Positions 1 to 35,931 of a DNA stretch of 35,931 nucleotides are shown here, one piece after another. The notes under the pieces were generated by a model that had not been told where the DNA came from, did not search any database, and worked only from the letters and a program-made list of their open reading frames with translations. The translations under genes and the position numbers were made by a program. The first letter of the stretch is position 1. Every line of letters begins with the position of its first letter. This DNA comes from a virus (lineage: Duplodnaviria > Caudoviricetes), in IMG/VR virus record IMGVR_UViG_3300016466_000278, positions 1 to 35,931 of that record; one strand, given 5' to 3'.

Positions 1-3000
1 GGTCCGACAACAGCCGGTGGTTGCGTTCTTGGAGCCCTTGGAGCCCTTGGAGGCTTAGGCGGAGCGTTAGCTTTGAGAAAGTCGGAAATGGCCGTTACCT
101 CTTCGTCAGCGCTACGAATGTCAGGCTTCGGTAGCTTGTAACGATAGCCAAGACCAAGCACCCCAGCGCCTGCGACTCCCAGTCCAAGGCGCTGAAGCGC
201 CTCATACATTGCGACATTTGTCTTCGCTTTCTCAACGCGCCTTAAAGCTTCAATGCTTTCGTTTCCTTTCTCGACATCCTCTTGCGCTTTTCGCAATTCT
301 TCCTTTGCATCCTCCACAAAGGGCGTCACCAGAGCGGCATCAAACAGACCGGCGCCGATGACCTTTACATCAAATGGGCGAAGAACGGATGACCCAACGC
401 CGTCCATTTTTTCCGTTGTCTTAGGAGTATACAACGAACCAACAGGAGCCTTTTTGGGGTTTACCTTCCATCCGGACGAACCGTAAACAAATGGCAGTTT
501 TTCTTCGGGAGCGCCGCCCTGCCGATAAAACTGATTCATGTTAACGGCCCGATTGCGTTCTGTGTTAGCCGCGCCACCTTTTTTCAGAAGGCTTTTGACA
601 GGTCCTTTTGTCAGCAGATCGTTGATGTCAGCCTCAATGAGTTTTACAGCTTCCTTCGACTTGCCAACGCCCCTCGCGCGCAAAACGGTTGCTGCAACGC
701 CGCCTACGATCGCCGCGCCACTTGGGCCAAGCTCACGAAGCGCATCCACAAACGGGTTCTGCTCCTGCTGAAATTCGCGATAGGCGCTCCGCGTCTCAAA
801 ATCGATCAAGTCATTTCTTGCCGTTGTAAGAGCATCTGTCTTGTCTTTGACGTAGGCATTAAACGCCGCTTCCGTCCTGTCGCCAGTGGTGCCATCAGCA
901 AACTTTACACGTTTGCCTTTATCATTCGTGTAGTATGATTGCACGCGACCAAGCTTCACCAGCAATTCCTGCTTACCCTTAACATCAAGCTTGTCCCATT
1001 CTTTTAGAGCCGCCTGCAGATCTTCTATCTCCTGTCTGGTTTTGGCGATATCTGCCGTCAGATCATCCTGCCCGCTAGCCTCACCAGCCAGCGCCCCAAC
1101 TGCGCCGCCTGTAGCTCCACCAGCGACCATGCGAGAGATAGTACCGGGAGGACCCTTGACCCCGGGAGGCTTGACCGATCTGCCAGACGCTGTCGCCTGA
1201 ACCGGAGGACCGGCCTTCGCAGCAGATGGAGGCTTAGCACGGCCCATGCCCATACGCATGCGCGCAAGACCAGCAGTACCGAGACCGAGAGCGCCCAGAG
1301 CAACAGCACTCGTCATGCGCTCCTGGTCGTCAATCACGCCATCTTCGTTGAGGTCAGACCCACGGGCATAGCCGTAGGCCGCTCCTCCGACGCCGGCTCC
1401 TGCCTGAGCGAGATTGCCAGCGCCGGGGAAGGCAAAGAGCGGGAAACCTTCGGACATGATCTTTTCGCGCATGGCCGGGGTAATGTCGAGGATGTAGGAC
1501 GAAGCACGTCCTACTGGCAGTTCGACCATCTTTCCAGTAGGTGCCAATCCCTCCAAATATTGTGCCGCTTTGATCGTTTTCCGTGGACGACCTAACTCAG
1601 TCCAGTACGACAGGTCGCCATACAACGCATCTGACACCATTCTAGCGAGTGTGCCGGTGGTAATGCCATACTCACTATGAAGGCTTTCTATGAGTTCGCC
1701 TCGGGAAATCTCCGTTCCGTCCGAGAGCCGAACAATCTGTCTGCTCTGGTCATTAAGGTCTGGATAGTCCTGATCGTACTCAACCCAGCCCTTCCTCACC
1801 TTTCCGCCCAGCTGCTTGCCAATCTTCTCCAGCGCGCCCTTGACGTTTGTTTCGTAATGCTGGGCAGCAAAGTCATTTTTCTGAATGATTTTGCTGGTCT
1901 CAGCGGTCGGGAAGCTGATCGACTGGAAGCCACCACGCGCGGCGCGGTAGATCATCGCGCGGACGGCGACGTTGGTCCATTCGGATGTGGTGAGGAGGGG
2001 GGCGCCAGCCGCAGTTTTTATAAACGAAAGTGCGGCTTCTGCGGCATCCGGGTTTTCAAAGCTCTGAGAGACAACCTTTCCGTTCTCATCAACCATCCAA
2101 TAAAGATCGTTAATTCTTTCTATAGTTAACTTATCACCGTCTTTTATTTGATTTTTTGGTTTACGCGCCTCCTGCGCCATGTCGGACTGCACCTGCCCGA
2201 CAAACACCGTGCGCTGGCCCATATCGTCAACGCGCTCCTCGCCGTGAGCTGTGACCAGTGTGCCCTTTGCCTTGCCGCCAACATGGCTAACTATCGCTTG
2301 ATAGTCAGCGCCGGGAACGCCCTTAGGGATGCCGATGACAGCTTCGAAGAGCGGTACATCTTCGCCAGGCAGGCGGATGTCGCCGGGGCCTCGGACGAGG
2401 CCTCCACCCTCGAACCGCTCGTAATCCCAATAATACTCAATGTTTTCCTTGCTGGCATTGCGAAGCACGCGGGCTCGGTTTTCGTTGACGATAATGCGCG
2501 CCGCCTTGGCGCGAAGTTCAGCAATCGTACCCGTAGCGATCAACTCGCGCTTTTCTGTCAGATCAGCGCCACGATAAAGATTGTAGAGCCGACTTGGCAT
2601 GTCGTAGCGTTTGACGGGGTCGTCCGAAACTTCCGCGTCTATAGGCTTGATGTACATATCAGTGTTAAACTCGCCCTCTCTACTGAGAGTGGCGGTGATT
2701 ATTTTGCCCTTTGAATCTCCGCGAGAGAGCGTCGTAACATTGAGGACGTTGACCAAAGCGCTGTCTGAAAGCTCGTCCAGCATGACGGCCTTGGTCGGGC
2801 GCTTCGCATTCGGGTCAAACCGCGCGAAGTTCTCCACCAGCGACAGACGCTTTGCGGCGATGTGCTCCATCACCGCGTCTTTCAACTCTGCGCCTTTGAG
2901 GACGTAGCTTCTGCTAGTATCGCCAAACATGGCGTCAAGGCCAAGGTATTCGATCTCCGTCTTGCGCGGAGTAATGCCTTCCCTGCCCTTTGCCAGCGCG

Positions 3001-6000
3001 CTGCGCGCGGCTTGCCAGCCCATGTTCCAGATATTGTCGGGGATCAGCTTGGCTGTTTCCTGAACCGCGCTGTAGAACCCCATCGCGTCTAGGTCGCGGC
3101 GGGTTTCAGCTTTTATTTGACGGCCCGTCCCCTGCCTGATGGCGGCGTCATCAGCCCCGGGGAAGGCTGAGAGGATATTGTTGCTTCTTGCCTGAGTTTG
3201 TGCGGGCGATACTTCGGAACTCAATATTGCCCCACTAGAAATTCTATCCGCGATCTCCTTTTGTGAAGCAGCCTGCACAGCAACAGCTTCTTCATAAGAT
3301 GAAGCTACAACACCATCTGTTGCTTTTGGTCTGCCATTGTAGGCAGGATCCCAGACCATGAAGACAACATCCGGCTGTCCGTTGTTGAACTCCGAAAACA
3401 AGCTTTTATCCCAACCCGATGGCGCGAACTCGTCGTTCCAGCGCAAACGGCTTTCAATGCGGAAACCGTGCCGGGAATAAATTTGCGGAAGAACGGTATC
3501 GAACGCATCAAGACGGCGACCGCCCATCTGTACTGCCAGCGGGATCAACGAATCCATACGTCCTCGCCGACCTTTCGGGTCGCTCCATGCGGAAACGATG
3601 TCGTCGCCTTTCAGCGCAAAGCCTGCCTTTCCATCTGCAGCCACAAACAGACGCATGCTCGCGTACTCTTCAGGACTGTAGATGTGTACAGCTGCGCCAT
3701 ACGGCGATTTCGATGTGGCTTCCTGCATACGCTTCGCGTACGCCGCGCCAGCTTGAGGATTCGCCGGAAGTTCATGAACATCCGGCATTTCAATCTGGTT
3801 TTTAGCATAGGCGCGTTGGTAGTCGCGATCCGGCGTATAGGTTGCGACAGCGCGCTGACCTAGAACCCGAACAGGCGCGCTATCTCTTCCGCTTTCTTGC
3901 GTGTAAGCCCGGGGTGATCCTCCATCGCTTGTGATATTGGATCGAGTGGTCCGAACTCGTTCCTCGCGGGCGTCACGGGCTCTCCGGTCGGCAAGGTCGT
4001 CGAGGCGCGAGGCAGCGCGTCCAAGCCGCCGGTCATAATCTCTTTGGCTAAAGCCTGAGCCAGTCGCATCTTGCGGCCCTGAGCGTACTCCGAGGAAACT
4101 TGGAGCATTTCCTTGAATTGCGCCAGGATTTCCGGCGAGATCTGCGATTTGTCGTCCATAGCCTGCCTCCTCAAGAACAGCACGAAGCGCTGGGCTTTCA
4201 CTCAACAGTATAGCAAAATCTGGCGTTCCGCCAATCTGGGCGTCAGTTAAGGCCTTCTCACGGATTAGCTGGAATGCGGACCTACTTTCTCCTGCCGCCT
4301 GTCGGGCTTCAAACAGCGTTTTGGCCCATGACCAGATGGTTTCCTGAACCTCTCGCGGCGACCATGCCTCCCCAGTTTTTTTGGTGAGATACTCGGCAAC
4401 CTCACGGGTATAGGCGTTTCCTGCCAGATAGCCGGGGGAGTATCCTGGCTGAGACTTGCCGCCACCACGAGCAAAGAGTTCTTGGTCGAAGTTGAAGTAG
4501 TTCGCCATCCACGCATCAAGCGTGGTTGCGTACTCTGTATCGTCCATTACAGCGTTAGCGCCGCGCTGCGCTAGCTCACTCGACGGACCAGCAACGCCCG
4601 GAACCTCTCTTGCACGCAAGTTGCGCCTAAAGCTGTCAACCTTTGGTCCAGACAGCAAAGCTTCAATTGGGTTTTCTGCGGTAACTGCCCGCACAGTGTT
4701 GTTGCGCCATGCGTCAAGGACGGAGCCCTCTCCCTTTCCGCCTTGAACGCTCTGACCCAGAATCTCAAGCACGCGAGCTTCATCGGTAGGGCGACCAGCC
4801 TTTGTCCAGTTTGTCCAGAAACTCACCGCATTGGTCAGGTTGCTTTCCACAGAGGTCTGCGGAGACATCGCGGCCAAGACGGCAGCAAATCTCGGCGCAT
4901 CAACTCCGAAAATCGCTTCCAGTGCTTTTTGCGAACGCAGATACCAACCTTTTTTCGCCGCTCCCGCAATAGCTACGGCGGCACCTTCCTCAATTGGAGA
5001 AATGTTGCGGAGGTCATTTAAGATTGCCATCACCTGGGGCGCTGTTTTTGCAGAGAGCGAGTCCAGCTCTTCATCGGTCAGTCGCTTACCCACTTCGCCG
5101 AAACCTTCAATATTTTGAGCAAAGTGATTTCGAGGCGACGCCACAGTCTTGAAGAATGACTCGACATCCCGCCTAGATGCACGTGTGCTTGCTGGGAACA
5201 CAGCTTGGAATGTCGCGCGCTCTTCTGGGGTAAGCAAAACACCCGACGACCGAAGCGCCTGCAGCATGTTCGCGCCAGTTTCTTGCTTTGGCAGCGACTC
5301 CAAGATCGTCAGCGCCTTCTCGCCAGCCGACATTCGTATTGATGCTGCCAGCTTATTTGTTTCAGCTTTTATTTGACGGCCCGTCTCTCCGCGTCCACCC
5401 ACGCCCATCGTCGCCGGACCCGTCGGGGGACCACGACGGGCAGCTTTAGGCATAAGCCTGCCGGCCACAGCGCCGCCAACGCCACCGGTGATCATGTTTC
5501 CGATGACAAAGGCTGCACGGTCATTGTCGTCGATCACGCCATCTCCGTCCGTATCGTAAGGAGCGACAACGCCTGCGGCTCCTACAGTAAGGGCTCCTGT
5601 AGCTGCCGGATTAGCTCCCATCCCAGCGAGGATATTGCGGCTTCCTGCTTCTGCCGGGTCGAAGGCGGCGTTGACGGAGCGGATGTTGGCGGGGTTGAAG
5701 ACAGCGCGGATTGTGGACGGCTTGCCCTTGCCATCGTAAGTGTCGATCACGTTGCGGATGATTACGCCGTCATGGCCTTCTGCTCGCGCTTGATCGATGT
5801 AATCGCGAATTGCAAAGCCTGATCCGTCCTTTTCGCGTCCACGGAACGGACGACCATTCCACTGAATGACCTTCGGGTTTTGCATCCGCAGATAAACTGG
5901 TATCGTCTCGGCAGTCGCGTTCTGATAGTCAAACGCACGCCTGTCGTCCGCATACGTCGAAGCTGTTTTTCTGTCTTCGGCGAAGAAATATACACGCTCA

Positions 6001-9000
6001 GGATCGGTCTGACCAAACTTTTCCTTCGGCGTCTTAAAGCCATCGGTCCACACGCCGCGACTATCGGGCGTCCCATGATACAGCACCGTATCCGTATCAA
6101 ACCCCATCGCCCTTGCGCGTTCCATCCGCGCGCCCTGCGACATATCCAAGCCCTTCTCGCGTGCGCGTACCCACTCCTGCGCTTCACCGATGTCCTGCCC
6201 GGCGTAGCCTTGGGCCTCTGCCTGACGGATGATGTCGTCAGAAGAGGCACGAGATCCACCTCCGAGCCCCATGGCATTGACGCCGCGTCCCGGAGGCATC
6301 CTGCGAGGAGGAGGCCCTCCACGGCGAAGCATACGTCCAGCAGCAGCCCCGCCAACGGCGCCAACGCCTGCGCCAATCAGGGCTCCCGCAGCAGGATCAT
6401 CCGGGTTCATCGCAGCGCCCGTAAGAGCCCCTACGCCTGCACCCCCGATGAATGCGGGAGAGCGCGATGTGGGGTCATCAAAATCACCACGTCTGGCAGC
6501 AAGCCACTCCTGATATATGTCCCACTCTTCGCGAGCGCCTATCCGATAGCTGGGGTTGCCGCCGAACTCTTCGTTAATCAGCCGCATCAGGCTGTTAGCG
6601 TCTTCAGGATCAACATCAAAGCCCTGATTGTAAGCCCTACGAGTAAGCTCATCGATGGCTGTTCCAGACTTGTTGTTGAGAAGTCCCGGCATGCCATTGG
6701 CTCGACCCATGATGGAACGCAGATCGCCCCTCATGAAGTTCGTATCTTTGATGCCGCCCTGGCTTCTGATCCAAGCGACAAGGGATTGCGGCTTTTTCGG
6801 TACAGGCCCGTCCCACGGACCTACCTGCTCTGATACCGGAACACGAGAGGGCGAAGGATCAGCCTGACCGGCTGTTGCGGGGCCAGTGTCCGGGAAGGGC
6901 GGATCAGACTGAACAGCGGCAGGTGCAGGACCGCGAGGAAGGTCATCCACAGGACCAGCAGACGCAGGCCCTGCAGCAGGACCACGACCACTGGCAGGGG
7001 GAGGACCGCCCTGAGGAGCAGCAGGAGGCGGACCTCCCCTGCGACCACGGGGAGGACGTGTGCGACCAGGAGGGAAGATCCGGGCGAGGTTCGCATCCGT
7101 TGCGCCGCCAAGGAGCATTTCACCCATGAGGTCACGTTGCGCCTGAGAATAGGCTCCGGACTTGCTGAGATAAGCAAGCCCCGCCTCCAATGGGTTGCGA
7201 ACGGTGTTGACGGCCTGAGCAATCATCGGGCCTACGCCGGCAGGCTCTGAGAGCATCGCGCGCGAAGTCACCGATCCCACATTGGGATCCATCTGGCGCG
7301 CATTGCGCATCAGGGCTTCCTCAGCCTTGAAGCGCGCCTGCATTGCATCAGCCGCTTCCTGGCCGAATACGCGGGCCAGCTTCTGGCGCGTCCCCGGCCC
7401 CGTCAGGGCCTGAAGGGCGCCGCGACCGGTCTCCACCTTCCCGATCATGGCGCGGATGACGCCGGCCTGTGTCGCCGTCAGAGCGGCGCCGGTGGTCTCC
7501 TCAATGATCCTGCCTATGTCCTCGACAGAGAAGCGGCCCTGCAGCAGACGCTGGCCTTCTGAGAAAGCCTGACGCATGCGTGGCGCTTCACCACCCAGAC
7601 GACGCGCTTCTGGATAGCCAGGAACAAGCCTGTCCATTTCTTCAAGCAGAGCGACCCGCGCGCTTTCGAGGTCATACGGAACCCTTTCATTGCGCCCAAT
7701 GGCCCTTTGTTCCGCGTCATCAAGGCTGCGTTTCACAATATCGACGAACTCAAAGTCGCCGACTTGACGCCCCTCTGAGATAGCAATCGTATCGCGATAT
7801 CTTTGTGCAGCCTGAACGTGCGGCCTCATTATATCCTGATCAAGGAGTTCCATGAGACGACCGCTATCAAGGCTGCCCAGCGGATATTGGGCGCGGAGCG
7901 CCTGATAAGCCGGTGACGCCTCGGCCTGAGCAGCAGCAATCAGCTCATCCACATCGCCCGTAATCGTTCCAGGATTGAGACCTCTATTGACGCCACGTAT
8001 AGCGTCTTCAATTCCAGCCTGCGTGCGGCCCATGCTTGTTTCAGCAAGCTCAGCAGCACGCGCCGCCGCCACTTCACCCGTCGTGCCCGGAAGACGGGTC
8101 AGGCCGACAGCTGTTCCAAGTCCTTGCTGCGTAAGATCTGCTATGGTTGCGGGCTCGTTGCCAAAAGCCGCGCGCATAGCCGCCTGCACAGCTGCTGGAG
8201 ACGTCAGTCCAGCCTCCTCGAGCTGCCGTCTTACAAGAGCGCTGGAAACACGTTGGTCAAAACGGCTTGCGTTTGCAGCGCCACCTGCTGCGCGCTGTAT
8301 GGTGCGTCCAAGTCTTCCCCCTGCGTTTCCGAGCGCACGTGGCAACAAAGCGCCCGCGACGACGCCTCCAGCCGTACCAAGCGGGTTGTTGCTCCCATCG
8401 TCGCCAGCAGACGCCGCAGCTGACGGAGACGCCACCATGCCCCCTACAGCACCACCTATAAAGCGATCTGCATTGCGAACGATCAGATTGCCACGAGGCG
8501 GAAGAACCTCTCCAGATCGGGAAAACGGAGCAGGACCAGCAGGAGCGGCAGCCTGAGGAGGCGGTTCCGGAGCAGGTGCAGGTTCAGGAGCCGGACCAGC
8601 ATCATCGGCCTGTTGCGTTCCAGCCCGGATGGGAGGCTCCGTGTTGCCGCTACGGATCGCAGCAACGATTTCCTCGTTGGTCATGCCAGCCTGTTGCAGG
8701 CGCTGCACGACCGACTGCTTTTCTCCATCCGGCAGGCTATTAAAGAGTTCCTGAGGAGACACAGGTGGCGTCATCCTATCAATAGTCTCAATCGCAGCCT
8801 GTTTCTGAGCGTCTGTCGCATTCTCCGCTAAAAGAATCTGACGCGCTTGTTTAAGCTGGATAGACTGAGGCGTGATGCTAGCGCCCAGCGTCCGAATGCC
8901 AATGCTGGACCGATATATCGCAGACAACGCAGGCCCCAGCGCCCATGTGAGCGGATCAGCAGCCAGCTGTCCGGCCATTTCTACGCGCTGTCCCTCAGGC

Positions 9001-10043
9001 GCCATGTTAGCGCCTATGATGGATGCTAAGCCTACGTTCTCAGCAATGTTGCCAGATATGCGTGTTCCATAACCCAGAGCCTTCGCGCCTGTAGTTCCTT
9101 TTGCGCCGATATTTGTAGCAACGCGGCCCAGATTAGCTTCTTTGGGAATTGCCTTTCCAGGACCCAGCAATGCGCCCGCAATCGTTCCGCCAAAATCGGT
9201 GATAATTTCCGCTTCGTCTTTAGGCGCAGAAAGCGGAACCGTTGGCAGCATCTCTATTTTTGGAGCCTGCTCGGTTCCAAAGCTCGATCTCCCCATGTCC
9301 TGCATACGGCTGGATTTAGAAGAGCCAACAGGCTCTTGACGGCCCATTGCAATTTCCAGCATTGACCGCCGCTTGCGTGTTTCGTCAAATTGCAGCGGAT
9401 TGCCGAGCATGTCATACGCCGGCCCGGGCCCGGACATAGCGTCTCCGAGTTCCAGAACCGCGTTTGCCGTGCCAGGACCCATTGCGTCGATTGCTTTGCC
9501 CGCAAAACGGACAGGAAGCATGCGATTTACATCGCCCTGCGACACAGTCCTGCCTTCAGGGTCAAACGTCTGCGTCGGCGCAATTCCAAAAGCAGAACCA
9601 CCGACACCCATCTCTCCAACAGCCTGTGATAGCGCATCCGACTGAGCGCGGCGCTGCTTAGCCATCTCTTCTGGAGCAGGACCGCTTTGCTCTTTGAGAT
9701 ACGCTCTCTGCGCTTGACGTGCTCTGGCGTTCCACTCCGTTGTTATAGGATTTGGAGCGTTGGTTTGCTTAAGCGCCGCCGTTTGACGATCGTAGCGATA
9801 AAGATCATCAAAAGCCTGACCTTCATTACCCCATGGCATAGGGTCGGTCACACGAGGCTTTGGCGGGCCCTTTATTGCGGGAGCCGGGGGCGGAACAGTA
9901 CGCCCTCTGCGCTGCAACTCTGCACGGATCTGATCCTGCGTGAGACCCTGCGTCTGTGGCTGAGATGGAGCTGTGCCCATGCCAGCTTCACGCGCACGGC
10001 GGCGCCTCTCGCGTTCAGCGAGCAGTTCTTCTTTCGTGAACAT
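1..10043 (-). CDS. Giant polyvalent virion ejection (internal) protein, at least 3347 aa, 3'-truncated by the window edge
   Basis: ATG at 10043 (MFTKEELLAERERRRRAREAG...) lies just after the stop of the upstream ejection gene, with a GGGGA SD-like site. Manual translation of this frame found no stop down to position 1. It occupies the third ejection-gene slot (P22 gp16-like position) and contains several recognisable enzymatic motifs. Confidence 0.93.
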   Translation of the reverse strand, partial: MFTKEELLAERERRRRAREAGMGTAPSQPQTQGLTQDQIRAELQRRGRTVPPPAPAIKGPPKPRVTDPMPWGNEGQAFDDLYRYDRQTAALKQTNAPNPITTEWNARARQAQRAYLKEQSGPAPEEMAKQRRAQSDALSQAVGEMGVGGSAFGIAPTQTFDPEGRTVSQGDVNRMLPVRFAGKAIDAMGPGTANAVLELGDAMSGPGPAYDMLGNPLQFDETRKRRSMLEIAMGRQEPVGSSKSSRMQDMGRSSFGTEQAPKIEMLPTVPLSAPKDEAEIITDFGGTIAGALLGPGKAIPKEANLGRVATNIGAKGTTGAKALGYGTRISGNIAENVGLASIIGANMAPEGQRVEMAGQLAADPLTWALGPALSAIYRSSIGIRTLGASITPQSIQLKQARQILLAENATDAQKQAAIETIDRMTPPVSPQELFNSLPDGEKQSVVQRLQQAGMTNEEIVAAIRSGNTEPPIRAGTQQADDAGPAPEPAPAPEPPPQAAAPAGPAPFSRSGEVLPPRGNLIVRNADRFIGGAVGGMVASPSAAASAGDDGSNNPLGTAGGVVAGALLPRALGNAGGRLGRTIQRAAGGAANASRFDQRVSSALVRRQLEEAGLTSPAAVQAAMRAAFGNEPATIADLTQQGLGTAVGLTRLPGTTGEVAAARAAELAETSMGRTQAGIEDAIRGVNRGLNPGTITGDVDELIAAAQAEASPAYQALRAQYPLGSLDSGRLMELLDQDIMRPHVQAAQRYRDTIAISEGRQVGDFEFVDIVKRSLDDAEQRAIGRNERVPYDLESARVALLEEMDRLVPGYPEARRLGGEAPRMRQAFSEGQRLLQGRFSVEDIGRIIEETTGAALTATQAGVIRAMIGKVETGRGALQALTGPGTRQKLARVFGQEAADAMQARFKAEEALMRNARQMDPNVGSVTSRAMLSEPAGVGPMIAQAVNTVRNPLEAGLAYLSKSGAYSQAQRDLMGEMLLGGATDANLARIFPPGRTRPPRGRRGGPPPAAPQGGPPPASGRGPAAGPASAGPVDDLPRGPAPAAVQSDPPFPDTGPATAGQADPSPSRVPVSEQVGPWDGPVPKKPQSLVAWIRSQGGIKDTNFMRGDLRSIMGRANGMPGLLNNKSGTAIDELTRRAYNQGFDVDPEDANSLMRLINEEFGGNPSYRIGAREEWDIYQEWLAARRGDFDDPTSRSPAFIGGAGVGALTGAAMNPDDPAAGALIGAGVGAVGGAAAGRMLRRGGPPPRRMPPGRGVNAMGLGGGSRASSDDIIRQAEAQGYAGQDIGEAQEWVRAREKGLDMSQGARMERARAMGFDTDTVLYHGTPDSRGVWTDGFKTPKEKFGQTDPERVYFFAEDRKTASTYADDRRAFDYQNATAETIPVYLRMQNPKVIQWNGRPFRGREKDGSGFAIRDYIDQARAEGHDGVIIRNVIDTYDGKGKPSTIRAVFNPANIRSVNAAFDPAEAGSRNILAGMGANPAATGALTVGAAGVVAPYDTDGDGVIDDNDRAAFVIGNMITGGVGGAVAGRLMPKAARRGPPTGPATMGVGGRGETGRQIKAETNKLAASIRMSAGEKALTILESLPKQETGANMLQALRSSGVLLTPEERATFQAVFPASTRASRRDVESFFKTVASPRNHFAQNIEGFGEVGKRLTDEELDSLSAKTAPQVMAILNDLRNISPIEEGAAVAIAGAAKKGWYLRSQKALEAIFGVDAPRFAAVLAAMSPQTSVESNLTNAVSFWTNWTKAGRPTDEARVLEILGQSVQGGKGEGSVLDAWRNNTVRAVTAENPIEALLSGPKVDSFRRNLRAREVPGVAGPSSELAQRGANAVMDDTEYATTLDAWMANYFNFDQELFARGGGKSQPGYSPGYLAGNAYTREVAEYLTKKTGEAWSPREVQETIWSWAKTLFEARQAAGESRSAFQLIREKALTDAQIGGTPDFAILLSESPALRAVLEEAGYGRQIADLAGNPGAIQGNAPSFLGVRSGPQDATGSGFSQRDYDRRLGRAASRLDDLADRRARDAREERVRTTRSNITSDGGSPRAYTQESGRDSAPVRVLGQRAVATYTPDRDYQRAYAKNQIEMPDVHELPANPQAGAAYAKRMQEATSKSPYGAAVHIYSPEEYASMRLFVAADGKAGFALKGDDIVSAWSDPKGRRGRMDSLIPLAVQMGGRRLDAFDTVLPQIYSRHGFRIESRLRWNDEFAPSGWDKSLFSEFNNGQPDVVFMVWDPAYNGRPKATDGVVASSYEEAVAVQAASQKEIADRISSGAILSSEVSPAQTQARSNNILSAFPGADDAAIRQGTGRQIKAETRRDLDAMGFYSAVQETAKLIPDNIWNMGWQAARSALAKGREGITPRKTEIEYLGLDAMFGDTSRSYVLKGAELKDAVMEHIAAKRLSLVENFARFDPNAKRPTKAVMLDELSDSALVNVLNVTTLSRGDSKGKIITATLSREGEFNTDMYIKPIDAEVSDDPVKRYDMPSRLYNLYRGADLTEKRELIATGTIAELRAKAARIIVNENRARVLRNASKENIEYYWDYERFEGGGLVRGPGDIRLPGEDVPLFEAVIGIPKGVPGADYQAIVSHVGGKAKGTLVTAHGEERVDDMGQRTVFVGQVQSDMAQEARKPKNQIKDGDKLTIERINDLYWMVDENGKVVSQSFENPDAAEAALSFIKTAAGAPLLTTSEWTNVAVRAMIYRAARGGFQSISFPTAETSKIIQKNDFAAQHYETNVKGALEKIGKQLGGKVRKGWVEYDQDYPDLNDQSRQIVRLSDGTEISRGELIESLHSEYGITTGTLARMVSDALYGDLSYWTELGRPRKTIKAAQYLEGLAPTGKMVELPVGRASSYILDITPAMREKIMSEGFPLFAFPGAGNLAQAGAGVGGAAYGYARGSDLNEDGVIDDQERMTSAVALGALGLGTAGLARMRMGMGRAKPPSAAKAGPPVQATASGRSVKPPGVKGPPGTISRMVAGGATGGAVGALAGEASGQDDLTADIAKTRQEIEDLQAALKEWDKLDVKGKQELLVKLGRVQSYYTNDKGKRVKFADGTTGDRTEAAFNAYVKDKTDALTTARNDLIDFETRSAYREFQQEQNPFVDALRELGPSGAAIVGGVAATVLRARGVGKSKEAVKLIEADINDLLTKGPVKSLLKKGGAANTERNRAVNMNQFYRQGGAPEEKLPFVYGSSGWKVNPKKAPVGSLYTPKTTEKMDGVGSSVLRPFDVKVIGAGLFDAALVTPFVEDAKEELRKAQEDVEKGNESIEALRRVEKAKTNVAMYEALQRLGLGVAGAGVLGLGYRYKLPKPDIRSADEEVTAISDFLKANAPPKPPRAPRAPRTQPPAVVG
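845..990 (-). other. Peptidoglycan-binding-like motif within the giant protein
   Basis: VKGKQELLVKLG...ADGTTGDRTEAAFNAY resembles the PG_binding_1 pattern Q..L..LG...DG..G..T..A. Confidence 0.45.
1436..3090 (-). other. Large polyvalent-protein domain (FYS...QSD...LDITPAMR...PLF) within the giant protein; function unknown
   Basis: Starts DAMGFYSAV, contains GQRTVFVGQVQSDMAQEAR and APLLTTSEWTNVAVRAMIYRAARGGFQSISFPT, and ends YILDITPAMREKIMSEGFPLF. This is a variant of the EEIQSDW-motif module I recognise from giant phage proteins. Confidence 0.6.
3335..3770 (-). other. GNAT-fold acetyltransferase-like domain within the giant protein
   Basis: YSPEEYASMRLFVAADGKAGFALKGDDIVSAWSDPKGRRGRMDSLIPLAVQMGGRRLDAFDTVLPQIYSRHGFRIESRLRWNDEFAPSGWDK...QPDVVFMVWDP. 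It has a GNAT motif B-like segment (L...Y...GF). Confidence 0.65.
3860..4159 (-). CDS. Nested out-of-frame small protein (99 aa) inside the giant ORF; candidate immunity/antitoxin
   Basis: ATG at 4159 with GAGGAGG (4166-4172) 6 nt upstream and its own promoter. The product is protein-like and helical (MDDKSQISPEILAQFKEML...DPISQAMEDHPGLTRKKAEEIARLFGF). The host frame over the same bases is an R/G/S/D-rich low-complexity linker. Confidence 0.75.
   Translation of the reverse strand: MDDKSQISPEILAQFKEMLQVSSEYAQGRKMRLAQALAKEIMTGGLDALPRASTTLPTGEPVTPARNEFGPLDPISQAMEDHPGLTRKKAEEIARLFGF
4207..4234 (-). promoter_or_regulatory. sigma70-type internal promoter for the nested gene
   Basis: Minus strand TTGGCG (4234-4229), 16-nt spacer, TATACT (4212-4207) with an extended -10 TG (TGcTATACT). 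The palindrome TGGCG-ttc-CGCCA (4221-4233) overlaps the -35. Confidence 0.7.
4320..4965 (-). other. Helix-hairpin-helix DNA-glycosylase-like (DUF7178-like) domain within the giant protein
   Basis: KKGWYLRSQKAL...FAAVLAAMSPQTSVESNL...LSGPKVDSFRRNL...TTLDAWM...WSPREVQETIW motif series, recognised by eye. The family name is unverified. Confidence 0.55.
5645..6155 (-). other. ADP-ribosyltransferase-like domain (ART-PolyVal type) within the giant protein
   Basis: LDMSQGARMERARAMGFDTDTVLYHGT...VYFFAEDRKTASTYA...IPVYLRMQNP...EGHDGVIIRNVID...VFNPANIRSVNAAFDP. This is the YHGT / YF / A..YA / GxDG / VF.P..I.S pattern of ART domains in phage polyvalent proteins. Confidence 0.8.
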
Positions 10044-10046
10044 GTG

Positions 10047-11921
10047 TCAGTTCCCCGCGCCGGCCAGCATGGCTTCGAGTTCTTCGTCCGTCAGGTCTTC
10101 AGCACGCTTTTCACCAGAAACAATGCTTGGCGAAGACGCTATTCCGGTGCTTGCGTTGATAATCGCCTGAAGACGCTGACGTGACGCCTGCTCTCGCTTC
10201 AGCCTTGCCTCATTATCTTTCTGCATCGCGATATTCATAGCCTTCAGACGCGCCAAAAATTCTTCACCGGCTTTACGCGCGGCATCGTCCCCCTGCCTGA
10301 CATTCATCAGGCGAGTTGCTGCAGCTTGAAGTTTTGCACCCTCAGCATCTGAAAGCGGTCCAGTTCCTCTCAATCCAGGTATGGCCTGCAGGAATGCCTG
10401 ACCGCCAAGCTGCTCAAGCATCGCCATCCCGTTTGCGCGCGGGCTGCCTGGAGCCACCTGCCAGTTCAATAAATCATTGCCTTTGCCATCTGGGTTGATC
10501 CAATTGCCGTATGTGTCCTCAAATCGCTGTTTTGCTTCTGGGTCTTCCACGTTCAGGAAGTCTTCCAACAGGGCAATCGAAGAATTTAGCGTTGAAAGAT
10601 TGTTTCGCGCAATCGCATCAACTTCCGCCTGTTTGGCTTCCATCTCGTCAAGGCGCGCCTGCGCTTGGAAGCCCTGATAGTCTGTCATCCCGCCCGTAGC
10701 GGCTGATGAAGGCGATGCATCCTTTTGATTGATCGCAACGACATTGCCCGTTTGCGTATCAAAAACCTGAGATCCATCGGACATATTTATGAAGCGATTT
10801 GTGTTCGAAGATCCGCTTGGAATGCCGCGAACGCCCTCAACACGTATAGCCGCTCCCGAGTAAGGATTAACGTAATAAACCTGCCCGTCGGCTCCAATAA
10901 ACTGGTCCATCTTTACGGGCTCATCGCCCTTGATCATCTCTTTGTAATAATCCTCAAACACACCAGCATTGTAAGCTCGTAGAGCTTCAGGTCCCATTTC
11001 TTTTACAGCCTGCATTTGCTGCTGACGAGCATTGCGTGCGTCGATCGCCTTGAGCGGATCTTCGCTCATCTCAATTGCGTATTGCTCGTCCGGAGAAAGG
11101 TTTAGCTTTTCCATGTAAGACGTCAGCTTTGCCTTTGCCTCCTCAAGGTCGACACGGTCGCGGCTTTTGTCGCGACCCTGCGGAGACATAAAGAAGTACT
11201 GCAGGCTTGATACGTCCATTTCGTTTGGATCGTAACCGATCATGCTCTCAAAGAAGTTCGGCTGCGCGTTCTGCATATTGTTTCTGGCTGCATAGCTGCC
11301 AGGAACAGGACCGCGCCCGAAGGCTCCCATTGAGGGCGTCGGTTGCGATGCTGAAAGAGGCTCTGACGACCGCATGACCGGAACACCAGAAGAGTTCAAT
11401 GTCGGCCCCGTTCCGCCAAAGTTAGGCACATTGATGTTATAGTCCCGCGCCATTTGCTCACGTGTCAGTGGAGCATTTGCCGATGTCAGGCTGCTGGCAG
11501 TGTTTGGTGAAGCGCCTGAAGGTCCGCGCCCCATCATCCCCAGCTCAGGCATTTTTCTCCGCATCGCGGCGCCGATCGCTGATCCTAACCCGGCCCTCTT
11601 CACAGGCTGCATGGGAGCCCCATCAGACAGCATCGACCCAGTAGCTGCAGCGGGCATTTCACCGGCAAACCGCGTCGTCCGGTCGGCAGCAGGGCGCGCC
11701 TGCAACTGACTACGCATGTTGGCCCAGTTCTGCTGAGAGGCCTTTCTTCTCATGTCCTGACCACCACGGGTAAGTGGAAAGCCGCCATCGCCCATCAGTG
11801 GGTCCATGTTTCTGGACGTGATCTCCGTCTGTCCAGCAAGCCTTTTGCGAGCTTGCTCTTCGGCAATACGGCGCGCGACCTCAGGCGCAGCAGCGCCGAG
11901 GCCAAACATTCCGAATTTCAT
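10047..11921 (-). CDS. DNA ejection/transfer protein (P22 gp20-like)
   Basis: 624 aa. The C-terminal LGGQAFLQAIPGLRGTGPLSDAEGAKLQAAATRL resembles the gp20-type injection motif, and the gene lies in the ejection cluster. Confidence 0.7.
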   Translation of the reverse strand: MKFGMFGLGAAAPEVARRIAEEQARKRLAGQTEITSRNMDPLMGDGGFPLTRGGQDMRRKASQQNWANMRSQLQARPAADRTTRFAGEMPAAATGSMLSDGAPMQPVKRAGLGSAIGAAMRRKMPELGMMGRGPSGASPNTASSLTSANAPLTREQMARDYNINVPNFGGTGPTLNSSGVPVMRSSEPLSASQPTPSMGAFGRGPVPGSYAARNNMQNAQPNFFESMIGYDPNEMDVSSLQYFFMSPQGRDKSRDRVDLEEAKAKLTSYMEKLNLSPDEQYAIEMSEDPLKAIDARNARQQQMQAVKEMGPEALRAYNAGVFEDYYKEMIKGDEPVKMDQFIGADGQVYYVNPYSGAAIRVEGVRGIPSGSSNTNRFINMSDGSQVFDTQTGNVVAINQKDASPSSAATGGMTDYQGFQAQARLDEMEAKQAEVDAIARNNLSTLNSSIALLEDFLNVEDPEAKQRFEDTYGNWINPDGKGNDLLNWQVAPGSPRANGMAMLEQLGGQAFLQAIPGLRGTGPLSDAEGAKLQAAATRLMNVRQGDDAARKAGEEFLARLKAMNIAMQKDNEARLKREQASRQRLQAIINASTGIASSPSIVSGEKRAEDLTDEELEAMLAGAGN

Positions 11922-11959
11922 GGCGGTTTGTCCTTGAAGACGTCAATTACTGTTCGGCA

Positions 11960-12982
11960 TCAACCAAAAGGAGTCCAGTCTTTGAAACCGAAGTTTGATT
12001 CACTTGCTTTGCGCGTCCCTGTCCCGGTCGTGTTCTGTGTCTGCAGCATTGGGGTAGAGCCAAGGATGCCCTGACGCACCTGAAGCTCAAGCATGAACTT
12101 ATTCAGGCGGTCTGCAGCCTCGCGATCGAACTCGGCGCGATCGGCAAGCAGACGCGCCTGCTCAATATCGCGCTCCGTGGCCCCGATCTGAGCCATCATG
12201 TTTGCCTGCTGAGCCCACTCAGCATTCCTCTGGCCAGCCAGATTGCCAAGGAGGCCAGCTTCCTGGAAGCGCTGCTGGGCGGCAAACTGAGCCGCCTGAT
12301 CGCGTCTCTGGGCGTCCGCCATACGGGCCCCATAGCCGGCTTGAGAGTTGTACTGCTCAGCAGCCATCATGTTGCCGCTCTCACGCTCATCCGCTGCCAT
12401 GGCGTCATTGTAGCCGCGATAGAGCAGATCAGCGTTCATGCTGGCTAGGTCCATCGCAGCCTTGCGACGTAACTCAGCGTCAGCCACGCCGTGGCGTGAT
12501 CCTCCAAAGGCGCCGGAGCGCGTGGCCCGCGCCTGATTGTCCATCAGCTGACGATCGCGCGCCTCGTTTGCATAAGCCTCAGCAGAATTAACAACCTGGC
12601 TGATGAAGGGGTTCTGGCGCGCCTTGATCCTTTCGGCATCAAAGCCACGGTAGTTGACCTTGTCGGGGCCAAGAACACCCTCCGGCTTCCACTCAGCAGC
12701 CCCGCCCGCCTTCGCCGCAGCCGCAGCATCATCGAGCAGGCCGCCAGATCCCGATCCAGCAAAGATACGGTCCCGAGCCCTCACCTGCCCCTCGCTCATG
12801 CCAGCCACCATAGGCTTTGTGTAAGGCGTGAAAGGCGTTGAGGCGTAGTTCTGCGTCATCCCAAGCATGTCGCCCGTCTGCTTCTCCCACTGGTTCCGAG
12901 ACCAGTCTGTAAGCGCCTGCGTCTGCGTCTGGTTCGTCGTCTCAGTCGCCTTGGACTTTGACTTGCCGCCGCTCAGTGACAT
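11960..12982 (-). CDS. DNA ejection/pilot protein (P22 gp7-like position)
   Basis: 340 aa, Q/A/G-rich and helical, with N-terminal GGKSKSKATETTNQ and internal NPF and GAFGGSRHGVA motifs typical of the first ejection protein. Confidence 0.7.
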   Translation of the reverse strand: MSLSGGKSKSKATETTNQTQTQALTDWSRNQWEKQTGDMLGMTQNYASTPFTPYTKPMVAGMSEGQVRARDRIFAGSGSGGLLDDAAAAAKAGGAAEWKPEGVLGPDKVNYRGFDAERIKARQNPFISQVVNSAEAYANEARDRQLMDNQARATRSGAFGGSRHGVADAELRRKAAMDLASMNADLLYRGYNDAMAADERESGNMMAAEQYNSQAGYGARMADAQRRDQAAQFAAQQRFQEAGLLGNLAGQRNAEWAQQANMMAQIGATERDIEQARLLADRAEFDREAADRLNKFMLELQVRQGILGSTPMLQTQNTTGTGTRKASESNFGFKDWTPFG

Positions 12983-12983
12983 C

Positions 12984-13319
12984 TCAGATCTCCTTCAGTA
13001 CATGCGGCTGATAGCCAATCGGTTGAAGAACACGCGACCAGCCCTCACGACCGCCCGCAATAACAACATCACACCCAAGACGCTTGGCTTCCGCCTCACA
13101 CGCAGCCGACATGCCGGCGAGTTCGCGCGCATTACCACCCGCCGCCCAGATCCACATGGCGCGCATGGGACGCACATATGTCACCGCAGCAGAGTTCTCT
13201 CCAGCCCAAAACATGGCCCTGCCGGCCTCAATCTCAGTGTTGAGGTCCTCAACAGTGAAACCCTCTGGCGACCGGGCCAATGCCGCCTCGATTAGGACCC
13301 GATGATGCGGGAGCATCAC
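12984..13319 (-). CDS. Small GNAT-fold-like virion morphogenesis protein
   Basis: IWAAGG...EAEAKRLGCDVVIAGGREGWSRVL pattern, in the usual position just before the ejection genes. Confidence 0.6.
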   Translation of the reverse strand: MMLPHHRVLIEAALARSPEGFTVEDLNTEIEAGRAMFWAGENSAAVTYVRPMRAMWIWAAGGNARELAGMSAACEAEAKRLGCDVVIAGGREGWSRVLQPIGYQPHVLKEI

Positions 13320-13636
13320 ACAGCAGGCCCAGGCTGAGGCATGGGATACAGCATAGGCTGCGGAATGACCGGCGGGTTCAGGAGCGTGTTGACCCTGTAC
13401 AGCTCGCCCTGAAGATTTTGCGGCACAGCCGCGAACATGGAGAGCATGTTCCGAACCTGCATCTTGGCGTTGTTCTCAGGCATCTTGACGACGATGCCGT
13501 CCAGAGCCGTGCGGATGATAAGGGCTTCCTCACCGCTCAGGATCTCTATGGCTCCCTCAATGAGGGGCTTTTCATGCTCTGCAAGAGCAACATTCAGCTC
13601 AGCCTGCTGTGTAAGCAGGTCTTCAAGTATGGGCAT
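13316..13636 (-). CDS. Hypothetical protein
   Basis: 106 aa with an AGGAG SD, packed tightly between neighbouring genes. Confidence 0.75.
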   Translation of the reverse strand: MPILEDLLTQQAELNVALAEHEKPLIEGAIEILSGEEALIIRTALDGIVVKMPENNAKMQVRNMLSMFAAVPQNLQGELYRVNTLLNPPVIPQPMLYPMPQPGPAV

Positions 13637-13645
13637 GAGTGTCTC

Positions 13646-14362
13646 CTAGAAGTTCGTTACGTCGATAACGATAAATTTAGGGGTAGAAGGCGTGTAAGTG
13701 ACATCCGTCGTCGTTCCGCTGGGAACGATATCGTCTACCTGTAATGGTGCTCCTGTTGGCATCACGAGGCCTATTGATGGCCATGGGATATAAAGCGTTA
13801 CTCCGTCGAATTTATGCCCGGCGCAGTAGCTGATGTATCGGTAGTTGTTTGGCACGGCCTGATAGAAGTTCCGCGAACGAAAGCCGGTGGCGCCCTGAAT
13901 CACTGCGTATGTGCGACCGGATGCCAATGTGTTGCCCGTCGTGCCACCCGTTCCGGCATCGTAAACCGTGTTAATCCGCATGACTTTTGCGCCGGAATGA
14001 AACACGACGTCACCAGACGAGTTGAAAACCTCAAATCCAAAGTTATCGCCCGATATCGTCTCAGCCGCATCGAAGACCCAATAGTCGAAGGTATGACTCT
14101 GCGTGTTACTCGCCACAATCCACTTGTAGGTCGATCCGCTGATTTCAGTGCCAATGACTGACACATAAACAGTCGACCGCAGAGCGATCATTGGCCGGTT
14201 GCAGCTGGAGACGCTTATCTCAGCTTTGTATATGCCCGCCGTTCCGCCGATGCTTGTCGATCCGGTCGTCTCCGTGCCGGAAGCCTTGCGAGTGAAATTA
14301 CGATACTCTTCGTCTATGCAGATTTCGCCGTCATCGTTTTTAACCTGCAATCCTGTCGGCAT
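13646..14362 (-). CDS. Tail tip / receptor-binding accessory protein
   Basis: 238 aa, beta-rich, with repeated G(L/F)(Q/E)V.N..G motifs (GLQVKNDDG, GFEVFNSSG) typical of proteins downstream of central tail fibers. Confidence 0.65.
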   Translation of the reverse strand: MPTGLQVKNDDGEICIDEEYRNFTRKASGTETTGSTSIGGTAGIYKAEISVSSCNRPMIALRSTVYVSVIGTEISGSTYKWIVASNTQSHTFDYWVFDAAETISGDNFGFEVFNSSGDVVFHSGAKVMRINTVYDAGTGGTTGNTLASGRTYAVIQGATGFRSRNFYQAVPNNYRYISYCAGHKFDGVTLYIPWPSIGLVMPTGAPLQVDDIVPSGTTTDVTYTPSTPKFIVIDVTNF

Positions 14363-14637
14363 CAGTAGACACCATAAACGATGTATCCGTTTTCCTCAGC
14401 AGTGTTGTCCCAGCTGATCGTGGTCCCAGACACGCTGATGGCCGGCTGCTTGGTGAAATACTGCGTTGTGGTCACCTGAAAGATCCAGAATGGGCGTCCG
14501 GTTGTGAGACCGGCGTTGGTTGCACTGCCTGCCGTGCTGGCCGTCACAGTGACATTTCCCAGCACGCGACCGGCGTTCGTATTGGTGTCGAAGACAAGAT
14601 TGCCAGACGTGTCCCATATCTGCAGACCTTGTGGCAT
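14362..14637 (-). CDS. Small tail tip accessory protein
   Basis: MPQGLQIWDTSGNLVFDTN...YIVYGVY. Its ATG overlaps the upstream TAA (TAATG). Confidence 0.7.
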   Translation of the reverse strand: MPQGLQIWDTSGNLVFDTNTNAGRVLGNVTVTASTAGSATNAGLTTGRPFWIFQVTTTQYFTKQPAISVSGTTISWDNTAEENGYIVYGVY

Positions 14638-16610
14638 TACCAAAGCCCCAAGCGGACACGCAGCCGGGTTGCGTCGTATACCTCCACCACGCTGTTGCTG
14701 ATCACGATCCTTGCGCCAGAGCTTCCTGATTGGATTGTAAGGCCCCCTGAGCCGATGTTGAGCGTACCGACGTTGGCCGACTTAATCTTGACCGCTCCCG
14801 AGACGACTTCGAAAGGAGCTTCATCCGTTGAGCCGTTGTAGACTGAAAAAGTATCCGTCTTGAACTTGACTGAGCTGGTCGTCCCATCGCTCAGCAGCTT
14901 CATCGACGCGATGCGGCCATTGGCATCGACCGTGAGGCCGTAGGAAGCTGTCAGCTTGCCGTCTACCGTGGCGATGGCTGAGGCGTTGGTGCTGACGCTG
15001 GCGCTTAGCGTTTCAATATCCGTGATTTCTTCAATCAGAAACTCGCGGACTTCAATAACGCCTCCGGACCCTCCTGACCGCGTCAGGTCAATTCTCGGGC
15101 GCCAGTAGGCGCTATTAGAACTGACAGCCGTACAGGTGATGATACGCCCGAAATTGACAACGCCATCGGCTTCTACAAACGAGGCGTCGGATGAGGGTCG
15201 GCTACCGTCCGCAGCTCCGGACCAGTCGGATGACGGATCCGTGTGAGTGTAGCTGCTGTTCATGCCGTTAATATAAAAAGCAAATGCCAGGGTTCCGCCG
15301 CCTGAAGCGTTTGCGTGAACCTTGGCCCGACACCTCAAACGATATTTGCGGTCGACCTGAGGCTGCAGGACAGCCTTTGGCTGCAGGTAAATGTTGCCGC
15401 TTGTGAGATCAACGCGGGCGACACGTCCTACGCCGGCAACATCCGCATATGTGACCTGCGAACTGGGGTTCGCGACAGTGCTAGGCGATCCTCCGGAAGC
15501 TGTCGTCCAGAACAAGCCATCCGCCACGAAATCTGCGACTGACAGCGACGTGAACCGCTGCGAAACTTGAGACGACAGCGTCGTAATTGACGTTGCATTC
15601 GCACTGTCCCCTGTGGCGCGAGCCGTTTCTTCCGCTGTGATGCGCGCGTTGAGGTTTGCCTCTCCATTTCTGGCCGCGCTGATCTCGCTGGCAATGCCTG
15701 AAACGGCGCCATCAAGCGTGGTGATCGCCGTCTCTGCCGTTCCAATGCGCGCTGTCAAGCCCGTTGTAGGCGTGTCTACAGTGGTCTCAAGCGTGGTCAG
15801 CCTTGCAGAAGCTGCATTGTCTCCATTGGTCCGCGCTGTCGACTCTGCATTGATGCGGGCGTTGAGGTTGACCTGTCCACTGCGTGCGGCAACGATTTCG
15901 CTGGAAACCGACGCAACAGAGCCATCAAGCGTTGTGATCGCGCCTTCAGCGACGGTGACACGAGCGGAAAGCCCTGTTGTCGGCGTGTCTACGGTCGTTT
16001 CAAGATTGGTGATGCGGATGGCGGCAGCAGTATCTGCCGTCGAGCGGGTTGTTGCTTCCTGCGTGATCGCTGCGTTTACATTGGTGTTGTTCGTCGTCAC
16101 CGTCGATGTCAGGCTCGTGATCAACGATGACAGAGCGCTGTCAGCATCGGAGCGGGTTGTTGCTTCCTGCGTGATCGCTGAAGACAGGCCGGCATCAGCG
16201 GTCTGATAGTCTGCAGAAATCTCTGTCTCGACAGTGGCTATGGACTGATTAAGACTTGCCTCAACCGTCTGCACATAGCCGATTGACGCCATGATGACAG
16301 GTTCCTGGCTGTCATCAATCAGCTCAGTCGTTCCGTCATCGTCCGTCAGTTCCGTTGCGCCGCTGTCGTCCGTTAAATTGATGAGTGAAACGCCTGCATC
16401 ATTTTGAACTGTGAAGTTTCCGTTCTGATCATAGCCAAACGTGATGACCTGCCCCTGAGGGCTGGTGAAGGCCAGGCGCTTGCCGATAGGGACAATCAGG
16501 TCGCCCCTCCTGTCATAGCTCAGGCCAATATTGCGCTCCACCTCAGCGCGGAACTCAGCCTCATTGCGCCTGTCATACTCAGCCTTCGGAGGGACGATCG
16601 TAATGGTCAA
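14637..16610 (-). CDS. Tail needle/central fiber protein with coiled-coil repeats and a DUF1983-like C-terminus
   Basis: Probable TTG start at 16610 (TTGA overlap, GAGGGGG SD). It has a T/S/A-rich coiled coil, and the C-terminal YGLTVDANGRIASM...FKTDTFSVY...PFEV...LRVRLGLW resembles the lambda J-type DUF1983 end. Confidence 0.75.
   Translation of the reverse strand: MTITIVPPKAEYDRRNEAEFRAEVERNIGLSYDRRGDLIVPIGKRLAFTSPQGQVITFGYDQNGNFTVQNDAGVSLINLTDDSGATELTDDDGTTELIDDSQEPVIMASIGYVQTVEASLNQSIATVETEISADYQTADAGLSSAITQEATTRSDADSALSSLITSLTSTVTTNNTNVNAAITQEATTRSTADTAAAIRITNLETTVDTPTTGLSARVTVAEGAITTLDGSVASVSSEIVAARSGQVNLNARINAESTARTNGDNAASARLTTLETTVDTPTTGLTARIGTAETAITTLDGAVSGIASEISAARNGEANLNARITAEETARATGDSANATSITTLSSQVSQRFTSLSVADFVADGLFWTTASGGSPSTVANPSSQVTYADVAGVGRVARVDLTSGNIYLQPKAVLQPQVDRKYRLRCRAKVHANASGGGTLAFAFYINGMNSSYTHTDPSSDWSGAADGSRPSSDASFVEADGVVNFGRIITCTAVSSNSAYWRPRIDLTRSGGSGGVIEVREFLIEEITDIETLSASVSTNASAIATVDGKLTASYGLTVDANGRIASMKLLSDGTTSSVKFKTDTFSVYNGSTDEAPFEVVSGAVKIKSANVGTLNIGSGGLTIQSGSSGARIVISNSVVEVYDATRLRVRLGLW
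15600..16180 (-). repeat. Internal coding repeats of the tail fiber
   Basis: Two 71-aa tandem units (LETTVDTPTTGL...NLNARI, period 213 nt) and a 31-bp exact repeat at 16042-16072 and 16150-16180 (AITQEATTRS). Confidence 0.9.
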
Positions 16611-17977
16611 TACCGCCCCCTCGTCTTGAGGATCGCCCGCCACTCCCCTATGCGTGCATCTGTCTTGTTCGCCGCCATACGCAGCTCAAAACGGATCTGG
16701 CGCGCCGTCGTCATGATCGCCATGCGATCAGCGGCGTTGTAAGGCCCCAGCGTCGTCTCGCTCGCCTGGGGGTAATCCCTCACATGGAGATAGACCTGAC
16801 AGTCGCCCTGCGTTTTCTCATCAGGCCAGATCTCGTCAAGGTAAACAGCCCTGTCCCCATTCTCCAGCTGGATCGGGCCGCTGATGAGCTTCCTGACTTC
16901 GCTGTCATAAGACCAGCCCGTCTCATGCTTGAGCATGGCGCCCGCACTGGTGACCCGCAGGGGCCATCCGAACACATCCGGCCCAAACCCACAAACGCGC
17001 GCCATCGGCGTGTGGTTCCAGTGGTTCTCGCGCGTTGAGAATATCGCAGCATGGCTGCACTCCGTCGCGCTCCCACGCGGATAATAGAACCAGACCTCAG
17101 CGAAGACGGGGTCATACTCACACCAGCACAGGTGCTGATACGCCGTGTTGATGTTGGAAAACACGTCATCCGCGATCGGGCACGGTATCTGCTCAAGGTA
17201 TCCCGAAAACTGCCAGAAGCCGCCTTTGCCCATCCAGTAAGCCGAAGAACCCACCCCGATCTTGGCGTGCTGGCCAATGATCCCGCAGCCGTTGGCCACG
17301 TGCTGCGAGGTGTAGACGTCAGGAGGGCCGACATATTCCAGCCTGTGCAAACCCTCTGTCGTAAACAAAAGGCTGCTGCCGCGGATCCTGAGCCCGCAGA
17401 CAAGCAATCCCGTGGCCTGTATGGGAAGATCACCCGCCTGGTTGATCGCCGTTGGCGTCCAGACCGTCCTGGCCTCCTGGTCGCACCACGCAAACTGACG
17501 GGGGTCGCCATCGACGCCAAGCGCCATCAGAAAGCGCTCTTCCGTCACGAATATCGCCTTCGCATCCGGCGCATTGGCGATCAGCGTGGCGTCTCCCGCC
17601 CCTCCCGGCTGCCAGTCGTATATCTTGTCGCCGTCGCAGGCGATCAGGACCTCTCCGAAATTATCGAGGCTCCAGTTGGTCGTGCTCGTAAATGCAGCTG
17701 GGGTTATCTCATCCAGCGCGACACCCCCATCATGGGCGTAAAGCTTGGTCGTCGTCCCAAAGGCCGCGAACTTCGCCTCGTCATTATCCAGCCAGGCATG
17801 CGCTGCGCGGGGCGTCCCGGCCAGCGTCCCGGCAAGCCCCGTCGCCCACCCCTTCATCGGGCGGATGACGCCCTCGGCAAAACGCCAGTATTGGTTGTCA
17901 TTCCAGCGGCCAGCAGCCTGCAGCTGCGTGCCCTGCCTGAAAAGACCAGCAGGAAGGGACAGGGATACAGGAGGCAT
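16607..17977 (-). CDS. Tail nozzle / DNA stabilization protein (P22 gp10 / T7 gp12-like)
   Basis: 456 aa, beta-propeller-like (WSLDNFGE, AWCDQE...WTPTAINQAGD, GCGIIG), located directly after the adaptor. Confidence 0.75.
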   Translation of the reverse strand: MPPVSLSLPAGLFRQGTQLQAAGRWNDNQYWRFAEGVIRPMKGWATGLAGTLAGTPRAAHAWLDNDEAKFAAFGTTTKLYAHDGGVALDEITPAAFTSTTNWSLDNFGEVLIACDGDKIYDWQPGGAGDATLIANAPDAKAIFVTEERFLMALGVDGDPRQFAWCDQEARTVWTPTAINQAGDLPIQATGLLVCGLRIRGSSLLFTTEGLHRLEYVGPPDVYTSQHVANGCGIIGQHAKIGVGSSAYWMGKGGFWQFSGYLEQIPCPIADDVFSNINTAYQHLCWCEYDPVFAEVWFYYPRGSATECSHAAIFSTRENHWNHTPMARVCGFGPDVFGWPLRVTSAGAMLKHETGWSYDSEVRKLISGPIQLENGDRAVYLDEIWPDEKTQGDCQVYLHVRDYPQASETTLGPYNAADRMAIMTTARQIRFELRMAANKTDARIGEWRAILKTRGRY

Positions 17978-18609
17978 TACCAGATCGCCATGCCGGAAGT
18001 GGGGATGATCGCATCGGGCGTAGCCATGTCCGTCTGCAGAAGCTGGCTGAGCTTCTTTTCATAGGCGCCCTGCCACTGGCCCCTCATCTCAGACAGATCC
18101 AGCCTCAGATCAGCCTCAAGAAGCGCCGCATAAAGGCTGAGATCAGGATGCTGCGTGATCAGCCAGTCCGTGTCCCCATCCGCAGACAGCGTCGTCAGGG
18201 ACCCCGTCCAGCGCATCCTGACCGTGGTCGTAACCGCTGGCCAGAAGACCAGCTGGTCGCCCACACGGTCATAATGCCTCGGCTCGCCGGTCTCAGCGTA
18301 GTTGAAACTCTCAATGCGATCGATCGGCTGATAGGTGATCCTCTCATACCCGCCCGCATTCTGGCGCATCGAACGGACGCCCTGAAAGCCTGCAGGTATG
18401 CTGGCCACCCCCGATGTCACCGACAGGCTGGTCGTGAGATTGTCCAGCTTGCGGAACTTCGCCTTGATCAGAATGCGCTGCAGCTCAGCGCGCGAGTTCT
18501 GGACGTATTCCGGGATCCGATCGGTCGTTTCCGCCGTCGTGAGCGATGTGGAAGGCTTCGCCCAGTTTGCAACAGCAGCCCTCAAGGTGCCGTATGTCGT
18601 GATCGCCAT
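17977..18609 (-). CDS. Head-tail adaptor protein
   Basis: MAITTYGTLRAAVANW...IPEYV...LS....TDWLITQHPDLSLYAALLEA is the typical adaptor pattern of SU10/P22-like podophages. Confidence 0.8.
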   Translation of the reverse strand: MAITTYGTLRAAVANWAKPSTSLTTAETTDRIPEYVQNSRAELQRILIKAKFRKLDNLTTSLSVTSGVASIPAGFQGVRSMRQNAGGYERITYQPIDRIESFNYAETGEPRHYDRVGDQLVFWPAVTTTVRMRWTGSLTTLSADGDTDWLITQHPDLSLYAALLEADLRLDLSEMRGQWQGAYEKKLSQLLQTDMATPDAIIPTSGMAIW

Positions 18610-18612
18610 GCC

Positions 18613-18999
18613 TCACACCCACTGACCCTGCTTGCCTATCCGGAAGTTCGCTGTCCTGAGCCTCGACCAGTCGCTGTCGTCCAGAAGGCGGTTGACCGCC
18701 GCCTGCTGATCCGGGTCCTTCGACCAGTAATCAACGCCCAGCTCTTCCTTCCAGCGTGTGATCACCGACCACGGCACCGTCGCTGCGCGCCTCAGAAGCT
18801 TGTCCGTCTTGCCCGTCCCATCGATCGACCAGCCGTCGTTGTGGTTGGCCATCTCACGATTGCGCTGCAGGACAGCCTCCGTGTCCTGAACCATGAGGTA
18901 ATCCGGCTCCCTATAAGGGCCATTATCCCTCATATACCAGGCCGTCCCCATCCGCGTGACGTGCAGCAGATGGAACCCTGCAGGAGGCGTGTAGCTCAT
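18613..18999 (-). CDS. Conserved hypothetical head-module protein
   Basis: QDTEAVLQRN...RRAATVP...W..E.G...RLLDDSDWSRLRT motif typical of the gene following the capsid gene in this phage group. Confidence 0.7.
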   Translation of the reverse strand: MSYTPPAGFHLLHVTRMGTAWYMRDNGPYREPDYLMVQDTEAVLQRNREMANHNDGWSIDGTGKTDKLLRRAATVPWSVITRWKEELGVDYWSKDPDQQAAVNRLLDDSDWSRLRTANFRIGKQGQWV

Positions 19000-19002
19000 G
19001 GC

Positions 19003-19695
19003 CTACCCCGCCACGATCTCGGCATAGCCATTGGCCTGATGCACCTTCGCAGCGCTGATCAGGACATCCGGCACAAGATCGCCATAGCTGTACTTCACAT
19101 CACCGACGCCCGGGATATGAACGCCCTTGCTGATCTTCTTGTCGCCCAGAGGCAGCACGCGGATGGTCACACGCGCCTCCGGAGCCTTGACAGCTTTCAG
19201 CCTGTCCTGCTCATCAAGAACAGCCTGGATCGCCGCCTGCTCGGCCATCCTTGCCATGATACGGTCGCGAATGCCGTCATTGTTGAGGCCCGGCCTGATC
19301 TCGCGCGCAATGCCAAGACGGGAGGCCTGCTCCATAAGCTGGCGGCGCTCGTCCTCCTCACGGCCCAGCTGCCCCGGCGACAGCATCTGCGCCGTCGTCA
19401 GCATGCCAACAGGCTGATTGGACTTCGCAGCCTCAGCCCTCGCCTTGAGAGCCTCATTCTCACGCCTGAGAGCTGCAAGCTCTGCAGCAAGATCCGCTAT
19501 GCTCGGCGCTGCCTCCTCAATGTTGGCGTCCTCCTCGACTGCCGGAGCCAGTTTAGCGGCGATAAGGTCTTCCATCCTGCGTATTGAAAAGCGGCGGTCT
19601 GTCTTAATCCCAAGCCGCGCGCATTCCGCCATGAGTTCCTCACGGCGCTGTGCTTCGGTGTCCGCGCTATGCGGGGTCAGCATGTCATCAGTCAT
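19003..19695 (-). CDS. Hypothetical protein with two HeH/LEM-like helical motifs
   Basis: Likely ATG at 19695 (GAGGA SD). Repeated REELMAECARLGI and RRQLMEQASRLGI segments. Confidence 0.65.
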   Translation of the reverse strand: MTDDMLTPHSADTEAQRREELMAECARLGIKTDRRFSIRRMEDLIAAKLAPAVEEDANIEEAAPSIADLAAELAALRRENEALKARAEAAKSNQPVGMLTTAQMLSPGQLGREEDERRQLMEQASRLGIAREIRPGLNNDGIRDRIMARMAEQAAIQAVLDEQDRLKAVKAPEARVTIRVLPLGDKKISKGVHIPGVGDVKYSYGDLVPDVLISAAKVHQANGYAEIVAG

Positions 19696-19708
19696 GTCGT
19701 CCTCGTTC

Positions 19709-19742
19709 AAAATGAAACGGGCGGCCCGGAATGAGCCGCCCG
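19709..19742 (-). terminator. Rho-independent terminator after the major capsid gene
   Basis: 8-bp stem CGGGCGGC/GCCGCCCG (19718-19742) followed on the minus strand by TTTCATTTT. Confidence 0.7.
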
Positions 19743-19784
19743 CCAGTCGTCTTCCCAGAGAAGGAAAGTCAGTTCAGAGCGTCA

Positions 19785-20744
19785 TCACGACAGATCGCGT
19801 ATGACGAAGCCTTTCTTCTCGTTCTTCGCGATCAGGCACTTTTCAGCCAGCGTCTGCCACTTGATGTTGTCGCCCTGCGGCGCAAGCATCTTGGTCTGGA
19901 CGCCGCGATAGGTGCCCCACGCCCAGCCTTCCGGATCAATCCCGAAGACATCGCGCGACAGGTCCGGATGCGGGATGAAGTCCATCGCTCCGAAGTCTGA
20001 AACATAACGGTCGGCGCCGGCATAGATGGTAGCCTGCGCATTACCGCCAACATTGGCGCGGATGTCCGCGATGCCGGTGAAGCCAGACGCCACCTGCTTG
20101 TGCGAGCCCGACATGAAGACCGCCTTGAAACGGACCCCATTGTTGAAGCCCGTGGCCAGAACAGCCTTGAGCAGGGCCTCGGTGAAAGTGCGCTGCGTGC
20201 CATTGGTCGCAGCAGCCACAACACCGCCCGATGACCAGCCGCCAGAGGAGCCGTTGGCGCCCATCGTGTCGTTGGTCGACACCCAGGCAAGGCCGCCAGC
20301 CGTCTTACGTGTCACGGAGCCAGCCGTTTCAGCAACGGAGGCCTTATTCGAAACGCCGCGAGCTTCCATGTCGTTCAGAAGCTCAATGCCCTTCTTGGTC
20401 TTTTGACGCTGCAGTTCCGTGTCGCGGCCAGCGAGGTTGGCTTCCATCGCCGTACCGGAGATGACGCCGTTGTTTTCGAAGATCTGGCAGAACACGCCAA
20501 CACGGGTCGGCTGTGATGACGTGTCGAACGTGGAAATGTCATCGCCTTCATACGCCGCATTGTCCGGATCGCGGTTAGCGAGCGTATCCAGCTGCCATTC
20601 ATGGAGAACAGATTTGACAGCAGTTTTCCCGATCATCGAGGTGAAGGGGCGGTCTTCCTGAGCGACACGATAGATGGTGTCATCGAGGTCCTCGCGCTCG
20701 CCAACGAAGGCTGAGCGGACAAGTGTATTGGTAGGGGCAGCCAT
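19785..20744 (-). CDS. Major capsid protein (SU10/DUF5309-like)
   Basis: GEREDLDDTIY...PFTSMIGK...HEWQLDTL...QIF...K..EL..DME...YVSDFG motifs; follows the scaffold gene. Confidence 0.9.
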   Translation of the reverse strand: MAAPTNTLVRSAFVGEREDLDDTIYRVAQEDRPFTSMIGKTAVKSVLHEWQLDTLANRDPDNAAYEGDDISTFDTSSQPTRVGVFCQIFENNGVISGTAMEANLAGRDTELQRQKTKKGIELLNDMEARGVSNKASVAETAGSVTRKTAGGLAWVSTNDTMGANGSSGGWSSGGVVAAATNGTQRTFTEALLKAVLATGFNNGVRFKAVFMSGSHKQVASGFTGIADIRANVGGNAQATIYAGADRYVSDFGAMDFIPHPDLSRDVFGIDPEGWAWGTYRGVQTKMLAPQGDNIKWQTLAEKCLIAKNEKKGFVIRDLS

Positions 20745-20747
20745 GGT

Positions 20748-21872
20748 TTATCTCTTTCCGAGTTTTGCCCTCAGCTGCATGACCCGAGTGTGCTCTTCAG
20801 CTGTCCAACTCGGCTTGGCCATGAGTTTCTGGAGGGCGGCTTCATCCGATGAAGGCCTGTGACCCTGACTTGACGCAGGAGCGCTGGGTCCGGCTTTAGC
20901 CTTCGGCTTGGGTGGAGGCGCTTTTGCAACACGAGCAGCTGACTGGCGGTAACGTTCCGCGTCACGGATGAGAGCCTGTATGCCGCCCTTTTCGGCATAC
21001 TTCTTCATCATGTCGTCGTATGTCTTCGCCTTGTAGCTGATCTGCGCTTCCATGGCAGATATGCCGGCAATACGTTCGGGCTCGAAGCCCTGCATCCTGA
21101 GGTAGGACGCAAGCTCGGATTTGCGCTTCGGACCCTGCTCAGGGTCGGCAAACTCGGGGATCATCTCGGCCATTAGCCGTGACTGCTCCACCTGGAATGC
21201 ATGAAACGCTTCACGCTCAGCGGCTTCCTTGGCATCCATTGTCTGCTTCAGTTCGCGCTGTTCGCTGCGGTAGCGTGTCTGCTCCGCAAGAAACTGGCCG
21301 GGATCAGAGCGGGCAAGATCAGCTGCGTCATCAGACGCAAACCACTCTTCCCATTCTCTCATCCTCTGCAGTCCGGGCTCAACGTAGTGCTGATCGATGC
21401 GGTTCGCGAGACTATTGAGGTGCTGGATGCGTGTCTCATAAGCCCGGATCGCTTCGGCGGATCTCTGCTGTGCTCTGGTGACTTCGGCCTGCTGCGCCTT
21501 CTCGCGCCTCAGGATGGTCTCCTGAGCTTTGCGAGGAAGCTTTGCAAAGATAGCTTTGTCACCTGCTTCCCAACGCGCCGGAGGTTCGAGTGTCGGCCTG
21601 GCCGGTTCGGGTTCTGGCGCTTCATCGGCTTCGAGGGTGTCCGTATCCGGGGCCTCTTCGCCATCGTCAGCCGATTGGGGGGCGGCTTCGGAATCCTCTG
21701 TGTCGCTCGCAGCATACTCAGCCTCGCCCTCATCGTCGGGGCTGGCCGCTTCTGCTGTCTCGTCCTGATCCGGCTCCTCCTGCGGAACCTCCTCAGCTTT
21801 GGAGAGCAATGCGACGTGTTGATCAATGCTAAGCGGTCCCGTTGCCGGGATCGCAGCCTCAGTGTCTGCCAT
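20748..21872 (-). CDS. Capsid scaffolding protein
   Basis: Acidic disordered N-terminus, a PP.RW...K..F.KLP...Q motif and coiled coil; lies between portal and capsid. Confidence 0.8.
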   Translation of the reverse strand: MADTEAAIPATGPLSIDQHVALLSKAEEVPQEEPDQDETAEAASPDDEGEAEYAASDTEDSEAAPQSADDGEEAPDTDTLEADEAPEPEPARPTLEPPARWEAGDKAIFAKLPRKAQETILRREKAQQAEVTRAQQRSAEAIRAYETRIQHLNSLANRIDQHYVEPGLQRMREWEEWFASDDAADLARSDPGQFLAEQTRYRSEQRELKQTMDAKEAAEREAFHAFQVEQSRLMAEMIPEFADPEQGPKRKSELASYLRMQGFEPERIAGISAMEAQISYKAKTYDDMMKKYAEKGGIQALIRDAERYRQSAARVAKAPPPKPKAKAGPSAPASSQGHRPSSDEAALQKLMAKPSWTAEEHTRVMQLRAKLGKR

Positions 21873-21904
21873 GTTGGATGTCCTGGTTAGCTGGGGCCCG
21901 ACGC

Positions 21905-22162
21905 TTAGTTCGCGGGCCGTGTAGCTTCTGTGAGAGACTGCTCAATCTGCCAGTCATCGACCGGCACACGGATCATTGAGCGTAGTATGTCCAGAGCATG
22001 CACGCGCAAAAGCATGTGTAATGCGCTGTCCGTCCGTCCGTTTCCTGCGTCCTCCACTGCCTTCTCGAGCAGGTGCGCGCGAAGCTTTGAGTGCGCCTCC
22101 TCCGTCACCTCAAGCTCAACGCGAGCCTGATAGGCGCGGCCTTCCTTCGATCGCTCCGTCAT
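21905..22162 (-). CDS. Small hypothetical protein between portal and scaffold
   Basis: 85 aa, helical, with an ATGA overlap with the portal stop. Confidence 0.7.
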   Translation of the reverse strand: MTERSKEGRAYQARVELEVTEEAHSKLRAHLLEKAVEDAGNGRTDSALHMLLRVHALDILRSMIRVPVDDWQIEQSLTEATRPAN

Positions 22163-24510
22163 ACGCCGGCCTCACCGCCGATGTTGACATCCGTCGATCG
22201 TATAACCCCGGATCCCGTCACCCCGGCCTGTATGCGCGCCATCTGAAGACGCTCATTGAGCGCAAGCTCAGCCTGTATCTGCTCGCGCTTGAGGGCGATC
22301 TCCTGATCAATCTGGTAGCGGCGTATCTCAGCATCCTGCATTGCTCGCGCCTGCTCAGCCTCAAGCATCCTCTGCTGATGCGCCTGATCCTGCTGCGCCT
22401 TCAGCATCTGCGCCTCGCGATCAGACATGACCTTCGCTTCAGCCGCCTGCTGCTGCGACTGCAAGCTCATCTGAAGCTTCTGGGCCTCCATCTGCATGGC
22501 GTCCATGTGCTTCTGCCTGGCCAGTTCAAGCTCCCCCTGAACCTTCATCTGCGCCGGATCAGGAGGCGGAGGCGGCTCCTCAATACCCTGCATCTGCTTC
22601 ATCTGCGCTTCCTGAGCCTTCTTCGCCGCGATCTCCTCAGGATTGGCGAAGAACATCTCAGGGGCCTTGAACCCGGAACGGGTCGCAAATCGTGTCACAG
22701 CATTCCACACCTGCTGGGGACCGGCCATCGCGGCATAGTCCGGTATCTGCGACTGGATCATCTTCTGCTGGAAGTCGATCACACGACCCAGCGCCGCAAG
22801 CTCCATGTCCTTGCCGCCAGAGCCCACGCCCACTTCTATGACCATGTCGGAGCGGTCGCCAAATGTGCTCGGGTCAATATCCACCCACTTGCCCCGAAGA
22901 CGGATCTTGTCCGCCCTCGTCGCATGCTTCCGGCTGAGGGCATGGATATCAAGCAGCCACCCCTTGACCAGCGTCTCAGCCAGGATGCGCGCAATCATCC
23001 TCACCCGCTTCTGTGCGGCAGCCATGAGAGCCTGAGCGCCCCGCGCCGTATCATGCAGCGTATCAGGGTTCAGCCCCTGCGCATTTCGCACAATGCCCGT
23101 CCTCTGCTCTCCCATCGTGGAGACATATTCAAGCGCCTGCGCCACGTTGAAGCTGAGGGCGCCCGACTGCAGAGGGCGCACAGCATTGCCAGTCCTTGAC
23201 CTCACCGGCGCAAGGGGTTCGTTCCGCATCAGGTCGGAGATAGTATGCTCGTTCGCCTGATCCATGGCGATTTCCGTGCGCTGGTTCATCGCGAAATAGC
23301 CGCTGTCCAGCATCAGCCTGAGAAGGGCCGTCTTGATCTTCTGGATCTCTATCAGCTTCTCAGCCAGCGACTGGCCATAAAAGCGATGCGTCGTGATAAA
23401 CGGGGTCCCCACACTCACGCCCGTCCTGTCAATCCGGCGCTTATCCAGAAGCACGCGGCAATCGCTGTCCGTCTCGATCTTCCACAGCTGCGACTTGCCC
23501 GTGCCGTCAATGTCGGCCCGGATAAAGTGCTTATGCACCTCAACCGTCCGCATCAGCGACTTACCATCAGGACCCTCAGGTCCGGCCCCTTCCGCAGACT
23601 GAACAAGCGACGTCGTCTCGCCGGCAACATCCCGCGCAAGCTCGATATTCTCATTCGTCGTGCGCTTCGTGTAGGCCGGCAGCTTCGCCACAAGCTCCTC
23701 GTCAAACCCCATGTCGATAAGCGCCTGGGCGCGGGGATAAGAGCGGATACAGAAGTAAACCGCCTTGTTCAGGTCCAGGGTGGCGTCCTGAGCCACCGTC
23801 AGGTTGCTGGGATCCACAGCCTCAGAACGGATCTGGCCCTTGTCGTATTTCCTGCGGAGGACAGCATTGAATGTCGGGATTTCCACGCCTTCCTCGCCCA
23901 TGATGGGTTCGGCAGGCTGAACCGAGACAATCTCAACCCCGCTCTCAGCAGCCATCTCCAGCTCAGGCGCCGTCTTGCCGAAAACCTCCTCCTCCTCAAC
24001 AGCCTCCTCATCCTGCCAGTAGGTGTAGAGAATGCCGGTATCGGTCAGGAGGGCGTCCTTGATGGCCGTATAAAGCAGGAGGAAGCCTGGAAGCTTCTGG
24101 AAGGCCGTGTAATTGACCCAGTCTGTCTCCTGGCTCGCACGCTCCTCGTCATCTGCAGACACAGGCGCAATGGTGGCCACATCCTCACCGCCCGTAAAAA
24201 TGTCCATGAGATCCGGCATGACCGTCTCGATCGCCTCGGCGATGTCGGTGGAAACAGCCTTGCTCCTGTTAGGGAGGGACGGCATGTCATCCATCTCGCC
24301 CTTGGCGTATTTGAGCGATGTGGTCCGCTTGCGCTCGAGGGTCGAGAAGTTCTCAAAGCCTATGGAGACGTGGCGTTCCCCATCCAGCATATGGAGAATG
24401 TCCTCATCGGACATGCCGGCGCCGTCTTCTACGGGTTCATCGGCTTCGTCCATGAGTTCGTCATCGGGGAGGATGACCTCCTCGACAGACATCATTGCAA
24501 TTGCGGCCAT
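22159..24510 (-). CDS. Portal protein
   Basis: 783 aa with RSKAVSTDIAEAIETVMPDLMDIF, HRFYGQSLAE...IQKIKT and VGVGSG motifs and a Q-rich C-terminal coiled coil; follows TerL. Confidence 0.9.
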   Translation of the reverse strand: MAAIAMMSVEEVILPDDELMDEADEPVEDGAGMSDEDILHMLDGERHVSIGFENFSTLERKRTTSLKYAKGEMDDMPSLPNRSKAVSTDIAEAIETVMPDLMDIFTGGEDVATIAPVSADDEERASQETDWVNYTAFQKLPGFLLLYTAIKDALLTDTGILYTYWQDEEAVEEEEVFGKTAPELEMAAESGVEIVSVQPAEPIMGEEGVEIPTFNAVLRRKYDKGQIRSEAVDPSNLTVAQDATLDLNKAVYFCIRSYPRAQALIDMGFDEELVAKLPAYTKRTTNENIELARDVAGETTSLVQSAEGAGPEGPDGKSLMRTVEVHKHFIRADIDGTGKSQLWKIETDSDCRVLLDKRRIDRTGVSVGTPFITTHRFYGQSLAEKLIEIQKIKTALLRLMLDSGYFAMNQRTEIAMDQANEHTISDLMRNEPLAPVRSRTGNAVRPLQSGALSFNVAQALEYVSTMGEQRTGIVRNAQGLNPDTLHDTARGAQALMAAAQKRVRMIARILAETLVKGWLLDIHALSRKHATRADKIRLRGKWVDIDPSTFGDRSDMVIEVGVGSGGKDMELAALGRVIDFQQKMIQSQIPDYAAMAGPQQVWNAVTRFATRSGFKAPEMFFANPEEIAAKKAQEAQMKQMQGIEEPPPPPDPAQMKVQGELELARQKHMDAMQMEAQKLQMSLQSQQQAAEAKVMSDREAQMLKAQQDQAHQQRMLEAEQARAMQDAEIRRYQIDQEIALKREQIQAELALNERLQMARIQAGVTGSGVIRSTDVNIGGEAGV

Positions 24511-24513
24511 AGC

Positions 24514-25809
24514 TTATGCAACTCCAAGCGCTGGCATATCCAGCTTGGCGGCAGACGATGTCGGCTCTTGATAATCCACGCACATGAGGCCGAAACTGTC
24601 TGCGTCGTGTGAGGACCAGTCGTGCGACGGGCCAAGGCCGATCCCACGCTTCTCGTCCCTCAGCTCGTGATACCAGCCCAGCGCCTTGCGGCCCGCAGCC
24701 GTCAGATCCTCGTCAAAGTAGATCCGTGGGAACAGCCGTTTTGCAGCCTCAATCCGCATCTTGGCGGCGCCCGTCCCCTGATTGGGAACAACCCGCACGC
24801 TGAACCCAGCCTCGCGCCAATGGTCCTCATAACGCTTGCCGGTCAGATTGTTGGCGTTGACCCCGTCATGCGGCAGGATCACCTCAGCCTTCTGGTAACC
24901 AGACTCCCGCATCCACTGGACGTGATAGCCAAGCGATTGCCCCTGGCTTGTGTAATGGTCCAGTACGCGGATCTCCCTGTCCACAAACTGGCAAATCCAG
25001 ATCGAATAGGCGTCAGCCTTCGCTCCTGCGCCGCCTATGTCGTGATAGCTGCGAAGCGCCATCAGGGGGTCAGCAGACAGGCGGCATATCCGCCCTTTCT
25101 TCTTGGCTTCAGCGAGGGCTGTAGCGAAGTATGCCCCTGCCTGAGCTACAATGTAGGCGCCCTCCCAGACGTGGTCGTACTGGTCCGGCCTGTTTGCGAG
25201 GTCATCCCTTCGCGTGCGATCCAGCGTTGGTGGGAACCACGGATTGTCCTTCCAGTTGACCTCCACCACCATCATGTCTGCAGCCTTGGACTTCCGGAAA
25301 CGCCTGTCCGTTGCGCTTCCGTCCACCTCAGGGTTCCAGCAGACCCACAGTTCAGACCCCTCCTCACGAATTGTCGGTATCAGCTTGATCCATGCCGGCT
25401 CGCTGATCGGCTCAGCCTCATCCGCCCAGCAAAGCAGGATCCTCGCCTTGCTCTTGATGCTGTCGAGGTTCTTGGAAAGACCGACGAACTTGAACTCTAT
25501 CCTGCCTGACTTGGTCCTGACGTAGGTGGCGCCGACGTCAAATATGCCGGTCAGCCAGGGATCGCTGGAAATCGCCGCCTTGATCTCCGCAAGGGAGCTG
25601 TCGTCAAGCGAGTTCATAAATTCACGGACGCAGAGGACAATCCCTTCCCGCCCCTCGGCATCCCACATGGCCACCCTGACGCAGGCCATCTTAGCGAAGC
25701 TGCGGGTCTTGGCGCTTCCCCTGCCCCCATATGCCCCACGGATGAACATATTGGGCGCAGCGAAGACCGGGATCAGCTTTGGCGGCAGCTCAATCTGGTG
25801 CGCGCTCAT
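24514..25809 (-). CDS. terL: Terminase large subunit (PBSX/Terminase_3-like)
   Basis: Walker A YGGRGSAKT, Walker B CWADEAE, WNP coupling motif, and nuclease motifs HDIG and HDWSSHDADSFG. Confidence 0.95.
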   Translation of the reverse strand: MSAHQIELPPKLIPVFAAPNMFIRGAYGGRGSAKTRSFAKMACVRVAMWDAEGREGIVLCVREFMNSLDDSSLAEIKAAISSDPWLTGIFDVGATYVRTKSGRIEFKFVGLSKNLDSIKSKARILLCWADEAEPISEPAWIKLIPTIREEGSELWVCWNPEVDGSATDRRFRKSKAADMMVVEVNWKDNPWFPPTLDRTRRDDLANRPDQYDHVWEGAYIVAQAGAYFATALAEAKKKGRICRLSADPLMALRSYHDIGGAGAKADAYSIWICQFVDREIRVLDHYTSQGQSLGYHVQWMRESGYQKAEVILPHDGVNANNLTGKRYEDHWREAGFSVRVVPNQGTGAAKMRIEAAKRLFPRIYFDEDLTAAGRKALGWYHELRDEKRGIGLGPSHDWSSHDADSFGLMCVDYQEPTSSAAKLDMPALGVA

Positions 25810-26096
25810 TTGATCTGAGGAGCAACCAGTTCAATCCTGTGAACCACTTTTACCGGGTTATCAGGATCCATTGCGACCTGCATCGGCAGGACCTTGCCAA
25901 GTAAGGCCATGAACGGTCCAGGGTTCTCTTTTGCCTGCGCCTGCAGGTACGACACCATGCCTTCCCTGCCGTACTCTGCACCCGCCTGTTCAGCGGCTTT
26001 CAGAATGGCGTCTTTCAAGAAGGCTGTCGTCTTGTTCGGGACGCCTTTAGGACGTCCCTTGCCGGCGTTTGGCGGCTTAGGATTGTAATTGACCAC
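25806..26096 (-). CDS. Putative terminase small subunit
   Basis: GKGRPKGVPNKTT...LKDAILKAA...FMALLGKVLP, immediately upstream of and overlapping terL. Confidence 0.7.
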   Translation of the reverse strand: MVNYNPKPPNAGKGRPKGVPNKTTAFLKDAILKAAEQAGAEYGREGMVSYLQAQAKENPGPFMALLGKVLPMQVAMDPDNPVKVVHRIELVAPQIK

Positions 26097-26144
26097 TAGT
26101 TTGCTGCGCGAGGGGTTTCCCGTGTTCGCGCCCTCTTCTGGAGT

Positions 26145-26399
26145 TTACTTCTTTCTCGATTTCGTTCCGGAGCATTTCCATGCATCGCGGGACAGTCGGA
26201 GCGGGCTGTTAGGATTAGCCGCAGCTGCGGGGAAGTCTTTCATCTGTCCTGCCGATCGGGCGCAGTAAGCATCGCCCTTCGACGTTCCGGGGCGGACGCG
26301 GGGTCCGCCGTCAGAAGCCTTGCCGGCCTGACCGTAAGAGACGCGCTTGCCGGATGACGTGACCTTCACCCTCGCCTTGCCTTTCGCGGGCGTGGCCAT
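26145..26399 (-). CDS. Small basic conserved phage protein (DUF6321-like)
   Basis: Likely ATG at 26399. VSYGQAG...YCARSAGQMK...NPNSPLRLSRDAWKC motif. Confidence 0.75.
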   Translation of the reverse strand: MATPAKGKARVKVTSSGKRVSYGQAGKASDGGPRVRPGTSKGDAYCARSAGQMKDFPAAAANPNSPLRLSRDAWKCSGTKSRKK

Positions 26400-26400
26400 G

Positions 26401-26562
26401 TCAGCGTCCCTTCTTGCCTGCTTTAGCTGTCTTGGCAGCCGCCCTAAAAGCTTTGGCTGTTGGCGCTCCCGCCGTGCCGGGCTTCCGCATTGTTTCGCCT
26501 GACCCTGCGGCGATGCGGGCGCGCTTGGCGTGAATGTTTCCGTACAGACTTTGCTTTGCCAT
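26401..26562 (-). CDS. Small basic protein (53 aa), not in the ORF track
   Basis: MAKQSLYGNIHAKRARIAAGSGETMRKPGTAGAPTAKAFRAAAKTAKAGKKGR with an AAGGA SD. The LY.NIHAKR...MRKPG..GAPT motif is one I recognise from other phages. Confidence 0.8.
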   Translation of the reverse strand: MAKQSLYGNIHAKRARIAAGSGETMRKPGTAGAPTAKAFRAAAKTAKAGKKGR

Positions 26563-26574
26563 AGGGTATTCCTT

Positions 26575-26778
26575 TCAGGCTGTGCCTTCGGCTGTGATGT
26601 TGGCGAGCCATTGGGCTTCCAACGCCTGCCGGTAGGCATGGGCTTGAGCGTTAAGAAGCACGCTCTCTCTGACTATAATAGCGGCCAACTTTGCGGGGGT
26701 GATTCCGAAGTCCTCCGCAAAGTCTGTGAGGGTGTCGAGGATGTCCTCAGGCAGCGTCAGCGTGATGCGTCTGGTCAT
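26575..26778 (-). CDS. Ribbon-helix-helix (CopG/Arc-like) DNA-binding protein
   Basis: MTRRITLTLPEDILDTLTDFAEDFGITPAKLAAIIVRE: a beta strand followed by two helices. Confidence 0.65.
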   Translation of the reverse strand: MTRRITLTLPEDILDTLTDFAEDFGITPAKLAAIIVRESVLLNAQAHAYRQALEAQWLANITAEGTA

Positions 26779-26911
26779 ACCTGACCCTTTCAGCAAGCTC
26801 CTGGATTTCGACCGCGACCTCAGTCAGCTTGCGGATGAGGGCAAGCTTCGCGACGGAGAGGAGTTCGTCGGCGATGAGGGCGCGGTCGATAGCGTCCGTG
26901 TCCTCGTTCAT
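26747..26911 (-). CDS. Small hypothetical protein (54 aa), not in the ORF track
   Basis: MNEDTDAIDRALIADELLSVAKLALIRKLTEVAVEIQELAERVRYDQTHHADAA; TAATG coupling to the upstream gene. Confidence 0.55.
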   Translation of the reverse strand: MNEDTDAIDRALIADELLSVAKLALIRKLTEVAVEIQELAERVRYDQTHHADAA

Positions 26912-27372
26912 TAGGACACAGCAGCCGAGAAGGGCGTTGCTTCTGAGCCCGTGGCGACGACCGTACCCCAGACCGCGTAGAAGCCGGCTCTGACGTCCTG
27001 AACAAAGAAACGCTCGCCAACCTTGACGGATCCTGTCGTCGTCCGGTTCAGCGTAATGGTGTCGCTGGCCGCAACCGTGCCAAAGCTGGTGACAGTGCCG
27101 TCGGCATTGTCCACGACCTGAAGGGCGCCGGTCATGACGTCGGTTGCGTTACCGACCTGCACCTTATGGCTGTTGCTCGTGGCGATGACAGTGGTCACGA
27201 AGCCGTAGATGTTGCCCGATCCGGTGGCAGCGGGGAGCGTGATGGTTGTCCCAGCCGCCGTGTCGAGCTGGACGAGCTTGCCGGCGTCGTCGGCGTTCAG
27301 CGTGCGGGCCGAGCCGCCAGCCGTGAAGACGTCATTGAAGTCCTTGCGCACAAAGGCGGATATACGGGCCAT
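26911..27372 (-). CDS. Putative capsid decoration/structural protein
   Basis: 153 aa, beta-rich T/A/G/V sequence (TITLPAATGSG...DTITLN.TTTG...GSEATPFSA) with a strong GGAGGA SD. Confidence 0.65.
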   Translation of the reverse strand: MARISAFVRKDFNDVFTAGGSARTLNADDAGKLVQLDTAAGTTITLPAATGSGNIYGFVTTVIATSNSHKVQVGNATDVMTGALQVVDNADGTVTSFGTVAASDTITLNRTTTGSVKVGERFFVQDVRAGFYAVWGTVVATGSEATPFSAAVS

Positions 27373-27416
27373 GATAGTCCTCCGTTAAAAGGGCTCAGTG
27401 GCCCGTGGGTTGAGAT

Positions 27417-27830
27417 TTAGCCGGCGCTTGTGGTGACGACGCCGGAATTGTTCCAGAGGGCTCCTGCCACAGCTGGATCGGCTGTCGGCAACTGCTGCAT
27501 GGTCAGGCCGAGCCCGGAGGCGTTTGCATTCGGGAAATAGAGCTGTCCGTCATCTGACCACGCATAGGCTTCCACCGTCCCCGACGTGCGGGTGAAGTTG
27601 AAACGGATAGGACCCGCATCCTTGATTTCCGTGACGCCGGGATTGCTCGTGTAGGCGCTTATCTCGCCTGCCGGGTTCGTGTAGGTCGCAGCCGTGCCGT
27701 CCGGCCTCCTGCGCTGAATGGCGACCGTGCCGACCCATGTTCCGGGCAGCTCCACCTTGACGGAGCCCTTGGCGAGCAGAATGAACCACGGACTGGAGCC
27801 CGTGGCTGACAGGTTAAACCGCGCGCCCAT
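27417..27830 (-). CDS. Putative head-spike base/fiber adaptor protein
   Basis: Likely ATG at 27830. A jelly-roll-like N-terminus (GTWVGTVAIQR) is followed by the fiber-type motif LPTADPAVAGALWNNSGVVTTSAG. Confidence 0.55.
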   Translation of the reverse strand: MGARFNLSATGSSPWFILLAKGSVKVELPGTWVGTVAIQRRRPDGTAATYTNPAGEISAYTSNPGVTEIKDAGPIRFNFTRTSGTVEAYAWSDDGQLYFPNANASGLGLTMQQLPTADPAVAGALWNNSGVVTTSAG

Positions 27831-27856
27831 GGCCGGTCCTTTCTTGTTTTGAGAGG

Positions 27857-28084
27857 TCAGATATTGCGTTCGGTGAACGGCTGAGGATGCGGAATGTCGT
27901 ACATCGCATTCCCCCACATTTTGCATTCGACCAGATCCACGCAGATCATGTGACCTGCATCTGCCGGGGCAAAAATAAGAACGGGGTTTAAGTTCGGGCC
28001 GTAATCTATAATCGCGTGGGCGAAACCCTCACCTCGAGGTGTCATCACATACCAGGGCGGGTTGAGCTGCTGGATCGCGATCAA
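27857..28084 (-). CDS. Conserved hypothetical protein
   Basis: QLNPP..V.TP.G.G.AHA.IDYG motif; overlaps the upstream stop codon. Confidence 0.65.
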   Translation of the reverse strand: MIAIQQLNPPWYVMTPRGEGFAHAIIDYGPNLNPVLIFAPADAGHMICVDLVECKMWGNAMYDIPHPQPFTERNI

Positions 28085-28401
28085 GCAGCAGCTTCGAACG
28101 GCAGCGGCTTGATAGCCAGTTCTGCATCAAACCACGCATCAATCTGAGCCTTAAGCGCATCTACGTTGACGGCGCTGCCAACGATAGCAACCAGATCCGC
28201 TTCAGTGAGATCCGCAAACGGAGTAAAGTTGGCCGGGTCAGGAGCGCCAAGGCCCGTGCGTCCGCCAATCTCGTAGGATTTAGCGTCCGGGGCGTCGCCG
28301 CGTGTGCCGCGAAGAAGGTAGTTTACCTCTTTCAACACATCCGTCAGGCCGTCTTCGTTGGCCACCAGTGCGTCGAAGAATTTCCAAGTCCAGACAGTCA
28401 T
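28081..28401 (-). CDS. Fiber assembly chaperone-like protein
   Basis: MT.WTW...DGLTDV...PDPANFTPFADLTE...LPF pattern, directly downstream of a fiber gene; AGGAG SD. Confidence 0.6.
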   Translation of the reverse strand: MTVWTWKFFDALVANEDGLTDVLKEVNYLLRGTRGDAPDAKSYEIGGRTGLGAPDPANFTPFADLTEADLVAIVGSAVNVDALKAQIDAWFDAELAIKPLPFEAAA

Positions 28402-28432
28402 AGGTCACTCCTAGGTTGCGATAAGTCCGAGG

Positions 28433-30469
28433 TTACGGTCCTGCGTCACGCCAAGCGCCGCCGCTATAAAAATATAGCTTATTATTAGTGGTATCTATGA
28501 CAATTGGTGCGGTGCCAGTTTGGGTTGTTGGGGTGCCTGTTGGTGTACCAGCACACGTTGGCACGTAAAGAAAACCATTAGTTGCGTTTGTTGCGATAGC
28601 AGCGGTTCCAACAACCATACCGCCCGCAGCAGGAACACTAACTCTTTTTGCTGAGTCGGTGTAAATTGAAAAAGGCGCGTTAGTGAACGAACCAAGGAAT
28701 GTATCAGCTGAATCCGCACCTAGTGTTAGCGTAGAGGCTGTGCCTGCGTTGTTGTACAGATAGAACCGTGGGTTATTGACTTGCCCAATGAATATAGCGC
28801 TTGCGTCAAACCCGCCCATCGCGGAGCCATTTCGCATGAACTGCACGTTGTGCGCTGTCCACGTTCCGATGTTTCCGGTTCCCGTAGATTGAATACCAAC
28901 TTCAGCGTTGCCGTCACGCCGAACTGTAATGCCAGTTGAAAATGATGCGCCCTGCACTCTCAGTTGTGGAGACGTGCCCGTCATGGCTACGGTGTCTGTT
29001 CCATCGCCAATTTTAATAGGCGATCCACTAAACGTCGGCGTACCCGCTACAGTCCCCGACAGCGTCGGGCTGGAGAGGGTCTTGTTGCTGAGCGTCAGCG
29101 TGTTGGCAGCAGTCGCCACCGTTGAACTATCAACTTGCAACGTTGTGTTTATGTAGTTCACTACCTGCGAGGCGTATCCGGTCCTCGTCGTTGTGCAGAC
29201 AGTAGTGGCTGCGTTTTCAGCATCGTTGACGAGTTGATCGTATCGAATGCCACCAGAAATAACAGAAGACCAGATTTTCGCATCGCTTGGGCCGTCCGTT
29301 TCCCAAAAACGAAATCCCGGTGTGCCTGACTTGATGTCGAACGCGAGTTGGTAGCCGCCGCTGTAGAAGGTGAATTGATCGTTTGCAGCGTGGGTAGCCG
29401 CCCCCGAGAACGTAGGCGTCCCGCTCACCGTCCCCGACAGCGTCGGGCTGGAGAGGGTTTTGTTGGAGAGTGTGTCTGTGGAGGAGATGGTTGGTACGGC
29501 TACGCCTTTGAAACTTACTGCCCCAGTGCTATCAACCGCAATCGGAGTGTCTTGGTAACTACTAGAACTGTTAAAACGATTTAGAAAGATACTGTCATCA
29601 TTGTCATTAAACCCCCAGTCCCAACGTTGCACTCCGTCGCTTTGCCTGAAGCGAAGTCCAGAAGTTCCTGTTGCGCTGGTTGTCTGTATTATCAGATTGT
29701 AATTTTGGAAAGTTGTGGCGCCACTAAACGTCGGGCTCCCCGATACAGTCCCCGACAGTGTCGGGCTGGATAGGGTCTTGTTGGAGAGGGTGTCTGTGCT
29801 GGAGATTGTGGGGATGGCTACGCCGTTTAAAAACGGTGCGCCGTTAGCATCAAATTGAAACCACGCCGCCGCGTTTCGATAAAATATAAGCTGGTTTGCG
29901 TCTGGTTTTCCAAGTGCCCAGTCTATACCTGAAGATCCGTTATAAAATCTGATGTAGCCGCCATCACTAACTCTAATAGGATACGTGCTTCCGCTCATTA
30001 CGAGAGCCCCGGTAAACGTCGGGCTCCCCGATACAGTCCCGCTAAGAACAGGGCTAGACAGCGTTTTGTTGGTCAGTGTATCGCTGCTGCTTATTGTCGG
30101 GACCGCCACGCCAACAGCAGTCACAGCTCCGGCTTTGCTGACCTTGAACTGGCTGACCCCGCCCACCTGAAGGTCGAGAAGCGCCGACGAGGCGTTGCTG
30201 TTAGTGTCCGTGACGTTCAGTTTCAACGCTGTTGGCGCGCCGGATGTGTTCCACGTGCCCGTCATGTCCAGGAGTGATGTGGCTTGAGAGCCCGTCAGGC
30301 TATAACCAGACATCGTCAGCGCGCTGCTGTTCTGGAGGAAGCTGATCAGGCCGCTGTTGACCGTCAGTTTCTTTGAGCTTCCGCTTTGAGCCGCACGCAG
30401 CGTGACCGCTGTGCCTGCCGATGCCTCAGTCTTGGCCGTGGTGTTAGCGAGCCATGTTTGCGTGGTCAT
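28433..30469 (-). CDS. Long fiber protein (678 aa) with repeated shaft motifs
   Basis: S/T/G-rich, with four TLSNKTLSSPTLSGTV repeats and a C-terminal ATNGFLYVPTCAGTPTGTP...DTTNNKLYFYSGGAW fiber motif. Confidence 0.85.
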   Translation of the reverse strand: MTTQTWLANTTAKTEASAGTAVTLRAAQSGSSKKLTVNSGLISFLQNSSALTMSGYSLTGSQATSLLDMTGTWNTSGAPTALKLNVTDTNSNASSALLDLQVGGVSQFKVSKAGAVTAVGVAVPTISSSDTLTNKTLSSPVLSGTVSGSPTFTGALVMSGSTYPIRVSDGGYIRFYNGSSGIDWALGKPDANQLIFYRNAAAWFQFDANGAPFLNGVAIPTISSTDTLSNKTLSSPTLSGTVSGSPTFSGATTFQNYNLIIQTTSATGTSGLRFRQSDGVQRWDWGFNDNDDSIFLNRFNSSSSYQDTPIAVDSTGAVSFKGVAVPTISSTDTLSNKTLSSPTLSGTVSGTPTFSGAATHAANDQFTFYSGGYQLAFDIKSGTPGFRFWETDGPSDAKIWSSVISGGIRYDQLVNDAENAATTVCTTTRTGYASQVVNYINTTLQVDSSTVATAANTLTLSNKTLSSPTLSGTVAGTPTFSGSPIKIGDGTDTVAMTGTSPQLRVQGASFSTGITVRRDGNAEVGIQSTGTGNIGTWTAHNVQFMRNGSAMGGFDASAIFIGQVNNPRFYLYNNAGTASTLTLGADSADTFLGSFTNAPFSIYTDSAKRVSVPAAGGMVVGTAAIATNATNGFLYVPTCAGTPTGTPTTQTGTAPIVIDTTNNKLYFYSGGAWRDAGP
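29025..30110 (-). repeat. Four dispersed ~95-bp repeats in the fiber gene
   Basis: Copies at about 29025-29120, 29400-29506, 29726-29825 and 30013-30110 encode variants of (GVAVPTISSTD)TLSNKTLSSPTLSGTVSGSPTFSG. Confidence 0.9.
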
Positions 30470-30639
30470 GCTGCATCATCCAAGAGGTATGTGGAATTGT
30501 CGTCGTCCAACAGTTCGGTGGTCGCGTCGTCGTCCGTCAGTTCAATGACCAACGTCAGTGGCGGCATGTAAGCGCCGTCACCAGAAATCCGGCTGCCAAG
30601 CAAAGGCTTCAGGCGGCTTGAGAACAGAGATCCCAGCAT
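30466..30639 (-). CDS. 57-aa acidic-motif protein, probable fiber adaptor; not in the ORF track
   Basis: MLGSLFSSRLKPLLGSRISGDGAYMPPLTLVIELTDDDATTELLDDDNSTYLLDDAA, with a GGAG SD and an ATGA overlap with the fiber start. Confidence 0.75.
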   Translation of the reverse strand: MLGSLFSSRLKPLLGSRISGDGAYMPPLTLVIELTDDDATTELLDDDNSTYLLDDAA

Positions 30640-30651
30640 GCTGATCTCCGA

Positions 30652-30897
30652 TCACTGAGCCTGAGACGCAGACGAAACGCGAATCAGCGCAGCATTCCTG
30701 GCGTCCTCAGCCTGAAGCTCAGCACGATGATCCGCAGCAGCGCGATCATGCTCAACTCTCAGCTCACGCATCGCCTGATTCAGCATCGACATACGCGCCG
30801 CAGGCTTTGCAGCCCTGAATGCTTTCGTAAAACTGAGCTTGATCTTGCCCAAACCCGGCCATGGAGCTCGTATTCTCGCATATACTGGCATCATCAT
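30652..30897 (-). CDS. Hypothetical protein
   Basis: 81 aa with a GAGGT SD upstream. Confidence 0.6.
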   Translation of the reverse strand: MMMPVYARIRAPWPGLGKIKLSFTKAFRAAKPAARMSMLNQAMRELRVEHDRAAADHRAELQAEDARNAALIRVSSASQAQ

Positions 30898-31105
30898 GAG
30901 CTAGGACCTCACGACATCTGTAACAATACTCTCGCAGATGTGATTTGTACTGGTGGCGTGTAACGTTGGGTGTAACCTTTCGGTACACCGCTCAGAGCGT
31001 ATGTTGCTGATGCGCTTCCGCGCATTTGGATGTTTGAAAATCAATCGGGGCGGGCGCGGCGCCAACCGCGTACCTCCCGCCCCTAACCAGAAAGGAACTC
31101 TGGCT

Positions 31106-31597
31106 ATGAATTACTTAACACAGGACCGCGCGCTTTGGGCAAGCAATTGCCTGCTCTGGCTCGCCGTCGCCTTCGGGTGCCTCCCGTGGTGGCTGGACGC
31201 CGTCTCTGTCGGATCCGTCGCGGAACACCCCGTAGACTGGATCGTGGCAGGGGCGCTCACAGCAGCCCTGATCTCCGTATCCCTCCTCCTTTCAGGATGC
31301 GTCACACGCTTCGCTGAGGCTCAGGAAAAGGGGTTCAGCTTCACCGCTGGGATGACCATTATCCTCGGATCAATCCTCGTCCTCATCGAGGCGGGAATGA
31401 CCCACCAGGGACTGGTCTGGCTATCCGAGCGCAAACCCCTCGCTCCCGACTGGGCCTTGTGGGTGGTGTCTTTTGGCCTGTCAGCCTTCAACGTCTTCAG
31501 CCTTCACACCTTCGCGCGGGACCTGAAGAAAAAGGACAGACCGGAAACCAGCGCCGGCAAACTCCTCGCCTTCAAACGCTGGAACAAAGTCGCCTGA
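31106..31597 (+). CDS. Antisense four-TM membrane protein (moron-like)
   Basis: ATG at 31106 with an AAAGGA SD. 163 aa with four hydrophobic segments and a basic tail. It is the only credible plus-strand gene and fills a gap in the minus-strand genes. Confidence 0.8.
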   Translation: MNYLTQDRALWASNCLLWLAVAFGCLPWWLDAVSVGSVAEHPVDWIVAGALTAALISVSLLLSGCVTRFAEAQEKGFSFTAGMTIILGSILVLIEAGMTHQGLVWLSERKPLAPDWALWVVSFGLSAFNVFSLHTFARDLKKKDRPETSAGKLLAFKRWNKVA

Positions 31598-31599
31598 GC

Positions 31600-32184
31600 T
31601 TATCGCCGCCCCTTCACCGGGGCGGCGTTTTGCGTTCTGGCCGGCATTCCTGGCGGCAACGGCTTTGCCGGCGCAGCAGGCGGGCGAGGCAGCTCCTCCA
31701 CCGGAGCGTCCAGCAGCAGCTCCTCAGCCTCCTCCTCAGGCCTGCCGATTGGCGCTCCCTCGGCCTCACGCCGGGCCTTCATACCCTGCCACAGGCGGCG
31801 CATCAGGCCGGGTGGAGCCCGATGTATCGGGATCCGCAACGGTTCGAACGCTATCCCGCCCATCCAGTTGTCTGTCTCAGGGCTGAACGAGTAGCGGATC
31901 AGGGCCTCATCCTCGATGATCCAGCACTCCGCGTAAGGCCATGTCGATCGGACCATAAAAGGTCGTAGACTGTTCGGAAACGTCTCCTGAAACACGTGAA
32001 CGATCGCCTCCTTGGCGGTCTCTTCCAGTTTCTGCTCGGCCTGCTGGCGGGTGTAGACATGCGTTTTCACGCTGGCGCAGGCATCCCGGATCGCAGTGCG
32101 AACATCGCGCGCAAACTGCTCGTCGATCGGGATGCGGCCAGCGAACTCGCGGACGTGCTGCAGGAACCCCGAAGCGCCGCTCAC
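31600..32184 (-). CDS. Hypothetical protein with a Pro-rich C-terminus
   Basis: 194 aa with a GTG start; protein-like sequence that fills the gap. Confidence 0.7.
   Translation of the reverse strand: MSGASGFLQHVREFAGRIPIDEQFARDVRTAIRDACASVKTHVYTRQQAEQKLEETAKEAIVHVFQETFPNSLRPFMVRSTWPYAECWIIEDEALIRYSFSPETDNWMGGIAFEPLRIPIHRAPPGLMRRLWQGMKARREAEGAPIGRPEEEAEELLLDAPVEELPRPPAAPAKPLPPGMPARTQNAAPVKGRR
31604..31631 (+). terminator. Rho-independent terminator for the antisense membrane gene
   Basis: CGCCGCCCC-ttcacc-GGGGCGGCG-TTTT just after the stop at 31597. Confidence 0.75.
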
Positions 32185-32283
32185 GGCTTAACCCCGCACC
32201 GCTCTGGCAATCCACGCCACCACAGGCGCGGCAATAACGAGCGCGCAGCATGTCCCAAAGACAATCATCTCGCGCTCCAGAAT

Positions 32284-32307
32284 AAAAAAAGCGGCCCCAA
32301 GGACCGC
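32284..32307 (-). terminator. Rho-independent terminator just downstream of the putative late promoter
   Basis: Minus strand GCGGTCC-TTG-GGGCCGC followed by seven T. Confidence 0.75.
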
Positions 32308-32350
32308 CAGCATCTGCGTTTCGGGCGCAGTTCCCATTACGAATTTCGGA

Positions 32351-32379
32351 AAATTAAAGGCGTTCGTGGGGCGCGTCAA
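32351..32379 (-). promoter_or_regulatory. Putative late promoter (pR'-like)
   Basis: TTGACG (32379-32374), 17-nt spacer, TAATTT (32356-32351). The -35 overlaps the stop codon of the DUF6456-like gene. Confidence 0.6.
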
Positions 32380-32912
32380 GCAACCCTTTGGGCTTTCAGC
32401 CCCATGAAATCGGCAAGCGCCGTCAGGCCCGTCGCAAGCACGACAATGTTGCGCGGCATACCCCCGTGCATGATCCTTTGCACGTCGATCAGGCTGCGCC
32501 GGGAGTAGCGCCGGATCGCTGTAATAGCCGCCAGGTACTCCTTCACCGCAGCAGCAGCCTGGTCCTCCCCCATCGGCATGGTCCCGCCGCCCTGAATGTA
32601 CTCCGTCAGCTGGCCGGCCACGAGGCGAGGCATGCCGATCGCTATGCAATACCTGGCATACACTGTGCGGGCATAACGCCCGGCCCAGTATTGCTCATCC
32701 GAGAGCCTGTGACGCAGCCGGTCGAGGGGGCAATCAAGCTCCCCTATTGCCTTCGCATCCCCGAAGGCCTCTGTCCGGCGTCGGATAGTCTCCGGGGTAG
32801 GCTCGATCGTCTCGTTCCGTGGCGCCATGCGCTTGGCCAGTTCGTCCGGCGTTGGGCGGACCTTCCCGCAGGGATACCGGGGACGCAGCTTTCTCTTCCT
32901 GCCCTTACCCAT
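32376..32912 (-). CDS. DUF6456-like (GafA/GafZ-like) late transcription regulator
   Basis: CPLDRL...LSDEQYWAGR...Y and C-terminal LATGLTALADFMG pattern. It sits in the lambda Q position at the early/late boundary. Confidence 0.6.
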   Translation of the reverse strand: MGKGRKRKLRPRYPCGKVRPTPDELAKRMAPRNETIEPTPETIRRRTEAFGDAKAIGELDCPLDRLRHRLSDEQYWAGRYARTVYARYCIAIGMPRLVAGQLTEYIQGGGTMPMGEDQAAAAVKEYLAAITAIRRYSRRSLIDVQRIMHGGMPRNIVVLATGLTALADFMGLKAQRVA

Positions 32913-33147
32913 CAGAGGCCTCCTTTGTCGGGCTGAGCGCTGTGACGCACGTCATCCAGCGCTGCTGGTTACTGTCAGAGTGATCGTCCGGAAACGCGGC
33001 GCTGCAGGCCTCTACACACTGGTCTGTGTCCCAGCGCTCGGCGCAGGACTGAGCGAACGCGACGATGCGCGTCCGCTCAAATCCCGGCAGATCTGGCTCT
33101 GCCGCACAGTTGGAGAGAAGCAGCAGACTGACCAGCCTACGCACCAC
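32905..33147 (-). CDS. Small putative lipoprotein
   Basis: RRLVSLLLLSNC lipobox-like N-terminus followed by four further Cys. Confidence 0.45.
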   Translation of the reverse strand: MVRRLVSLLLLSNCAAEPDLPGFERTRIVAFAQSCAERWDTDQCVEACSAAFPDDHSDSNQQRWMTCVTALSPTKEASDG

Positions 33148-33149
33148 CG

Positions 33150-33422
33150 CTACACCGTTTCTATTTGGCGCATGGCGGCTTCAGGCGTCGTTTCCACCAC
33201 AACGGACATCCCTGATTTTAGGGGCGCCGCAGAGTTGAAGTCGTAGATATCGTCTGTGTCTTGCACTGCGCCGGACAGAGCGCCGATCGCTGCGAGCAAA
33301 TCTCCCTGCGCAATGATCACACGCTCCAGCTCTGCCTGTATCTTGGCTATGTCATCCTCAAGGCCCTGCCTGTCCTCGCATAAGCTTTGAAATCTCTGCT
33401 GCAGCTCGTCGATAAGTTTCAT
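33150..33422 (-). CDS. Coiled-coil hypothetical protein
   Basis: ATG at 33422 with an AAAGGAG SD; heptad-rich sequence MKLIDELQQRFQSL... Confidence 0.7.
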   Translation of the reverse strand: MKLIDELQQRFQSLCEDRQGLEDDIAKIQAELERVIIAQGDLLAAIGALSGAVQDTDDIYDFNSAAPLKSGMSVVVETTPEAAMRQIETV

Positions 33423-33451
33423 GTGTGTCTCCTTTGAATTGCACTCTACGC

Positions 33452-33670
33452 TTAGAAATTTCTCGCATACGGGTAGCGTGGCCCTGACCACGACAGCCGC
33501 AGACGATCGGAACAGGGCGGGCAGCGATGGGCGCCATCAACCGTCGGTTGACCGCATTGCTCCCCGGTTTTTCCGTTGATGTGTATGCATGTGTCGAAGC
33601 GTGGAACTGCCCCTCCGTACACGTGCTTCACCTTCCGATGATGCGGCTTGCTGTAATAGACGCTGCTCAT
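33452..33670 (-). CDS. Small Zn-finger protein (GcrA C-terminal-like)
   Basis: TCIHING...CGQPTVDGAHRCPPC; ATGA overlap with the upstream gene. Confidence 0.5.
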   Translation of the reverse strand: MSSVYYSKPHHRKVKHVYGGAVPRFDTCIHINGKTGEQCGQPTVDGAHRCPPCSDRLRLSWSGPRYPYARNF

Positions 33671-34032
33671 GCCGCCTCCGTCGTGACACGCCGCTGGCGG
33701 AACGGCTCGCTGTTGCCCTTGCGGTCCACAATCCGGAGTTCGATTTCCGGATAAGCGGCCATGAAGACGCGCATCCGCAGGCTAGCCTCCGGGGTGATGA
33801 TCCCCTTGACGTCCTCGACGACGATCCGCTTGCCATCCTGATAGCTGAAATCAGGCCTGTATGTGCCGATGACCTTGCCGTTGACCTGGAGCAGATAGCC
33901 TGGCTGGATCTTGAGGTCAGTGATCGCCTTCGCTCGCTCCATCAGCTTCAGCTGCGCGTAGCGATTAGCCTCCGCCTTGCTTGCGAAGATGATGCCGTCG
34001 ATCTCTGTTTTCTGGGCGCTGAATTTGTTCAC
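33667..34032 (-). CDS. DUF1064-family PD-(D/E)XK nuclease-like protein
   Basis: NKFSAQKTEIDGIIFASKAEANRY..L...YRPDFSY...VEDVKG; probable GTG start at 34032 (GTGA overlap). Confidence 0.85.
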   Translation of the reverse strand: MNKFSAQKTEIDGIIFASKAEANRYAQLKLMERAKAITDLKIQPGYLLQVNGKVIGTYRPDFSYQDGKRIVVEDVKGIITPEASLRMRVFMAAYPEIELRIVDRKGNSEPFRQRRVTTEAA

Positions 34033-34157
34033 GAGGAAACTCCGAAAAGCCATCGGACCACCGTCACCGCGCCGACCCACCATATGGCGGTCAGGGCGAC
34101 CAAAACTGCGCCCAGCAGGACGCGGTGTAGTGCGGTGACGGGGCGCGCCGGGGGCAT
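34029..34157 (-). CDS. 42-aa single-TM protein, not in the ORF track
   Basis: MPPARPVTALHRVLLGAVLVALTAIWWVGAVTVVRWLFGVSS with a GGAG SD; its stop is coupled to the DUF1064 start. Confidence 0.55.
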   Translation of the reverse strand: MPPARPVTALHRVLLGAVLVALTAIWWVGAVTVVRWLFGVSS

Positions 34158-34487
34158 CAGGTGGGCTCCGTGAGGGCGCTTTGTCTGTGTGCAGCTCTAT
34201 GAAATTCATGACCTCCGCTCCTCGCTGTATTTCTTGAGCACATCATTAATCGGCCAAAACGTATCTCGCATCACGCTTGATAATGGGTCTGGATCACGCT
34301 CAACAATCAGCGCCATGAACTGAATCGGACTCAGCAGCAAAAGCATGCAAGACGCAATCACGGCGCATGGAAGTATCGTCGTCGAAATAATCAGCGTTCG
34401 CGGAAGTTCGCGGAGGGAGAGCGGGTTGTTCACTTGTCGTGCCTCAGTGCTGCGCGCGGGGGGCATCAGGTGGGCTCCGTGAGGGCG
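34150..34487. repeat. 29-bp exact direct repeat GGGGGCATCAGGTGGGCTCCGTGAGGGCG at 34150-34178 and 34459-34487
   Basis: Read directly from the sequence; period 309 bp. It spans a gene end, SD and next start (ALTEPT*/MPP). Confidence 0.95.
34206..34466 (-). CDS. Small membrane protein inside a repeat-flanked cassette
   Basis: 86 aa with a hydrophobic stretch; TGATG coupling to the MTase stop. Confidence 0.55.
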   Translation of the reverse strand: MPPARSTEARQVNNPLSLRELPRTLIISTTILPCAVIASCMLLLLSPIQFMALIVERDPDPLSSVMRDTFWPINDVLKKYSEERRS

Positions 34488-35431
34488 GCGCGGGCGATTT
34501 CTCCAAAAAGTCCGGCATCTTTCTCAATGCGGTTGAGGGCCATGTCTGCGTAAGCAGGGTTTAGTTCAATGACAACGGCGCTGCGCTGAAGCCTGTCAGC
34601 GACTAGGCCCGTGGTTCCGGCACCGCCAAACGGGTCCAGCACCGTGCCGCCTTCAGGGCATCCGGCCTTGATGCATCGTTCTGCAAGCTCTGGCGGGAAT
34701 GTTGCGAAGTGCGCCTCGTTGAAGGGTTGCGTTGCGATATTCCAAACGGAACGGGCGTTGCGCATTCCACCGTTTGTGTTGGTGTATTCATTGCCGCTTT
34801 TGGTTCGACTTTCGTCGCGCAGATCATCGCCATACTTGCTGCCGCCGAAACGTGGCGGCTTGGCTTTCATCGTGCCATTAATCTTGCCGGGAACGCGCGC
34901 GGATCCTTGCTGGCTCTCAACGTCCTGCGCCAGACGGGCAACTGTGGCAGGCGCTACAGGCTCCGCAATCGCTTCCTGATCGTAGTAATAGCGCGGCGAC
35001 TTGGACAGGAGGAACATGTACTCGTGCGCCTTTGTGCAGCGATCCGTTACACTCTCAGGCATGGGGTTGGGCTTGGCCCAAATGATGTCTTGACGGAGAT
35101 ACCAACCGTCCGCTTGTAGGGCAAAGGCAACACGCCACGGGATGCCGATGAGGTCTTTCGGTTTCAAGCCCCACGAAGGCTGCGACGAATAGCTGTCACC
35201 AAGGTTGAGCCATAATGTCCCGTCATCTCGCAGCACGCGCCGCACTTCGCGGAACACCGAAACTAGTTCCGAAACGAAGGCGTCTGGCGTAGCCTCAAGC
35301 CCAATCTGGCCATCGACGTTATAATCGCGCAAGCCGAAGTAAGGCGGGCTTGTCACAACGCAATTGACGCTTTCGCTGGGGAGCAATTGCAGCGCCTCGC
35401 GACAGTCTCCAATGATCACGCGGACGCTCAC
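34466..35431 (-). CDS. Orphan N4/N6 DNA methyltransferase (beta class)
   Basis: GTG start at 35431 with a GGAGGAG SD. Catalytic TSPPY, then HFATFP and SAM-binding VLDPFGGAGTT. No cognate endonuclease is recognisable nearby. Confidence 0.93.
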   Translation of the reverse strand: MSVRVIIGDCREALQLLPSESVNCVVTSPPYFGLRDYNVDGQIGLEATPDAFVSELVSVFREVRRVLRDDGTLWLNLGDSYSSQPSWGLKPKDLIGIPWRVAFALQADGWYLRQDIIWAKPNPMPESVTDRCTKAHEYMFLLSKSPRYYYDQEAIAEPVAPATVARLAQDVESQQGSARVPGKINGTMKAKPPRFGGSKYGDDLRDESRTKSGNEYTNTNGGMRNARSVWNIATQPFNEAHFATFPPELAERCIKAGCPEGGTVLDPFGGAGTTGLVADRLQRSAVVIELNPAYADMALNRIEKDAGLFGEIARAALTEPT

Positions 35432-35433
35432 AA

Positions 35434-35658
35434 CTACTCCTCCCTGAGTGCGGCGCGGATTTTGTCGGCGGCTGCGCGGGCGCGGCGGAGGTCGCCAACA
35501 CTTAGAAGCGGAACAGCGGCCCATTTCGGATTGCTGAACGGCCTGAACGTGTCCCTGTCCGTTTCGTCGTCGCCAATGTCGTGTGCAGCGACATTCGCAA
35601 ACGGCTCCAGCGCCTCCAGCGCCTTGCGCAACAGCTCGCGCTCTGGCATTGTGCTCAC
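35434..35658 (-). CDS. Small early-region hypothetical protein
   Basis: LRKALEALEPFA...VGDLRRARAAADKIRAAL; GTGA overlap with the upstream gene. Confidence 0.65.
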   Translation of the reverse strand: MSTMPERELLRKALEALEPFANVAAHDIGDDETDRDTFRPFSNPKWAAVPLLSVGDLRRARAAADKIRAALREE

Positions 35659-35882
35659 GGCTTTGGCTCCCCCTTGTCGTGGGCGGGCTCTGCGCGCAGA
35701 TAATCTGCCAACCGCTCGCAAAACTCTGAGCGGCGCCACATGCAAGCATCGACGCGCTGCTTCAAATACACGTAGTCGCCAAACCAGACGGCATCGGGAA
35801 CCGCCCCGCCGCGAAGCACCCAGCGCTTCACATTTGCCGGCAAGTCCTTTGCGACCTTTTCCACATTCCATTGATTGCTCAC
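35655..35882 (-). CDS. Small early-region hypothetical protein
   Basis: 75 aa with a GTG start and a GGGAGGG SD. Confidence 0.6.
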   Translation of the reverse strand: MSNQWNVEKVAKDLPANVKRWVLRGGAVPDAVWFGDYVYLKQRVDACMWRRSEFCERLADYLRAEPAHDKGEPKP

Positions 35883-35931
35883 AGTCCCTCCCCCTTCTGC
35901 TGGTGCTCCAGTGCGGCGCGGATTTTGTCGG
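35879..35931 (-). CDS. 3' end of a gene truncated by the window edge
   Basis: ...DKIRAALEHQQKGEGL*, with a stop overlapping the next GTG. Confidence 0.55.
   Translation of the reverse strand, partial: DKIRAALEHQQKGEGL

Follow-up and report, generated by a model that had tools for sequence, protein, structure and literature searches.

A gene nested out of frame in a linker of a giant phage protein is a likely immunity gene for the adjoining GNAT domain

A giant phage gene carries, in the +1 frame of an internal linker, a complete small gene for a 99-aa protein, and we consider it likely, with a probability of about 0.7, that this protein is the immunity protein for the GNAT-fold effector domain that follows in the host frame; harm done by the enzyme, expression of the small gene and inhibition are the parts of this reading that we infer. 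Comparative data establish the existence of the nested gene, selection on it and its tie to the GNAT family, and the 99-aa ORF is almost certainly a real gene. The reading would suggest a way in which an element can produce a giant protein with many harmful enzyme domains and leave the producing cell unhurt.

The window (the whole 35,931-nt stretch of DNA that was analysed) comes from a phage with a terminase and SU10-type capsid, portal and adaptor genes, and all features given below lie on its minus strand. The giant gene (3..10043; at least 3347 aa) starts at 10043 and runs off the contig end. It comes after two genes that match families of ejected proteins (phrog_4287, 'DNA ejection protein', and phrog_2534, 'released from the phage upon host infection'), a position which suggests that the giant protein is packaged and injected. 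Like other polyvalent proteins it combines several conflict-type enzyme domains: an ART-PolyVal ADP-ribosyltransferase domain (5670..6086; 37.1 bits, cut-off 31.2), the GNAT fold (3300..3830) and a sub-threshold DUF7178-like region, the putative HhH-glycosylase-like domain (4311..4970; PF23802, 25.8 bits, cut-off 27). Upstream of the packaging genes lies a 678-aa ORF (28433-30469) with no Pfam or PHROGs match.

The nested gene occupies 3860..4159, from an ATG at 4159 to a TAG at 3862-3860, and its product ends in DPISQAMEDHPGLTRKKAEEIARLFGF. The ribosome-binding site GAGGAGG (4166..4172) stands 6 nt ahead of the ATG, and a putative promoter lies further upstream within the host coding frame (4207..4234: TTGGCG at 4234-4229, a 16-nt spacer, TG-n-TATACT at 4212-4207). 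A sequence-only reading of this DNA had described promoter-like site, ribosome-binding site, ATG and +1 ORF exactly so, and its remark that the host frame stays open across the small gene holds for the window and for 80 of 80 loci. Eight database proteins match the product at 71–90% identity, seven of them 99 aa long and one a 90-aa fragment. It belongs to no Pfam, NCBIfam, PHROGs or Atlas family, and a search with the 99-aa protein alone returned two chance loci in viral contigs (L001, L002) and none in metagenome contigs. PDB sequence matches to TAL repeats were discarded as sums of weak repeat matches with no single significant stretch. The C-terminal module (3863..3943; residues 73–99, DP..AM..HPxLT..A......GF-stop), which is the predicted GNAT-binding part and which we call family A (GNAT-linked), scores 24.7 bits with a profile from which the window was left out, the best of 500 shuffles reaching 6.2.

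The position of the small gene relative to the GNAT domain is conserved. We fetched 66 viral loci through the GNAT domain (45–63% identity), which together with the window form 38 clusters, one of them lacking upstream DNA and leaving 37. An ATG or GTG ORF of at least 40 codons, led by a ribosome-binding site and ending within the 135 nt before the GNAT domain, was found in the +1 frame in 31 of the 37 clusters versus 45 of 1131 control windows from the same host genes; the +2 frame gave 0/37 versus 7/1131. In five of the six clusters missed by this rule a comparable ORF is visible by eye. Stops in the +1 frame of the 37 clusters fall to 0.03 per 20 codons over 120 nt here, versus 0.13–1.2 elsewhere, and return to 1.05 in the bin that holds the nested stop. 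A host-frame ATG near the nested stop is present at none of 80 loci. An alternate-frame ORF beside the GNAT domain, proposed from the one sequence, thus turns out to be conserved.

Judged by substitution patterns, purifying selection acts on the nested frame. Nucleotide differences are most frequent at the nested third position both in the phage clade (12 sequences; 0.49 versus 0.33 and 0.28) and in the actinobacterial clade (24 sequences; 0.34 versus 0.26 and 0.23), and the nested product is better conserved than the host product (by identity) in 63 of 66 and 271 of 276 pairs of these sets, pairs being non-independent. As a control, the GNAT core of the phage clade peaks at the host third position; this control rests on the phage set, since the actinobacterial set matched one sequence only. 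None of 15 differences among close relatives creates a stop in either frame. For residues 57–99 four of five such differences are silent in the nested frame and four of five alter a host residue; for nested residues 31–52, three of five natural differences are silent in the host frame, whose AAxRLxxL helix at this place is conserved in HhH-like loci. The comparison of the two frames therefore bears out a constrained nested frame over a mere host linker for the C-terminal module, to which nested-frame dominance appears restricted, but not for residues 31–52, where the host frame seems partly constrained. A count of TAT versus TAC at the host Tyr that creates the nested ATG (19 to 20, background 28% TAT) was set aside and is not relied on, because many genes of a second nested family (family B, below) begin ~40 nt earlier.

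Expression signals point the same way to different degrees. A Shine–Dalgarno match of at least 4 nt precedes 72 of 81 chosen starts versus 13% of 1412 control ATGs, the former value being inflated by taking the best of several starts. The promoter match is not significant by itself, because four sigma-70-like sites were found in window positions 1-12000 and 4.2 are expected from shuffles. One low-depth contig of a relative has no listed differences in 4202-4232 versus 11 in the adjoining 4172-4201, and keeps AGGAGG intact despite changes at 4172-4173. Promoter-like sites scoring at least 9 precede 8 of 81 homologous starts versus 1.6% of 2124 control windows. A promoter in the window is thus plausible, as had been suggested, while the strong sigma-70-like site recurs at those eight starts only and its general use across homologues is not established. 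At one locus (L106) the DNA coding for the host linker LDNSENNNKIN contains a near-consensus TTGACA...TAAAAT promoter, ~26–55 nt ahead of the nested start codon.

The claim that the domain behind the small gene is GNAT-like is confirmed by its model (pLDDT 95): all listed Foldseek and VIA-align matches are GNATs, the best with Z 11.8, rmsd 2.8 Å and 131 residues aligned. Folding from the single sequence gave an unusable model (pLDDT 36). LPxxY..GF is conserved, and the canonical Q/RxxGxG/A acetyl-CoA loop is short and varies between sequences, G90 being present in 47% of 38 rows. We think it likely that the domain is a delivered effector. A DNA pattern for the C-terminal motif of the small gene hit 55 viral contigs (18 clusters, one with 31), the GNAT domain coming next in the host frame in 55/55, which shows linkage only, because the pattern overlaps the host RVL motif. 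A +1 ORF occupies the same slot in Rhodococcus and Kineococcus plasmids, in Nocardia, in a Brachyspira bin, in the minor capsid gene of phage Caron and in a giant gene of phage DC33. The small gene was expected to travel with the GNAT domain, and does: the pair is exchanged among unrelated delivery carriers, which include WXG100 toxins, proteins encoded on plasmids, giant proteins of phages and the minor capsid protein of one phage. The distant GNAT relatives L113, L120 and L121 have no partner.

Some slots hold +1 ORFs of a different look (L026, L032, L035, L037, L039, L048 and L053; for example ENHIPLTRENYL...WSPELEE), possibly replacement inhibitors. One linker (L024) has two consecutive +1 ORFs ~300–480 nt before the GNAT match. 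At L090 the first part of the GNAT ORF encodes a helical segment and overlaps, in a different frame, the last part of the preceding gene; it looks like a small nested protein that has become an in-frame fusion with the enzyme.

Structure prediction places the small protein on the enzyme. The GNAT domain (38-row alignment) co-folded with nested residues 58–99 (30 rows) at a score of 0.83, the best of three controls reaching 0.00. Among reference pairs, 116 of 157 solved ones and 2 of 215 mismatched ones come up to the mark, and these counts are roughly valid for the alignments used. At least 81% of contacts agree between runs and partner pLDDT is at least 69. The predicted contacts join conserved motif residues and the terminal FGF of the small protein to GNAT residues 81–95, 109–120, 38–48 and 147–148, which, by general GNAT topology, we take to be the acetyl-CoA cleft. 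Conservation of the predicted interface is no higher than that of the rest (0.56 versus 0.60). The co-fold proposed earlier thus speaks in favour of the GNAT domain as partner, and we think it very probable that the 99-aa protein binds the GNAT domain of the window; the models support this predicted binding and say nothing on its sign.

Copies away from the usual slot are informative. A six-frame scan of L003–L182 with a profile made from slot ORFs gave 105 matches, of which 103 lie directly before the GNAT domain, a circular result because the profile was built from such ORFs. The other two belong to loci whose GNAT domains have no nested copy: a phage-type copy 1.7 kb upstream of the GNAT domain (L047) and an actinobacterial-type copy 3.8 kb downstream of it (L104). 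At the latter the GNAT domain is internal to a WXG100/GT4-conflict protein, and at the end of the toxin locus the small gene stands free, preceded by a ribosome-binding site of its own. The survey for free-standing phage-type copies covered the fetched loci.

Among 251 Nocardia genomes the GNAT domain is present in 12, and the small gene is beside it in all 12: in the +1 frame directly upstream in 10 and, from coordinates, ~3.9 kb downstream in two. The small gene of the actinobacterial type occurs in 118 of the 251, ~106 of them lacking the GNAT domain. Of 20 sampled loci, 19 (18 of 19 picks bearing the small gene, plus one second copy) have no GNAT within ~4 kb, and five genomes with the small gene only, searched for GNAT at E 0.1, came back empty. 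Two GNAT-less loci look like cassette remnants. Such copies fit orphan immunity and also a GNAT-independent job. Since the match between the actinobacterial and phage clades of the small gene is weak (hhalign 34%, E 4e-4), what is seen in Nocardia may not apply to the window gene. Free-standing Nocardia copies are ~50 aa long (L239–L258), two of them standing in tandem at L239, and a small-gene clade ending in ELFGW has a chromosomal look. The toxin-like Nocardia proteins L104:1922-8442, L072 and L079 have several internal effector domains (GNAT, GT4-conflict, Zeta toxin); WXG100 is present in L104 and L079, and a partial GT4 gene lies behind the L104 toxin.

Could the +1 frame lack initiation of its own, being open merely through the codon bias of the host frame or serving as the tail of a programmed frameshift by which the giant protein is cut short? 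GC-rich host frames do leave many long +1 stretches, of which the giant gene has 19 of at least 60 codons, and the terminal GF-stop overlaps the host RVL motif. We nevertheless hold this to be very improbable, given the sharply placed stop with the stop-free zone before it, the third-position signal in the nested frame, the (inflated) excess of Shine–Dalgarno matches and the existence of free-standing copies. That the small gene has a function independent of GNAT and merely hitchhikes in the same DNA cassette is quite unlikely. The many Nocardia genomes with the small gene and without GNAT speak for it, and adjacency is not independent evidence against it, since both reading frames are written in the same DNA. 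However, the small gene stays near the GNAT domain after displacement in two unrelated loci, every GNAT-bearing Nocardia genome has it adjacent, and the co-fold passes against unrelated partners.

Alternatively, the small protein may bind the GNAT domain in another role, as cofactor, adaptor, substrate or chaperone, for example for targeting or for keeping it unfolded for packaging. The co-fold gives the site and not the sign, the loop for acetyl-CoA is of an atypical kind, the fold matches include a GNAT bound to a carrier protein (8zt4), and E. coli GndA is reported (10.64898/2026.10.22.760973) to be an out-of-frame microprotein that relocalises its host protein. We consider such a role unlikely all the same: a free-standing copy behind a WXG100 toxin is typical of immunity genes, as are copies kept after loss of the enzyme (L239, L241), and one would not expect the injected enzyme to be accompanied by a protein that the producer makes separately.

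On the immunity reading, the GNAT domain would be a harmful effector that is packaged and injected with the giant protein or, in Nocardia, exported by type VII secretion. The C-terminal helical hairpin of the small protein is predicted to sit over the presumed acetyl-CoA cleft and would block the enzyme. The small gene would be expressed from its own ribosome-binding site, in the window probably from its own promoter, and by this separate expression the producing cell would be protected. An effector that is an internal domain leaves no room for an immunity gene in its usual downstream slot; with the gene placed in the upstream linker, effector and inhibitor would travel together in a single cassette that keeps the frame. 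A transcript started internally would give inhibitor without enzyme, because there is no host-frame ATG near the nested stop. The GNAT family is thereby flagged as a likely antibacterial effector common to phages, plasmids and type VII secretion toxins, its predicted inhibitor amounting to roughly 30 residues, and the +1 frame of the linker adjoining each domain becomes a rule for finding inhibitors. The claim of nested immunity is directly testable, because some carriers are in culture, namely Limnohabitans phage DC33, Microbacterium phage Caron and Rhodococcus plasmids.

The HhH-like domain before the nested gene may have a nested partner of its own. It has an invariant K110 and D152 in SGPKV..F..NL..T.D.W, which to us resembles the catalytic Lys/Asp motif of HhH-GPD proteins, and no PDB sequence match. 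Profiles find it upstream of the GNAT domain in 28 of 80 loci (23 with the first profile), and it is undetectable in 52 of 80; a tblastn count of 4/107 was discarded as an underestimate in view of the profile counts. Most of 61 loci fetched through the HhH-like domain have, just behind it and without a GNAT domain, a different +1 ORF (PxLAAKQxRLL, family B; L122–L182) of ~45–75 aa, ~100–300 nt behind the domain and with two alternative ATG sites. The family B profile matches behind the HhH-like domain in 54 of 54, and selection on its nested frame is seen in identities of 0.55 versus 0.35 (27 sequences anchored on the motif). The window gene begins at the place where many family B genes begin, and its end resembles family A; a single ORF spanning both domains is found at L171 and L178 too. 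The N-terminal half of the 99-aa protein may thus belong to this second nested family: residues 1–43 (4031..4159) share the start region of family B, and residues 1–41 match it weakly (6.4 bits versus 5.4 for the best shuffle). The link to the HhH-like domain, beside which the sequence-only reading had placed the gene, is positional and weak.

A wider view, which we put forward tentatively and would not bet on at even odds, is that polyvalent phage and plasmid proteins are strings of effector–immunity cassettes with an inhibitor for each harmful domain in a +1 linker, and that the 99-aa protein is two-headed. Low-complexity linkers would then be the shadow of overprinted inhibitor genes. HhH-like and GNAT cassettes would have been joined in the window gene, the N-terminal half acting against the glycosylase-like domain and the C-terminal half plugging the GNAT domain; because residues 1–41 match weakly, we treat the two-headed inhibitor as a hypothesis. 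If the cassette-string view is true, a large unannotated class of enzyme inhibitors could be read domain by domain. For the ART domain no comparable nested partner was seen in the window. A 204-codon stop-free +1 stretch lies over that domain (5762-6376); it is Arg-rich and has the look of a shadow frame.

In lambda Rz/Rz1, which serves lysis, a gene nested out of frame likewise encodes a protein that acts on the product of its host frame. The E. coli altORF microprotein GndA (bioRxiv 10.64898/2026.10.22.760973) is reported to be alike; both differ from the window pair in serving relocalisation or lysis and not immunity, and in having no mobile effector cassette. Closer in function are the MuF polymorphic toxins of temperate phages, in which, according to passages of Jamet 2017 (PMC5576092), the toxin is C-terminal and a small ORF directly downstream is proposed as immunity protein. 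Virion-associated carrier, enzymatic effector and small candidate immunity ORF are common to both, and the GNAT domain with its nested ORF is found in the minor capsid gene of Microbacterium phage Caron too, whereas the window effector is internal and its small gene is overprinted on the carrier gene in another frame, ahead of the effector domain. The free-standing small gene of L104 is in the usual place of an immunity gene as those passages give it. The window gene, nested upstream of an internal domain, departs from that layout; downstream and free-standing copies occur only in L104/G001 and G200. The polyvalent-protein survey (Iyer 2017, PMC5512222), in the passages concerned, likewise has giant multi-enzyme phage proteins with ART-PolyVal and GNAT domains, including two GNAT families; 'overlap' and 'linker' are absent from its main text, and those passages do not mention cognate immunity genes.

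In type II GNAT toxin–antitoxin systems with a DUF1778 or DUF4065 antitoxin, as passages of Bikmetov 2022 (PMC9177977) have it, a small gene also lies upstream of the GNAT gene and its product likely inhibits by binding. Those systems are bicistronic with a separately started toxin, whereas around the nested stop the window GNAT lacks a separate ATG. Pfam matches to DUF1778 or DUF4065 are absent from the window protein and, at E 1 (among 25 of 29 families listed), from 37 family members, and GNAT toxins of this type are not among the listed fold matches of the window GNAT. Rhs elements acting as type II modules (Starsta 2020, PMC7043789) share promoters inside the gene of a delivered toxin; theirs express toxin plus antitoxin, whereas the window transcript would yield the out-of-frame inhibitor only. 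DUF433 (COG2442), a putative antitoxin whose listed partners, in the entries concerned, are PIN toxins, was matched in its C-terminal half by five of 37 family members and not by the window protein. DUF433 identity was rejected, the best full-length score being 18.4 bits versus a cut-off of 23.6 (PF04255), over positions 24–54 of 56 with the N-terminal half absent. The nested pair is thus one that works like a polymorphic toxin–immunity pair without the directly downstream gene, and is neither a DUF1778/DUF4065 system nor a DUF433 protein. Nested immunity genes inside such proteins were not found in the literature searched, which was mostly without subscription journals and without supplements.

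Annotation is affected as well, since gene callers either leave out the small gene or shorten the host gene. The expectation that callers would miss it is right for two phage records and wrong for one plasmid record, which calls the small gene at the cost of the host gene. In this record, of Kineococcus plasmid pKRAD01, the small gene is annotated as WP_041293812.1 (L118:2238-2417), with the start of the GNAT gene placed behind it; the host frame there is open for ~800 nt further upstream than the annotated GNAT gene start. The record of phage DC33 (L116, PQ492659.1) is filed under Inoviridae despite its 39 kb and 9.4-kb gene, a label that looks wrong.
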